This document shows, piece after piece, positions 1-64,000 of a DNA stretch of 64,000 bases; position 1 is the first letter of the stretch, and each line of letters begins with the position of its first letter. A model generated the notes under the pieces. That model had not been told where the DNA came from and did no database searches. It saw only the letters and a program-made list of their open reading frames with translations. Location of the stretch: the NCBI GenBank assembly GCA_019057475.1, contig DXJO01000038.1, positions 1 through 64,000 of the forward strand. Direction: 5' to 3'. Both the position numbers and the translations under genes were made by a program. The stretch comes from Candidatus Thorarchaeota archaeon. GTDB taxonomy: Archaea; Asgardarchaeota; Thorarchaeia; Thorarchaeales; Thorarchaeaceae.

Positions 1-1008
1 GGCTCTGTTGCATAAGTTGTGTAATACTCGGGTACAAGGAGAGGGAGGGGTGGGACTGCCATTGATAAACCATGACCCTGTCGTACGACCAGGCCTATGA
101 TATGGCAGTCATCCACCACTATGACTTTGTACCCGCCCTCCTTATGAGCATTTGTAACATCCTCCCGCTCCCCAAGAGTCGTACTGGTCGTCCTCCGACC
201 TATCCTCTCTCCTCACTCGTTGTCCTCCTAGCATTGATGATCCACTCTGGAATGACCTATCGCAAGTTCTGTGCCCACCTCCACCGTGACGAACAACTAC
301 TCCTCCAACTTGACATTCCTCGAGCTCCCCACTACTCCACTCTCAACCGGGCCATGGACCGAGTCCCTCCTGAAGTTCTTCAACGCATGGTCAGACTGAT
401 CGCATCCACTCAACCTCCTCCTCGAAGAGTGGCGGCGGACTCCACTGGAATGAGTCACTCAACTGGAGGAGAGTGGTTCTCTGTGAGGTGCCAGGAGGCC
501 CGTAGAAGGCGTTTCACTGGGCTCCACGCAGTGGTGGATGTTGACACACTGATGGTGACCTCGGTGAAGGTCAGAGACCGACCTGGGGGAGATGCAAGGA
601 TGCTGATCCCACTGCTCAAGGGGATGTGGGCAGACGAGCTTGAGGTGGTCTATGGTGACAAGGCGTACCTGTCGAGAATCAATGTGACTCACATTCACAG
701 TCTGGGTGCAAGAGCTGTGATCGAACCGAAGAGGGGGCTGACTGGGAAGGCCCGAGGACACAGGGAATACGCAAGGCTGGTGAAGGAGTATCGAAGAGAC
801 CCAGATGGATGGAAGGAGAAGTACGAGTACGGGAAGAGGAGTCTGGTGGAGTGTGTGTTCGGAGCAATGAAGGTGAAGTTCGGAGGAACATTGAGGTCAA
901 GGCTTGACAACAGGAGGGTTGCGGAGACCCTGCTCAAGGTGGTGATATACAATGCAGAGCGTGCAAACTACTTCTCATGGTCCAACCCATGAGTTACGCA
1001 ACAGAGCC
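1..1008 (+). mobile_element. IS5-family (IS903-like ends) insertion sequence
   Basis: 18-bp imperfect terminal inverted repeats: GGCTCTGTTGCATAAGTT (1-18) vs GAGTTACGCAACAGAGCC (991-1008), 15/18 match, enclosing one DDE transposase. The left flank is outside the window, so the target duplication cannot be seen. Confidence 0.9.
72..992 (+). CDS. IS5-family DDE transposase
   Basis: Motifs AADSTG, YGDKAY, YGKRSLVECVFGAMK (DDE_Tnp_1 pattern). Confidence 0.92.
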   Translation: MTLSYDQAYDMAVIHHYDFVPALLMSICNILPLPKSRTGRPPTYPLSSLVVLLALMIHSGMTYRKFCAHLHRDEQLLLQLDIPRAPHYSTLNRAMDRVPPEVLQRMVRLIASTQPPPRRVAADSTGMSHSTGGEWFSVRCQEARRRRFTGLHAVVDVDTLMVTSVKVRDRPGGDARMLIPLLKGMWADELEVVYGDKAYLSRINVTHIHSLGARAVIEPKRGLTGKARGHREYARLVKEYRRDPDGWKEKYEYGKRSLVECVFGAMKVKFGGTLRSRLDNRRVAETLLKVVIYNAERANYFSWSNP

Positions 1009-1099
1009 AGCCACAAGAATAAGTTTATATCAGCAGCAAAATGCGGAGGGGAATACACGGTTTCTCAAGCTCCTATGAGAATTGTAAGAGGCTATCCTG

Positions 1100-1561
1100 A
1101 TGGCAAGAATGCACACTAGACGCAAAGGTCAGTCTGGAAGCAAGCGTCCCTCAACACTACGCGCGCCAGAGTGGATTGACAAGGAAAAGGATGCAAAGTG
1201 GGTTGAAGCCAAGGTTGTTGAGCTTGCCAAGGCTGGGAACACTCCTTCAATGATAGGGCTAATCCTTCGCGATCAATATGGCATACCATTAGTAAAAGTG
1301 ATAGCAGGCAAACGGATTCTTGATATTTTGCGCGAGAACGAGCTCGAGAGAAGAGTTCCTGAGGACCTTCGCAATATGATTGCAAGAGCCGTTACAATGC
1401 GTAAACATTTTGAAGAGAACAAGAAGGATTATTCCGCCAAGCGCAGCATTCAACTTATTGAAAGCAAGATACACCGGCTGTCTAAGTACTATAAGAAGAC
1501 CCATGTTCTGCCCCCCGATTTCAAGTATACTCCAGCCGAAGCTGCCTTACTCTTGAGATAA
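1100..1561 (+). CDS. rps15: 30S ribosomal protein uS15 (S15/S13e)
   Basis: MARMHTRRKGQSGSKRP, IGLILRDQYGIP, LIESKIHRLSKYYK. Confidence 0.97.
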   Translation: MARMHTRRKGQSGSKRPSTLRAPEWIDKEKDAKWVEAKVVELAKAGNTPSMIGLILRDQYGIPLVKVIAGKRILDILRENELERRVPEDLRNMIARAVTMRKHFEENKKDYSAKRSIQLIESKIHRLSKYYKKTHVLPPDFKYTPAEAALLLR

Positions 1562-1595
1562 TCTTATCACACTGAGCAAGTTCCTTTGAACTGAA

Positions 1596-2942
1596 ATGAG
1601 TAAGAAAGCTCGGGGGTCCTCTAGTTTCAAGTCACTTGAAAAACAGTCAGAACAAGTCATCTTCAGGAAGGACGAGCGCATCCTCATTCTCAGCTCCCCA
1701 CATCCCGAAGCAACCCTATCTGCTGCGCTGCTCTCTATAGCGATTCTGAGGTCCAACAGGCCCGTTCACATCACTTTCGTTCATCCTCATCTGGACATTG
1801 AAGAAATTAACAAAATACGGAAGATACACCCCAACTCTGCTGTTATTGCTGTGGGGATTGAGGTCTTTGGGAAAAGGCGCTTGAAGAAGGGAACGAGCTA
1901 TCCTGTGTTCATAGGCGGGATGTTCCATTCTGAGCATAATGAGTTGCCAAGCATTGGAACTGCAAGTGACGTTGCAGTATCAGCTTTTATTCTAGCCAAA
2001 GAGAAATTCAAAACAAATGACAGAGCACTCCAGCTCGCTGCCGCAGGCATATTGATTTCCAACACCTCAAATATGCCTATCAAGGGTGCATCACGAAGAG
2101 TTGTTTCACTAGCTGAAAAGGGAGGTCTATTGAAAGAAAGGAAGGGATTCAAGTTGTTTGGAAGCAACTTTCTTCCAGTGATCAATGCCCTCCTGTATAG
2201 CACTTTCCCATACTTGAAGGGCATCAGTGGAGTCCAAGAGAGATGCGAGCATATCCTTGAAGAAGCGAATATTCCGATATCCAAGCGTCGAGGTCCCATA
2301 ACCGCACTGGATACGAAAGAGGCACAACGTCTGACCTCACAACTTATTCCCAACCTCGATTCAACCGCAATTCCGGGTGTCCTTGGGCAAGATTTTACCT
2401 TTCCAACAGAAAGTGAAGAAAGTCCCCTGCGCTTCCTGTCGGGAATCAAAGTACTCTCACAATCGGCATGGAGTAGATGGGATTTAGGGGCCTCCGTCGC
2501 AGTATGGATGGGCGACCGTGCTAGGACATTGAGGTCGTTTATTGACTCGCACATGGCTCATACCCGCGATGTGATTGCAGGCATGCAGAACCTAGCATCA
2601 TCTCTTGACAAAACAACTTCTGAAGGCAGCGATCTGGATGAGGTTGTGACAATTCCACTTGTTGGAACGCACGAATCTGTGCTTCCTGACGTTGCACGAA
2701 TCGCTCTGCAATCATATCCTGTTAACAGAGATGGGTTTGTGATGCTAACCACAGAGGCTTGCACCGAAGTTGCTTGGGATGCCAAGAAAGCGAATCTTCA
2801 CCGAGTTACCAAAGCTATGAATAGTCTTGGACTGGTTTCAGTACCAACCTCAGCTAGCTCTCTCAAGCTGGAAATAACATCGCCAAGTGAACAGAGAACA
2901 GTTGCAGATGCCCTATGTTCTCTTGGGAGTAGCCGCTCATGA
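1596..2942 (+). CDS. RecJ/GAN (Cdc45-like) DHH-family protein, catalytic motifs degenerate
   Basis: Lies between rps15 and pcc1, as GAN does in other archaea. Recognisable central motif (LLYSTFPYLKGISG), but no DxD or DHH motif. Confidence 0.75.
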   Translation: MSKKARGSSSFKSLEKQSEQVIFRKDERILILSSPHPEATLSAALLSIAILRSNRPVHITFVHPHLDIEEINKIRKIHPNSAVIAVGIEVFGKRRLKKGTSYPVFIGGMFHSEHNELPSIGTASDVAVSAFILAKEKFKTNDRALQLAAAGILISNTSNMPIKGASRRVVSLAEKGGLLKERKGFKLFGSNFLPVINALLYSTFPYLKGISGVQERCEHILEEANIPISKRRGPITALDTKEAQRLTSQLIPNLDSTAIPGVLGQDFTFPTESEESPLRFLSGIKVLSQSAWSRWDLGASVAVWMGDRARTLRSFIDSHMAHTRDVIAGMQNLASSLDKTTSEGSDLDEVVTIPLVGTHESVLPDVARIALQSYPVNRDGFVMLTTEACTEVAWDAKKANLHRVTKAMNSLGLVSVPTSASSLKLEITSPSEQRTVADALCSLGSSRS

Positions 2943-3181
2943 TGAGAATCAACTTGACCATTAACTTCACAGATGACATACATGCAGTCAGAGTACTGGA
3001 GTCGGTGTCACCTGACAACATGCCTTTGCCGCCCGGGTTGGAGATTGAGATGATTAGAAGCGGCAAAACACTTTCATGTGTGATAGAATCCACCCGCGGG
3101 CTGGACAGCTTGAGGGCCACCTTGGAGGACTTGACATCAGCGATTGATCTTACATTGAGAACACATGAAGCAATCGACTGA
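2939..3181 (+). CDS. pcc1: KEOPS complex subunit Pcc1
   Basis: 80 aa with SVSPDN and SLRATLEDL motifs; conserved position. Confidence 0.85.
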   Translation: MMRINLTINFTDDIHAVRVLESVSPDNMPLPPGLEIEMIRSGKTLSCVIESTRGLDSLRATLEDLTSAIDLTLRTHEAID

Positions 3182-3206
3182 TGCGCCTCGATTTTCAGCA
3201 ATCTAT

Positions 3207-4691
3207 TCATTGCACAATGCTGCCACTGAGCTCCATGCATATGGCTTCGGCCTTTTCCTTAGCCTGATTTGCCATATCTTGTGCGATGAAACCCCTTTGA
3301 ACTGCTCGCTTGAGCAGGTGTTGATCAATTACACGCGCTTTATCCCCTACAGGACTCACTACGTCTATTTCTAGGTCGACGTAACGGATTCTACTTGGGC
3401 TATTTCCATTGCTAGGATATAACTCGACTCCAGTATTGATATTCACGTAGGTGCCTTTCAGCTGATCATCGCGAGAGTAGTACTTGGTCACCAGAGTTAG
3501 AGCTCCCGGAATCACGTGAGTTATCGCATAATCGCCTTCATCACGAACAACATCGACATCATTGGTATGATTCGGAGCAATCTTCAGCTTGCGATTGGTA
3601 TGCCGGAACTGTCTTTTAATTAAAAGACCGCTTGGATTAACCTCAACAACTCGGCCTCTTGCCAAGATTATATTCCGACCGTCTAACTTAACGTGTTCGA
3701 TGTTTATGGCGTCATCAACCCTAGGCATGTCCCGACTGACTACCTTCTCCAGTTTGGAGGCGAAGTAAGCTCTCTCACTCGGGCGGTCCTCTATCACCAT
3801 CTCTGCAAATTCTACGAGCGGTACGTATCCAGCACTCATGTAGAAGTGATGTCGGTCAAGTGTGGGTCTAATTTCTCCTCGAATCTTGTCGAGCGCCTTT
3901 TTGACCTCCGCTGGGAATTCGATGTCAGCATTGCTTGTACCCTCAAAGACGAGCCCCGGAGAGGATCTCTCAGTGTACATAGAATGAACATGTTGAGCAG
4001 AGTCTAACAGATAATCCACTTCATCGCGAAGCTCCTCCTCAGTCAGTCCCTCAGCTGCAGTCCTCCATAGTATCCCCCAGTTCTCAGTGTGTTCCCGAAT
4101 TCTCCTTCCCAAAGCTATCAGGTCATCTCGTGTTTCGGGATCCTTGATCTTGGTGCTAAGTCGAACCACAGGCTCTGGAAGAAGAACGGCTGAACGACCA
4201 GGAATGGTGATACTTGAGGAGAGAACGGGTGCTCTACGTCCATAATCGTGTGCCCGAATTTGCACCATGACGTGAGACCCCGGTTTGAAATCCCTGCTAG
4301 GGAGCAGGCCAGATAACTCTCCAAGATCAACTCTGGTCTGACCAGTTCTCTCATCCCTCCCTAAAACACAACCCTTGTAGATGGAGCTTTTCGCCACTCT
4401 GGGTGTTCGCGTGATGACCCATCCGAGACGCCTTCGCAGTACATCGGTGATTTTTGTCAATATTTCCTCGTAGGCAATAGCCACAATACCCTGAAGGTCG
4501 CTCCTGTCCCATATGTCAACATCTGGAATTTCCCTTCGGAAGGGCAGTCCAAATCTTCTGGCAACCTCAGGGATGGGTTGTACAATCTCGAAATGATTCT
4601 GTAACAGAATCTGAGTCAGAGACTGCGAATAGATTCCTCTTATCCTTGCTTTTATCATAGACAAACACTGGCCCGGACCACTAACCGCCAA
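3207..4691 (-). CDS. fau-1: FAU-1 RNA-binding ribonuclease (RNase E/G-like + DUF402)
   Basis: ARIRGIYS at the N terminus, WGILWRTAA, YVNINTGVELYP...IRYVDLEIDVV. Confidence 0.88.
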   Translation of the reverse strand: MAVSGPGQCLSMIKARIRGIYSQSLTQILLQNHFEIVQPIPEVARRFGLPFRREIPDVDIWDRSDLQGIVAIAYEEILTKITDVLRRRLGWVITRTPRVAKSSIYKGCVLGRDERTGQTRVDLGELSGLLPSRDFKPGSHVMVQIRAHDYGRRAPVLSSSITIPGRSAVLLPEPVVRLSTKIKDPETRDDLIALGRRIREHTENWGILWRTAAEGLTEEELRDEVDYLLDSAQHVHSMYTERSSPGLVFEGTSNADIEFPAEVKKALDKIRGEIRPTLDRHHFYMSAGYVPLVEFAEMVIEDRPSERAYFASKLEKVVSRDMPRVDDAINIEHVKLDGRNIILARGRVVEVNPSGLLIKRQFRHTNRKLKIAPNHTNDVDVVRDEGDYAITHVIPGALTLVTKYYSRDDQLKGTYVNINTGVELYPSNGNSPSRIRYVDLEIDVVSPVGDKARVIDQHLLKRAVQRGFIAQDMANQAKEKAEAICMELSGSIVQ

Positions 4692-4750
4692 CCACAGTCA
4701 CTAAGTAACCATGGCCAGCAGCAGGCTTTACTACTGAGCCCTTGAGGTAC

Positions 4751-5044
4751 CTAGTCGCGAATTGGCTCCAAGAGGCTGGACACGTGCCATATCTTTGTCC
4801 GTGCATGATTCGGACAGTTTGGGTCTTGACTTGGCTCGTCAAGAATTGAAATCACATTCTGCGCCCTTACTGCCGGAGAATCAACCTCATTTTCCAGAAC
4901 TGCAATAGCTTCATTGGCCGCTCGTCTTATGTTACGGGGAACTGAAGAATCCTCAGATATTCGTTTGAGTAAGTGTTTACTCTGATCTATACTTTTCTGC
5001 GTTTCGGGGTCCAAAGGACTCACCTCTAAATTGTCTTGACGCAC
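4751..5044 (-). CDS. UPF0147 family protein
   Basis: [13 protein letters not shown] and [13 protein letters not shown] motifs. Confidence 0.88.
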
Positions 5045-5225
5045 AGATGTAGTGCGAACAACAGAAGACTCTCACAGGACTGGACATATCAACGTTTTCA
5101 TAGATACGCCTCGTAGTAGGAGCATCCGACGATATTGTTTCTTCCGCAATATTGCCAACGTGAGAGTCTAGTCGTTGCGGCGTATTTATATCAAAAGGTC
5201 AGCATTCGCTTCCCGAGTGTCGAGG

Positions 5226-5579
5226 ATGACAAAACGAAACGACGCCTCAATCAAGAAGATGGCAGACCTGCTCCGGCAAGGCGCCACCATGCTCGCACAG
5301 GGATGTCCTCAATGTGGTTCTCCCCTGATGAAGATGGGTGATGACGTGTACTGCACAACATGTGATCGTCGCATAGTTGTCGTGGACTCTCAGGAGCAGG
5401 CTGAGTCACAAACAGTGAAGGCATTGATTCCCGAACTGCACGAAATTCTACTCAAGAAACTGAAGACCCTAAGCGATGTTATCGAAGCCGAGAATGACAC
5501 TGAGGCTTTGACGAAACTTGCCAACCTCATGGTGCTTTTACTGCAATCACTAGAACGACTTGAGGGCATAGCTCAGTGA
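5226..5579 (+). CDS. UPF0148 / autoantigen-p27-like Zn-ribbon protein
   Basis: MADLLRQGATML, CPQCGSPL...YCTTC; start moved to ATG 5226. Confidence 0.85.
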   Translation: MTKRNDASIKKMADLLRQGATMLAQGCPQCGSPLMKMGDDVYCTTCDRRIVVVDSQEQAESQTVKALIPELHEILLKKLKTLSDVIEAENDTEALTKLANLMVLLLQSLERLEGIAQ

Positions 5580-5612
5580 TCCCAACTCTGAAGGCGGCAG
5601 ACGATTCAAAGC

Positions 5613-6284
5613 CTACTCTTTCTTTTCCTTCTTGGAGCTCTTTGTCGTGCCGGCGCCTCTTCGGAGTCGGACACGTCTAGCTTTCACTTCCTCTGGACCC
5701 TTGAGCACCTTGCTCTTTCGAATCTCACAATTGCGAATAGGGATAATCACCTTGACTTCCTTGTAGACCTCAGAAGCAAGGTCTCCTAGCACGACCTTCT
5801 GAACTAGTTCATCAAAGACGTGTTTCTTGGCGTGAGCTCTAATGACTTTCTCAATAGCTTTTCTGACTGCGTGCTTCTGACTTGTCTTTGCGCGGCTCAT
5901 CGTGAATACTATCACGGATATGCGCATCAAATAGTCGTCTCGCGTGAGTATAGGGCCAATCCAGTCAATCCTTGAAGTTCCTCTCTTAACTAGCCCACGG
6001 AGGTGATCAGAACTCCATTCATGTCCGTGGAAAACGGTGTTGGCCTGCTGACCTGTGACCTCGAGAATCTTGAATCTTAGTTTCACGTGTATCTGCTCGA
6101 AATTACCCGTCAAGTCATATAGGGTGGGTTGAACTGTACGACCAACCAAGAGCTTGGGGCCGCTGGCGGGTGTGCTGCCTATGTCCTTATTATCGAAGTA
6201 ATTTGGTGCCAGAATCTGATACCAGGTCTTCTCTCGCCACTTATCTCGAGTCCTTGCTGCTGCTTGTCGGCTTTTTGAGGACAT
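5613..6284 (-). CDS. rps3ae: 30S ribosomal protein eS1 (S3Ae)
   Basis: DKWREKTWYQILAP, IIPIRNCEIRKSKVL; start likely 6284 or 6290. Confidence 0.95.
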   Translation of the reverse strand: MSSKSRQAAARTRDKWREKTWYQILAPNYFDNKDIGSTPASGPKLLVGRTVQPTLYDLTGNFEQIHVKLRFKILEVTGQQANTVFHGHEWSSDHLRGLVKRGTSRIDWIGPILTRDDYLMRISVIVFTMSRAKTSQKHAVRKAIEKVIRAHAKKHVFDELVQKVVLGDLASEVYKEVKVIIPIRNCEIRKSKVLKGPEEVKARRVRLRRGAGTTKSSKKEKKE

Positions 6285-6500
6285 ATTCATATCACACTCA
6301 CTGGAACCATTCTGGTAAGTCCAGAGAATCACATTCGGACCCCGGTTATCCCGGGAACCGCGCGAACGTCAAATGAGGCGAATAAAAAGATTGTGACGTG
6401 AACTCACAATCTGAAATAAATAACCGGCTCAGCAGTTCTTCAGCACTTCACAATAAAGCTATTATGATGATATGAGCTAGGGCTGGTGGAGCTATCTAAA

Positions 6501-6632
6501 ATGGAAGAGAGCTGTCCCCGCTGTGGATACAATGAAGCTGCCCAAGTGCGAAAGGAAATGATTGAAGGTGGGGGCTACCGACGTCAGTTTCGTTGCCCGC
6601 GATGTAGTCACGTTTGGGAGAAAAAAGACTGA
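6501..6632 (+). CDS. 43-aa Zn-ribbon microprotein (not in ORF track)
   Basis: Translated by hand: MEESCPRCGYNEAAQVRKEMIEGGGYRRQFRCPRCSHVWEKKD*. Two CPxC motifs; GGTGGAG SD-like sequence at 6485-6491. Confidence 0.75.
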   Translation: MEESCPRCGYNEAAQVRKEMIEGGGYRRQFRCPRCSHVWEKKD

Positions 6633-6739
6633 TTCGATGCAAGGCCCGAAGCCTTCCTTGAGGGGCAGTCCACGCACATCTGTCTGCCAGTAGTGACAAA
6701 ACCATTATATCTCATCCATTTTCACCTTCTTTCACTGAT

Positions 6740-6827
6740 GCGGAGGTAGCCAAGCCAGGTTAAAGGCGCAGGACTTAGGATCCTGTTTCGTAGGAGTTCG
6801 CGAGTTCAAATCTCGCCCTCCGCACCA
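6740..6827 (+). tRNA. tRNA-Leu(TAG)
   Basis: Cloverleaf GCGGAGG...CCTCCGC-ACCA, anticodon arm CAGGA-CT-TAG-GA-TCCTG, long variable arm, GTTCAAATC T-loop. Confidence 0.95.
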
Positions 6828-6928
6828 TTTACTCTTTTCAAAATAGCCTGCAGAGGTTCCTACTAGCGGAAAATTGATATTAAACCTAGAATACCGCATG
6901 ATTGTAACCATTCCGGTCGGGGATTTTC

Positions 6929-7426
6929 TTGCAGAAGCAATCGCGTTTGTCACTTTTCGTGATGTTTTCGAGCGCGTTCTTGCCTTACGGCGTAGTGACA
7001 ACTGACACGGCGGCTATGTCCACGAATCAATATTGGCTATTCCCCTTCTGGATGTACTTACATGGCTTTGGAGAATGGCTGGGCCTTGGCATAATTATTC
7101 CTCCATTTGTACCCGCATACCCTCTTCCGTTGCTATTCTTGGGTTTGCTGTGGATTGTGCTTGGTTTCTATATTTGCAGGGTATTACATCAATTCTATGC
7201 AGGTCAGATTGAGGCAAAGTCAGCTTGGTTGTCAACACTCGGTGTATTGGTGTTTCAGATAATAATGACAATTTCCGTTGTCCTCGTCGCAATATCGGGT
7301 TACTGGATCATTCTAATTATTCCTCTGCCAATCCATACCCTCATCGTAATGGTTCTACTCAAGGTTGAAATCCGGCGAGTAGACGGCAATCCTGTGTCTT
7401 GGTGGCCAAAAAGCAGCCAAACCTGA
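6929..7426 (+). CDS. hypothetical multi-pass membrane protein
   Basis: 165 aa with 4-5 hydrophobic segments. Confidence 0.65.
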   Translation: MQKQSRLSLFVMFSSAFLPYGVVTTDTAAMSTNQYWLFPFWMYLHGFGEWLGLGIIIPPFVPAYPLPLLFLGLLWIVLGFYICRVLHQFYAGQIEAKSAWLSTLGVLVFQIIMTISVVLVAISGYWIILIIPLPIHTLIVMVLLKVEIRRVDGNPVSWWPKSSQT

Positions 7427-7433
7427 GATTAAT

Positions 7434-7461
7434 GAATTCAAGTCTCGCCTCCCGCACCATT
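7434..7461 (+). repeat. degenerate direct repeat of tRNA-Leu 3' end (att-like remnant)
   Basis: GAATTCAAGTCTCGCCTCCCGCACCATT vs GAGTTCAAATCTCGCCCTCCGCACCATT at 6802-6829. Confidence 0.75.
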
Positions 7462-7516
7462 CATTCTATCTTGAATACAAAACATTCATCTTATCACCTA
7501 CATCGTCTTCATTTTC

Positions 7517-7858
7517 ATGAAATACGTGTTCCTAGCCACTGAAGACAACAAGATGCAGCTCATGCACATCCTTCTCAACGCGAATCATTTCCATGATTCA
7601 GGCCATATAGTCGCAGTAGTACTCGAATGCGCATCACCACGTCTACTCATAGGAATTGAAGACGGCTCGATCAAGCTCCCACTCTTCAGCAAGGCAATGG
7701 AGAATGGAATAATCGATCATGCATGCAAAGCGTGCACCGCCCAGTTTTCAGCAACTGAAGCCGCACAGAAACTGGGGGTCCCCATCATGGGAGAGCTCCA
7801 GGGTCACTCCAATCTTCTTCGTTTCGTTGAGGAGGGCTATTCAATCATCAGATTCTAA
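7517..7858 (+). CDS. DsrE/DsrF-like protein
   Basis: 113 aa with HILLNA, ACKACT and a C-terminal GYSIIRF pattern. Confidence 0.65.
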   Translation: MKYVFLATEDNKMQLMHILLNANHFHDSGHIVAVVLECASPRLLIGIEDGSIKLPLFSKAMENGIIDHACKACTAQFSATEAAQKLGVPIMGELQGHSNLLRFVEEGYSIIRF

Positions 7859-7882
7859 TTTCCTCTAGAAAATAATGGGTGA

Positions 7883-7984
7883 TGGCGCCGGGGAGGGGAC
7901 TCGAACCCCCGAGTCCGAAGACAGCGGTTGTCTCGGTTTGAAATCAATTCGAGACCGCCTCCGTAGCCGCTTGGATACCCCGGC
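7883..7984 (-). tRNA. tRNA-Ser(CGA) with 18-nt intron at position 37/38
   Basis: Reverse strand GCCGGGG...CCCCGGC-GCCA; anticodon arm GCGGT-CT-CGA-A-[intron 7930-7947]-A-ACCGC; CTCG/CGAG helix with 3-nt bulges (BHB-like). Confidence 0.9.
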
Positions 7985-8051
7985 TAGATTGCGACAATGC
8001 TGGCACTAGAGCCTATGAATTTAATGCTAATGGTGTCTATGAGAAATCGAA

Positions 8052-9437
8052 CTAGGGACTCTTACTCTCTTCAAGCGCCTGCTTCATCACATCTCTTGCG
8101 ACGTCTTCCAGTTTCTTCAGAGCCTTCTTGGTCTTGGCGCCAACATACAATCTGGCCTTTGGTTCAGTTCCCGAAACCCTAACCAAGACATAGGAATCGT
8201 CTTTGCACTCGATCCTGATTCCATCCTCTTCTAGAACTCTCTCCACTCCACTAATCCTTGGAACAAGCAATTCCTTCACCTTTGGGAGAAACAGCGGTTT
8301 CGCATTGTCAGGACATGGAAAGCTATCCCGTAATATTGGATACTCGGGCACTGTCTTCATCAATCTCACACAACTGCCATTTCCCTGTTCGCTGACCATC
8401 TGGGCGATTCTTGCCGCTCCAGTAATCCCATCCATCCATAGACCAAGTCTAGTGAAGATTGGCTTCCAAGGCTCTGATGCGAATACAATATCATCCGAAT
8501 TTGACGAGAAAGTTTCCTGCAACGAGCCCAAAGGTGCTCTGACGACTTTTCCGCCAGCGTTCCTGACCAGTTCGTCAATGACACTAGAGGTGTCGATTGA
8601 CACGACTACAGTTCCACCACCCTCTCTCTCCACCTCATCACGAGCGAAAAGCGCTATCACTCGATTCTGATCAATAAAGCGCCCCTTCTCGTCGATGACT
8701 GCAAGACGATCTCCGTCCCCATCATGACAGATGGTAACCCCAAAGTCAGAATCCGCTGCGAAACTCATAGCATCGCCTAAGTTTCGCGGCGCGGGTTCTG
8801 CAGGTCTTCCTGGAAAGTGACCGTCAGGATGCGAGTTCATGGTGATGACCGAAAAGCCCAGTTCTCGAAGAAGATCTGGAGTGTAGTTATAGGCTGCACC
8901 ATTAGCAGCGTCCACTAGAACTCGCACTCCGTCGCTTCTCCCTCCTCGTTCCAGAACAAAGGCCTTCACTCTCTCTAGGAAGGTCTGACGAATGTTCCAT
9001 CTTGAAATGCGACCTATGTCCTTCCAGGATGCAACTGTGAACTCGCCGCTGTTCACGCGTTCCTCAATGAACACCTCCTCAGATCTCACAAATTCACGAC
9101 CGCCTTTGAAAAACTTGAAACCATTGTCAGTCGGAGGATTGTGACTGGCAGTGATTACAACAGAGGCAGACACTCCGTTCATCGCGCTGTGAGCTCCTAC
9201 TGCAGGCATTGGAGCCCCTCCTAGATCAATCACATCCACCCCTGTAGAAACAACGCCTGCCACAAAGGAGTTACAAAGCATATCATTGGAGGTCCTAGCA
9301 TCTGTACCGACACCGACTACTCCTTGACCATCCAAAAACGTTCCCAACGCACGACCTAGTCCTAAGGCTAGATCCACCGTCACCTTGTTCGCAATACTGC
9401 CTCTGATTCCCGAGGTGCCGAAAATCTTCCCTGTCAA
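8052..9437 (-). CDS. phosphohexomutase (phosphoglucosamine mutase / PGM-PMM)
   Basis: FGTSGIRG, ITASHNP, HDGDGDR, RVSGTEP. Confidence 0.92.
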   Translation of the reverse strand: MTGKIFGTSGIRGSIANKVTVDLALGLGRALGTFLDGQGVVGVGTDARTSNDMLCNSFVAGVVSTGVDVIDLGGAPMPAVGAHSAMNGVSASVVITASHNPPTDNGFKFFKGGREFVRSEEVFIEERVNSGEFTVASWKDIGRISRWNIRQTFLERVKAFVLERGGRSDGVRVLVDAANGAAYNYTPDLLRELGFSVITMNSHPDGHFPGRPAEPAPRNLGDAMSFAADSDFGVTICHDGDGDRLAVIDEKGRFIDQNRVIALFARDEVEREGGGTVVVSIDTSSVIDELVRNAGGKVVRAPLGSLQETFSSNSDDIVFASEPWKPIFTRLGLWMDGITGAARIAQMVSEQGNGSCVRLMKTVPEYPILRDSFPCPDNAKPLFLPKVKELLVPRISGVERVLEEDGIRIECKDDSYVLVRVSGTEPKARLYVGAKTKKALKKLEDVARDVMKQALEESKSP

Positions 9438-10429
9438 CTGTCTACCTCCTCGCTCTCTGGGAGTCCCAAATCCGCGATGTCCTTGGCAGCCTCCCCAATC
9501 CTGAGTAGAATATCAGCTACGTACAAGTGAGTCTGAGGTTCGTTGTTGGGAGTTGAGATTAGGTACTGCCTTAGCTTGGCAGTGTCCTCGATTATCTCTT
9601 TCTCTGCTTTTATGACCCATGCAACTTTCTCAGAGTCAAACTTGAACAGGCTTGTCACGGCATTGGATTGCATCTCCTTTGCCATCTTCACAATTGGCTC
9701 CATTTTCTTGACAAGTTTCTTGTCTAACGCATGCAGTGTCCGACTGGCAATGTCTACAGCTAGGTCCGCAATCCTCTCAATATACTGCGCAGCTAGTCGG
9801 AAGTCGAGTGCCTTTACCGGCGTTATACCCATTCCTTCGGACATACGAGGGTATTGAATAGCCAATCTGAGTTCTCGAACAATCAAAAAGAAAAGACGAT
9901 CTACCTCCTCATCACGCTTCACAACACTCTCCGCCATCTCCTGTAGCCCATCAAAGTAAGCGGTAAACGCGTCATTGAGCATTCTAGAGGCGATTAGGTT
10001 CATTCTTCGCATTGCCTTGTTTACGGGCAGCGTGGTGGGGTCAACCAGACATTGAACCACTATCTGATTATCGTCCTCGTCGGTCACTTCCAATGCAACA
10101 AATCTTTTGATGATTCGCTTCAACTCATCTCTCTGATCGTTTGAGATTGGTTTGTCACTCACCACATGAATTTCATCAAAGCCCAACAGGTACTTGCTTG
10201 TTATAGTCCATCGAAGATTTGGCTCAATCTCTACGATGGTATTTCTGCTCTCTCCAGCTTTAGGAAGTCGCGGGTCAACAATTAGGCTGCCATCCTCACG
10301 TTCAATAATCACAACAGGGTCGCCCTTGCTCAGTTTCTGCCTGCGTATCCACTCTTTAGGCAATATCACAAGAAAGGAGCTGCCGCTCTTGCCGCCCGTC
10401 TGCTGTAGTTTTCTGATGCTATATGGCAT
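9434..10429 (-). CDS. AbrB/MazE-PhoU phosphate uptake regulator
   Basis: RKLQQTGG..SFLVILPKEW (AbrB-like), RDEEVDRL, IERIADLA (PhoU repeats); start moved to 10429. Confidence 0.88.
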   Translation of the reverse strand: MPYSIRKLQQTGGKSGSSFLVILPKEWIRRQKLSKGDPVVIIEREDGSLIVDPRLPKAGESRNTIVEIEPNLRWTITSKYLLGFDEIHVVSDKPISNDQRDELKRIIKRFVALEVTDEDDNQIVVQCLVDPTTLPVNKAMRRMNLIASRMLNDAFTAYFDGLQEMAESVVKRDEEVDRLFFLIVRELRLAIQYPRMSEGMGITPVKALDFRLAAQYIERIADLAVDIASRTLHALDKKLVKKMEPIVKMAKEMQSNAVTSLFKFDSEKVAWVIKAEKEIIEDTAKLRQYLISTPNNEPQTHLYVADILLRIGEAAKDIADLGLPESEEVDS

Positions 10430-10662
10430 ACTCAGTACCGACCTGGATTGGAATGGCACCAAATGAGATATAGGTGGTTGGCTTATTACATTTCCCGACT
10501 GGTCGACTGCTGTAAACCATGTTGCATACCCTTCGGTGTCTACTCTTCTCTCATGGTTTGAACAAAAATCAGTTGTGAGTTGACAACTATGATGAAGATG
10601 CCGTGTCACCGCCGAGCGGACGTTTAAAATGACTTACTAGCTTTCAATTTACCGATGATACA

Positions 10663-12282
10663 TTGACTTCCACTCTTCGTCGCAGTATCCTGAAGCTCTT
10701 CATCAAGTCTGGGCTTCAGATTGCTCCAGACGCACTTGACTACATGCTCGACCTAGAGAATCCTCTAGAAGCAGCTGAAACGGTAATCCATCAAAGCAAC
10801 ACATCAGTCGCTCCACCGGTCCTTTCTCGCAATCACATTGAGGGATTCCTTTCAACAAGAGCAGAGATGCCCGAATTACATGACATCGATGAAGGTTCTA
10901 CGAACGTGATACTTCCTGAGGACTCTTCATCATCTACGGAAGAAACCGACTGGTCTATCAACGTAGTCAAGAACCCCACTCTGGAATCGGTGGGTTCTGC
11001 CGGAACAGTAGAGGACTTCCTTGCTCTCTTTAATGACAGATTTCGTCGCATAAAGAGAATCTACATGAGTCGAATTGACACACGAGGTGCTATCTCTCCG
11101 CAAGCTGCACGAAACAGGCGAGATGATGCGCGACACCGCAAAGCTATGAATAGAGAAGGAATGCGCACTCAGAAACGTCCCACTCATGTAGTAGTTGGCA
11201 TGGTCAAGGATAAGCGCATCTCTCGTTCTCGAAATGTGATTGTACAGTTGGAAGATCCAGAGGGCTCTATTGTATGTGTGATTCCTTCCGGAAGAGAGGG
11301 CATCCGAGGGCGTGAGTTGACAGACAGTGGTAACGCATTACTCTTAGATGAGGTAACCTGCATATCCGGCCACGTCGACCGAGATGGGCGGATGATTGCT
11401 CAATCCGTGATATTCCCTGACATACCCACAGCTCGGGAGATGGGACGGGCTCGCCGTGATATCTATGCCATCTTCATCTCCGACCTTCACTATGGCAGCA
11501 ACGAATTCCTAGAAGATGAATTCGACAGCTTCATTGATTGGGTGAATGGTCGCGATGTTGATAGCTCAGAGAAGGAAACAGTTCAAAAAATCAGGTACCT
11601 ATTCATTGCAGGCGACTTGGTAGATGGGATTGGTGTGTATCCATCGCAGTATGAAGACCTATCCATTCCAAGCATATACGATCAGTATGCTGGTCTAGCT
11701 GATAAACTCCGCAAGATTCCCAAACATGTCAAGATATTATGCATCCCTGGAAACCACGACGCCTGCAGACAAGCATTGCCAAAACCTCCAATCCCGGAGG
11801 AGTATGCAAAGCCGCTCTACGATCTTGGGGATCAGATACTGCTGATGGGTGATCCAAGTCAGCTGATAGTCGAGGGCGTGAACATACTATTGACCCATGG
11901 CGACAGCCTAGACGATGCAGTAACACAATTGCCCGGAGCCACCTACAAGCAACCTGCAATCCCCATGAAGGAGTTCCTTAGAAAGCGACACCTAGTTCCG
12001 ATGTATGGCGGGAAGACGGAGCTAGCGCCTTTGCATCGTGACTGGATGGTCATTGACACACCTCCTGACATTGTGCACTTTGGCCATGCTCATCACAATG
12101 CAGTTGACAATTACCGGGGCGTTCAGATTATCAACTCGGGAACATTTCAGGGCCAGACGGAGTTCATGCGCAAGCAAGGCATTATGCCTACTCCTGGGAT
12201 TGTGACCTATGTGAATCTTCGGACAGGAGCTCCCGAAGTCAAGTTCTTCTACAAAGGTCTGATTGCAGAAGCAACCGGATAA
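10663..12282 (+). CDS. polB: DNA polymerase D small subunit DP1 (3'-5' exonuclease)
   Basis: FISDLHYGS, AGDLVDGIGVYP, PGNHD, HFGHAH. Confidence 0.95.
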   Translation: MTSTLRRSILKLFIKSGLQIAPDALDYMLDLENPLEAAETVIHQSNTSVAPPVLSRNHIEGFLSTRAEMPELHDIDEGSTNVILPEDSSSSTEETDWSINVVKNPTLESVGSAGTVEDFLALFNDRFRRIKRIYMSRIDTRGAISPQAARNRRDDARHRKAMNREGMRTQKRPTHVVVGMVKDKRISRSRNVIVQLEDPEGSIVCVIPSGREGIRGRELTDSGNALLLDEVTCISGHVDRDGRMIAQSVIFPDIPTAREMGRARRDIYAIFISDLHYGSNEFLEDEFDSFIDWVNGRDVDSSEKETVQKIRYLFIAGDLVDGIGVYPSQYEDLSIPSIYDQYAGLADKLRKIPKHVKILCIPGNHDACRQALPKPPIPEEYAKPLYDLGDQILLMGDPSQLIVEGVNILLTHGDSLDDAVTQLPGATYKQPAIPMKEFLRKRHLVPMYGGKTELAPLHRDWMVIDTPPDIVHFGHAHHNAVDNYRGVQIINSGTFQGQTEFMRKQGIMPTPGIVTYVNLRTGAPEVKFFYKGLIAEATG

Positions 12283-12288
12283 CGATAA

Positions 12289-13554
12289 TCACGAAACAAA
12301 TTCATGCTCGTCCATTAAGTCATTGGCTATCTTCGTCAAGCGCACATCCTCATCAAGAATCGCGCCAATCTGCTTTTTGCTCACTGCGAGTCTGATTTTC
12401 TTTGTGCGACCGTACCTGCCTTTGGAAATAACAGTCGTATTGATGAGTCCAAGCATATCAAGCTCGGATATTAGATCAGATACGCGTCTCTGGGTCAATG
12501 TATCGATCGAGAGGGACTTGGCTATCTCTGCATACACGTTGAAGCATTCTCCAGTGAAGATATCGCGTTTGCCCTTGTTAGCTAGAGCGAACACCGAAAA
12601 CAAAACGGCCTTGGACTGCATTGGCAATGTCTTCACGGCTTCCGTGATGGTGTCGCGTTCAATCACTTTCTGGGCTTCTCTGACATGCTCCTGTGTAATC
12701 GCATTGTCGCCTCTGCGCTCAGCCAACTCACCAGCAGTTCTCAACAGGTCAAGTGCTCTTCTCGCATCACCATGTTCCTGAGCAGCAAGAGCTCCTACAA
12801 GGTTGATGACACCCTCATCCCCAATTGCTTCGGAGTTGAACGCAATCTCAACTCTCTGCTGAAGGATACCTCTCAGCTCCACTGCGTTATAGGGCGCAAA
12901 TATAATCTCTTCCTCGCCGAGTGTTGATAGTACGCGTGGGTCAAGCATCTCCTTGAATTTCAAGTCATTGCTTATCCCAATGATGGAGATTCGACTATTC
13001 ACCAACTCTCCATTCATCCTAGTGAGACTGTAGAGGATGTCGTTTCCTTGGCTGACATCGCGCTTGACAAGAGAGTCCACCTCGTCTAAGACAACAACCA
13101 TTATGCTAGTTTGCTGGTCAAGGCGTTTCTTGAATATTGATCTAATCTCATCTGTAGGTAGGCCGGTGAATGGAACCTCTGACCCGTCACGCATTCTTGC
13201 GTCGATGTCTTCGCAGAGCTTTCTTAGAACTCTATAGTTCGTACCTACAATCCTGCAATTCACATATGCCGTAAGTGGCGCAATCACTCCACTCTTTCGA
13301 GCCTTTTCAACAAGCAACGATAGAACATAGCGAGCAACCACAGTTTTTCCAGTGCCAGTTTTACCGTAGCAGAGGATGTTTGACGGCGGCGCACCTCGAA
13401 GCGCAGGACCTAAGATTGAACCTATCCTACTCATCTGGTCGTCACGATATGGGAGCTCATCAGGCACGTATGTCGGTCTGAGGGCGTTCCTATCCTTAAA
13501 GATCGCTTGACCTTGAAGGAACTTATCGAAGAGCTTGTCTAGCGGCTTTTCCAC
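12289..13554 (-). CDS. cdc6: Orc1/Cdc6 replication initiator
   Basis: Walker A GKTGTGKT, Walker B VVLDEVD, HGDARRALDLL, C-terminal wHTH ending GRYGRT. The start is likely GTG 13554, because the track start 13665 lies inside the IS end. Confidence 0.95.
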   Translation of the reverse strand: MEKPLDKLFDKFLQGQAIFKDRNALRPTYVPDELPYRDDQMSRIGSILGPALRGAPPSNILCYGKTGTGKTVVARYVLSLLVEKARKSGVIAPLTAYVNCRIVGTNYRVLRKLCEDIDARMRDGSEVPFTGLPTDEIRSIFKKRLDQQTSIMVVVLDEVDSLVKRDVSQGNDILYSLTRMNGELVNSRISIIGISNDLKFKEMLDPRVLSTLGEEEIIFAPYNAVELRGILQQRVEIAFNSEAIGDEGVINLVGALAAQEHGDARRALDLLRTAGELAERRGDNAITQEHVREAQKVIERDTITEAVKTLPMQSKAVLFSVFALANKGKRDIFTGECFNVYAEIAKSLSIDTLTQRRVSDLISELDMLGLINTTVISKGRYGRTKKIRLAVSKKQIGAILDEDVRLTKIANDLMDEHEFVS

Positions 13555-13567
13555 TGTGCACACCCAA

Positions 13568-13633
13568 CTCCATTCGAAACTATGGTTAGTTCCTGTGGAA
13601 TAGGCACCACTTCCAGTGGAGTTCCTGATAAAG
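13568..13633 (-). promoter_or_regulatory. cdc6 promoter with three mini-ORB-like boxes
   Basis: CTCCATTCGAAAC (13568-13580), TTCCTGTGGAA (13590-13600), TTCCAGTGGA (13611-13620); TATA-like TTTATCA on the minus strand at 13627-13633. Confidence 0.6.
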
Positions 13634-13643
13634 CTACGTATTA

Positions 13644-14972
13644 CCGTTGCCCGAAACTTGCACAATCTTGGACATCAATGTCCTTGACTGATGTTCGGTT
13701 CCTGATTCATTAAGGTCTGCTCTGCAGATCCTGCTGGCTCTGCGACAAGTCTTACGTCCTCTCCACAGGCGTTTTCTGTCTCCGTCCAACTGGCGGCGAC
13801 AAGATTACATGCAGCGTTCAGATCGCGGTCCATCTCCAACCCGCACTCTTCACAGACGTAGACTCTGTCTGATAAGCTTAGGTCTTTCTTGATATTCCCG
13901 CAGGCTGAACATCTCTTCGATGACGGGTAGAATCTTGGGGCAACGACAAGTTCAGAACCGTACCAATCACACTTGTACTGCAGTTGTCTTCTGAACTCGT
14001 GGAAACCCACATCAGCAATCACTCGGGACAGTTTCCTGTTCTTCAGCATCCCCGAGACACACAGGTCCTCAATCACTATCTGACCGTGGTTCTTGGCCAG
14101 ATACGTCGTGATCTTGTGTAGTGTGTCTTGTTGGATATTGAAGACTCTTAGATGCAATCTAGCAAGTCCAAGTCTTGCTCTCCCCCTGTTCTTGCTCCCT
14201 CTCTTCTTTCGTGATAGGCTCTTGGATAGTAGCCTCAGCTTTCTCAGTTTCGTTTCCAGGACACGCGGATTGGAATACATGGTTCCATCAGAGAGTGTGG
14301 CCAGAGTCTTGACACCAAGGTCCACTCCTACAGGTCCACCACTTGGAGATTCAGGGCTATCCATCTCCATCTCAACGGTCACTGATACATACCATCTGTC
14401 AGCTCTTCTTGTCACGGTGGCCGACAGCACCCTTCCTTTGAAGTAAATCTCTCTCTTCTCCTTGAGCCTGATTCTTCCTAGTCGTGGTAATTGAATCATT
14501 CGACCAACAAATCGGATGGTGCCAGTGAGTCTGAAACTGTCATGTACACCCCGCTTCTTGAACCTGGGAAATCCTACTCCTTTCCCGGACTTCAATCCCC
14601 GATAGAAGTTCTTGAAGGCTCTGTCAAGGTTTCTCAGGGCCTCCTGTGGGGCACACTTGGAGGCCTCGTACATCCACGGGAAGACCGTTCTCTTCAGTCG
14701 GTTCAGTTCCCTGTGCTGTGCAATAGCACTGGTAAAACGATCTTTGTCCTGATTCTGACGGTAGAGTGTGATTCTCTGCTGCAGACCCCAGTTGTAAGCA
14801 AAACGCGCACACCCGGCATGTTGAGAGAGTCTGGTCTTCAGTTGGTTGTTTGGGTCCAGTTCATATTTGAAGGCCCTAGCAATCAGCATTGAACATCCAC
14901 ACTACTCAATCCTGAGCGGCATGTTTTAACCACCTACAAACTGTTCAAGATTGTCCAAGTTCTTGGCAGCTG
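13644..14972 (-). mobile_element. non-autonomous IS607-type element carrying only tnpB
   Basis: 31-bp imperfect inverted end repeats at 13644-13674 and 14942-14972 (24/31). The right end reads AAGTTTCGGGCAACGG, like IS607 ends. No tnpA. Confidence 0.7.
13675..14889 (-). CDS. tnpB: RNA-guided endonuclease TnpB (canonical RuvC)
   Basis: HTH_OrfB N terminus (HAGCARFAYNWGL), GVDLG, IVIEDL, CSACG...CEECG, DRDLNAACNL. Confidence 0.95.
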   Translation of the reverse strand: MLIARAFKYELDPNNQLKTRLSQHAGCARFAYNWGLQQRITLYRQNQDKDRFTSAIAQHRELNRLKRTVFPWMYEASKCAPQEALRNLDRAFKNFYRGLKSGKGVGFPRFKKRGVHDSFRLTGTIRFVGRMIQLPRLGRIRLKEKREIYFKGRVLSATVTRRADRWYVSVTVEMEMDSPESPSGGPVGVDLGVKTLATLSDGTMYSNPRVLETKLRKLRLLSKSLSRKKRGSKNRGRARLGLARLHLRVFNIQQDTLHKITTYLAKNHGQIVIEDLCVSGMLKNRKLSRVIADVGFHEFRRQLQYKCDWYGSELVVAPRFYPSSKRCSACGNIKKDLSLSDRVYVCEECGLEMDRDLNAACNLVAASWTETENACGEDVRLVAEPAGSAEQTLMNQEPNISQGH

Positions 14973-15095
14973 TTGCATACCTTTGGTCTGGAAAACAACT
15001 AATCACCTCTTGTTGTTATTGGCGCATCCGTAGAATTCATCAGTGTTTCAGTGTCAGGACCGGGTAGGCTGTCGTGCGAAACAGGAGACTGCAAG

Positions 15096-15725
15096 TTGCG
15101 CTTGAAGGATTTGGAGATTACATTGCAATCAATGGAGCGAATCTCTGACTACGACATTTCTTTGGAACAATATCCAACTCCTGCCACCATTGCAGCCGCG
15201 GTACTGTTCTCTGCTGAGATGGACCATGGTGATATCGGTGGCAAGTTGGTATTTGATCTTGGATGCGGAGATGGCATATTCGCAATAGGCGCAGCCCTTC
15301 TCGGTGCGAAGAAAGCAGTGGGCATCGATGTCCAAAGCAAAGCCTTAAAGGCATCTCAAAGAAACTCCAACTTGCTCGGGACAGAGGACACCACAGACTG
15401 GGTCCTAGGGGATGTTGCTGATCTAGCATTGAAAGCGCCCATCGACACGGTGTTGAGCAACCCGCCCTTTGGAGTCAAAAAGAGAGGTGCGGACCTGAGA
15501 TTCCTCAGGAAGGCAATCTCTATAGCTCGAGTAACATATAGTATGCACCTCTCAGGTGAAAAGAATAGAGTCTTCCTTCGGAATGCAGTTGAAGACCTCG
15601 GAGGAGTCGTCACACAAATCGAGAGATTCGAGTTTCCGATACCCCGAATTTACAAGTTTCACCGGAAAGAACGACACATGATTAGAGTAGACCTGTACCG
15701 AATATGCAATGCGGATTGTGAATAA
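15096..15725 (+). CDS. METTL5-family SAM-dependent RNA methyltransferase
   Basis: LEQYPTP, DLGCGDG, NPPFG; TTG start after AGGAG. Confidence 0.9.
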   Translation: MRLKDLEITLQSMERISDYDISLEQYPTPATIAAAVLFSAEMDHGDIGGKLVFDLGCGDGIFAIGAALLGAKKAVGIDVQSKALKASQRNSNLLGTEDTTDWVLGDVADLALKAPIDTVLSNPPFGVKKRGADLRFLRKAISIARVTYSMHLSGEKNRVFLRNAVEDLGGVVTQIERFEFPIPRIYKFHRKERHMIRVDLYRICNADCE

Positions 15726-15726
15726 A

Positions 15727-16464
15727 ATGTCTAGCGTGAAAAATGGAGACATAGTTGTTCCTGGGGATCAATTGTGTGTGATTGAAGAGCTGTCTCCAAG
15801 CTTTGGTACCTACGAGAAAGAAGGCGTAGTGTTTGCAACCACAGCAGGAGGCGTTTCCATAGACCTCAAAGCGCGCAGCATAAGCGTTCTAGGTCCTGAT
15901 GGCCGTAGCAAACTTGCACTTCCAGTCAAGGGTGATATCATGATAGGTGAAGTAATTCGCGCCTACGAATCGCGCGCGGAAGTCAGTCTTGTAAAGCGAA
16001 ACGGGAAGGATATACTTAGTCCTCTCCTTGGTGAAATTCGCATTGGCAATGTGACTCGGCGGTTTGTGAAATCAATGCATGATGTGATGCGCGCCGGTGA
16101 CATAATCCGCGCTGAGGTACTGAACACACATGAAATACCCGCTGAGCTTAGTGTGGTTGGCCCGGACTTGGGTGTGATTCTCGGAAAGTGCACTCGATGT
16201 GGCAATGATTTGGTCTTGACTACACATAATAATATGGTCTGCTTGCGATGTGAGAATCACGAAATCCGCGAAGCGGCAAAAGATTACGGGGTGATGTTCG
16301 GTCTCGAAGCACGACCTGACATCGCACCACGAAGAAGGTCTTATGGTGACCGAGGAGGCGAAGATCGTCGCTACGGAGATAGACGCGGAAGAGATTCCAG
16401 GCGAAGAAGCGGAGGCCGCAGGAATTCCTACCGTGATGGCGATCGAAGGCCTAGGAGGCGATAA
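15727..16464 (+). CDS. csl4: exosome complex RNA-binding protein Csl4 with R/G/D-rich tail
   Basis: VVPGDQL..IEE, S1 domain GDIIRAEV, LGVI..KCTRCG...C.RC..E.R. Confidence 0.92.
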   Translation: MSSVKNGDIVVPGDQLCVIEELSPSFGTYEKEGVVFATTAGGVSIDLKARSISVLGPDGRSKLALPVKGDIMIGEVIRAYESRAEVSLVKRNGKDILSPLLGEIRIGNVTRRFVKSMHDVMRAGDIIRAEVLNTHEIPAELSVVGPDLGVILGKCTRCGNDLVLTTHNNMVCLRCENHEIREAAKDYGVMFGLEARPDIAPRRRSYGDRGGEDRRYGDRRGRDSRRRSGGRRNSYRDGDRRPRRR

Positions 16465-16466
16465 GT

Positions 16467-16757
16467 CTGAAAATAAAGACAATAGAGCATAGTCGAAGTG
16501 AGATTAAAGTTGAATTTCAAGAAGAGGGACATGGCTTCTGCAATTTGTTGCGCAAGACGCTTCTTGAGGAACCATCTGTCGAGTTTGCAGGTTACACCAT
16601 TGATCACCCTCTACTCGCAAATCCCATTGTTTCTCTGAAGACTAAGAAACGTCAGGCCAATGTAGTCCTTCGTGAAGGACTTGAGAAGATGCTTGCCCGG
16701 GCAGAGGAGTTCCGCAAGAAATTCAACCAAGCTATTTCCGACCATAATGTCGACTAA
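16467..16757 (+). CDS. rpoL: RNA polymerase subunit L (Rpo11), probable CTG start
   Basis: EGHGFCNLLRKTLL, FAGYTIDHPL. The frame is open upstream of 16545 (LKIKTIEHSRSEIKVEF) to CTG 16467, preceded by AGGAGG. Confidence 0.9.
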   Translation: MKIKTIEHSRSEIKVEFQEEGHGFCNLLRKTLLEEPSVEFAGYTIDHPLLANPIVSLKTKKRQANVVLREGLEKMLARAEEFRKKFNQAISDHNVD

Positions 16758-16791
16758 GTCTACACTTTGTCATCCATCTTGGTGACATACA

Positions 16792-17217
16792 ATGTGGAAT
16801 GCGCTAATCCAACATGAAACGATTGACTCGGTAATGCACGACAAGGGTCTCGCAAAGATCGGTGACGGCATCGTAAATCTCTGCTATTCCCTTGCGAAGT
16901 CGCTTGTTATTGGGGGTGCCACCGGCGAGAAAGTGCGAGACAGTGTATTAGCTCGTGCGATTCGTTCCACATCTCTGTATCAGCATATGGGTCGTAGGAC
17001 CGATATCGGTCGCGCAGCCGATGCCTATGAGGCCATCATGGCCTTTCTCTGGTTGAAAGGGACGATGACAATAGAGGCAGCAGTTACCACTTTAGTTCCA
17101 TTGCTTGAGATTGATACTGCAACTAGCAGAATGCAAGAGGGAGAAGTCGCAGCTCGTGCTTTTCAAGCTCTTCTCGAAGATAATCTAGATCATCTTCCCC
17201 CCTCACACATCCCATAA
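16792..17217 (+). CDS. archaeal RNase III-family (mini-III-like) protein
   Basis: DKGLAKIGDGIVNL.YSLA and ADAYEA motifs; conserved position between rpoL and tfs. Confidence 0.8.
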   Translation: MWNALIQHETIDSVMHDKGLAKIGDGIVNLCYSLAKSLVIGGATGEKVRDSVLARAIRSTSLYQHMGRRTDIGRAADAYEAIMAFLWLKGTMTIEAAVTTLVPLLEIDTATSRMQEGEVAARAFQALLEDNLDHLPPSHIP

Positions 17218-17301
17218 TGATGGAATTCGCTTCTCTTGATTGACTAAGCAATCCTTAATTGAGAAACATATAATCCCCCGAAGAACAAGAGGCACTTCGA
17301 T

Positions 17302-17625
17302 ATGCAGTTCTGTGAGAAATGTGACGCGATGATGGTCCCTGTGACAGAGGAAGATGGCTCTAGGGCTTTGAAATGCCGGAGCTGTGGAAACACGAAAAGA
17401 ATAGGCGGCCATCTCACAGTTTCTCAGAATCTTGAGAAGACCCCACGGGACAAGATAATCGTAGTCGAAGAGGACTCCATTCCCATGCCAACCATAAAGG
17501 CGGTGTGTCCGAAGTGCGATAATAACGTTGCATATTATTGGACACTTCAAACGCGGCGTGGAGACGAAGGCGCAACAGAGTTTTATCGATGCACGAAATG
17601 CGGTGCGACTTGGAGGCGGTATTAG
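17302..17625 (+). CDS. tfs: transcription factor S (TFS)
   Basis: Two Zn ribbons; QTRRGDE acidic hairpin; CTKCGATWR. Confidence 0.93.
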   Translation: MQFCEKCDAMMVPVTEEDGSRALKCRSCGNTKRIGGHLTVSQNLEKTPRDKIIVVEEDSIPMPTIKAVCPKCDNNVAYYWTLQTRRGDEGATEFYRCTKCGATWRRY

Positions 17626-17713
17626 GAAACATAACTCACATTGTCTACCCACCGGCGAACCTGTGCGAAACCGAACATACTTCCTCTGAGGTCAAAGAAC
17701 GACTACCTGCCGC

Positions 17714-18637
17714 CTAGCCTGGACTTTTCACTCGTTTTCTACTCTCTCGCTTAATGGTCTTTCTAATGGTTCCCGGCTGACGAAGTGCTCCGAACCGGTT
17801 CCACAGTATCTCTGTAATTTGTCCTGATTTGAAGCCTTGTCTGTGAAGGTCCACGATAATTTTAAGTTCTCGCTCGGAAATCCTTCGCCATTTCGCGGAT
17901 TCGGTCATTATTCTCAATTGAGTCAAACGCTCTTGACGTCCGACAGCATGCTTGAACAGAGGTAGTTCTTCACTCCTCCGAATATCCTCCTTCCTATAGA
18001 TTCTCACGCCTGTCGACGAAGGGCTGGCGTGGACACCAAGAGAGGCCAGAATACGGGCGAGGAAGTCCGGGTTCATGGCTGTCGATATTTCTGCATAGAA
18101 ACCCTTGATGGTGGCGCATCCATCGCCATCTGCTATACCCTGCAGGAATGCAACTCGCCAATCGTGAGGCATCTGCAGAATCCAATCAGCCTGAATCGGA
18201 GTCCAGCTCTTTGGAGTCGAGGCTTTGAGCCCTAGCAATGTCCTTTTTACCCATTGCAGAAAAGGACTGGCTTCACTAGCCCATTTTCTAGACACAGTGG
18301 TCTTCCCATTACGCTGCGACACTTGGTTTTTGTGTCGCTTGGATGAGATACCTATTTTTCCCAGCGCGTAGCAGAATCCCTTTCCAAGGTCCTTGCTCCA
18401 GCTGTACTTTATGCTTGCAGATAATTCCGCATGTGTTGATCGACTTGTTCCGGATCGAAACCAACTGTCTGAAACGAGAATGCCAAGGAGGAACATGAAC
18501 ATAAGCTCCCTTGGCGTTTCTCCGAACTTCGGAAGACCTGCCATGTCATATAGCGCGTCAACGCAGTGGGTGACCTCAATGTTACCTTTGAACTCGCGTC
18601 CAATCTCGGCAAGTCTCTCGCTAGCTGCCTTTCTCAA
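17714..18637 (-). CDS. free-standing LAGLIDADG homing-endonuclease-like protein, possibly 5'-damaged
   Basis: FLLGILVSDS and AFLQGIADGDG motifs; in-frame TAG at 18671-18673 separates the ORF from an upstream ATG at 18727. Confidence 0.7.
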   Translation of the reverse strand: MRKAASERLAEIGREFKGNIEVTHCVDALYDMAGLPKFGETPRELMFMFLLGILVSDSWFRSGTSRSTHAELSASIKYSWSKDLGKGFCYALGKIGISSKRHKNQVSQRNGKTTVSRKWASEASPFLQWVKRTLLGLKASTPKSWTPIQADWILQMPHDWRVAFLQGIADGDGCATIKGFYAEISTAMNPDFLARILASLGVHASPSSTGVRIYRKEDIRRSEELPLFKHAVGRQERLTQLRIMTESAKWRRISERELKIIVDLHRQGFKSGQITEILWNRFGALRQPGTIRKTIKRESRKRVKSPG

Positions 18638-18832
18638 CTCTTCATCATGCTTCAGCTCATGCTTCGAGTTCTACAGGCTCGCGAAGCAGCCATTGCATCC
18701 AGTCGTGATCGGATGTCTTCCAATCATGGCGGTTGAGTCGTGACCGAACTAACACATTTAAGGTCCCAGATATGTTGTTCACTGAAGCTTTTGGCTCATC
18801 CCATCTAGAATCAAATCTGTGGTGTAAACAAC

Positions 18833-19204
18833 TTGACTGAGGAGAAGAAGTACCCACGGGCCAAGCCCGCCAGACTCGTAACAGTGCGCAGCTTGAGTGC
18901 GGATACTGAGAACCCCGTCAAAATCATTGGGATTGTTGTTGAGGCACAACCAGGGATTGCACTGGTACAAGACATTCTTGATGATGTGGATAATGCAGGG
19001 TCGATATGGGCTATTGTTGAAGGCACGCTTGAGGTCGCGCAGAAGTACATCTTGATTGGCGACGTCACGGAAAAGAAGACCCAAGATAACAACGAACTCC
19101 GGTTAGCTGTTTCTCTCTCATACAACAGTGATTCACTTGATATCGCGCTTTACAAGGAAACGCTAGAATTAGAAGAGAAGGTCAACCAAGCTCTGTCTAG
19201 ATGA
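18833..19204 (+). CDS. single OB-fold protein, RPA small-subunit-like
   Basis: 123 aa, VKIIGIVVE...ILIGDV beta pattern, C-terminal helix; upstream of PCNA. Confidence 0.6.
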   Translation: MTEEKKYPRAKPARLVTVRSLSADTENPVKIIGIVVEAQPGIALVQDILDDVDNAGSIWAIVEGTLEVAQKYILIGDVTEKKTQDNNELRLAVSLSYNSDSLDIALYKETLELEEKVNQALSR

Positions 19205-19469
19205 TGAGAACCACAAGGAATCCCGTAACAAGCGGCAATTGCTGCATTGCCTCCTGCCTGTCGCACCTCAACGAGGCTTCCAATCTGAAAGAAGAGTACA
19301 CTTTAAGTAGGCAACATCAATGGTCTAGTTTGCTTGAACCTCACGAGTTGAAGCTCATAGTTTCATTCATGGATCTAGCTGAAGTGGCAAATCTCAACAT
19401 CCATGAGCATGCCATCAAATAGGAATCACAGGTAGTTGATACAGTAAACAAACAATAGGAGGAACCGAC

Positions 19470-20222
19470 ATGTTTCACGCGACCCTTGATAGTAGCAAAA
19501 CATGGAAGCAGATTATAGACGCCCTTGCCACGCTTCTCACAGAGGCACACTTCATAGTGTCTGAAACCGGCTTTTCATTGCGCCAGCTGGACTCATCCAA
19601 GGCGGCCATGGTGGATATGACATTGCCTGCCGGGGTTTTTCAAGAGTACAAATGCGATGGCGAATATGATATCTGCTTGGGAATTGATGAGCTGGCCAAA
19701 GTCAGCAAACGGATGGCAGCCGACGACAAGCTTGAATTCAATCTCGATGAAGCCGAAAAGCGGTTTGAAATCAAGATGCTCGGCCAAGCTGACAGACAGT
19801 TTAAGCTTCAGCTTCTCACACCTCCTGATGATCGAACGAAGAAACCCAGTCTTGCATTCGATGTCAAGGCTGAGATGTTTGCTGACGCTTTCAAACAGGC
19901 AGTGAAGGATGTTGGAGTTGTTTCAAGTCACATCAGAATCACTGCTGACGGCAAATCGCTTACTTTCACCGGTGAAGGCGACGCAGGGGAGGCTCAGGTT
20001 TCATTGAAATCCAATGAGGAATCGTCATTATTCGAGCTGAATGTGAAGAACAAGTCCAACTCTATGTACGCCCTGAATTATCTCGCTGAAATTTCAAAGG
20101 CGATTACCAGTGATAGCATAGTCATCCAGTTCAGCACAAACAAGCCCATGCATATGGAGTTCGCGATTGCAGAGGGTGGACGAATCAGCTTCATTCTTGC
20201 TCCTCGTGTGGAGCGAAGGTAG
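19470..20222 (+). CDS. pcn: DNA polymerase sliding clamp PCNA
   Basis: 250 aa; LDSSKAAMVD, YALNYL, ISFILAPRVE. Confidence 0.96.
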   Translation: MFHATLDSSKTWKQIIDALATLLTEAHFIVSETGFSLRQLDSSKAAMVDMTLPAGVFQEYKCDGEYDICLGIDELAKVSKRMAADDKLEFNLDEAEKRFEIKMLGQADRQFKLQLLTPPDDRTKKPSLAFDVKAEMFADAFKQAVKDVGVVSSHIRITADGKSLTFTGEGDAGEAQVSLKSNEESSLFELNVKNKSNSMYALNYLAEISKAITSDSIVIQFSTNKPMHMEFAIAEGGRISFILAPRVERR

Positions 20223-20237
20223 TGGAGCTTCAGGATT

Positions 20238-21614
20238 ATGCCGCGACGGGCTCAAGAAACGAAATTCTTGCAGCTAACATTTCAAGACCACTATCGGTCC
20301 AACCCAGAGAATATTGATATACCCGCAAAGGTTCACGCTCGGGAATTCGGCATGGAGAGTTGGGCGTATACTTGGCGTTGCATTGAGAGGAATGAACGCA
20401 ATGAATCTGGGTCCACGATACGCAAAGGGTGCGGACGCTCTGGAAACTCGTTCATTCGGATATCAAAGTGTCCAAACTGTGGCTCTTCCGACATTCATGT
20501 GAACAACTGGACTCGGCATCATGGTTTTCGAACTGGTGAAGCGTTAGTTAAGGAACTCGCCATGTCAGCACCCCATAGCGTGTATCATTCTGCTGCGTTT
20601 TACAAGGTACCTGTTGCTAGGCACATGGACGAGAAGGAGTGGCAAGGAGCGGAACTAGTCTTTGACATAGATGCTGATCATCTTAACTCGCCCTGCGCAG
20701 ATGAGCATGACACATGGAGGTGCAATAATCCCGAGTGTGATGAAACAGGTTCCGGACGATCCCCTACGACCGGTTGTCCGAAGTGTAAGGGCATGAGTTT
20801 CAGTAGCCGAAAATGGATATGTGACAAATGTCTTGATGACGCAAAGAAGACCCTGCTGAAGGTGTACGATGACTTCTTGGTTCATGACTTAGGAATCAAT
20901 CCGGAGTTGATCCAACTGAACTATAGCGGTCATCGTGGATACCATATCAGAGTGCGTGACCCGAAAGTATACAAATTGGGCTCAAATGCGCGTGTCGAAA
21001 TTGTGCATTTCATAACTGGAATGGGTTTCGACAGCACAAAAGCAGTTATTATCGATGGCAGCATTCCCCGGGTTTCGCCCCGGAGCTTTCCCGGATGGGC
21101 TGGGAAGACTGCCCACGCGATGGTTGAGTTCATCAAGAACATCGACACCTATCTTGGAACGGAACAATGGGTGAAACGTCTGAAGAAGAACAGGACTGCT
21201 GCCATAAAGGGGCTCCAGCGAGAGCCGCCCATTATCACCACGGTGCCAGGTATAGGCGTGAAATCTTGGCAAGAGATTGCAGCCAAATCCACTATGGCCT
21301 TTGGCGGAGAGATTGATGTGCCAGTAACTCATGACATTCACAGAATCATCCGTCTAATAGGAAGCCTCAATGGCAAGACCGGTTTCCTTGTTTCAGAGCT
21401 CACGCGTGATGAAACAGATGATTTCGACCCCTTCGGCGACGCTCTTGCCTTTGACGAAGGTGCGCTTAAGCTGAGAGTCACCGGTGGGCAGGTCAAGGTT
21501 CCAAGATTCCGGATTGGTGACGACGCATACGGTCCATACGGGGATGAAGTTGTAGAGCTTCCAATGTCTGCTGCAGTCTTTCTACTGTGCAAAGGAGTGG
21601 CTACCATTGAGTGA
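20238..21614 (+). CDS. priS: DNA primase catalytic subunit PriS
   Basis: REFG, ELVFDIDADHL, YSGHRGYH, IDVPVTHDIHRIIRL.GSLNGKTG. Confidence 0.95.
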   Translation: MPRRAQETKFLQLTFQDHYRSNPENIDIPAKVHAREFGMESWAYTWRCIERNERNESGSTIRKGCGRSGNSFIRISKCPNCGSSDIHVNNWTRHHGFRTGEALVKELAMSAPHSVYHSAAFYKVPVARHMDEKEWQGAELVFDIDADHLNSPCADEHDTWRCNNPECDETGSGRSPTTGCPKCKGMSFSSRKWICDKCLDDAKKTLLKVYDDFLVHDLGINPELIQLNYSGHRGYHIRVRDPKVYKLGSNARVEIVHFITGMGFDSTKAVIIDGSIPRVSPRSFPGWAGKTAHAMVEFIKNIDTYLGTEQWVKRLKKNRTAAIKGLQREPPIITTVPGIGVKSWQEIAAKSTMAFGGEIDVPVTHDIHRIIRLIGSLNGKTGFLVSELTRDETDDFDPFGDALAFDEGALKLRVTGGQVKVPRFRIGDDAYGPYGDEVVELPMSAAVFLLCKGVATIE

Positions 21615-22242
21615 TGTGAGTTATAATGACATAGAGTCTGCCTGGGAACAGGAAACCGCGAACGAGAATCTGCAGGATCTTGAGGACCTGAAGCTCAGTA
21701 GAATGATTTCATATCTCTCTGAGATTCGCGTTTCCCTAGCCAAGACAAAAGCAGAAGATCAACTCCAAGCTGATCTTTTCGCACAAGAAGCATTGAACGT
21801 CGAGTTCATGTTGAACGACCTTCTATTACTTCGACAGAATAAGATTCTGAAGGATGCCCTCGCACAAAGGCGTCCAATAGGTACAATGACACTTGCAGAA
21901 GAAGAGTTCTACAATCGTCTTCTGCGAGGAGTCGAAGGACACCAGGAGTTCATCAAAGGCGCTCTGACTGGCACCCCGCCTTCAACTAAAAAACAATCTA
22001 CCAGAAAGAAGCGCAAGAAAGGTGACGATAAATCAGATGTTCCCCCAGAAGAGGCTACGGATTACGTCCTCGTCAGATTTCTGCGGCCTATCAAGGATGC
22101 ATTCATGGGTCTGGACGAAGCCACCTATGGTCCATTCAAGAAAGAGGATATCGCAACCATACCAACAGAGAATGCGCGAGCATGGCTTCTTGATGGTACA
22201 ATTATCAGGGTTGTGCCTGAAGAATTGGAGGCCAAGAAGTGA
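21607..22242 (+). CDS. GINS subunit (Gins51 type)
   Basis: Helical A domain (RQNKI, MTLAEEEFY) followed by a C-terminal B domain (FMGLDEATYGPFKKEDIATIP); follows priS. Confidence 0.85.
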   Translation: MSDVSYNDIESAWEQETANENLQDLEDLKLSRMISYLSEIRVSLAKTKAEDQLQADLFAQEALNVEFMLNDLLLLRQNKILKDALAQRRPIGTMTLAEEEFYNRLLRGVEGHQEFIKGALTGTPPSTKKQSTRKKRKKGDDKSDVPPEEATDYVLVRFLRPIKDAFMGLDEATYGPFKKEDIATIPTENARAWLLDGTIIRVVPEELEAKK

Positions 22243-22532
22243 GAGATCCTGAAAATCTTGTCCTTCAGCTCACGGAATTGAGAAACAATATAGTCAGAAT
22301 GCAGAGCGAAATCGAACAGGAATATGAGAAGTTCCAGGTGGCGCTTAGCGGTGTTCTTCGCATCCTCTCAGGAGAGGGCAGCGCGATACTAAAGGCGATT
22401 CAAGGCTCTCCTGAAGAGGTGAAGGGGTATTTGATTCAGCTCGCATCACAGCTTCGCCAGCATACGACTAAATCTTGGGAGTCGTTGAAGATAGAACTGG
22501 ACAACATGATAGAGCTAATCCAAGGGAAATAG
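22239..22532 (+). CDS. hypothetical helical/coiled-coil protein
   Basis: 97 aa; overlaps the GINS stop codon (GTGA coupling). Confidence 0.6.
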   Translation: MRDPENLVLQLTELRNNIVRMQSEIEQEYEKFQVALSGVLRILSGEGSAILKAIQGSPEEVKGYLIQLASQLRQHTTKSWESLKIELDNMIELIQGK

Positions 22533-22574
22533 GAACAGAAACTTCTAAGAGGGATTAACAACCTCTAGAATCCC

Positions 22575-22763
22575 ATGCCCACGAAGCATCGCGTACCACT
22601 TCTCTTGGTTGGAATCATATGTGTCACACTAGCGATGCTTGGCATCCTTATGCAGCCCTTTGAGAATGCAGGGCTGCTAGAGATACTGGGATACGAAGTG
22701 ATGGTGATTGGCTGTACAGTTCTCCTTCTGTTTCTCCTGTACAAAGGTGGTTTCTCAGAGTAG
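22575..22763 (+). CDS. small two-TM membrane protein
   Basis: 62 aa with two hydrophobic helices. Confidence 0.55.
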   Translation: MPTKHRVPLLLVGIICVTLAMLGILMQPFENAGLLEILGYEVMVIGCTVLLLFLLYKGGFSE

Positions 22764-22939
22764 GACAGACGCGAAACTCAGGATACCCGTTTGGCTGCCA
22801 CCGGCCGAAGATTTGACACCCGAAAGCAGCGTGTATGTTTTCTCTTTGTAACAGATGTCAGTGATGAAAACTATTAATACCTGTCAGGAATTCGCAAACG
22901 CACTCAGCACATAGTTCGCTTAGTCTTTGTGGTGCGTTT

Positions 22940-23485
22940 GTGATGACCGAAACAGAAGAAAAGGCTGATCCGCCAGCCGTGATGATTGAACCCATTGACA
23001 TCTCCAAACTGGATCCGGACTTTCGAGAAGGAATCAGGAGCATGCCCAACGGGGAGGAACTCTCTGCGTGCTTTGCTTGTTCGACTTGTACCGCCGCATG
23101 CCCTATTGCGAACACTTGGAAGTACAAGCCCCATCAGCTGATACGCATGATTCTTCTCGGAATGCGTGAGGAGGTTCTATCCTCTGAGGAAATCTGGCTC
23201 TGTTTGACATGCTTTGAGTGTCAAGAACGCTGCCCACAGAATGTGCGGGTGACAGACATATTCTTCGACTGCAAGAACCTTGCGGCGGAGGAGAGCATGA
23301 TTCCGGACAGCATCGTAGGCCTAGCAAAAGAACTCTTAGACAAGGGCCAGCTCTATGTTGTCACTGCAGATTGGGAACGTGAGGACATGGATCTTGAGCC
23401 AGAAGTTCCAGGTCTCTCTACTGAAGAGTTCAAGGCTATTCTAAAAGGAACTAGAACAGGTCGTATTGTAGGGGGCGATGAATAA
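22940..23485 (+). CDS. hdrC: heterodisulfide reductase subunit C-like
   Basis: CFACSTCTAACP and WLCLTCFECQERCP. Confidence 0.92.
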   Translation: MMTETEEKADPPAVMIEPIDISKLDPDFREGIRSMPNGEELSACFACSTCTAACPIANTWKYKPHQLIRMILLGMREEVLSSEEIWLCLTCFECQERCPQNVRVTDIFFDCKNLAAEESMIPDSIVGLAKELLDKGQLYVVTADWEREDMDLEPEVPGLSTEEFKAILKGTRTGRIVGGDE

Positions 23486-24352
23486 ATGCCATCATATAAT
23501 TTGTACATGGGTTGTAGTGTACCAGCAAATTATCCAAACTATGAAACTTCTCTGTTTAGAGTTGCAGACAAGTTCGGCATAGAATTGATTTACATGGAGG
23601 GTGTCAGTTGCTGTGGAAGTCCAAATCTCCGCGCGATAGATTATATGGGCTGGCTAATTGTTAATGCAAGGACATTGGCCGTTGCTGAGAAGAATGGTCA
23701 TGACATAGTCACCCCATGCAATGGTTGTTTTGGCTCTCTAAAGGACGTGTACCACTTTCTCATACATAATGCTGATTACAGAGAGAAGGTAAATGCCGAG
23801 CTAAAGAAAACCGGCGTGGAGTTCAAGGGCACTATCAAACCACGCCACTTCATTGAGGCACTATACAACGACATAGGCATTGACGAAATCAAGAAGAAGA
23901 TTACAAAGCCTCTTGATGGGGTAGGAATCGCTATCCATTATGGTTGTCATCTGTTACGCCCAAAAGATGTGACTGAGTTCAAACCAGAGATTTTCGAGGC
24001 TCTCATTAGAGTCACAGGTGCCAGTGTAGTTGAATATCCATTATGGAAGCAGTGCTGTGGTGCCACTGTACTGCCAGTCAATGAAGAACTCGCAATCAGA
24101 CTGGCGCGCGACAAGCTAAAGTCCATGAAGGAGGCGGGAGCAGTCTTCACGACAGTTTCCTGTCCTGCATGCGGAAATCAGCTCGATTTACAACAGCTGG
24201 GATTGAAGGAGTCATATGGGGAAGAGTACAACCTGCCAGTTCTCTTCATCACACAGATTCTGGGGCTTGCGATGGGTATGGGGGACGATGAAGTCGGTCT
24301 CGAGATGAACAGGGTTCCAGCAGATCCGATTCTCAAGCACCTGAGCGGTTGA
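23486..24352 (+). CDS. hdrB: heterodisulfide reductase subunit B-like
   Basis: Two CCG domains (SCCG, QCCG), TPCNGC, HYGCH. Confidence 0.93.
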   Translation: MPSYNLYMGCSVPANYPNYETSLFRVADKFGIELIYMEGVSCCGSPNLRAIDYMGWLIVNARTLAVAEKNGHDIVTPCNGCFGSLKDVYHFLIHNADYREKVNAELKKTGVEFKGTIKPRHFIEALYNDIGIDEIKKKITKPLDGVGIAIHYGCHLLRPKDVTEFKPEIFEALIRVTGASVVEYPLWKQCCGATVLPVNEELAIRLARDKLKSMKEAGAVFTTVSCPACGNQLDLQQLGLKESYGEEYNLPVLFITQILGLAMGMGDDEVGLEMNRVPADPILKHLSG

Positions 24353-24353
24353 G

Positions 24354-25616
24354 GTGAAGACAGTAGTGTCTGATCCGGTACTAGTCATTGGAGCCGGAGT
24401 AGCAGGATTAACCGCAGCTACTCAGCTGGCAGACTCCGGGATTCGAACTGTACTAGTTGACCGGCTGCCCATTGTTGGTGGAAATGCTATGGACCTGTAC
24501 AAGGCATTCCCAACGGATGATTGCTTCTATTGTTTCGAGGGGAGTCGATCGAGGCCTGGAATTCGGAAGTGCTTCTATAGAAGCGCGATTTTGGACCAGC
24601 CAAATATTGAACTCAAAGTCAATGCCGAAGTCACTGAGATAAGCGGCAGCCCTGGCAAGTTTCAAGCTAAACTTAGCGTAGGTTCACAGTACATTGATTC
24701 AAAGAAGTGCATCATGTGTGGACTTTGCATTGAGCGCTCTAACGCTTTCAGCTTACCTTCGCCACAATGTCAACCTCAGGCAGTGATTTATGACCCTGAG
24801 CTGAGTGACGAGGGCGCCAAGAAGGCAGAAGAGGAGTGCCCGACAAAGGCGATTAATCTGGGCGCCCAATCCTCGGAGGAAACGGTTCAGGTTTCCGACA
24901 TAGTAATTGCTACTGGTTATCATGAGATGAAACCTGTTTCAATAGATGAGTACGGTTACGGCAAGATACCCAATGTAGTTACGCAGTTAGAACTGGCTCA
25001 GATTCTTGACCCCAACGGTAAGTCGGGAGGCGCCTTGGTTCGCCCCTCCGACGATGGTCAGGTAAAGAGGGTGATGATGGTGCAATGTGTGGGCAGTAGA
25101 GATGAGAACTACTACCCCTTCTGCTCCAAGATATGCTGTGTCTATGCGCTAAAGCACGCTAACATCATTGTACTCGAACGAGATGGCACCCAAGTGACAG
25201 TAGTGTACATGGACATCCGAACTTACGACAGACATGAACGCTACTATCGAGTGGCGCGAGATGCAGGTGTCAGATTCGTCCGCGGAAGGGTAAGCAGACT
25301 TGAAGCATGTGAGGATGGAACCTTAGACATCATAGCCTATGATTCGCTGCTTGACAAGTACCTGAAATTCAATGTCGATCTCTTTGTTCTCTCATCAGCA
25401 TTGGAACCGCCAAAGGGCAGTGCTGAGCTGATAAAATCACTCGGTCTACACTCTGCTAGTGGCTTCGTGGGTCCGGCTGACTCCACCTCTGAGAACGAGG
25501 TTGTCGCTGGTGATCATGTTTACGTGTGTGGCGCAGCGACAGGTCCCGCTGAAATTCCTGAGAGTGTTACACAGGCGAGGGCGGTAGTAAGCATGATTCT
25601 ACAAAGTAGGAAGTGA
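24354..25616 (+). CDS. hdrA: HdrA-like FAD/Fe-S protein (short form)
   Basis: GAGVAG, KAFPTDDC..C, QCVGSRD...CSKICC. Confidence 0.88.
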   Translation: MKTVVSDPVLVIGAGVAGLTAATQLADSGIRTVLVDRLPIVGGNAMDLYKAFPTDDCFYCFEGSRSRPGIRKCFYRSAILDQPNIELKVNAEVTEISGSPGKFQAKLSVGSQYIDSKKCIMCGLCIERSNAFSLPSPQCQPQAVIYDPELSDEGAKKAEEECPTKAINLGAQSSEETVQVSDIVIATGYHEMKPVSIDEYGYGKIPNVVTQLELAQILDPNGKSGGALVRPSDDGQVKRVMMVQCVGSRDENYYPFCSKICCVYALKHANIIVLERDGTQVTVVYMDIRTYDRHERYYRVARDAGVRFVRGRVSRLEACEDGTLDIIAYDSLLDKYLKFNVDLFVLSSALEPPKGSAELIKSLGLHSASGFVGPADSTSENEVVAGDHVYVCGAATGPAEIPESVTQARAVVSMILQSRK

Positions 25617-27793
25617 AGCGAAAGGTGGCGGACAACAAATCGGCAGTTCTGGTTTGCACGTGCGGCAAGCAGCTTCAACTAGACTACGAGCTAATCAAGA
25701 ACGCTGTCAGCAAGATGAAACTGGCTGCCTCAGTGACAGTCCATGACCTTGTGTGCCAAGAAGAGGGTCTGGCCAAGATATCAGAACTGGTCGACAAACA
25801 TGGTGGCCGTGTCGTAATCGCCGCCTGCACCAACCAGAAAATACAGCCGCGCATTGACGAGCAGCTAGAATTAAACGGAAAGGGCTCCACCCAGTTGCAG
25901 TACGTGAACATCCGTGAGCACTCTGCATGGGTACATGAGAACCAGGAAGAAGCAACCAGAAAAGCGATAGACATGATTAGGGGCGTCCTCGCGCGATCTG
26001 CAGGCTCCACACCTCGCCAAGTCGAGAAGAAAAATATCCCCAGTCATGTGACAGTCGTTGGCGGTGGGATTGCCGGGATTGAAGCCGCGCTGAGCTTGTC
26101 CAATCTAGGATATGAAGTGACACTGATTGAGCTCGAAGAGGAACTAGGAGGACATGTCATTCTCCTTCCTGTGGTAGCTCCAACAGGCAAGTCTGGAAAA
26201 GAAATCCTAACTGGCAGGCTTGATGCACTTCAAAAGAATAAAGGCATCAACGTGATGACAAAGACTCGAGTTAAGTTCGTTGAAGGCGAGATGGGCAGTT
26301 TCATAGTGCATTACACCACGGATGAGAATGAAAACGAGAAGACCATTGAAACATCAGCCATAGTGATGGCAACTGGATTCAGAGAGTTCAAACCCACAAT
26401 GATGGATGAGTACAGATACGGGAAGAATCCTGATGTCCTCACCCAGTTCGAGCTGTCCTGCATGCTCTCGGAAGGGGCTCTTGCACGGCCCTCGGATGGC
26501 GAAGAAGTTAAGGACATTGTCATGGTGCAGTGTGTTGGAAGCCGAGATGAGGAATACAAGCGTGACTGCAGTAAACTATGTTGCACGTTTGCGATTGACA
26601 ATTCACTATCGATTATCGAGAAAGTTCCAGATGCGAAGATACGCGTTATCTACATGGACATCCGCGTACCATTCGAGCATGAGATGATATACAAGGAATC
26701 ACGTGACAAGGGCGTCGACTACATTCGCGGTCGTATCAGTAGAGTATGGGAAACGGATGGAAAAACACGCGTCCAGTTCTACGATTCCCTTCTGAATCAG
26801 TATTTTGAGGTCACCCCTGATCTAGTTGTCCTATCATCGGCTATTCTTCCGCCAGAAGGCACCAGAGAACTCTCGGAGACCCTTGGTTATTTGGTTGAAG
26901 ATGATGGTCATATCAAGGAGCTATATGGTAAGCTTCGGCGGAATGAAACTCGCAGACGCGGGGTAATAGCTGTAGGTGGAGTCACTCGGCCACAGTTCGT
27001 TTTTGAGGCGGTCACTGATGCCCAGGCAGGGGCATTGATGTTACATACTGAACTTCAAGGCGGTAGCATCGAGGGCGTGGCACGTGGTGCAGTTCTGAAC
27101 GTTGATGATTGCGTGGGATGCAGCCTCTGCGCGCAGCAATGTCCTCGTGGAGTGCCCCTGATGATTGAGCAGACAGACAAAGAGGAAGAGGATGAAGAGC
27201 AGAAATTCATCTTCATTGCATCGATTGATACTCTACTCTGTCACGCGTGTGGAGTCTGTCAGAGCCTTTGCCCCACTGGAGCAACGCAGCTAAACTTCCT
27301 CACCAATGAACAACTCTGGTCAGAGATAGAGGCCACACTCGAAGGAGCAGGTCCAGACTATCCAATCACCCTGTGTTTCTATTGTGAGGAGTGTTCGGTT
27401 TCCACAATTGATATTGTGGGAACTAGAAAGATGAACTACCCCGCAAGTACTCGTCTGATTCCTGTCCCATGTGCAGGTCGGGTTTCCATTATTGACATCT
27501 TAAAGGCACTTGAAAGCGGAGCCAGCACAGTGATGATCGCAGCCTGTGAAACTGATAGGTGCCATATCGGAGGCACTGGGAATGAGATAGCACAGGTCCA
27601 AGTGGATGTGGCACGAGAGATACTCACTGCCATCGGTTGGAAGGGTGAGCGGGTTGATATGTTCAGGATGTTCAGCGCCGAACCTGAAAGATTCACGACT
27701 GCAATCAATGAGATGGTGAAACGTTCAAAGGAATTAGGTCCAACTCCTGTCCATCAAGGAACCTCAGGCAAGTGGATGGAGGCGAGCAAGTGA
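25613..27793 (+). CDS. hdrA: HdrA-MvhD fusion protein
   Basis: CTCG, AACT, NIREH, GGGIAG, QCVGSRD..CSKLCC, two ferredoxin motifs, C-terminal MvhD domain (YCEEC, VPCAGRV, SAEP). Confidence 0.9.
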   Translation: MKRKVADNKSAVLVCTCGKQLQLDYELIKNAVSKMKLAASVTVHDLVCQEEGLAKISELVDKHGGRVVIAACTNQKIQPRIDEQLELNGKGSTQLQYVNIREHSAWVHENQEEATRKAIDMIRGVLARSAGSTPRQVEKKNIPSHVTVVGGGIAGIEAALSLSNLGYEVTLIELEEELGGHVILLPVVAPTGKSGKEILTGRLDALQKNKGINVMTKTRVKFVEGEMGSFIVHYTTDENENEKTIETSAIVMATGFREFKPTMMDEYRYGKNPDVLTQFELSCMLSEGALARPSDGEEVKDIVMVQCVGSRDEEYKRDCSKLCCTFAIDNSLSIIEKVPDAKIRVIYMDIRVPFEHEMIYKESRDKGVDYIRGRISRVWETDGKTRVQFYDSLLNQYFEVTPDLVVLSSAILPPEGTRELSETLGYLVEDDGHIKELYGKLRRNETRRRGVIAVGGVTRPQFVFEAVTDAQAGALMLHTELQGGSIEGVARGAVLNVDDCVGCSLCAQQCPRGVPLMIEQTDKEEEDEEQKFIFIASIDTLLCHACGVCQSLCPTGATQLNFLTNEQLWSEIEATLEGAGPDYPITLCFYCEECSVSTIDIVGTRKMNYPASTRLIPVPCAGRVSIIDILKALESGASTVMIAACETDRCHIGGTGNEIAQVQVDVAREILTAIGWKGERVDMFRMFSAEPERFTTAINEMVKRSKELGPTPVHQGTSGKWMEASK

Positions 27794-30054
27794 GCGACGT
27801 TGCGACGGAGAAATCAATGGCTCCCAAACGCCAGCGCATGATGGACATGGTTCTCTTCATTGGAGGTCTCAAGGAAGAGTCCGCAATACCTCCGAGCAAG
27901 GTCAATGAGGAAATCGAGAATCTGAAACGTGATGTTACACCTCTTACAGAATCTATTCTGGAGTTTCCAGATGCATACCTGGCCGAGTTCATAGGAGTGG
28001 CCCAACGAACAAGAATGGTAGAACAGATTCATAATCCATCTGTTCTCCCTGAGGCGGTTGCCAGTCTGGAATCAGCCCTCACCAAAATAGACTCCGAAGC
28101 TGTTTCAGGCCTTCTAGTACTACTGAGGAACTCACTAAACCGCACGGAAAGTACTGACGAAGCACCAGAGGGGGGTGTGGCTGGGGACATTGAGGCAATA
28201 CTGAACCCTCTGCCAGAATTAATCTCCAAGATAGATTCAACCATAGGTGAATACGAGGAAACGGCAAGGTCCAATGCAGAGGCGGCAACAATTAAGCTAA
28301 CATCGCTGATTGACACCTTGGAGAACCTCACCTCTGACATGGAATCGGATGCTGACGCAACACTTGATGGATTCCAGAAGCTCGGGGCAAAGACCAGATA
28401 TGGTCCGTTTCTGCGGGCTGCGGCACAGCTCAAACGCGGCAAGAGAGAAGGAAGAATCGATGATGAACTGTTCCTTCAACTACTTACAGCTAATCTGCTC
28501 ACCGAGCTCCGCCGAGGCGTCATCATGTTTATTTTGAACAAAGTGGGCTCAAGAACAGTTCCTCAACTCGGCGAGCTTATAAAAACACACCCCTCCGAGG
28601 TTCAGAAGGTCATTGTGAGCATGTTCGAGAGGGGTGAAGTTGAGATGGTGGGCCTTGACGGCGACTCTCCTATCTTTGCACGAGTCATGACCGACACGCC
28701 CGGTACAACGCTTGTGTTGAAGCAGATTATCCAACAACTCCGTGGAATGCTTGGTTCCCTTGATGAATCACTCCGCACATCAACCGAGTCCATGCTTGGG
28801 GCATTGGATCGACACTTGGAACGACTGGTCCTACTTGGCGCCTACGAGGAGGCATCTCTTGCTGAAACACTGAATGAATTGCGGGAGAGCACTGATTCAG
28901 CGACCGAAGCTGTCTTGAGTAGTCCGACCTCAGACACCTCTGAAGAGCTTCAGCTACTGGTTTCTGCTGGTCTTGAGGCATTTACACGATTCAGGCTCAA
29001 GATAGCGTTAGAGAAGGGCCCGAATCTTGTTTCCGATACCAACGTCTATGGCGAGAAACTCGACCCAGAAGTCTACAAGACTATGATGAATAGCTATCTT
29101 GACAATGAGCTCGAGCGAGGTACTATGCTGATTCTAATCCGTGAGCTTGGAGCCATGAGCGCCAAGGACTTGGCTGAGAAGACCAAGATTCCCCAGGATA
29201 GGATATTCAGCCATCTTCTAAGGATGAAGCGGGACGAACTCTTGCTCCTCGCCGGTGAGGAACACGGATACGTTCTGTACGATGTACCCCGAACACTTAG
29301 CGAGGCCGAAATCGCTACCAAAACCGTTTCCGACCTTGCGTTCCAACTCGCCTCCGCCAGAATTGAGCTTGAATCAGTATTAGGTGACTTCAAGGCTGAA
29401 AATATCGGGAAGCTGGCAACCTCCTTGGAAACCTTCTCAAAAGCGCGCGACAAACTGGAAAAGGTGACAGTCAAAGGCTCAGTCATTGCCGAGTCAGTGC
29501 TGAAGGGCGTGGAAGACAAAGTAAGGTCCGCTGTAGCAATGACATACCGGACCCGCGCAAAGCTCCCGAGCACGCGCTCCAAGGTAACGATTGAAGAGCT
29601 AATGGATGTGGATGTTCCGTCAGTTCTGGAGGAATATCGTTCTCAAATGGGCTACGCTCCTCTTCTAGGCTTCGGGACCATTGAATGGGAACAGTCTAAA
29701 TGTCTAGGATGCAAATCGTGTGAGATTGACTGTCCCGAGGATGCAATCGAGCTCAAGCCCGTGATAGATGTGCAGGAGTTCTTCGAGTTATCTGAAGAGT
29801 CCATGAAGAACCTTCCAGTGAATAAGGCACTATTCTACCAGACCGTACGAAACCTCGCCACGAAGAAACCCGTAAAACGCATCAGGCTGGCGAACGAAGC
29901 TCCTGGTTTTGGCACAATTGAGGTGGACCTCTGGCTCTGCGTGGGATGCCGGACCTGTGTCAGACGATGTCCAGGACCTGAAAATGGAGCCCTTGAACTC
30001 GTGCTGAAGTGGAACTTGCCCGAGGTTGTCAAACAGATCACGTCAGAAACTTAG
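27772..30054 (+). CDS. large helical protein with two wHTH-like repeats and C-terminal 2x[4Fe-4S]
   Basis: CLGCKSCEIDCP and CVGCRTCVRRCP; NVYGEK...SAKDLAEKTKIP..RIFSHL HTH-like block plus an earlier similar block. Confidence 0.75.
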   Translation: MDGGEQVSDVATEKSMAPKRQRMMDMVLFIGGLKEESAIPPSKVNEEIENLKRDVTPLTESILEFPDAYLAEFIGVAQRTRMVEQIHNPSVLPEAVASLESALTKIDSEAVSGLLVLLRNSLNRTESTDEAPEGGVAGDIEAILNPLPELISKIDSTIGEYEETARSNAEAATIKLTSLIDTLENLTSDMESDADATLDGFQKLGAKTRYGPFLRAAAQLKRGKREGRIDDELFLQLLTANLLTELRRGVIMFILNKVGSRTVPQLGELIKTHPSEVQKVIVSMFERGEVEMVGLDGDSPIFARVMTDTPGTTLVLKQIIQQLRGMLGSLDESLRTSTESMLGALDRHLERLVLLGAYEEASLAETLNELRESTDSATEAVLSSPTSDTSEELQLLVSAGLEAFTRFRLKIALEKGPNLVSDTNVYGEKLDPEVYKTMMNSYLDNELERGTMLILIRELGAMSAKDLAEKTKIPQDRIFSHLLRMKRDELLLLAGEEHGYVLYDVPRTLSEAEIATKTVSDLAFQLASARIELESVLGDFKAENIGKLATSLETFSKARDKLEKVTVKGSVIAESVLKGVEDKVRSAVAMTYRTRAKLPSTRSKVTIEELMDVDVPSVLEEYRSQMGYAPLLGFGTIEWEQSKCLGCKSCEIDCPEDAIELKPVIDVQEFFELSEESMKNLPVNKALFYQTVRNLATKKPVKRIRLANEAPGFGTIEVDLWLCVGCRTCVRRCPGPENGALELVLKWNLPEVVKQITSET

Positions 30055-30168
30055 TCCAGTTCTGGCTATTCAACAGAAACCAACCCTCTTCTATTGCTGA
30101 TTCATAACTGAAATATACTACCACATTGAAGCGTTGTTACCAGAACTATCACAGGGGAGCATGCTATC

Positions 30169-31368
30169 ATGATTGACTTTTCGCTATCCAAGGAGCAACT
30201 CGAGCTGCAGAGAAGAGCGCGCGAGTTCGCACACCAGTACATGATTCCTTACGCCAAGTACTACGACAAGACCGGTGAGTTTCCGTTCCCGATTATGAAA
30301 CGATGTTGGGAGTCTGGGCTGATGAACCTTGGAATTCCAAAAGAGTATGGGGGACCTGGACTGGGAATCCTAGAGCAATGCATTGTCGTTGAGGAAATGG
30401 CCGCAGGTTGTCCGGGAATGACCACAAGCATCTATGTCAACAGTCTTGGCGCTGAACCAATTCTGGTTGCTGGAACTGACGAACAGAAGGAGAAGTACCT
30501 GAGGCCCCTCACAGAAGACTTGAAATTTGTCAGCTTTGCGTGCTCTGAACCGTATATGGGTAGCGATGTTGCGGGCATAAGGACTCGGGCAAAGAAAGAG
30601 GGTAATGGTTACGTACTGAACGGTTCGAAGTTCTGGATCACTAATGCACCATATGCTGACTATTTCACAGTCTTTGCGAGTCTGGATCCCAGCAAACGAC
30701 ACAAGGCTCTCTGCGCTTTCATAGTCGACGCCGATACACCTGGAGTGAGAACGGGGCCGCCTGTGGAAAAGATGGGACATCGCGCATCCACGACTTCCTC
30801 AGTCATATTCAAGGATGCCAAGGTACCAGCAGAGAATCTATTGGGATCAGAGGGAATGGGCTTCTCAATTGCCATGCAGACCTTCTCAATGACTAGGCCC
30901 GCGATTGCTGCTTTCTCCACTGGTCTTGCTAGAGCAGCAATGGAGTATGCTAGGGCGTATGTGGACAAGAGAGAGGTTTTCACGAAGAAACTGCGTAAAT
31001 TCGACGTAATCCAGTTCAAACTAGCCGAGATGTACATGAAAATCGAGGCATCTCGCGCATTGTACCTCAAGGCCGCGTGGACCGCGGATAAGGGTGAAAA
31101 TGCAACAGTGCCTGCTAGCGTGGCCAAGGCATATGCTACGGACGCTGCAATGGAGGTTGCAAGTGAAGCTCTGCAGATTCATGGTGGGTACGGCTACATA
31201 GACCAGTATCCCCTTGAGAAACTGTTTCGTGACGCGAAGCTCTATCAAATTTATGAGGGTACAAGCGAGATACAACGGCTCATTCTCGGCAGGCATGTGC
31301 TTGATGGCTACGTTCCTGCCATGGAAAAGATACCAAAATGGGGCAGTAAAAAAGCCCCCGATTTCTGA
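30169..31368 (+). CDS. acyl-CoA dehydrogenase
   Basis: SEPYMGSDV, LNGSKFWITN, QIHGGYGY, IYEGTSEIQR. Confidence 0.95.
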   Translation: MIDFSLSKEQLELQRRAREFAHQYMIPYAKYYDKTGEFPFPIMKRCWESGLMNLGIPKEYGGPGLGILEQCIVVEEMAAGCPGMTTSIYVNSLGAEPILVAGTDEQKEKYLRPLTEDLKFVSFACSEPYMGSDVAGIRTRAKKEGNGYVLNGSKFWITNAPYADYFTVFASLDPSKRHKALCAFIVDADTPGVRTGPPVEKMGHRASTTSSVIFKDAKVPAENLLGSEGMGFSIAMQTFSMTRPAIAAFSTGLARAAMEYARAYVDKREVFTKKLRKFDVIQFKLAEMYMKIEASRALYLKAAWTADKGENATVPASVAKAYATDAAMEVASEALQIHGGYGYIDQYPLEKLFRDAKLYQIYEGTSEIQRLILGRHVLDGYVPAMEKIPKWGSKKAPDF

Positions 31369-31512
31369 GCATCAGGGGGCGAGAATCCGCATTACCTGTT
31401 TTCAGCGCTAGGCCTGACTTTCCAGGGTATCTCATCGCAACTAAACTAGACAAGTCCGGATGAAACAGACTTATGATGCGAAGATATCGGTTCTCAAAGG
31501 GAGGAATGAACC

Positions 31513-31881
31513 ATGCTAGTTCGACGCCTTGAGAACCTCAAGGAAATCATTGCTATCGACGAAACAATCCTTCGTGAGATTATCAATCCCCTGCACGATG
31601 ATGGAAATCTGAAACTAGGCTACAGTATGGCCCATGCCATAGTCAAACCGGGTAATGCCGCACTATCTCATAGAATCAAGACATCCTCAGAGATATACTA
31701 CATTCTCAAAGGAAACGGACGCATGTATGTTGATGAGGAGTCTGAGGATGTGGGCCCCGGCGACACGATATACGTTCCCCCGAACGCAATACAATACATC
31801 GAGAACACAGGTGATACTAACCTGGTGTTCCTATGTATGGTGTATCCTTCGTGGCGGGCGGAGGATGAAGAGCTCGTTTAA
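31513..31881 (+). CDS. cupin domain protein
   Basis: H.IKTSSEIYYILKG, GDTIYVPP motifs. Confidence 0.88.
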   Translation: MLVRRLENLKEIIAIDETILREIINPLHDDGNLKLGYSMAHAIVKPGNAALSHRIKTSSEIYYILKGNGRMYVDEESEDVGPGDTIYVPPNAIQYIENTGDTNLVFLCMVYPSWRAEDEELV

Positions 31882-31988
31882 GCTCGCAATCGAAGTGCCT
31901 CTACTCCAAGCCTTCCAATTGAACCGAGCAGAACCCATAAAGCAGTGATTGACGCCAACAATATCTGAGGTGTGGGAGGTGACCTGGA

Positions 31989-33269
31989 CTGACAAGAACG
32001 GAGATCAAGAGTATTTGCATGTTAAGCACACACGGCTACGTTGATTTTGAACCTCAGCTAGGTAGAACGGACACTGGCGGGCAGGTCGTATACGTGCTCC
32101 AGCTGTCCAAGGCTCTTTCCAAACAGGGCATAATAGTCGACATCTACACTAGGTGGTTTGACAAATTAAAAGAAAGCGTTGAGCATGACCTCGGTGATAA
32201 CAATCTGAGGATAGTCCGAATACCTGCAGGACCCATGGAATTCGTACCAAAGGAAGAGATCTATGACATTCTGCCTGAGTTGGCTGACAATATGACCAAG
32301 TTCATCCGAAAGAATGAGTTGAACTACGACCTATTTCATGCGCACTACGTTGATGCGGGAGTAGTGGCGGTGATTGTGGCCAAGGCTCTTGACAAACCTG
32401 TCTTCTTTACCTCACACTCCCTTGGTGCTTGGAAACGCGAGCGGATGAAAGGACATTCTGAGGAAATGGAGAAGAAATACAGGTTCAACCAAAGGATTAG
32501 GGATGAACAGATGGTCTTCCGTGCAGTCAATGGACAGACCGCCACAACGAAGGCTCAGATACAGATCATGAAATTACTCTATGACTTCCAGTCCGAGAAC
32601 ACTGTGATTATCCCTCCCGGCGTTGATATTGAAGCATTCCATCCAGAAGAAGCATCAGGCGATTCGGAGTTGCCAGCGAACTATATCTTCTGTCTCAGCA
32701 GAATCGATGAGAATAAGGGACACGAGGTCCTCCTCAATGCCTTCGACCTTGTGCGGCGGAAAGTGTCGGGTATTCACCTGGTGATAGGTGGAGGGTCTCC
32801 ATCCCCCAAACCTAGAGAAGTGAAGCTTCTCAAAAAGATTCAGAGAATAATCGAGGAGCACGGCATGGGTGACCTAGTCCATGTCATAGGATATGTCCCA
32901 GACGAGAAAATGCGTGCTCTCTATAAGCGAGCAAGGTTGTTCGTGCTCCCTTCAACTTTCGAGCCATTTGGCATGACCGCCTTGGAAGGCATGGCCTGCA
33001 GAACGCCAACTGTGGTATCCAAGTTCGCAGGAATATCCGAGTTCCTACATGACCACAGGGACTGCATTATCACAGATCCTACGAGCCAAGAGGAGTTCTC
33101 AATTGCCATTGTTGAGTTGCTGGAGAACAGGGAACTTGCAGAGAGAATCGGCCGGGCGGGACTGGCCCTAGTCCGCGATAGATTCAGTTGGGAGGCCATC
33201 GCTGAGAAGCACATGGAGTTCTACAGAGATTTCATGAACAGACCACCAGATGCCAAGTCGGAATCATGA
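31989..33269 (+). CDS. GT4 glycosyltransferase, sucrose-/mannosylfructose-phosphate synthase-like; probable CTG start
   Basis: STHGY...LGRTDTGGQVVYVL, HAHYVDAG, FTSHSLG, EPFGMTALE; CTG 31989 follows GGAGGTGA. Confidence 0.85.
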   Translation: MTRTEIKSICMLSTHGYVDFEPQLGRTDTGGQVVYVLQLSKALSKQGIIVDIYTRWFDKLKESVEHDLGDNNLRIVRIPAGPMEFVPKEEIYDILPELADNMTKFIRKNELNYDLFHAHYVDAGVVAVIVAKALDKPVFFTSHSLGAWKRERMKGHSEEMEKKYRFNQRIRDEQMVFRAVNGQTATTKAQIQIMKLLYDFQSENTVIIPPGVDIEAFHPEEASGDSELPANYIFCLSRIDENKGHEVLLNAFDLVRRKVSGIHLVIGGGSPSPKPREVKLLKKIQRIIEEHGMGDLVHVIGYVPDEKMRALYKRARLFVLPSTFEPFGMTALEGMACRTPTVVSKFAGISEFLHDHRDCIITDPTSQEEFSIAIVELLENRELAERIGRAGLALVRDRFSWEAIAEKHMEFYRDFMNRPPDAKSES

Positions 33270-33351
33270 AATAGAACTGAGAGTTCTTCACCTCACAATT
33301 GCTTGGTGTCCTTAGTGACAAGGAAGAAACTCGAAACCCAAAAAACAAGAA

Positions 33352-33582
33352 AGCCGCCCGAGTCTAAGCCCCGACAGGTGTTCGATGATTTCTCGTTCGG
33401 CGCTGCTGTCTTAGTCGCGTCGTTTTACACTCATCGTAAGCGGTTCGTCGCTCAGCTTTGCCTCTCGCCAATCAGCCCTTCATGCTGTCTTAGTCGCTTT
33501 GCCATCTTTCGATTGGGTTTCTGGCTTCGCTCAGCATGACCAGACTCAGCACGTCTGTCGTTAGCGTACTCCTCGGACGGCT
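33352..33582 (-). ncRNA. candidate ~230-nt structured non-coding RNA of unknown family
   Basis: 11-bp terminal helix, two repeated internal modules 79 nt apart, TATA-like TTTATCTT ~24 nt upstream, U-rich tract directly downstream. Confidence 0.65.
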
Positions 33583-33718
33583 ATCTAACTATTTAGACGC
33601 AAATAAAGATAAACTTTGTGAATGACACTGGAGCAGGATTGCTGAAAGCAATCAGGTTCATCTATGCATTGCTCTGTCCTGCAAATGGCAAGGCAATCAC
33701 GATAAGGAAGAGGGCAGC

Positions 33719-34462
33719 CTATGCTTCGAATAGGCCATTTGCTTTCAGGATCATGGCAAGGTAACGATGAGGTGGAACCTGTACGACACGCCCCAAATCA
33801 ACATTCAAGATGTAGATGGAGTCAAGTGCAGTCTGAGCAAGCAAGTCCATTGCGATTGATGGCGACGAGTAATAGGTATCACAGAGAGCCTTCAGTTGCT
33901 GCAGTTCTTTCTTTTTGCGATCCTCTGGAAAACGGAGAAGGATTTCAGGTACTTGTAGAACATGGTAACCGGGTGTGGCTAGGGCGAATCTTTGGCTATG
34001 ACCACTATACCGGGCTATCTTTGCAGCAATCCGTGCCTGTCTATAGCGTATGGGTGCGAGAGCAGCCTCTGGCGGTACGAATCCGGTTTCCACTTCTACC
34101 ACTAGTGTTTTCCTAGGCCCTGGCGTAGTATTGTCCCTTCTGTATGGCTTCTGGTCGCTACGACTAGGTGAGTCTGTCGAAAATGCTGATTCTTCTGAGC
34201 GAGAGCTCACAGCATATATGTCGGCAACTAGGGCGCCACCATCAAGCGGATGTTCCACAACTACTCGGTACCCATGCTCAATTAGATGCCAGGCACAAAG
34301 AACCTCCATTACACTGTGGTTGATCTTCACGAGGCGTCGCTTGTGAAGGCTCACCAGCCTATTCCGGACTTCAACCAGCTGCTGCATCACTTTTGGATTT
34401 GGCCTAGGCTTGATTTGCATAAGCAGACGGTCCAAATCTCGGGAGAACTTGTCTTTCGCCAC
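33719..34462 (-). CDS. conserved archaeal hypothetical protein with PD-(D/E)xK-like pattern
   Basis: INHSVME, VEH.L...VADIYA, VEVETGF.PP..AL, KIARYS. Confidence 0.7.
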   Translation of the reverse strand: MAKDKFSRDLDRLLMQIKPRPNPKVMQQLVEVRNRLVSLHKRRLVKINHSVMEVLCAWHLIEHGYRVVVEHPLDGGALVADIYAVSSRSEESAFSTDSPSRSDQKPYRRDNTTPGPRKTLVVEVETGFVPPEAALAPIRYRQARIAAKIARYSGHSQRFALATPGYHVLQVPEILLRFPEDRKKKELQQLKALCDTYYSSPSIAMDLLAQTALDSIYILNVDLGRVVQVPPHRYLAMILKANGLFEA

Positions 34463-34564
34463 GATGTCACCAACTCAGTTCTTACTGTGCTGTGGACTCT
34501 CGTGCCTTTTGATATGAAGTCCCTAAGAGCCTACCGCTGTTCTGGTTGGAGTTTCATAGGAAGG

Positions 34565-34843
34565 AGGGGAGGCTTACCCCGAAAGCCCGGAGGAATGCTC
34601 GTCATTCTAAACGGAAATCCTCACGGCCCCAGAGCTTGTCAGGCTCGAAAGGGTCATCCGTGGCTGAGTACTGTGAACAGGCGACTCTCGAGTCGTTTGA
34701 GAGTGCTACCGATCCCGCCATGGCAAAAACCGCGGAAACACCGTCTGCCGCCATCGACGCTCTAAAGGCCTCTGACAGTCATGGCAAAGCAGTGCAGCGG
34801 ACTGAAGCTCAGTCTGGAAAGAGGGATAATGTTCCTGTGAAGT
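34565..34843 (+). repeat. orphan copy of the tnpB 3' region (direct repeat of 47876-48155)
   Basis: ~280 bp, about 90% identical by eye, same orientation; the 34546-34875 ORF reproduces the TnpB C-terminal tail. Confidence 0.92.
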
Positions 34844-34885
34844 TAGGGTACTATCCTCTTTGCTGGGAACATTGATGTGTGCACA

Positions 34886-35209
34886 TCAGCTATTTGGACT
34901 CTCCTGAGGGGTAATTCTGTAGTAAAACACATTCTTGCCCAAGGTGAACTTAGCAATCAGTCCCTTGTTTTTGAGTCTAGTTAGGGTTCTTCGTATCTGA
35001 TTTGCCGGCTTCCCGACTAGGTTGGATATTTCACGTATGGTATGAGTCGCATCACAAAGAAGATAGACTATCTTCTGTTCTCCCGTCAAGGCATATCTCT
35101 CAGGCTGTGCAGGTGAAATATGCATCTGCAGTAGTGCTGACAGTAGACCCGATATCCTATCTAATATAACCAGCAGCTTATTCTCAAACTCATTGTTTCT
35201 CGATGTCAA
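34886..35209 (-). CDS. small wHTH (MarR/TrmB-like) protein
   Basis: TIREISNLVGKPANQIRRTLTRLKNKGLI. Confidence 0.75.
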   Translation of the reverse strand: MTSRNNEFENKLLVILDRISGLLSALLQMHISPAQPERYALTGEQKIVYLLCDATHTIREISNLVGKPANQIRRTLTRLKNKGLIAKFTLGKNVFYYRITPQESPNS

Positions 35210-35437
35210 CTTGCTACTTCTCCATAACTCTTAGATCCGTTGATGGCATCTTGAGTGGAATCTAACTGAAACGCCAAGATATGACACCAATAAGGGATAT
35301 TTATGCTTCCTTTGTTAGTCAGAACTAGGCCAATCGTTGTCTGTGTAATTAAGAAATTACTTGGCAGGCACAAACCAGCCGCCATACGATCATTTCAATT
35401 GACTGATTTACAATGCCTCTTAGAGATATGAACATCA

Positions 35438-36268
35438 TCATTTCTTCTTCTTGACGAGCCGGCCCTTCTCGTCCATTACTCCTTTTATGATTCCTATGAT
35501 TCGAAGCAGCATAATCACAGCTGCGTTTGCATTTTTCCTAATCGAAATCATCTTCTTCTTAGTGACGAAATCTACGACGCTATGCGCTGACTCATTTCCT
35601 TTCCTTCGAAGGCCCTTGATAGAAGCCAGATGGTTTTTCGTGAAACCATACTTCACATAGTCACCAGATATCTGCTCGAAGTTTAGAACTAAGGATTTTA
35701 GGGGGAGAAAACGGTTCGTACCATCATCAAAATACATCTTATGTTGATTCGTCGGTTCATACTTAAAGCGTAGAATATCAATTACTAGATTCTCCACCAG
35801 CTTTCTCAGCATGACACGTGCAGAGGAAAATGCTTCGTACTCAAAGCAGGTGTTAATCTCATCGATTAGCAAACTGTATACCTTGTCAACTCTATACACG
35901 TTTTCAATGTCTATGAAGTCAGGTTGCGAAGGCATCTTCCGGCTAGGTACACTAGTTTCCGCTTTTTCTCCGGGCAAATACATTTGTCCGGGAACTACCA
36001 TTGGGATTTCTTGGGCTAGATCCTTGAACTTCTGTGCAGAACGTTTCCTCATCACGAAGACCATAGTTTCTTTCTTGCATAATGGACATTCGACTCTGCA
36101 AATTCCTTTCTGTATATCCTCACCTGACCGACCTATTTTCATCTGGAATTTGCTGTACTCTTCCGGTTTGAAGTAGAATGCATACCACCCATGCTTGTCA
36201 AAAGCCAGTCGGAGATTCCTACCACAGTCTTCAGTTTGACAGACGATAGGAATGACTACTCCGCTCAT
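35438..36268 (-). CDS. Zn-finger + HEPN/DUF4145-like protein
   Basis: N-terminal CxxxxC and CPLC; EINTCF...MLRKLVENL...LRRKGNESAH. Confidence 0.7.
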   Translation of the reverse strand: MSGVVIPIVCQTEDCGRNLRLAFDKHGWYAFYFKPEEYSKFQMKIGRSGEDIQKGICRVECPLCKKETMVFVMRKRSAQKFKDLAQEIPMVVPGQMYLPGEKAETSVPSRKMPSQPDFIDIENVYRVDKVYSLLIDEINTCFEYEAFSSARVMLRKLVENLVIDILRFKYEPTNQHKMYFDDGTNRFLPLKSLVLNFEQISGDYVKYGFTKNHLASIKGLRRKGNESAHSVVDFVTKKKMISIRKNANAAVIMLLRIIGIIKGVMDEKGRLVKKKK

Positions 36269-36322
36269 GCAATATCACCACAGACAGACAACATCAGCTC
36301 GAATACAACTGCTCGTGTCCAT

Positions 36323-36755
36323 CTACACTGCGGAGTCCATCTTCTTTTCACACTTAAAAATGACTTCTCCTGCCATTTGAAGTGCCCAACAAATCCTATC
36401 AGGCCTGATCGCGTAGTTGTCACCTTCTTTCTCGAATCCGTCAGCGAGGCCTTCCTGTTTACTTGAAAGATATGTCGCAAGAGAGTCAGGATTAATCATC
36501 AATACATTCTGCAACTCATCTTTCGACATCCCTTGAGGATACTGTAACATCAATGCGCATACAATCTTCTGCTTTGCAGTAGCAGTTCCCTCGGGGAACG
36601 AGATTGCAGTCGCATATTGGTCCGATGCCAACATATGTCGCAACCTTGAGCTTAGTTAATCCAATCTCAATTTCTATCAATGCATCCGACCAATTTTCAA
36701 ATTCGCCGACTTGCAGTTCGTAGTTATTATAGAATGCTGAGAACGTCCGCTTCAT
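36323..36755 (-). pseudogene. frameshifted paralogue of 37808-38302 (wHTH family)
   Basis: ORF 36516-36755 (LQVG..NWSDA) matches the N half and ORF 36323-36643 the C half of the 37808 protein; frame change near 36620-36645. Confidence 0.65.
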
Positions 36756-37007
36756 TTTGACAGTACCTCCTACATCAGTGCACTACCCCATTTCCTCCAT
36801 TTTAATCTGGCGTATCGTGATGACTACATCATTAACTTGGGAATCCTTCGAGCAAGAAACATCATAGTGAATTGTGAAACGGTGGAGTCGCTTAACATAA
36901 TTACTACTCATGCAAAGATTAGTTGTTATAAACCCGGTCCACTAATGATGGGCGATAATCAAATATCGGTCTTCTTCATTTAATTAGCCTGACTCTGATA
37001 ATATAAC

Positions 37008-37562
37008 TTGGGTTCTCCTGCGAAGGTGATTAAGCGTATGGAAGAGATTGAAACTAAGGGGGTTATGCTGGAAAGAACTGTACGAAACACGATCGTGCGC
37101 ATCACTGCAAAGAACGGCGAATCTCTTGATGAAGCATACAATAGGCTCGCCGAAATATGCCAGAGTATTGAGGATACTGAAGCAGCCAAAGAGCGCGAGA
37201 AGTGGACTGAGGATATGCACCCAGAGGTGGAAGAAGCCACATCAAAAGTAGAGGCTCTCCTTGGTTTGGATGCCAATGAGAGAAGAGGAGTAAGCCTAAC
37301 AGATGAGTATCACATGGTTATACTGTCACTGCTAATGCATTTTGACGAGTGCAAGGGTTCCGTTTCCATCGCCAAGGAATGGAATATTAACAGCGGCAGA
37401 GTTTCACGAGTCTTCACAGCGTCGCGCAAGAAGCATGAGAAGTACAAGGGGCATTTCGAGAAATGCAAGATGGGAGGTTACCGTTTCACTAGAGAAGGCC
37501 TAAATCACGCATTGGAATATGGGGTGTCCGCGATATTGGGCGAAGAGAGTGATGTCGGCTAG
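37008..37562 (+). CDS. island wHTH-family paralogue
   Basis: LDEAYNRLAEI N-domain; VILSLL...WNINSGRVSR...FEKCKMGGYRFTREGL. Confidence 0.75.
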   Translation: MGSPAKVIKRMEEIETKGVMLERTVRNTIVRITAKNGESLDEAYNRLAEICQSIEDTEAAKEREKWTEDMHPEVEEATSKVEALLGLDANERRGVSLTDEYHMVILSLLMHFDECKGSVSIAKEWNINSGRVSRVFTASRKKHEKYKGHFEKCKMGGYRFTREGLNHALEYGVSAILGEESDVG

Positions 37563-37807
37563 CAAGCTCTAGTTTCGTGAGTAGGTCATTTCCCGATTAG
37601 ATGTCGGAAGCAAATAGTTCGCGTTTCTTCATACCTAAATTGGAGTGTTAAGCATTCAATCTGGTTTCAGAGTCATGCTGCCTAGGATCCCCCATTGACA
37701 TCTCCTCTCATTCGATACCAACAAAGCTAATGCTGATGATTTGATGAAAAAGATTTAGTATAGGTTCGGTACTCTCAGCCAACGCGCAAGCAAAGGACCA
37801 TGGTAGT

Positions 37808-38302
37808 ATGACAAAGGAAGAGGAATCTATAGATGACAGTGGGGACTGGGTAGAGCTGCAGATCAAGCATGGCAATACCATACTGTCAGTGGGTGGACAC
37901 AACTGGTCTGACGCCATAGCAAAGGCAGCTCTTGGAAAGATGAAATGCAGAATTGCTGCAGTTGCAGGTTACGCAACAGAGTACAGTTCGGAGCTGAAAC
38001 AGTGGGTCATTGTGTTTGGAGAACCCATAGGCCAAATCAAGAGTCGAATTGCACTAGCGTTGCTGTTAGCTTTTCCAGAAAGGCTCTCAAGGGAGGAGTT
38101 GGTGAAGATGGTCGACATCAAGCCAAATCGGATTAGGGAGTATCTTACCAACACGAAAAAAGGCGTCAAACCCCACGTAGACGAAAACAAGAAGTCCGGC
38201 ATTATTCTGAATACCAAGGGCTACTCATGGGCGGTTGGGATTCTGGAATCAATTGAAGAAGCTAGATCCCACGAATCGAAAGGTGATGATATTGAGCAGT
38301 GA
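37808..38302 (+). CDS. island wHTH-family paralogue (variant N-domain)
   Basis: RIALALLLAFPERLSREEL...IREYLT...LNTKGYSWA. Confidence 0.75.
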   Translation: MTKEEESIDDSGDWVELQIKHGNTILSVGGHNWSDAIAKAALGKMKCRIAAVAGYATEYSSELKQWVIVFGEPIGQIKSRIALALLLAFPERLSREELVKMVDIKPNRIREYLTNTKKGVKPHVDENKKSGIILNTKGYSWAVGILESIEEARSHESKGDDIEQ

Positions 38303-38765
38303 TCAGACAGATTTGAAGATTCGATTGAGTAGAACGATGAATAACATCCAGATTGAAGTCTGGCTAAGCAGCGAAGATGAGTTCAGAGAAGGCTATGCGC
38401 TTCTCAGACGACTCTGCGAAAGGGCAGAATTTGAGGAACTCAGACTAGACCTGGGTCAATTTAGAGTCAGAGATGATGAAGGACACAGAATAGCTGAGCA
38501 AGTTACTGAGGGTACGCACAGAGTAGCTCTATCACTCCTTGATAGTTGGCCAGATTCCAAGAGAGTCACCGACATTCAAGTTGAAACCGGACTATCACAG
38601 GGACACGTTTCGAATATACTCGAGGGCCGTCGAGGCGACGTGGGACACTGGTTCGAGAAGGAGAGAGATCTCTGGAAGCTATCACCCATTGGAGTGAGAG
38701 CCATTGTCGAAGAGGTCGTTCCAGCCCTGTTTGAGCAACAACGTTCTGGAGGGGGAACTCAATGA
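38286..38765 (+). CDS. island wHTH-family paralogue
   Basis: HRVALSLLDSWP...ETGLSQGHVSNIL...WFEK..WKLSPIG; start likely 38286 or 38292. Confidence 0.75.
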   Translation: MILSSDQTDLKIRLSRTMNNIQIEVWLSSEDEFREGYALLRRLCERAEFEELRLDLGQFRVRDDEGHRIAEQVTEGTHRVALSLLDSWPDSKRVTDIQVETGLSQGHVSNILEGRRGDVGHWFEKERDLWKLSPIGVRAIVEEVVPALFEQQRSGGGTQ

Positions 38766-39286
38766 ACGCCAACGAAGAACAGGAGTTGACAGTCGAGATT
38801 GAGAAGTCTAGGAGCGGCACGAAGATTCGAGTTGTGGGAATATCCGCAAGTACGGACGAAGCGCAATTCGATCAAGCATACAAACTAGCGGATGAACTTT
38901 ATAGGAGAATCGAAACACTCGACCTTGAAATTGAATCGGAAAACAAAATCCAACAGGCCAAGAATCAAGTTTCTCATCTTTGGGTTCAAGAGGAAAACAA
39001 ATGGAAACTCTCCGCTTCTGTTACGGAGGCATCACACCGAATCGCACTGTCACTCCTTAGAAGCTATCCGAAGTGCATAACTCAAGCAGATGTAATCAGA
39101 GAAACAAACATAGCTCAGAAGACTGTCAGCAATCATCTAGGAGGACGAAAAAAGGAGGTTCGCATATATTTCTCGAAATGTGATGGCGGTTATCAACTAA
39201 GCCAAGATGGACTCAATTGGACCATCACGAAGGTCATTCCCAAGGCCATTGGCCAAGAGATGCCGAATGAAAGGAAAGAGGAATAG
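38762..39286 (+). CDS. island wHTH-family paralogue
   Basis: FDQAYKLADEL; HRIALSLLRSYP...ETNIAQKTVSNHL...YFSKCDGGYQLSQDGL. Confidence 0.78.
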   Translation: MNANEEQELTVEIEKSRSGTKIRVVGISASTDEAQFDQAYKLADELYRRIETLDLEIESENKIQQAKNQVSHLWVQEENKWKLSASVTEASHRIALSLLRSYPKCITQADVIRETNIAQKTVSNHLGGRKKEVRIYFSKCDGGYQLSQDGLNWTITKVIPKAIGQEMPNERKEE

Positions 39287-39289
39287 TTA

Positions 39290-40264
39290 ATGACTGATTC
39301 CGACAAACAAACCTTCTTGATCAGGAAGAAATCAGCAGGACTGGAAATCGAAACACGAGTTGATGAGAAGAATCTCGATAATGCATACCTAAAATTGGAG
39401 GAATTATGGGCACATTTCAGTCAATTGGATGAAGAGTTGGAACCCAAACGAAAAATTCGCGATCTAGTGAAAGAATGTCAGAAGTACTGGGTTCGGAAAG
39501 ATGGGAAACGGTACCTAGCGAAGGACGTTGCTTCTGTATCTCATCGAGTCGGACTATCTGTGCTCGATGGGGGCAACAAAGGAAAGAGCCTGAAGGCCAT
39601 TGCCGACGAAACCGGGTTGTCTTCACCCCTTGCGCGGTATCACCTAACTGACGCCAAGGGAGCATCAGGGTGGTGCTTACAAGATGAAAAAAGACATTGG
39701 AAACTAACACCGGAGGGATTGGAGCACGTTACAAACATAGTAATTCCGTATTTACAGGGCCGTCACGGAAATGAACTCCACATGATTCTGAAATGGATGA
39801 ATAACAGAATATACAAGGGTCAGTTTGATAGCTGGATACTCGGCAAGGTCCAAGGAAAGGTGGACAAAACCAACTTCTTGGAATATGCCGTTGGATTGCT
39901 CCTATCAGCTTTAGGTTTCCTAGTATACCAAGTGGGCATGTATAACGATAGATTCGATATCGTTGCCTGTCCGCCAGATGGGTCTATCATGCTGGTATGT
40001 GACTGTACAACAGGTTCAGTCAGAAAGAAGTCATCGGGTCTCAGCATAGTCGTGGAAGAACTCAGGACCGAATTTCCAGAGATGCACGTAGAGGGTGTTG
40101 TTTTCACAACGGAAAGAATTAGTAAGACTGATCGAAAGGATTTGCTTAGCGACAAGATTGGGATTGTTGATGCAACTCAGATCAAGGAACTCCTCAAGCT
40201 AGCAAAATCCGATCGAAATCCCGAGCTGTTGTTTGATGTCATGAGGAAGAAGGAAACGCGATAG
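39290..40264 (+). CDS. wHTH-family paralogue fused to restriction-endonuclease-like (Mrr-cat/PD-(D/E)xK) domain
   Basis: LDNAYLKLEEL, HRVGLSVL..ETGL, WKLTPEGL; then FLEYAVGLLLSALGF...FDIVA...LVCDCTTG...GVVFTT...IGIVD. Confidence 0.72.
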   Translation: MTDSDKQTFLIRKKSAGLEIETRVDEKNLDNAYLKLEELWAHFSQLDEELEPKRKIRDLVKECQKYWVRKDGKRYLAKDVASVSHRVGLSVLDGGNKGKSLKAIADETGLSSPLARYHLTDAKGASGWCLQDEKRHWKLTPEGLEHVTNIVIPYLQGRHGNELHMILKWMNNRIYKGQFDSWILGKVQGKVDKTNFLEYAVGLLLSALGFLVYQVGMYNDRFDIVACPPDGSIMLVCDCTTGSVRKKSSGLSIVVEELRTEFPEMHVEGVVFTTERISKTDRKDLLSDKIGIVDATQIKELLKLAKSDRNPELLFDVMRKKETR

Positions 40265-40319
40265 CTATTCTATGCCCAAACGCTCCATAAACAGCTTTGG
40301 TTACTCACTCTTGCATTGT

Positions 40320-41204
40320 TCACTCACTTGGGCGCAGGACAGAACTCATGTATTCCCTTACTCTCTCCGTTTCGAAGAAGTAGTACAATCCATCATCTGA
40401 TAAACGGAAACCTCTCTTGCATTTTGAGAAGTATTGAGAGTGGTCATGCTGTATCCCCGTTATGATTCGGGAAATGGATGACTTAACCAGACCAGTTTCC
40501 AAGGCGATTTCTTGCAGAGTCCTGCAATCGGGGTACGCTCTAAGGAGTGAAACCATAATCTTGTAAGGGGGCTTTGACTCTTCGGACTTTCTGCCAAGAG
40601 CTTCAAGCGAGCCATCATTTACATAGATAGACCAGTGACCGTCTTCCCTGCGCCAGAGATTAGTAGTCCCCTGTTTTGCACGCTTAATCATTTCATCGAA
40701 CTCTTCAGTTACATAGTCAATGGATTGAACCGGATGTTTCTCTGGAAGGGCATTGAGGACACGCAGAATCTGGTCCTGAACCTTCCGTGGGCTCTTCACA
40801 GATGTGGAATTCCCAAAAATTCTCTTGTATTCGATGACGTAGTAGCTTTTAGTGTCGAAAGGAAGTTCTCTTATCTTTTGAGTGAGTAGAATAAATGGCT
40901 TGCTCAAACCCCATGCAAGACCTAACTCTAGGAAGACATTCGGATTCGAGCCTGACAGGTCAGCAATAATCGCCCTAGATTCTTGTATGTTGGCACATAT
41001 CTTGCACCAAATCTCGGGTTTGCTCAAGTCGGAATCGGCTCTATGAACAGTCCAACCTGGCAAAGATTTCAGAACATCGTGAAATAGGCTCTGGGGCGCC
41101 TCCTTCTCTCGAAAGGGCATAAGCACAAACAGTTTGCGTGGATCATACTTCACGTTGACACCACACCGCTCGTAGTTCTTCGGGCATATGATTGGTATAC
41201 TCAT
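40320..41204 (-). CDS. nucleoside-deoxyribosyltransferase/TIR-like domain fused to island wHTH
   Basis: FVLMPF, RAD, IIADLSGSNPNVFLELGLAWG, LPFD; C-terminal VSLLRAYP..ETGL..YFSKCKRGFRLSDDGL. Confidence 0.78.
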   Translation of the reverse strand: MSIPIICPKNYERCGVNVKYDPRKLFVLMPFREKEAPQSLFHDVLKSLPGWTVHRADSDLSKPEIWCKICANIQESRAIIADLSGSNPNVFLELGLAWGLSKPFILLTQKIRELPFDTKSYYVIEYKRIFGNSTSVKSPRKVQDQILRVLNALPEKHPVQSIDYVTEEFDEMIKRAKQGTTNLWRREDGHWSIYVNDGSLEALGRKSEESKPPYKIMVSLLRAYPDCRTLQEIALETGLVKSSISRIITGIQHDHSQYFSKCKRGFRLSDDGLYYFFETERVREYMSSVLRPSE

Positions 41205-41294
41205 AACTCTACACTTTCTCGGAAGAATCAGCTGCAGCTGCCCTGCTTCCCGTGCCCGATTCCCATGAATCGCATGTTAATTTGCCACTCAAGT

Positions 41295-44200
41295 TCAATG
41301 AGTGACACTTCCTAGAAGATGCTCAATCTTGGAGATGAGTCCATCATAGTTTTCTATCCTCTCCTTTGCTTCCTCATCACTTCCGAAGTACGACTCCACA
41401 ATCTCTTGAATCAGGCTTTCAGCATGGTCAAGTGTTCTAGCAACCCCGCTCTGAGGAGGTGTTGTCGCAAGGATCCAGTTGTACACCTGTTCCCCTGTCT
41501 TGTTGGATCTAGCACTAAGCTGAATTTCTGACTTGAACTTGAGCACAGTACAGACCAACTTCTCTTCGTCCATCTCAAGATAGCTGCCAGCCCGGATTGC
41601 CCTCAGGCCTAGTTCTCTCACGATTCGTCGACTCTCTCTGAACACCATGCCCTCTCTAGTCGTGGGGTCTGGAACGAACTCAAACGCGAACTCGCACCAT
41701 GCATTTCCGAGAAATGCACCTCCTGCCAACATCATTGCAGATATCTCTGAGTCGTCAAGTCCAGTCTTGGTCAGTCCAGATAGGCTGGTATCCTTGTCCC
41801 CATCCGAGAGCTCTACGCGCCAGCATGCACCATGACACTCCATTTCTCCGCTGGCTATGGGACATAGCTCCTCGTCGTGAGTCACAACCAGCGTTTGATG
41901 AGCGACCTCTCGGCTCGTGAGGTCCTCTGCGGTTGATGGCAGGGTCGTGCGAAAGCGGACGTACGGAGTCCTCTGCTCTACGTAGGGCCTCAGAATCTCC
42001 AGTGCATCATAATCAATGTCATCATAGGGGTTCCATGTCAGATAGGTTTCTGTGTCTTTCAGACTCTGCAGTGGAAGACCATCGACTATTGGACGTCGAA
42101 GCAGCGCGAGGAGCTCAGACGTGTGCTGGATGGACCAGCTCTCGATCAATTCGTTTCCATCAGCTCTATTGAACTCAATCGTGTAGTGGTCGTCATCCAC
42201 GTCCAGTGTGCATTTCGTCGAAACACAAAGGCTGAGTGACTCCGATATATCCTCAAGTACTCCTTGCACTCTCTTCCCTAGTGCCCGCGGAAATCGAAAC
42301 CATTCCGGCAGTAGTGGGAAGTCCTGTTCAGGCATTGTTGTGATCTGAAGTCCGCGGATGCCAGCAAGCGTTTCTCCTCTCCTCCTTATCGTGGTGAGCT
42401 TGCCCAGAGGCGTCCAATTCTCTTCATCGCGAAACCAGAAGTAATCTCCCCCGGCGGACCTATGCACGATTACGTCGTACGTGGCAGTTGCACCTACATG
42501 CTTAGACAAGCACAACGCAATCTCATCCTGACGGATTGCAGTCCAGCTTACTGTTTGCTTGGGCACAAATGGTTCGCATCCAATCCATACCCCAATCAGC
42601 ATTTTCCGACGGTCGTAGGGGTTCTCTATCGCCAAGCAATACTCCGGAGTTTCGTGCTCTTCTGACAGCACCAGAATCTGACCGTAGCTCACAGTACTCA
42701 GTTCAGGAACGTTCAGTGAGGTCATGGCTTTAGCCCGTTTCGCAAGTCCTGACCACACAGCTCTCAGATCGAGTCTAGGTGTGACCTCTTCTGACTCAGA
42801 GTTCATAAGGACGAATCCCATCTGCATGATTTGCCAAGACTTGAGAATCCTCCATAGCTCCGATAAATGCCTGTCAGCCAAAGTTGGGAACTCCCTAGTG
42901 AGCCCCAAGAGCAACAGGAAGAGGTAGTTGCCAAGAGAAACGGACAGGTACGGTCGCACACTGAGAAGATCCAGCAGCATCTCCCTGTCCTGTGCTCTCA
43001 GTCCCTCTACCAACCGGCTATCTCGAACCCACTGGAGCGTCGCCCATACTGGCTCAGAAACCGGACTCGTCTGCAAAAATCTCACGATGTCATCAAGCGC
43101 CTCGATGTGACCCTGTTTTCCATCGCCAATCGAAATCAATTCATCGAGCTCATCGAGGAACTGCGACCAGCTCGACCCGTCCTTCTCATGTCCCACTTGC
43201 CGAAGGATCCTGACGGCCTGACGAAGCCGCCTGAGTTCAAGCCGCGTGGCTCTCTCGATATCATGGCCAAAGCGCAGAGTGGCCTCTATGGGAGGTCTGT
43301 AGATACTCGCGCCCGTGCACTCTCGATTACTGTCCTTCCTGTAGGCACGTTGATGTGTGATGCTGTTCCTTGGCAGCAACGCAACACTCTCAACGAATGC
43401 TCTCCCGTGTCCCACTGTCTGCATTCTTGTCCTGTATTTCAGAAAAGGAGCTCCAGAAGGCCTGCTCTTCGAGCCATATTCAGACAGTGGCACGACATGA
43501 ATTTGCCGTCCCCCAGTATCATCCGCTTTCTGTACAATGCTCTCTGACAGATACTGCTTCAACTGAGGCACGAGCTCGATGGAGTCCCGAAAGAAATCAT
43601 CTTGCATCTCTGAATTGTGCATGACATCAGCAGACCGAATCACCGTTCGTCCTCTTTCTCCTTCTTGAGCGGATGAAACTGATGCTCGCCTTGGCTCATT
43701 CCAGAACCTTGGAGACCAGTTGTGAAGCGGTAGTACCTCTACCATGTTGAAAGAGATACCATCAATGTCCTGTCTTATGATGACTCTGAGGTCATCGAAC
43801 GCAGATGTCAACTGGCCTGATGCATACGGTCGCACGGGGAGATTCCATACGATCTCTGTGACGAAGCGGTTGAGTTCGGAACCTTGGAAGAACGGCTCCA
43901 TTGTCCTTCTCTGATAGGATGCTGAAGTACCTTCTGAGTTTCTAGGCCTGTCAAACCAGACTACCGTACAACCTGCCTCATTCAACTCAGCCGCGATTAT
44001 GCGTCGCAGCTCATAGAGTGCCGGCCGTAGTCGTTTTGGTGTGCAGTCATCCAGTACATCCCAGCCACTGACCACAACAACCCTACCATCTAGAGCATCC
44101 CATTCCTCTCCCACGAGCTTTGCTATCGACAGGTCCCCGATTCCTCTGAAGAGGAAGTCCTGTATAGCTGACGAGGCATCGCTGAACATGACTGCGCGGA

Positions 44201-46235
44201 AGAACTCGCGCATGTGGTCACTGCCTTGATCTGACCTGAGTCTAGTCCTAGCCAAAGACTCGGCTCCAAAGTCACCTGCCAAGTCCAACCACAGCATTTC
44301 AGAGTGATCATTCTCCTGTTGGAGGCCGTGGATGAGCTCAAGTCCGTGCCAGTACTTGGCTATCCAAGCAGCAGAGGGCCCTGATCTAGACGCGGAGTTC
44401 ACACTCAGATAGAGAATGAAGCGGCCTCTCGCCTTACCATTCTCCTCTAGTGGGCTGCGTTGCTCAACACCCCACAAAGGCCAGCCCTTTTTCCCAATCT
44501 GTTTCAACTGGTCAGCAGCTATGCCATGCACGATGATAGCAAGTTTCAGCCAATCCCGGGTTCCGTCATTCAAGACAACTCCCACTGGTCTGCTGAGATG
44601 CTCTTTGAGAAGGACTGAGGCGTTCTCACACAGAGCTCGCGTGAGTCGCCATAGTCTGGGACGTACCACAGAGGAGTCCTGCGAAGTGTCAAGGACCACA
44701 GTACCGGTCAGAGGCCGCACCACTGAACGGTCCTCTGTGATTCTCACATACTCCGTAGCAAGACCTTCGGCATAGGCCTCGAGCTGTTTCATGCCGTACC
44801 CCGTTGGCGTTCCGGCAACAGACGCATTCCACTCGGCGTTCGTGAGCCCGCGCTTTCTGAGAACAAACTTGGGAATAACCTTCTGTCCGTGTTTCTTGGA
44901 ATCCTTCTTCTCAGCTTTAATCTCCCAATTGAAAGCAGTCTTGCTCTTGATGTCAAAGACAGCCACGGGTATCCATACGGTCAGTTTGCCCGGCACTCTC
45001 GGGTTCTGAATCACATGACGTCTGAACATCACGAGATCCGCCCGCCCCTTCCCTAGGGAGGTTTCCACAGGGATTTCTGCTGCAAGGAGCCACTGGTCAC
45101 CCTCCTCCACCCAACGGTCACCGTTGAAGACCACCGACTCCAAGTCGTATGGCTGGACGAGTCCGTTAGTCATCAACCTGTGCCATCTGATGCCGTGCCA
45201 TCTCGCCCTCCGCATAACTTCCTTTTGTAGCCACTCACCGTCCTCATCCCGAAGGATGCCACGTTCGCATAGGTCCTTGAGGAAGTCCGCCCAGGCCTGA
45301 CGAATCTCACTCTCGGAGGCTTCCTCTTCCGGATACCTCAACTGCGTGACCTGGTCCAGGAAGAATGAAAGGTCCCACCTAGCCCTCGACTCCTCAATGG
45401 ACTGTGTCAGTGATGGCGCCCGCCCATAGTGTGTCCCGTAAAACGCCTCGATCTCCTGGACTATCTCTCGGAGAATCCAGTTCGCGTCAAGCTGTTCACT
45501 ATCCCTCCGCCCACTTCTTCTCGAACGCTTGAACCCCCGCTTCCCGCTCTCCTTCGAGGTGTAGAGATACTCGAGGAACGGTGACAGCCGCCATATCAGC
45601 AGGCCAACATACCTGCGCGCGTTGTTCATCGGCACGTCGTTGATGAAGCACTTACGACACAGTTCGAAGATGTGGGCTCTCAGCATGTCCCCGAAGTCCA
45701 GCTCCGCAAGGACAGTGTGAGCCACCTCAACCCATGGATAGTCGCTCCCGCCTTCGTACCCTGCAATCCACCTCTTGCCGCGTCGACCTGCTGTCTTTGG
45801 CTCTGGAAACGGAAACCTTGTCACGACCCAGTTCCTCAGTTGTGCGCCAGCCATGTTCAGTAGTCTGTTGAGCGGCCCAATCCTCCCCTTCCTCTCGTTC
45901 TGTATCCGCTTGTACTCCCTGTTGCCGTAGCGCGCGGTGGTTTCCCAGATCATCTTGTTGAAGTTGCGACGCATGTGTTTCTCGACGTTTGTAATGTGAG
46001 AAAAGTCGGGTTTGCCACCGCGTCTGCTCGCGCGCCACTTGCTCAGTGCTTCGGTCCACTGCCTTTGAGTGCTGGCATAGACATCCTCGATGCTCTTGAT
46101 CGTGCGCTCGCGGAAGAGGTCACGCAGTGCCGAAAGACCGTTGAGGTACGCGCGAGCTATGGCCTGCGCTGGGTCGTGGGGGTATGGCCTCTGTTCACTC
46201 TCCTTGAGGTTATCCATCGCGGGCACGCGTATCAC
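41295..46235 (-). CDS. 1646-aa multidomain protein with PD-(D/E)xK nuclease-like domain
   Basis: Uninterrupted 4.9-kb ORF; EIPV...GRADLV...FDIKSK...QLEAYA. Confidence 0.75.
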   Translation of the reverse strand: MIRVPAMDNLKESEQRPYPHDPAQAIARAYLNGLSALRDLFRERTIKSIEDVYASTQRQWTEALSKWRASRRGGKPDFSHITNVEKHMRRNFNKMIWETTARYGNREYKRIQNERKGRIGPLNRLLNMAGAQLRNWVVTRFPFPEPKTAGRRGKRWIAGYEGGSDYPWVEVAHTVLAELDFGDMLRAHIFELCRKCFINDVPMNNARRYVGLLIWRLSPFLEYLYTSKESGKRGFKRSRRSGRRDSEQLDANWILREIVQEIEAFYGTHYGRAPSLTQSIEESRARWDLSFFLDQVTQLRYPEEEASESEIRQAWADFLKDLCERGILRDEDGEWLQKEVMRRARWHGIRWHRLMTNGLVQPYDLESVVFNGDRWVEEGDQWLLAAEIPVETSLGKGRADLVMFRRHVIQNPRVPGKLTVWIPVAVFDIKSKTAFNWEIKAEKKDSKKHGQKVIPKFVLRKRGLTNAEWNASVAGTPTGYGMKQLEAYAEGLATEYVRITEDRSVVRPLTGTVVLDTSQDSSVVRPRLWRLTRALCENASVLLKEHLSRPVGVVLNDGTRDWLKLAIIVHGIAADQLKQIGKKGWPLWGVEQRSPLEENGKARGRFILYLSVNSASRSGPSAAWIAKYWHGLELIHGLQQENDHSEMLWLDLAGDFGAESLARTRLRSDQGSDHMREFFRAVMFSDASSAIQDFLFRGIGDLSIAKLVGEEWDALDGRVVVVSGWDVLDDCTPKRLRPALYELRRIIAAELNEAGCTVVWFDRPRNSEGTSASYQRRTMEPFFQGSELNRFVTEIVWNLPVRPYASGQLTSAFDDLRVIIRQDIDGISFNMVEVLPLHNWSPRFWNEPRRASVSSAQEGERGRTVIRSADVMHNSEMQDDFFRDSIELVPQLKQYLSESIVQKADDTGGRQIHVVPLSEYGSKSRPSGAPFLKYRTRMQTVGHGRAFVESVALLPRNSITHQRAYRKDSNRECTGASIYRPPIEATLRFGHDIERATRLELRRLRQAVRILRQVGHEKDGSSWSQFLDELDELISIGDGKQGHIEALDDIVRFLQTSPVSEPVWATLQWVRDSRLVEGLRAQDREMLLDLLSVRPYLSVSLGNYLFLLLLGLTREFPTLADRHLSELWRILKSWQIMQMGFVLMNSESEEVTPRLDLRAVWSGLAKRAKAMTSLNVPELSTVSYGQILVLSEEHETPEYCLAIENPYDRRKMLIGVWIGCEPFVPKQTVSWTAIRQDEIALCLSKHVGATATYDVIVHRSAGGDYFWFRDEENWTPLGKLTTIRRRGETLAGIRGLQITTMPEQDFPLLPEWFRFPRALGKRVQGVLEDISESLSLCVSTKCTLDVDDDHYTIEFNRADGNELIESWSIQHTSELLALLRRPIVDGLPLQSLKDTETYLTWNPYDDIDYDALEILRPYVEQRTPYVRFRTTLPSTAEDLTSREVAHQTLVVTHDEELCPIASGEMECHGACWRVELSDGDKDTSLSGLTKTGLDDSEISAMMLAGGAFLGNAWCEFAFEFVPDPTTREGMVFRESRRIVRELGLRAIRAGSYLEMDEEKLVCTVLKFKSEIQLSARSNKTGEQVYNWILATTPPQSGVARTLDHAESLIQEIVESYFGSDEEAKERIENYDGLISKIEHLLGSVTH

Positions 46236-46483
46236 TCGGGCATTTTGTAGGGTTATAGCCTAATAAAAGCGCGGTCTTTTCTCATTCTTTCCTCTTACTC
46301 TGGCTTGAAATCTTCGAAGTTAGAACCCGAACAGGTTCCTTTATTCAAATAATCTTCATAGATTTATATGATGTCAGTAGTAAGAAAGTGTGGAGGTTAT
46401 CACCCGACTTCCGTAGAAAGATGTTGAGTGAAAACCCTCTGACCAGAAACAGGTCGGAGATTTATATGGTACGGTGAACTTGA

Positions 46484-48280
46484 GTGGGTCTCTCCAAGGG
46501 AATAGTAACAAGTGTCAAGGTCCCGATTCGTTGGGACTCTATGACCAAACGGCAGCAAACTCGCCTTTCCCGAATCACAAGCCGGGATACTAGGGTGATT
46601 CGTGCCTTCCTTGGAGTGATTGCACGTCACGAGAAAGAACTTCTTGTCGGTAAGAAAAAGAAGAAGATCAGCGGTGCAAAGCTTGAGAAGCTGACCCTGA
46701 CTGCTACAAGATTCAAAGACGCATCTAAGAACCGAACCACAGTTCCCCACGACTTCAAGAAACGATTCCCGAACATATCGCTGAATGAGCTTCAGGAGTG
46801 CAGACAGGTGGCCGCTGCAATGTGGCAGAGCTATCTCGAACTTGGGGGCAAGCCTCCTCTCCATACTCATGGTTACAGGCCGCGCAAGCTGCCTCGGTAC
46901 ATCTATACTCGAAGGTTCAAGATAGTCTATACTCCTGAGAAAGAGATCAAGCACTGGCTCAGGCTGATGGACTCCCTCGACTCTGAAAAGACAGAGGGAC
47001 GATATCATGACTATCTGATGGTTCCTCTCAATCCCTCTTCCTATCATCTGAATAGGATCAACGAGGGCAAGGTGACGTCACTTCGGCTTCTGAAAGATAC
47101 CCGGAAGAAGTGGTGGGTGGTGTTCGCTGTACGCGTGGATGTCCCCGCGGTTGACAACAGCTCGAAGCCACCAGCAGTGACAGGCATAGACCTAGGGATC
47201 AACAAGGCAGTCTGTTCGGTAGTCTTGACTCAGACTCGTGTCAGGTTCGTGGGATACTTCACGCAGCCTGAGAAGGTCAAGCGAATCAAGCGGTACGATG
47301 AGATGGTCGACTCTCTTCAGAGAGAGATGAACACCAGACTCAACAACGGGCAGTCAGCAGATGGAGTCATCCAAAGACTTCGCGAGCTGAGCGGGCGACG
47401 TAACCGAATCAGTATCGACCACGACCGGGTGCTTGTCAGGCGGCTCACTGACCACATCTTGAAGTTGTCAAAGAAGTACGACCTGTACGTGGCGATTGGC
47501 AAACTGACCGGGATTCGGAAGAGTGCCAACAGGGACAGCAAGAAACCGAAGGCATTCCGGGCGATGGTCGGACGGTGGTCTTTTGCAAGAGTCACCAATG
47601 CGTTGAGGCAGAAGCTGTCCGAGAGCGGCTGGAAAGTCAGTGGTCGTGATTCCCGATTCATTCCGGTCCGCGAGTACTGGACTAGCCGAGTCTGTTCCAA
47701 GTGTGGGCACATTGGAATACGCCCGAAGCAGTCTGTCTTCATCTGCCATACCTGCGGTCACAAGACCAATGCCGACAAGAACGGCGCCATCAATATCGCA
47801 AGGCGCCTCATTATGCTCATTCCTTCACTGAAGGATGAGAAAAGACTAGGGAGTTGGCTTCATCCTCACGAAAGAGAGGGGTGGCTTACCCCGAAAGCCC
47901 GGAGGAACGCTCGCCGTTCTAAAGGGAAGTCCTCACGGCCCCAGAGCTTGTCAGGCTCGAAAGGGTCGTCCGTGGCTGAGTACAATGAGCAAGCGACTCT
48001 CGAGTCGTTTGTGAGTGCTACCGATCCCGCCATGGTAAAAACCGCGAAAAAACCGTCTGCCGCCATCGACGCTCTAAAGGCCTCTGACAGTCATGGCAAA
48101 GCAGTGCAGCGGACTGAAGCTCAGTCTGGAAAGAGGAACGATGTTCCCTTGAAGTCTAGCGAAGCCCGTGTCATAGCGTCGGCGTGGAACCCGATGTATG
48201 CTGGCGACAGTCGTCACGGGAAGGGTGGAACGCGTGGGTTGAAGGTTACCGAGGGTGTTCACTCACTTTCTGAAACTTGA
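46484..48280 (+). CDS. tnpB: large TnpB/Cas12f-like RNA-guided nuclease with rearranged RuvC-II
   Basis: GIDLGI (RuvC-I), VAIGKL in place of ExL, VREYWTS, CSKCG..CHTCG, ADKNGAINIA (RuvC-III); ~150-aa low-complexity tail. Confidence 0.88.
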   Translation: MGLSKGIVTSVKVPIRWDSMTKRQQTRLSRITSRDTRVIRAFLGVIARHEKELLVGKKKKKISGAKLEKLTLTATRFKDASKNRTTVPHDFKKRFPNISLNELQECRQVAAAMWQSYLELGGKPPLHTHGYRPRKLPRYIYTRRFKIVYTPEKEIKHWLRLMDSLDSEKTEGRYHDYLMVPLNPSSYHLNRINEGKVTSLRLLKDTRKKWWVVFAVRVDVPAVDNSSKPPAVTGIDLGINKAVCSVVLTQTRVRFVGYFTQPEKVKRIKRYDEMVDSLQREMNTRLNNGQSADGVIQRLRELSGRRNRISIDHDRVLVRRLTDHILKLSKKYDLYVAIGKLTGIRKSANRDSKKPKAFRAMVGRWSFARVTNALRQKLSESGWKVSGRDSRFIPVREYWTSRVCSKCGHIGIRPKQSVFICHTCGHKTNADKNGAINIARRLIMLIPSLKDEKRLGSWLHPHEREGWLTPKARRNARRSKGKSSRPQSLSGSKGSSVAEYNEQATLESFVSATDPAMVKTAKKPSAAIDALKASDSHGKAVQRTEAQSGKRNDVPLKSSEARVIASAWNPMYAGDSRHGKGGTRGLKVTEGVHSLSET

Positions 48281-48598
48281 AACAGGCCGGTGCATGCAGC
48301 CGATCGTATCTCCCGTGAGGAATCAAAGTGAAGCAGTTAGTGATTCTCACAAGTACTCGCTATGTAGGTAGCCCAAAGTCATCGCCTTTCCTCCTCTCGG
48401 AGTGCTCTGCTTCGGTACCACTCCTAGCGGCTGAAATGAAGGTTTCTCCCTTAATGTGTCCACGGTAACAGTTCACTTTCCGAGTGGTCCAATCATTAGA
48501 ATCAGTTTACCTTTAACAGCTACCGAATTCACATCTGAAGAATTATATGTCATGCTGAATCGACTCCACCAGCGCTCTGCGCCAGCAAGTGATTTAGA

Positions 48599-49009
48599 AT
48601 GCCCCCTAAGGATATGAACGTCATAATTTTTGGATGTATGCAGTGCTGTTACGCTGCAGCGGACCTAGCGGGCACGATGAAGTTACAGTACGACGTGACG
48701 AGCCGGCTAATCCGCATGCCGTGCACCGCGCGCCTGGACATCAACTTCATCCTGAAGGCGTTGCAGGAGGGTGCGGACGGCGTGCTGATTGTTGGCTGTC
48801 ATCCGGGAGACTGCGCGTTCAAGACCGGCAACCTAGGGGCAGAGCGACGCGTCAGATTCGCAAGGAAGCTGATTGGCCAACTGGGCCTGAACGAGAATCG
48901 TGTGAAGATGGTGTTCGTGAGCGCTGCAGAGGGCGACCTGTTCGTCAAGCACGTCAACGACTTCGCAGATGAGATCAGGGCGATAGGGCCAAACCCGATA
49001 AGGCTCTAG
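48599..49009 (+). CDS. mvhD: hydrogenase iron-sulfur subunit MvhD
   Basis: GCMQCCYAAADLAG, RMPCTAR, GADGV..GCHPGDC, VSAAEG. Confidence 0.92.
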   Translation: MPPKDMNVIIFGCMQCCYAAADLAGTMKLQYDVTSRLIRMPCTARLDINFILKALQEGADGVLIVGCHPGDCAFKTGNLGAERRVRFARKLIGQLGLNENRVKMVFVSAAEGDLFVKHVNDFADEIRAIGPNPIRL

Positions 49010-49052
49010 ACGGCAAGCGTTAAACAGAAGCGAAGCCTATGCACCTCGTTGA

Positions 49053-49463
49053 CTAATATCTTCTGACATCAATTCCGACTATTTTCTCATAGTGACGGTC
49101 TTGAGTGATGATTGTGGAGCATCCATTTGTGAAGGCAATTGCGGCAGTCAGACAGTCATTGACACCTATTGGCTTGCCAGATCTCTCCAATTCTGTGTAG
49201 ATTCTGCTGGCACGGTCTGCAGCCTCAACGTCAAGATTCCAGATAGTGATTCTGGAGAGTAGCCTTCTAACAGCCTGTTCTTCGGAAGGGATTCGTCCTC
49301 TGACATCACATCCTCTGAATAGCTCGAATGCATTCACACTTGTACTGGCAAAATGGAAGCCCTCCGACTTGAGCCTGAGATACTGTTCTTGAGCCTTGTC
49401 GACCCCTCTCAGGAAATCGATAAGGAACGCAGTATCAAGGCATGCAAATGTCAATGTGACCAA
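49053..49463 (-). CDS. vapC: VapC PIN-domain toxin
   Basis: LDTAFLIDFLRG, FEL..G, DCLTAAIA, ITQDRHY. Confidence 0.92.
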   Translation of the reverse strand: MVTLTFACLDTAFLIDFLRGVDKAQEQYLRLKSEGFHFASTSVNAFELFRGCDVRGRIPSEEQAVRRLLSRITIWNLDVEAADRASRIYTELERSGKPIGVNDCLTAAIAFTNGCSTIITQDRHYEKIVGIDVRRY

Positions 49464-49663
49464 GCACCCCAGATCTCATCGAGGTCCTCGAATAGGCTTT
49501 CTCTCTCTTCATCGCTCATTGATAATATCCCAAAGAGGTCCGAGATATCGTCAACAGGACCTAGGAGCCGCAAAACGACATCACTGAAGGACTCTCTCTC
49601 TCTTTTCACTCTGCGAAGACGGTCGTAAGCCTTGTCGCTTAATGAGATATTCTTGTAACCCAT
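49451..49663 (-). CDS. vapB: VapB-type antitoxin
   Basis: KNISLSDKAYDRL..VK.ERESFSDVVLRLL; overlaps the vapC start. Confidence 0.88.
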   Translation of the reverse strand: MGYKNISLSDKAYDRLRRVKRERESFSDVVLRLLGPVDDISDLFGILSMSDEERESLFEDLDEIWGAWSH

Positions 49664-49776
49664 GGCAATCATCTGTGTATTCATACACAGAAACACAGAT
49701 AAATGCCGCGACTTGCACCCTAGTGCGGAGGTTGTTCCGCTATTCTGGATGCGCATCACTTTTCGCAATACAATGT

Positions 49777-50139
49777 ATGTACGCTGCAGCGGACCTAGCG
49801 GGCACGATGAAGTTACAGTACGATGTCACGTGTCGGCTAATCCGTATGCCCTGCACCGCGCGCCTGGACATCAACTTTATTCTGAAGGCCTTGCAGGAGG
49901 GGGCGGACGGCGTGCTGATTGTCGGTTGTCATCCCGGAGACTGCGCGTACAAGACGGGGAACCTGGGGGCAGAGCGACGCGTCAGATTCGCAAGGAAGCT
50001 GATTGGCCAACTGGGCCTGAACGAGGGCCGAGTGAAGATGGTGTTCGTGAGTGCGGCGGAGGGCGACCTGTTCGCGAGGGAGGTCAACGATTTCGCTGAC
50101 GAGATCAGGGCGATAGGACCTAACCCTATTAGGCTCTAA
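49777..50139 (+). pseudogene. mvhD: 5'-truncated second mvhD copy
   Basis: Near-identical to 48650-49009 but lacks the first 17 codons, including the CxxC ligands. Confidence 0.8.
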
Positions 50140-50266
50140 TGATCGTAGTCTGGCCTTAGCTTACTGACTCATTTTTTTGTTTGCAACGTCTGACTGGAAA
50201 CCTGATTCTCCCTAGGATGGGGCGCGCGATTCTAGTCGAAACCCACAAGAGGATTATCCGTCTAGA

Positions 50267-51085
50267 ATGGGATGGAGGCAAGAGAATAGAATGGTCGAAG
50301 ATGCATCCAAGGACATTGAAGGAGTCAGAAAGACGTGGGACGCGCATGCCAATAGGTACGATAAATGGTATGAGACCTTTGAGGGTGCAGTTGAACACTA
50401 CGTGGATTGGAAGCTACTAGAGGAATATCTGCCCGAAAACAAAAATGCAAAGATATTGGATGCTGCTGGCGGTACTGGAAGGATAACACTGCTTTTGGCA
50501 AGGATGGGGTACTCGATCACTCTGTGCGACATTTCTCCCAGAATGATGGACGTGGCAAAACAAAAACTACGCAAAGAGCGGCTCTTAGACAGAGTGCAAA
50601 TCTTAGAGTGCGATGTCCGTGACATTCCATTTCCTGACGAGAGTTTCGACTTTGTCCTCTGCTGGGACGGGATGATTGAGGCTGCAAGAGAGCTCATACG
50701 GGTAACAAAGAGAGGGGGAAAGATCTCAGTATTCCTAGTGAACAGATGCAGAGGGGCCATTGATCTATTTCAAGAAGACCCCACATCAGCTCTTGACCTA
50801 ATCAAATCACGTTCGGGCCATGTGCGTCATCATGAAATGAAACGTAGAGCCGTCAGTGCAGAAGAAGCACAATCGCTGTTTGAAGCAGGGGGGATTCGAG
50901 TTCTCGACATATATGCTGTATGTGGTTGGCTACCCCTGCTTCCTATCTCCAAGAAAGTTCTAAAGTCCCGCAGCTGGGATGAAGGATTCTTCAATCAGGT
51001 GACAGAAATGGTGTTAGGCTTGAGCAAAGAGCCCTCTGTTGGGGGGATGTCAAGACACTTGGTTCTATATGGAGAGAGAATCTAG
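50267..51085 (+). CDS. class I SAM-dependent methyltransferase
   Basis: ILDAAGGTG, DISPRM, FPDESFDFV. Confidence 0.9.
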   Translation: MGWRQENRMVEDASKDIEGVRKTWDAHANRYDKWYETFEGAVEHYVDWKLLEEYLPENKNAKILDAAGGTGRITLLLARMGYSITLCDISPRMMDVAKQKLRKERLLDRVQILECDVRDIPFPDESFDFVLCWDGMIEAARELIRVTKRGGKISVFLVNRCRGAIDLFQEDPTSALDLIKSRSGHVRHHEMKRRAVSAEEAQSLFEAGGIRVLDIYAVCGWLPLLPISKKVLKSRSWDEGFFNQVTEMVLGLSKEPSVGGMSRHLVLYGERI

Positions 51086-51120
51086 AGGCACCTTGAAAAT
51101 CCACTCTGTAAGGAAACGAC

Positions 51121-51179
51121 AGGTCAATGACTTCACTGACGAGATCAGGGCGATAGGGCCGAACCCGATAAGACTCTGA
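51121..51179 (+). repeat. third copy of the mvhD 3' end (59 bp)
   Basis: AGGTCAATGACTTCACTGACGAGATCAGGGCGATAGGGCCGAACCCGATAAGACTCTGA = VNDFTDEIRAIGPNPIRL*. Confidence 0.88.
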
Positions 51180-51484
51180 ACTCTAGAAGTCAGCAATTGA
51201 TTCTTCGACATGCAGTTAGGGTTGAGATTCGAGAAATGTGGGCGGAGCGAAACTGCTCCACTCCACAGCTCTCTTTCAGTAATCCAATTCCGAACGCAGA
51301 TATCGTGGAACAGCTCAGCTGGGTTCGGACCACCTCTCCAATGAATACAGAGCTAACAGCTCACTCAGAATATAGTTGGAGTAGACTTGTCGGATACCCC
51401 CGTCAATGTATTCCGATAAGCTGCAATCCTTATCAGATGCCCTCGTAGTTTGTATACTAGCAGGTCTGCATAAGGGGCGCTCAC

Positions 51485-52513
51485 GTGAGAATCAAAGAGA
51501 AACTCTGGGATTTCTTCTTGAACAGAATCATGTTGCCACAGATGGAGAAACGGATGTACCCTGAGAGATCCTTGGTCGCCAGGCCTGATGCGGTACGTGC
51601 CGCCGCTCAATCACCTGTACGGTTCGGCTTTCATCCCGGGGCTTTCGACCTCGAACACATACGAAGGCTCATGAAACGGCAACCAGGAAGCACATCCATC
51701 TTACACTTGATGGTACGGAGAATGCGTAACTCTGTTCGGTCTATCTCGGTTATGCCTTCAATCATGCGGAACATTCAGTATTCACACTCTTCTTTGGATA
51801 GGAATCCAAAGAGTCCCAAGACTCGAGTTGATGACAAGTTCTTGGGCGAGCTGGAGAGCTATGCAAAAACCCTCGGCATCGGTGCCGTAGGATATACGAA
51901 ACTCCCTCGAAACCTGATATTCCGTGACTTGGCGGTCCTGTACGATAATGCGATTGTGCTCACCATGGAGATGAACGCAAAGAAGATTGACAGAGCACCA
52001 AGCGAAGAGACCCAGGCGATGATCTTTGAAACCTATGATAGCCTTGGAATCGCATCCAACAGGCTCGCAGACTTCCTTAGAGAGCGGGGCTATGCCGCCC
52101 AAGCAAGTCACCCCCTCGGAGGGCCTGTACTGTATCCGCCATTAGCAGAGTTGGCCGGCTTAGGGTGGCACGGAAGACACGGTCTGCTCATCACACCGGA
52201 ATTTGGCCCAAGGGTGAGACTCACTGCCATCTACGTTAACATTGAGAACTTGCCGACTGATACGGAAAACCGACACGCTTGGATTCAGGAGTTCTGTTCC
52301 ACTTGCGGCCTATGCGTTGATAACTGTCCTCCAAATGCGATTTTCTCAGAACCAATCGTACACGAGGGCAACTCGTTGACGCACATGGATGTAGAGAAGT
52401 GCCTTCCATACTTCGCAGAATACTATGGTTGCACGATTTGCATCAAGGTATGTCCTTTCAGCAAAGGGAGGTTCGAGCAAATCAAGAAGCGGTTCCATGA
52501 AGGTCGTTCTTGA
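51485..52513 (+). CDS. reductive-dehalogenase/epoxyqueuosine-reductase-like cobalamin Fe-S protein
   Basis: LAELAGLGWHGRHGLLITPEFGPRVRL, FCSTCGLCVDNCP, C...YGCTICIKVCP. Confidence 0.82.
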   Translation: MRIKEKLWDFFLNRIMLPQMEKRMYPERSLVARPDAVRAAAQSPVRFGFHPGAFDLEHIRRLMKRQPGSTSILHLMVRRMRNSVRSISVMPSIMRNIQYSHSSLDRNPKSPKTRVDDKFLGELESYAKTLGIGAVGYTKLPRNLIFRDLAVLYDNAIVLTMEMNAKKIDRAPSEETQAMIFETYDSLGIASNRLADFLRERGYAAQASHPLGGPVLYPPLAELAGLGWHGRHGLLITPEFGPRVRLTAIYVNIENLPTDTENRHAWIQEFCSTCGLCVDNCPPNAIFSEPIVHEGNSLTHMDVEKCLPYFAEYYGCTICIKVCPFSKGRFEQIKKRFHEGRS

Positions 52514-52577
52514 TGTGTGATCAATTCGCATGCGTGCTTGGGATTCACCTATAGGTATTCCAACAAGGTTATTAACG

Positions 52578-52595
52578 ATAGTTAATGATAACTAT
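52578..52595. promoter_or_regulatory. palindromic operator upstream of iron permease
   Basis: ATAGTTA-ATGA-TAACTAT inverted repeat just before the start codon; AT-rich, Fur-box-like. Confidence 0.55.
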
Positions 52596-52603
52596 GTCGA
52601 GCT

Positions 52604-53500
52604 TTGATGATAGTTGCACCCATAATAATCTCATTGAGAGAAGGCATTGAGGCTGCTCTAGTTATTGCCATAATGATCGCCTACCTCCGTAGGTCGAATC
52701 AAAGAGATCTCACCCGATACGTCTTGGGTGGTGCAATCGCCGCCATTGTATCGAGTATGGCTATTGCCATATTGATGAGCATGCTGTGGGGTACATTTGA
52801 GGGCCCTCTACTTGCGGTGTTTGAGGGGACTGTAGTACTGATTGCTGCCTTGCTCCTCACAACGATGATTGTATGGATGTGGGGGGCAGGCTCCGGTGTT
52901 GCCGCTGAGATAGAAGACTCGATGAGTCAAAGAACGGCTCAGAACAGCGGCATTGGAGTAGCCCTCTTGGCATTTGCGCTCGTTCTACGCGAGGGGGTGG
53001 AACTAGTTCTGTTTGCGATGGCTCTAGCGATTCAGGACGGCCCCGAAACCTACCTTGGGGTGGCTATTGGGCTCACGCTTGCATTAGGTGTGGGGCTTGC
53101 AATTCATCAAGGATCCCTGAAGGTGAGCCTCAAGGCATTCTTCAACTGGACTTCTGTCCTTCTAGTGCTATTCGCTGCAGGAATGATGGCATATGGAATC
53201 CATGAGCTGCAGGAGGCAGGGCTGTTCCTGATTGGTCCTCTTGAGGTATGGAACATCAACCCTCCTCAGTTACCTGACGGAAGCTACCCGCTTCTTCATG
53301 AGAAAGGATTCATTGGTGCGATGTTCAAAGCCCTGTTTGGATACAACGGCAACCCCTCTGCGCTAGAAGTCATTGTGTATATCGGCTATCTTGTCGTGTT
53401 ATCGCTCTATTATCTCAGAAACAGAAGCGCGGGCGAAGGTGACACAAAGTCAGCATCTGATGGGAAAGACAATATCACTGTTGGCACTATATCCACATGA
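52604..53500 (+). CDS. FTR1-family iron permease
   Basis: Two RExxE motifs (LREGIEA, LREGVEL); about 7 TM segments. Confidence 0.93.
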   Translation: MMIVAPIIISLREGIEAALVIAIMIAYLRRSNQRDLTRYVLGGAIAAIVSSMAIAILMSMLWGTFEGPLLAVFEGTVVLIAALLLTTMIVWMWGAGSGVAAEIEDSMSQRTAQNSGIGVALLAFALVLREGVELVLFAMALAIQDGPETYLGVAIGLTLALGVGLAIHQGSLKVSLKAFFNWTSVLLVLFAAGMMAYGIHELQEAGLFLIGPLEVWNINPPQLPDGSYPLLHEKGFIGAMFKALFGYNGNPSALEVIVYIGYLVVLSLYYLRNRSAGEGDTKSASDGKDNITVGTIST

Positions 53501-53613
53501 CACGAATATGTGCACCATTAGAAACGCCTTTTACAGCACTTAATTCACAAATCTCTACAGGGGGAAGATAGAAACGTGAGAAGATACATCAAGATAGAGG
53601 GGGCGCCGAATAA

Positions 53614-54432
53614 ATGGTAAAGACCCAGAAAGAACGACGAACACTAAAATCTCGAGTCCGTAGGCAACTGAAAGACAATAAACTATGCGAGATAGCGTTT
53701 GATGAATTGGAGAGCGACGTAGAAGTCCAGACTCTCCTAGAGGACTCTAACAGAATGGCAATTGACCGTTTAGGCTACTCCGATCACGGTCATACACACT
53801 CACTGATTGTCACCATGAATGGCATAAGGCTCCTCAAAGAACTCAACAAGGGGATTGAGCCAACAATAGCTCACGAGGCAACTGGGGATATCAAAGATGC
53901 AGAGCTTGTCGTGTTGCTCGGTTGCTATCTACATGACATCGGGATGGTCACAGGCCGAACCAACCATGACGAATTCTCGGTTGTGTTTGCACTTCCTATT
54001 CTCGACAGGATTCTGGCGAAGGTATACCCCGGCGATAGACGCAAGCAGGTTCACATCAGAGGACACGTAGCTCATGCTATCTATTGTCACGATAAGGTTG
54101 CAATTCCCACAACAGTTGAGGCTGGAATAGTCGGAATCGCAGATGCGCTGGACATGACGAAAGGTCGTGCACGAATTCCGTTTGAGGCGGGAAGTGTCAA
54201 CATTCATTCCGCATCTGCAATGGCAATCGAGAAGGTTCAGATTCGTCCGGGAACGGAGAAGACAGTTCGAATCGAGGTCACAATGAACAATGCGTCGGGC
54301 ATCTTCCAGATTCAAGAACTACTAGAGAAGAAAATCAGGAATGCAGCAGCTCTTGTTGACCACATAGAGCTCTATGCTGTTATGTCCCCCCACGAGAACA
54401 AAATCATCAAAGAGCCCCTGAAAGTCCTTTAG
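53614..54432 (+). CDS. HD-domain phosphohydrolase
   Basis: YSDHG..H, LHDIG, ADALDM.KGRARIP. Confidence 0.9.
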   Translation: MVKTQKERRTLKSRVRRQLKDNKLCEIAFDELESDVEVQTLLEDSNRMAIDRLGYSDHGHTHSLIVTMNGIRLLKELNKGIEPTIAHEATGDIKDAELVVLLGCYLHDIGMVTGRTNHDEFSVVFALPILDRILAKVYPGDRRKQVHIRGHVAHAIYCHDKVAIPTTVEAGIVGIADALDMTKGRARIPFEAGSVNIHSASAMAIEKVQIRPGTEKTVRIEVTMNNASGIFQIQELLEKKIRNAAALVDHIELYAVMSPHENKIIKEPLKVL

Positions 54433-54567
54433 GGTTTCTTTGGTTACAACTTGTCACTTTCGGACATAGTTCAGTGCGATTTCGTGCAAACAGTTAATAT
54501 ATATGAGCTAGAACGAACACGAAACCCTGACGCATATACCGGTCTGTCACATTCTGGAGATGATGCG

Positions 54568-55005
54568 ATGAAACTTGATCCTATTGACCAGCAGATTATC
54601 ACAATGTTGCAGAACGATGGGAGACGCTCCTACTCTGAGATAGCAGAAACAGTAGGACGCACAGAAGTTACGATTCGGCGTCGCGTTCGTAGACTTGTGG
54701 ATGAAGGGACTATCAAACGGTTTACAGTCGTTCTAGATCCGCTCAAGACTGGACATAAGATTCGCGCGATTATTCGTGTCAAGACAATGATGAAACAGGC
54801 CAGCTTGATTGCCGAGAAGGTGAAGGGGTACGAGGAGGTCGATGAGGCGTATTTCTTGGATGGAGCTTGTGGGCTTATGTTGAAAGTTACTGTTGATGAC
54901 CTTGGGGGACTGCGCAGATTCCTAGAGAAACAACTGGGCAGTGTTTCAGGTGTGGGTGAAGTGGAAACCTGCATCATTCTTGAAGACATCAAGACAATTA
55001 CCTAG
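54568..55005 (+). CDS. Lrp/AsnC transcriptional regulator
   Basis: LDPIDQQII..LQNDGRRSYSEIA...RVRRL; start moved to 54568. Confidence 0.92.
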   Translation: MKLDPIDQQIITMLQNDGRRSYSEIAETVGRTEVTIRRRVRRLVDEGTIKRFTVVLDPLKTGHKIRAIIRVKTMMKQASLIAEKVKGYEEVDEAYFLDGACGLMLKVTVDDLGGLRRFLEKQLGSVSGVGEVETCIILEDIKTIT

Positions 55006-55008
55006 ACT

Positions 55009-55452
55009 GTGAGGCTTCTAAAGGTGCAATACACACTGCATCTTCGAGACCGTGACTTGAGCTTGTTACACACTCATGCCGAGAATTGTCTGCCCCTTGA
55101 ATCAGTCGCACTTCTATTTGGCGTCATTGAAGACCATCTAGTGGTCGTTACGCGCATAGAGTGCGTCAGAAATGAGTCTGACAAAGCAGCAACGTCATTT
55201 TACGTCAATCCGGAAGAGGAGTATCAACTTCTGATGGATGCAGAGGCGCGAGGAGAGGAACTGGTCGGAATCTTCCACTCACATCCGGCGGCCCTAATGC
55301 CTTCATCCTCCGACCTTGACAACATGCGACTTAATCCAGTTGTCTGGTTGATAGCCTCGAAGACATCCGGAGCTTGGAGTAGCAAGGGGTTTGTCTTGGA
55401 TGATGCAATTGCAGTTGAAATTCCCATAATGATCATGGCAGATGTTAGCTAG
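55009..55452 (+). CDS. JAMM/MPN+ metalloprotease
   Basis: E...GIFHSHP....PS..D motif. Confidence 0.9.
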   Translation: MRLLKVQYTLHLRDRDLSLLHTHAENCLPLESVALLFGVIEDHLVVVTRIECVRNESDKAATSFYVNPEEEYQLLMDAEARGEELVGIFHSHPAALMPSSSDLDNMRLNPVVWLIASKTSGAWSSKGFVLDDAIAVEIPIMIMADVS

Positions 55453-55754
55453 CTCAATCCCCTTATCGTACCTGAGGTTTTCATAGGTTCGAACGATACA
55501 CGAGTGTTTCCAATTGAATTTATCATTACAGCAGAGGCTATCACTTTCTCGAGCGCAGCCGCATTGCACTGAAGAATCCCAGTTCCTTTCTTTGCGTCGT
55601 AGCTGTTCAAATAGAACTTGGAATCTGCTGCGCATATTTCGCCGTATAGCGAGAGCAAACTTGACCAAATAGCATTCGAGAACTGCTTCTCCGAGATCTC
55701 TGCACCATTCCTGTGCAGAGTGAACTGCAGATACCGCTTTCTAGTCTTTTTCAC
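55449..55754 (-). CDS. RNase P protein Pop5/Rpp14
   Basis: RKRYL, LYGE, KTSGTIR. Confidence 0.9.
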   Translation of the reverse strand: MKKTRKRYLQFTLHRNGAEISEKQFSNAIWSSLLSLYGEICAADSKFYLNSYDAKKGTGILQCNAAALEKVIASAVMINSIGNTRVSFEPMKTSGTIRGLS

Positions 55755-56442
55755 GATTACCCCCTCGCTTCACAATCTCAACCCCCGGACCTACAAACTC
55801 CGAACTCAGCTTTCTCTCATTACGCTCAACAATCCGCTGAGGGGTATTGAACACGGCCTCTCTCGAATCTACTCTATTCATGCCAAGCATGAAACCAATG
55901 TATGTCATGGCCATTGGAGATCTCATGTTGATTGGATGGCTTGCTCCGCTCGATAGCACAATCTTCATGCCTGCATCGAGAGCAATTCTTGTAGATTCTC
56001 TGAAGCCCTTGAGGACCCTTGATCTATTCAGTCCTGCGGACTGCAGAATGGCCGTAAACTGAATCTCCAAGGCAGTTCCTGAATGTTCAGCCATGTGGGC
56101 CGTGCTTTCCTTTAGTGTGCTGCCAATATTGTCCTCTCCCAGGGTAAGCAGGTCTACCCTACGGTCCTCAGCCGCCCAATTCGAGGTTTCCACACCAGCT
56201 AACGGAAATGCTACAATTACTGCACGTCTTCTTAGATTTCCCAGTTCCTTCTTCAAGGAATGTATGCGTTTGCCATCTAAGACGGCCCGAGCGTATAGGA
56301 CAAGTCCTTTCCTACTCACCACGACGGGTTCATCGAGATTAATCGAAGGTGCAATTCCAGTGATTCCAAGCCTACCTGCCATATCTTCGAATTCACCTAA
56401 CCTTTCTGAGCCGGGAATTCTCACATTCAGGTCTATTGGCAT
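55741..56442 (-). CDS. RNase P protein Rpp30
   Basis: VDLL, SSGA....MRSP, C-terminal GVEIV; operon context. Confidence 0.88.
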   Translation of the reverse strand: MPIDLNVRIPGSERLGEFEDMAGRLGITGIAPSINLDEPVVVSRKGLVLYARAVLDGKRIHSLKKELGNLRRRAVIVAFPLAGVETSNWAAEDRRVDLLTLGEDNIGSTLKESTAHMAEHSGTALEIQFTAILQSAGLNRSRVLKGFRESTRIALDAGMKIVLSSGASHPINMRSPMAMTYIGFMLGMNRVDSREAVFNTPQRIVERNERKLSSEFVGPGVEIVKRGGNREKD

Positions 56443-56462
56443 TAGAACTGTCCTCCAGAAAC

Positions 56463-56906
56463 CTACAGTTGGCTCCTCACCAGAGCGATTGCATCATCAA
56501 GAACACACCTAGGATACTGTCTTAGATATACTTTGACACCGACAATGTCAGGGCCTCGGGCTAGAGTGATCCGTTCCAAGAAGGCTTCCTGCTTGTCAAG
56601 CCTGAGAAAGAGCACGCACCGTTCGCTAATGCGTTTATGCAATGTTCTGCCAATTTCGAGTCTGTCTTCTTGAGGGAACGCCTTCATTAGATAGTCAAAT
56701 GTGAGCTTACAGTCCTTCTTCCGATTCAGAACCGCAGAAACAATGACAATCGGGACTTGGTTGTGACTCTGCGTCTTGTTCATCTCTATTTTCAGGTCCT
56801 GACGAATCTCCTCCGCGTAAACATTCGTCACAGCAGCCCTTACTCTATCTATACTCTCAGTTGCATGCGAGTAGGCCCGCGCTTCTATTCGGCTAATGAA
56901 TGGCAT
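56463..56906 (-). CDS. DUF54 RNA-binding protein
   Basis: HATES.DRV, LFLRLDKQEA. Confidence 0.88.
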   Translation of the reverse strand: MPFISRIEARAYSHATESIDRVRAAVTNVYAEEIRQDLKIEMNKTQSHNQVPIVIVSAVLNRKKDCKLTFDYLMKAFPQEDRLEIGRTLHKRISERCVLFLRLDKQEAFLERITLARGPDIVGVKVYLRQYPRCVLDDAIALVRSQL

Positions 56907-56935
56907 GTTAGACCCCGTCAGAGGATTTTCATCAA

Positions 56936-57517
56936 CTACTTACCTACGTTACCCTTTGCACCAAGAGACGGCCTGATTTTCTCGGCACCTTTGCCCTTCT
57001 TCCTCAAGCCTCTACTTCTCTTACCGGCTGAAGTGAGTCCGCGATTTTCACGTCCCTTTTGAGTAACGTCACAGATCCAGTTGATTTGCGGATCATTATA
57101 GATGACAGGATGATTTGGATCCACCATGATTACTTCATGCCAGACCCACTTATGATCCGAACCGACCCAATACGAGTTGAGCACACGAAGGTTTGGAAGC
57201 TTCCGACCAGCCCGCTCTTCAGCAATCCACCGCCGTGATTTTTGAGGTGTGTATTTGACCACACCCATACTCCTGGGTTTCCTGCCCATTTTGGGTCTTG
57301 GCTTCTCACGCGGTCCTCTGCCAGTCATGACTCTGACAACCACATAACCTTGCTTTGCCTTGTAACCCAAATTGCGCGCCCTTCCAAGCCTCGTTGGTCG
57401 CTTGAGTCTTACAATTCTACCTTGTTTTCTCCAGATCATCAATCTGCTTCTAACAATCTCGGAGCGCTCTTTCTGCTCGTTAATCCAGGCTACATTCATG
57501 TGTCTATAAGCCGACAT
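56936..57517 (-). CDS. rpl15e: 50S ribosomal protein eL15
   Basis: [33 protein letters not shown]. Confidence 0.97.
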
Positions 57518-57550
57518 TTCAATTGCCTTCCTTTGCAGTGATTAAATTCG

Positions 57551-57613
57551 CTTTGTTTGTGGTTCAGCCCTAATGGGCCACATCCCTTGCGGACGTATCC
57601 GCCAACACAAAGG
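57551..57613 (-). promoter_or_regulatory. structured 5' leader of rpl15e (eL15 r-leader-like)
   Basis: Minus strand CUUUGUGUUGG-CGGAUACGUCCGCAAGGGAUGUG-GCCC-AUUA-GGGC-UGAA-CCACAAACAAAG, with closing stem and inner hairpins. Confidence 0.65.
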
Positions 57614-57694
57614 AACGGTTTGGCCTGACCAAGCATTCTTGGTCTAAGCCAATCCCTGTCCATTGATATTCGCTTAAAGAGTTAGCGATGCAAC

Positions 57695-58612
57695 TTACTT
57701 GAACTCGTTGATGACCTTCTCAGCGGTCAGCTCGCCGACCCTTACTTGCGCCTCTTTAGTAGATGACGCGAGGTGTGGCGTTGCGACTAATCTCGGGTGT
57801 TTTACGAGTTTCCAGTCGGTTGGTGGTTCAGCAGTGTAAACATCAAGAGCAGCGCCAGCTATCAGTCCCTCGTCAAGCGCTCTTAGGAGTGCTGCTTCGT
57901 CAACGACACCCCCACGAGCTGTGTTTATCACATACGCAGTCTTCTTCATGCGCTTGAACTGATCATCACCAATCATACCCTTGGTTTCCGGTGACATGGG
58001 CACATTCATTGTGAGATAGTCTGCTTGCTCAATCATTTCGTCAAGCTCTACCTGTGTAGCGCCCAGTTTCTTTGCCTCCTCCTCTCTGCCAGGCCTGTCT
58101 TTCTTGACAATCATGACCTCCATGTCGAAGGCCTTGCCGCGTTTGATAATCTCCTTACCAATTCGTCCGAAGCCAATCACACCAAGCTTCTTCTGCCAGA
58201 GTTCGGTGCCCTTGAGCTTCTTCTTCTCCCACCTCTCATCCTTCATGGAGCTGTCCGCCACGGGAACTTTCCTAGCAAGAGCGAACATCAGAGCAAAGAC
58301 CATCTCAGCCACAGACACGGATGGAGCCTCTGGTGTGTTCATCACCTTCACTCCGTGCGTCTTAGCAGCTTCTTGGTCCACATTATCCAGGCCAACCCCT
58401 GCTCTAACAATCAGTTTTAGATTATCAGCAGCGGCTATGACGTCCTTTGTCATCTTTGTAGCACTTCGGATAACAACACAATCAAACCCTTTGATCTGCT
58501 CCTCAATGGGACCATCCTTTTCCTTGTTTCTGAGAACAATCTCAAGACCTGCATCTTTCATTTTCTGCACAGCTGATTCTGCTAATGCATCTGCAATAAG
58601 TATTCGAGCCAT
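57695..58612 (-). CDS. D-2-hydroxyacid / 3-phosphoglycerate dehydrogenase
   Basis: RAGVGLDNVD, GFGRIG, NTARG, LDVY..EP, TPHL. Confidence 0.93.
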   Translation of the reverse strand: MARILIADALAESAVQKMKDAGLEIVLRNKEKDGPIEEQIKGFDCVVIRSATKMTKDVIAAADNLKLIVRAGVGLDNVDQEAAKTHGVKVMNTPEAPSVSVAEMVFALMFALARKVPVADSSMKDERWEKKKLKGTELWQKKLGVIGFGRIGKEIIKRGKAFDMEVMIVKKDRPGREEEAKKLGATQVELDEMIEQADYLTMNVPMSPETKGMIGDDQFKRMKKTAYVINTARGGVVDEAALLRALDEGLIAGAALDVYTAEPPTDWKLVKHPRLVATPHLASSTKEAQVRVGELTAEKVINEFK

Positions 58613-58705
58613 CGTTGAAACCTCTCAATCTGACGACGCGCCAAGTCAACCCATTGCCATCTTAAACTTGACGACTCCAATATTTTCTTAAGTCTGGGCG
58701 CCGTT

Positions 58706-59251
58706 TTGAGGATTATGAAGCGCGAGTTGAAGCCTTCCACGGCATTAGTTCCTTGTCCTGTTGTCCTCCTTAGTGTCACGGGAGAGGAAAAACCCAACAT
58801 AATCACGCTCTCTTGGGCTGCAAATGTATGTAGCAAGCCACCCACAATTGCAGTTGGCATAAGGCAAAATCGTTACAGCCACAAGATGGTGCAAGAAGCT
58901 GGTGACTTCGTCTTGAACATACCCTCAGCCAAGCAGATTGAGGCGACTGTGTTCTCCGGCACGAAGTCAGGCCGTGAATTTGACAAGTTTGCAGAGTGTG
59001 GATTCACAGCTGCAAAAGCATCCAAAGTAACATCACCAATGATAGAGGAGTGCCCAATCAACATAGAATGCAAGACAACGCAGATAGTTGGACTTGGATC
59101 TCATGATTTGTTCATTGCCGAAGTTGTTGCGGTACATATAGACGAATCAGTACTAGGAGAGAAAGGGCGTCTGGATCCTTCAAAGGCACGCTTTTTCACC
59201 TATCTACCACTGATAGGCAAGTACTGGACATTGGGAGAACAACTGCCCTAG
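58706..59251 (+). CDS. flavin reductase family protein
   Basis: NIITLSW, GTKSGR..DKF, ECPINIEC, GSHDLFIAEV. Confidence 0.92.
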   Translation: MRIMKRELKPSTALVPCPVVLLSVTGEEKPNIITLSWAANVCSKPPTIAVGIRQNRYSHKMVQEAGDFVLNIPSAKQIEATVFSGTKSGREFDKFAECGFTAAKASKVTSPMIEECPINIECKTTQIVGLGSHDLFIAEVVAVHIDESVLGEKGRLDPSKARFFTYLPLIGKYWTLGEQLP

Positions 59252-59517
59252 ACCGCTTCAACCTCTAGCTCTATTTCCGCCTCTGATTCTTCGCACGATT
59301 CAGAAGAAACGTAGGCACCAAAGGGAATGTGACTATGGGCGAGGAATATATCGAATGTTATTCCCGCGAGAAAACTCCAAGAAAAAAATGATTCAATCGA
59401 TGCTGTACAAGTCTGCCATGCACTCCATCCATCTGAGCCAGGCGTCTCCTGCTTCATGGTGGAGTTCCAGCTCATTCAGATTCGGAGCAATTTACGTGGA
59501 ATTGTTGTTCCCAGACA

Positions 59518-60660
59518 TCAGCTAAGTATTGCCTCCAGATAATAGAGCAACATCTGATTTAGAAAGAATGTAACCAGTATCAGTGCTAGAGCACCAACAG
59601 CTTTCAACATCAGTGTGAGATCCGAAGGCCATGTCTTCATTTTCTGGACTTGCTCGAATAATTGGGTCAACTGCAGACTCACAAGTGTCAGCTGTTGAGA
59701 CGGAGGATCATTCTTCATTGGCGAAGTTGCCAAGTACCTCCTGATATCAGAGAGCACTGTATTGACCTCGTTGCTGACTTCCCCTAGGTGTTTCCTCTTC
59801 TCCTCATCGAGCACCTTGTGAATATAATATTGAGGAGCAAGAAAGAACACGCAGATCGTTCCCACAGCCATGATGAGTCCTAACGCGGGTATGAAAGCTG
59901 TTAACGGGTTCGCTTGACCCACTGTATGAACAACATAGACAAGAAGCGGCATTATCAACAGCAGCAGCGTGGAATACATGAACACACCTTGGAGGAGCAC
60001 TTCAGAGAAGGTAACAAGTCCGCCGGCTCGATCGGGTGATATTGGTTCCACGGAGATTTTCAAAGTTCTCCCAATCTCTTTTGAAACCGAAATAATTACG
60101 AGGCCTATCCAGATTGCTATTCCAAACATTGGCAGCATGACCAGGCTGAACTCCACAATTGCAAGGTACAACCATGGAAACGAGAATGGAGGAAAGGGAA
60201 GAAGACCGTTAGGCATGGTCGGCATGACAAAGAGAAAAATCGAAGCGATCGCGAGAATGACGAAAGGTATCCCGGGCAAAATACCCCTTGGGCTGCTCAA
60301 CCGTTTGAATATACCATTGAGATATTCTTCGAATTCATCATCCTCAATCACAAAGACATACCTAATCTCTCTAATTTTCATCTCTAATGTCCTGTAGTAG
60401 CTATCTAGGAAATACAGACCCACTGCTATAATCAATGAAAAATCCAACTGGGCAAGATGGATAAACGAGAAGAATATGTCTGCCAGATTTCCTGTAGATG
60501 CAGCCACTACCAAGAAGATTAGGTACGTTGTAGCCCAGACCACCAAGATAGATTGTCTGAGTGTAAATGGGCCCTTCGAAAGAACCGCAATTATTGGGTG
60601 CGCTCTATTTTGATTCACAGACGACCCCAATTGCACACGATTCCGCTCCCGGATATTCAT
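59518..60660 (-). CDS. hypothetical multi-pass membrane protein
   Basis: About 7 hydrophobic segments; PDRAGGL and TWP motifs. Confidence 0.7.
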   Translation of the reverse strand: MNIRERNRVQLGSSVNQNRAHPIIAVLSKGPFTLRQSILVVWATTYLIFLVVAASTGNLADIFFSFIHLAQLDFSLIIAVGLYFLDSYYRTLEMKIREIRYVFVIEDDEFEEYLNGIFKRLSSPRGILPGIPFVILAIASIFLFVMPTMPNGLLPFPPFSFPWLYLAIVEFSLVMLPMFGIAIWIGLVIISVSKEIGRTLKISVEPISPDRAGGLVTFSEVLLQGVFMYSTLLLLIMPLLVYVVHTVGQANPLTAFIPALGLIMAVGTICVFFLAPQYYIHKVLDEEKRKHLGEVSNEVNTVLSDIRRYLATSPMKNDPPSQQLTLVSLQLTQLFEQVQKMKTWPSDLTLMLKAVGALALILVTFFLNQMLLYYLEAILS

Positions 60661-61084
60661 TGATACCGCCCCTTTTGTATCTCACGTTCCATGGTAGTTG
60701 GCCAGTGAAATCGTGTCACATGCCCAGAATCCACCTCAAGTGTATTCGGAAAGGCGAAGAAAAGTACTACGAGCAAGCTGTTTCTATAAACAAATGGCCA
60801 ATATAATAAAAATACTAAACGCTACCTTTTCTTGAGAAACACTACGGCAATGATGACGATTGGCAGCATGAAGAAGGCAACCCTGGAGAGGGGCCAGGAT
60901 TGAATCCACTACATAGGGCAAGTGATTTATTACAAAGATGGCGTATTGTTATTTCGCGTTTTGGATTCATGAAAAGCCTCAAGTTCTTGGACGGCATTCG
61001 CTGCCAGTAGAAACCTAGTATCAGTCGAAACAAGCCATGTCAATCCAATGATAGATTATAGCGAAGCACAATTAATGGTCCAGG

Positions 61085-62314
61085 TCATTTCTTGCGAGTC
61101 GGATGCGACTTTGCTGATATAATGCAAATAACGTCTCGATCCTTGAGAGCGTGCTTGTCACTGATTTGCATCTTTGTCCGTGCATCGATGGCATGTATGA
61201 AGCTATCCATTAGATCTGTATGAATGACGCCAGCGAATTCCTTAGCTGTTATTCCTTTGGGCACCAAAAAGACATCTGGCAAGACGTTTCCATCCCCATC
61301 CGCAAGGGCATTGGCATCGTGCACGGGGTAGACAGTTATCATATCTAGGAAATCGAAAACGGCTTTGTTCAACAGGTTCTGTACACCAGTGCCTCCATGC
61401 TTCTTGAGAATCTCTTCTCTTATCTTCTCCAGCTGAGCCAGCTCGGCCTCATTGAGCACATCGGCTTTCGTTATCTCGAAATCATCATCGCCGGGGATGT
61501 AGCGAATCACACCTTTCTTGTCCAAATCCTTGAGCGCCTTTTCAGCCAGAGCGCTCACGGGAACGACCAGTAGCTCGGGAAAGGTCTCCTGCAGGCGCTT
61601 GAAGTTCTTTTCAGAAGTGGGCCTGTCAATCTTGTTGGCCGCTATGATTATCGGCTTTGCTATCCTCTGCAGAGTCCTGACGAATTCCTTTATCTCTTCT
61701 TCAGTCCAGTTATCTGCAGCTTCGGCCTTCAGTCCTGTGTCCCGAACTGCCTTGAGTATGTGTCCTCTGGATATCTTGAGCCCCGAGAGTTTCTCCAGAA
61801 GTAACTCATCGAGTTTCGCTCCTTCAGCTCTAACCCGCCCAACGATTCTCTTCCAGTCTTTCTGGACAATGGCTAGTGTCCACGCAGTAATCTCTTCCTC
61901 CAAGAACTTCACATCTTCAACGGGATCATGACTGCCTGCATCCATCTCTTGGCCCTCGGCGTCCAAGGCCCCGCTAGCGTCAACAATATGAATCAGAACA
62001 TCTGCCTGTCTAAGGTCGTCCAGAAACTGATTACCCATCCCCCTCCCCGCATGAGCACCTGGTACTAAGCCTGGCACGTCAATCATCTTGATGGGTACAA
62101 GCCTGATGCCATCAATACAGATCGAATTCTGTGGGTTATCTGTCACATCGAAGTCTCTACATGCGCACTGCGTTCGGACATGGGTCACGCCCAAATTAGC
62201 CTCGATTGTTGTGAATGGATAACTCCCTACCTTGAAATCGGTCATACAGGCTGCATTTGTGAAAGATGTCTTGCCACATGAAGGCTTGCCAACTATACCA
62301 ACACTGAATCCCAT
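61085..62314 (-). CDS. Obg-family GTPase/ATPase (archaeal YchF-like)
   Basis: GKPSCGKT, YPFTTI, DVPGLVPGA..GRGMGNQFL, NKID, TGS domain. Confidence 0.93.
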   Translation of the reverse strand: MGFSVGIVGKPSCGKTSFTNAACMTDFKVGSYPFTTIEANLGVTHVRTQCACRDFDVTDNPQNSICIDGIRLVPIKMIDVPGLVPGAHAGRGMGNQFLDDLRQADVLIHIVDASGALDAEGQEMDAGSHDPVEDVKFLEEEITAWTLAIVQKDWKRIVGRVRAEGAKLDELLLEKLSGLKISRGHILKAVRDTGLKAEAADNWTEEEIKEFVRTLQRIAKPIIIAANKIDRPTSEKNFKRLQETFPELLVVPVSALAEKALKDLDKKGVIRYIPGDDDFEITKADVLNEAELAQLEKIREEILKKHGGTGVQNLLNKAVFDFLDMITVYPVHDANALADGDGNVLPDVFLVPKGITAKEFAGVIHTDLMDSFIHAIDARTKMQISDKHALKDRDVICIISAKSHPTRKK

Positions 62315-62445
62315 CGTGACTCACTTCCCTTGTACATTACTAGATTGCTCACCCTACATGATAAATCATTACTCTAACGTCTAGATAACACGTTCTCCTC
62401 TCTCGGCAGTCTAAGCGCTTCTCTCGTTCCATACCGATGAGTTTT

Positions 62446-62485
62446 TATGAATCCAGATTCACAACCTAGTATGAATCCAGATTCA
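62446..62485. promoter_or_regulatory. tandem palindromic operator
   Basis: TATGAATCCAGATTCA occurs twice (62446-62461, 62470-62485); the first copy overlaps a TTTTTAT TATA-like box. Confidence 0.75.
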
Positions 62486-62503
62486 TTATACAGGGTGTGA
62501 AAA

Positions 62504-62977
62504 ATGGCGAAAATTTGTGTAACCTCTCAAGGTAACGACCTAGCTGCTCCTATCGATCCTCGGTTTGGTAGATGCGCTTACTTTATTATAGCCGACTCAG
62601 AAACCATGCAATTCGAGGCTATCTCTAACTCGGCCATGCGTGCCTCTGGCGGTGCCGGTATCCAAGCCGCACAGACGGTTGCATCAATGGGTGTGGAAGC
62701 CGTGATTACTGGTAGTGTTGGCCCAAACGCCTATCCCGCACTTCAGAATGCTGGCATTGAAATCATGACTGGCGTATCAGGCACAGTTAAGGATGCAATC
62801 GAGAGCTTCAAGCAGGGATCACTGACCAAGCTTGCTACTCCCGGACCGACCCAAAAGGGTTACGGAGTTGGAATGGGTGGCGGCATGGGTGGCGGTATGG
62901 GCCGTGGTGGCGGGCGTGGTCGCGGCGGAGGACGTGGTGGAGGACGTGGCGGCGGTGGAGGTCGCGGTAGGTGGTAG
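62504..62977 (+). CDS. NifB/NifX-family protein with Gly/Arg-rich tail
   Basis: DPRFGRCAYF, GGAGIQAAQ, GPNA. Confidence 0.9.
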   Translation: MAKICVTSQGNDLAAPIDPRFGRCAYFIIADSETMQFEAISNSAMRASGGAGIQAAQTVASMGVEAVITGSVGPNAYPALQNAGIEIMTGVSGTVKDAIESFKQGSLTKLATPGPTQKGYGVGMGGGMGGGMGRGGGRGRGGGRGGGRGGGGGRGRW

Positions 62978-63348
62978 AAATGACGAGTAAAGTCTTAATC
63001 CCAACTGATGATTCAGAAGGAAAAGTGGTTGCTGCGCATTTCGGTCGCGCTCAATACTTCACGGTATTTGATTTAAACGACGATGGTTCGGTTTCTGCTA
63101 AAACGGTTCATGCCAGTACTAGCGAACACTCAGGCGGTAGGGGACATGCGCACGATAATGTGCTGAACTACCAGCCTAACGTCATTATCGTAAGCGGGAT
63201 GGGCCCCCGAGGAATTAGAAGTTTCGAGAGTCAGAATATTGCTGTCCTTAGGGCAAACAGCCACTCAGTCGATGACGTCGTAGCCTCTTTTGTCAAGCGA
63301 GAGCTTGAAGAGCTCACGGAAGGCTGTGCAGACGCACATCACAAGTAG
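62971..63348 (+). CDS. NifB/NifX-family protein
   Basis: HFGRAQYF, GMGPR. Confidence 0.88.
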   Translation: MVEMTSKVLIPTDDSEGKVVAAHFGRAQYFTVFDLNDDGSVSAKTVHASTSEHSGGRGHAHDNVLNYQPNVIIVSGMGPRGIRSFESQNIAVLRANSHSVDDVVASFVKRELEELTEGCADAHHK

Positions 63349-63380
63349 ACAGCAATCAAATCGTGGAGAAGTGCATCCTG

Positions 63381-64000
63381 TTGATTGTTGCAGTGGCTAG
63401 TGGAAAGGGTGGTACAGGCAAGACCACCGTGGCAGTAAATCTTGCTCTTTCAATCGGAAGTGCAAGGCTGCTTGATTGCGATGTTGAGGAACCGAATGCG
63501 CATACTCTGCTTCATCCTGCAGACATAGAATCAGTTCCCGTACTATCTCCAACCCCAGTGATTGATTCTGAGAAGTGCACATTATGTGGCAAATGCGCTG
63601 AATTCTGCGAGTTCAACGCACTCTTTGTAGGAAAAACAGACGTTCTTGTCTATGAGGAACTCTGTCATTCTTGCGGTGGCTGCACACTTGTTTGCCCTGA
63701 GAAGGCTATCACCGAAGTCGGAAGGCAGGTCGGTGAAGTACACTCAGCTGACATTGGCGATATTAAGTTGGTCTATGGCGCCTTGAAGGTGGGAGAACCC
63801 ATCGCTACCACTTTGATTAAGGCAGTGAAGAATGAGATAGATCCAAAGGCTATCAATATCCTAGATGCTCCACCAGGAACTGCCTGCCCTGTGATCGAGG
63901 TCATGAGGGAGAGCGACTACGTGATCCTCGTTACAGAACCAACGCCCTTCGGACTTCACGATCTCGCGATGACTGTCGATGTAATTCAGAAACTGGGAAT
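63381..64000 (+). CDS. MinD/ParA-family P-loop ATPase with inserted ferredoxin (partial, runs off the window)
   Basis: Translated by hand: IVAVASGKGGTGKTTV, DCDVEEPN, CTLCGKCAEFC, CHSCGGCTLVCP, DAPPGTACP. Confidence 0.9.
   Translation, partial: MIVAVASGKGGTGKTTVAVNLALSIGSARLLDCDVEEPNAHTLLHPADIESVPVLSPTPVIDSEKCTLCGKCAEFCEFNALFVGKTDVLVYEELCHSCGGCTLVCPEKAITEVGRQVGEVHSADIGDIKLVYGALKVGEPIATTLIKAVKNEIDPKAINILDAPPGTACPVIEVMRESDYVILVTEPTPFGLHDLAMTVDVIQKLG

Follow-up and report, generated by a model that had tools for sequence, protein, structure and literature searches.

Rearrangement of the RuvC-II site has been published for two major clades and eight large branches of TnpB (Altae-Tran et al., PMC10691335), and the rearranged prokaryotic clades are also described in PMC10530073, where E467 of the mimivirus Fanzor2 (ApmFz2) was found to be essential for cleavage and the RuvC cut of TvTnpB was placed at +21/22. 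Fanzors are recognized by a DPG at RuvC-I together with an alternative Glu, and the pro-Fanzors are mostly cyanobacterial IS607 TnpBs (Yoon et al., PMC10711439). Closest in setting are the Cas1H-Asgard-1 and -2 groups (Altae-Tran et al. 2023, PMC10691335), in which an Asgard host, a Cas1-like neighbor, a downstream GTTCACTCA motif and flanking inverted repeats are combined and two TnpB groups share one partner family; the variable region before GTTCACTCA was proposed as a possible guide and the Cas1-like protein (aCas1) as a transposase, and these elements have so far been listed without guide, target or function. In phages, free-standing and collaborative homing endonucleases (PMC13565253) are encoded beside, not inside, a conserved target gene, their own allele is immune through sequence change or an intron, and neighboring genes are co-converted.

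We compared with these systems a locus on a 64,000-nucleotide stretch of DNA (the window) from Thorarchaeota, an Asgard lineage, as the original prediction had supposed. The open reading frame at 46484-48280 (plus strand, 598 codons) was confirmed. By motif alignment and predicted model, its nuclease core of ~465 aa (46484..47878) contains GIDLG (D236, 47189-91), YVAIGKL (G339, 47498-500), VREYWTS (E397, 47672-74), a C4 zinc finger (C404/407/421/424, 47693-47755) and ADKNGA (D431, 47774-76). The active site proposed earlier, with both RuvC-I and RuvC-III Asp intact, Gly in place of the canonical RuvC-II Glu and a substitute Glu in VREYWTS, was found in full, and in an alignment of Thorarchaeota homologs D236, G339, E397, D431 and the four zinc cysteines were invariant (121/121 sequences), with RuvC-I reading DLG in 120/121 and DFG in 1/121. 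The spacing from G339 to E397 is 58 aa, against the 'about 50 aa' first given. In ApmFz2, G416 and E467 occupy the aligned positions of G339 and E397, the alternative Glu stands six residues before the zinc finger (first CxxC) in both proteins, and E397 comes directly after strand 392-396 in the predicted model. By its motifs TnpB is therefore RuvC-II-rearranged, with G/P at the canonical Glu and a conserved Glu before the first CxxC. The second TnpB of the window (13675-14889, minus strand) carries the motif IVIEDL, and no Glu precedes its zinc finger, just as had been noted; it is an ordinary IS605-type protein with a canonical active site and matches to PF12323, PF01385 and PF07282.

On the TnpB of interest, PF07282 scored 49.6 bits, above cut-off, and NF040570 scored 90.3 bits, below its cut-off of 100. 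The predicted fold matches the TnpB/Cas12f superfamily over residues 6-465, with 372 residues aligned to AsCas12f, and the atypical N-terminal lobe that had been suggested was not confirmed. Sequence and model together identify the protein as a member of that superfamily, with RuvC I-II-III, a C4 zinc finger and a WED/REC lobe. Cas12f ranked above Fanzor2 in sequence searches and in Foldseek (rank 15), the two were tied in the VIA structural comparison, and the IS607-TnpB profile gave 41.9 bits against a cut-off of 350. The 120 closest homologs come, where a host is named, from Thorarchaeota; matches were found in 18/24 genomes of the host's own family, and the viral contigs searched held distant TnpBs only and no member of this family. 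The G/P-plus-Glu pattern also occurs in most distant relatives found (350-550 aa), including Heimdall- and Odinarchaeia proteins. It is shared with the rearranged clades represented by TnpB2/TvTnpB (PMC10530073), which likewise have the canonical Glu replaced by Gly, an alternative Glu six residues ahead of the zinc finger and D-hydrophobic-G at RuvC-I; the present locus differs from them in having no IS605 tnpA, a scaffold of ~450 nt and guides that are not simply insertion-site flank. The Fanzor-like active site is thus ordinary, and the main interest of the locus lies in its partner gene and its guides.

The partner is an aCas1-type protein of 1646 aa (41295..46235, minus strand), assigned by Cas1-fold model and motif alignment, which is oriented divergently from tnpB, sits 250 bp upstream of it and adjoins tnpB in 36/59 loci with enough upstream DNA. 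Its first 880 residues are confidently modeled (pLDDT 88). Residues ~6-250 are predicted to match the Cas1 catalytic domain, with motif residues E85, H173 and D183, and a PD-(D/E)xK-like motif (E387, D400, K430, QxxxY) lies between this domain and a predicted RecA/KaiC-like fold at ~aa 596-830; the C-terminal half is uncharacterized. Across 44 partners, the putative catalytic residues of both the Cas1 domain and the nuclease motif hardly vary. The top VIA match was Cas1 8flj (Z 12.9, rmsd 3.7, 177 aligned), followed in the list by nine further Cas1 or casposase chains (casposase Z 10.7), a score that is not decisive by itself because the Cas1-like domain is helical. A profile comparison with Cas1 by hhalign was weak (E 0.12), yet it brought the E, N, H and D motifs into register. 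Nothing usable came from searching the partner against Pfam, PDB sequences and Atlas features, and PF01867 (Cas1) had no match in the host genome (G000, 96% complete). Given the Cas1 fold of the adjacent partner and the presence of GTTCACTCA at 48257-48265 (plus strand), which is found downstream of tnpB in most homologous loci, sequence and model place the locus in the published, uncharacterized Cas1H-Asgard (aCas1-TnpB) group of PMC10691335. The aCas1 family also pairs with a second TnpB group of 715-745 aa that has kept the canonical Glu (G000 C53:6986-9283 and C54:171708-173864).

The locus was at first said to have no tnpA or CRISPR array beside it. Both points stand, in that no tnpA is among the recurrent neighbors within 5 kb and there is no regular array; the Cas1-fold partner had been missed, and relatives carry irregular arrays of 2-4 repeat-guide units (the window locus has one unit). 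The recurrent neighbors within 5 kb are aCas1 and mvhD, with no IS607 serine recombinase or eukaryotic transposon setting. Neither a Y1 tnpA nor hairpin ends of the IS200/IS605 kind were found, nor the regular array and canonical Cas1-Cas2 that characterize type V CRISPR.

Where the guide of such an element lies is suggested by the 3' end of the gene. Residues 468-598 have pLDDT <50 and are predicted to be disordered (the tail begins at ~465 in the model). When 12 close loci are compared, the core has identities of about 0.75/0.83/0.45 at codon positions 1/2/3 and the tail 0.74/0.70/0.65, without codon-position periodicity in the latter, and the tnpB stop codon shifts from -108 to +139 nt relative to a fixed motif, a span of ~250 nt. 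Together these features suggest that the tail is an RNA scaffold overlapping the reading frame of a ~465-aa core, so that the 598 aa once taken to mark a large protein include a disordered tail over the guide scaffold. The predicted omega-RNA scaffold (~450 nt; 47840..48290, plus strand), delimited by covariation and the codon test, showed compensatory changes in 34/89 pairs of a structure derived from the same alignment, a number that exceeded 500/500 shuffles and every slid control. Folded as a single sequence, the tail gave no significant result (z -0.9), and stand-alone copies of a paralogous scaffold begin at the same place as the tail scaffold. At its 3' end, beyond GTTCACTCA, the scaffold closes with a repeat end (48279-48290, plus strand) of the form CAGG(T/C)CGG, whose final six bases pair with the scaffold (CCGATC, 48021-48026, with one mismatch in the window copy) and after which the guide comes. 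A structured guide RNA is thus predicted to overlap the 3' end of tnpB. The guide position proposed here, after the CAGGTCGG repeat, is further downstream than the region put forward in PMC10691335.

The 13-nt guide (48291..48303, plus strand) is antisense to codons G-C-M-Q of mvhD as they are written in the alleles of other genomes. It matches such alleles in four other genomes at 13/13 positions, and a metagenome contig carries a perfect 13-nt target with the TAM TACAT; no 16-nt perfect target was found in 86 genomes or the metagenome scan, the known alleles matching over 13 nt only. The resident gene is an intact mvhD (FlpD, PF02662; 48599..49009, plus strand), and its target (minus strand, 48642-48630; TAM 48647-48643) mismatches the guide at positions 6, 9 and 12. 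This self-avoidance is seen throughout the subfamily. mvhD lies directly downstream in 16 loci, at ~110 to 700 bp from tnpB, and, in statistics overstated by the relatedness of the loci, all 25/25 guide-resident pairs had 2-3 mismatches in the first 12 nt, 59/62 of these at wobble positions 6/9/12; none of the 25 had ≤1 mismatch, where the pool of 30 alleles would lead one to expect 9.7, and 22/25 guides matched another genome's mvhD allele over 13-17 nt. One guide of locus L039 tracks a lineage-specific G-C-N-Q variant. Unlike in IS200/IS605 elements, where the guide is the insertion flank, ~110-700 bp lie here between the guide and its target, and the two do not match fully. All targets identified (mvhD, 16S and the element's own promoter) have a TAM ending in AT or AC; searches with most guides of other subgroups found no target. 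Both this type of active site and the pairing of aCas1 with TnpB have been published, and the guides, targets, TAM and leader unit are apparently new: no published account of them was found, Makarova et al. 2020, which may cover more of aCas1, lying outside the search.

The mvhD site has, to judge from its remnants, been broken repeatedly. A 5' stub of the original mvhD (MPLRDMNIII; 35413..35443, plus strand), which retains its leader, is broken in codon 11, corresponding to protospacer ~+14, and forms the left end of an island. From this break it appears that ~13 kb of DNA, comprising cargo, aCas1, tnpB, guide and a new mvhD start, sits inside the guide target. The cargo consists of uncharacterized ORFs at 35438..41204 (two of which had no match when scanned with Pfam, and one, 40320-41204, a sub-threshold match) and of a vapBC toxin-antitoxin pair (49053..49768, minus strand); after vapBC, a 5'-truncated mvhD (49771..50139, plus strand) starts inside the guide target at +2, and a third, shorter mvhD stub lies at 51117-51179. 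With the window included, seven 5' and seven 3' mvhD stubs end inside the protospacer, the six further 5' stubs of relatives ending at +6 to about +18 (one near a contig end) and the six further 3' stubs starting at +4 to +6. Several 5' stubs keep +6 to +12, so that the break lies nearer the TAM than would follow from a cut at +21/22 as in TvTnpB; the partner's nuclease or repair synthesis may have had a share in this. No terminal repeats or target duplication were seen at the island ends. The island lies behind the relic of an older element, a scaffold piece at 34564..34843 (plus strand) that is 93% identical to 47876-48155, and in genome G005 (L031) leader and tnpB follow a left flank shared with this relic. 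The nearby segment 33352-33582 is GC-rich, with internally repeated motifs.

Short guides autoregulate CRISPR systems, as in the case of tracr-L and crRNA-like RNAs, and a second predicted guide in the tnpB leader resembles them. The putative leader RNA (46390..46468, plus strand) contains a stem; its segment 46425-46439 is complementary to the scaffold 3' end, and a repeat hairpin ending in CAGGTCGG (46439-46457) is followed by an 11-nt self-targeting guide (46458-46468) with the same sequence as the tnpB TATA-like box (46360-46370), which stands behind the TAM TTCAT (46355-46359, plus strand). In 48/63 loci the bases after the leader repeat copy the TATA-like box that lies 92-105 nt upstream, after TT(A/C)AT; the match spans 9-17 nt (mode 13, mean 12.6 nt) with a full TAM and involves 34 distinct 11-mers, and a promoter match of ≥10 nt was found in 96% of comparisons within a locus versus 5.8% across loci. 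The leader segment covaries with the scaffold 3' hairpin to which it is complementary (-20.6 vs -16.3 kcal/mol, 0/5000 permutations, kinship being ignored), which suggests that the leader could displace the cis guide much as a crRNA acts on tracrRNA. The promoter target has been lost in 13 loci, in 12/13 of which aCas1 is also gone, and breakpoints fall at this target too, between +7 and +25 when the closest pairs are compared and at +17 where the copy is 94% identical; the joint loss and the breaks suggest that the self guide may sometimes cut. Guide length alone cannot separate binding from cutting, because many mvhD guide matches are no longer than the leader guide. As in TranC/Cas12f systems with split guides, a Cas12f-like fold is present and repeat-guide units could share one scaffold, and as in CRISPR autoregulation a short guide faces the system's own promoter; the differences are that the locus has no regular CRISPR array and no Cas2 and that its crRNA-like unit lies in an mRNA leader.

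Two repeats of this region were considered as traces of transposition. The inverted repeats 46425-46439/48251-48265 are disfavored as transposon ends, because conservation runs past both, aCas1 and the guide fall outside them, and the repeats themselves are part of the predicted RNAs; being internal, in contrast to the flanking repeats described for the Cas1H-Asgard groups, they are better read as RNA-RNA pairing. The direct repeat 46360-46370/46458-46468 is disfavored as a target duplication, because its halves stay identical within loci yet differ across loci (to 44% protein identity); they always follow the TAM in the promoter and the repeat in the leader.

A sister subfamily lies beside the 16S gene; its 1-4 guides are directed at three sites within that gene and at its 3' end. 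Resident 16S genes have hairpin introns of 28-31 nt inside the guide targets, and guides that face intron-less resident sites are either seed-mismatched or only 12 nt long. The host genome's own 16S (G000 C9; L111:3359-3389) carries a 31-nt hairpin intron inside the target of a neighboring TnpB guide; a 10-bp duplication in this 16S was dropped as a candidate, the gene being complete with the intron. Self-matching guides of 13-15 nt to the 16S 3' end are tolerated, which counts against allele-specific homing.

Nevertheless, the sequences as a whole indicate that the locus is probably, though only just so, an allele-specific RNA-guided homing element that has no tnpA and represses itself. We infer a course in which TnpB, once expressed, would load the ~450-nt scaffold with its short guide of 13-17 nt and bind a conserved site in the adjacent gene (mvhD here, the 16S 3' end in the sister group) behind a TAM ending in AT/AC, the resident copy being protected through synonymous recoding or a mini-intron. 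On meeting the DNA of a relative that lacks the element or is recoded in another way, TnpB would break that allele with D236-E397-D431, and repair would copy in the cargo, aCas1, tnpB, the guide and the recoded mvhD promoter with its 5' end; one end would be joined by homology in the target gene and the other by a non-homologous join, in which aCas1 probably helps. Meanwhile, the crRNA-like leader unit would pair with the scaffold 3' end and send TnpB to its own TATA box, mainly repressing transcription. That the protein is probably an active RNA-guided nuclease using the alternative Glu, as originally predicted, is supported by the invariance of the triad, the E397-E467 alignment and the clustering of breaks at guide targets. 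The element would then be analogous to the intronless and collaborative homing of phages (PMC13565253), from which it differs in that exchangeable RNA guides, sometimes in arrays, set specificity, and in being chromosomal, archaeal and accompanied by a Cas1-like partner. If it homes, it represents an RNA-guided gene drive of natural origin in which alleles of conserved host genes are set against each other, which would explain the synonymous recoding at one mvhD site and the tiny 16S introns in Thorarchaeota, and a TnpB with a split crRNA-like guide for autoregulation would mark a step on the path from TnpB to Cas12.

Some of the same observations could be read as RNA-guided integration, which we hold to be possible and a good deal less probable than homing. 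Here TnpB would mainly mark the site by a ~13-nt R-loop, aCas1, as Cas1 integrase plus PD-(D/E)xK nuclease, would cut and join, and self-avoidance would serve as target immunity. The near-invariant Cas1 and nuclease motifs of the 44 partners fit this well, as do the short guide matches (mode 13 nt), the breaks at +2 to +18, which center on the TAM side of where RuvC would cut, and the self-matching 16S 3'-end guides, which adjoin the element's position. It is harder to reconcile with junctions spread over ~16 nt, with island ends devoid of target duplication or terminal repeats and with a tnpB-mvhD distance that varies from ~110 to 700 bp, and binding alone would not need an invariant D-E-D triad. 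In its fullest form, to which we give a similarly low standing, TnpB and the giant Cas1-fold partner would together act as an RNA-guided integrase: they would place islands of several kilobases into particular alleles of conserved genes, write short guides into mini-arrays or exchange them there, and control themselves through the split leader guide. If that were true, DNA insertion would be programmable here by a route with no relation to CAST or bridge recombinases. The guides, TAM and natural targets described here make aCas1-TnpB elements directly testable.

An improbable further reading is that no homing takes place and the nuclease serves retention or competitor killing, destroying the incoming alleles of relatives, or cells or chromosomes that have lost the element, and thereby protecting island and introns. 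It would account for self-avoidance and for guide arrays over several alleles or sites, a toxin-antitoxin pair is among the cargo, and competitor killing by free-standing homing nucleases is noted in PMC13565253; the serial insertions at the target, the stubs on both sides and the older-element relic point instead to repeated invasion of the site. Very unlikely, in our judgment, is a regulator that binds without cutting, both guides repressing (at the own promoter and at foreign mvhD or 16S alleles): the guides are indeed short, the TATA box is a target and TldRs offer a precedent (PMC13565253), but the catalytic triad shows no variation, breaks are concentrated at targets of either kind, and a 3' guide that avoids the host's own gene has little left to regulate. 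Hardly credible is the reading first offered, a solo, lineage-specific nuclease near the origin of Fanzors, since the Gly at RuvC-II and Glu six residues before the zinc finger common to TnpB and ApmFz2, the VIA tie and the Asgard host are outweighed by DLG/DFG in place of DPG in 121/121 homologs, the low IS607-TnpB score and missing serine recombinase in an archaeal host (pro-Fanzors being mostly cyanobacterial IS607 TnpBs, PMC10711439), a rearrangement already known from several prokaryotic TnpB clades, the higher ranking of Cas12f and the presence of a partner gene, so that Fanzor membership was rejected on motif, gene context and search ranking.

Scaffolds also occur apart from tnpB. The host genome G000 contains at least five stand-alone copies, ~445 nt long and 81-92% identical, of the scaffold of the tnpB on contig C42, located on C18 (123298 to end), at three places on C21 and on C34, with pieces on C2, C37, C38 and C40. 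In the copies whose ends are intact (not cut by a contig end) the guides differ, and no nearby targets were found. ARAGORN calls a tRNA-SeC at C42:62504-62594. Two guides at scaffold ends (G000 C54:99307-99375 and C54:75477-75550) resemble the T-loop/acceptor part of tRNAs, with 2-3 mismatches to the resident tRNAs, and so tRNAs are a possible third class of guide target.
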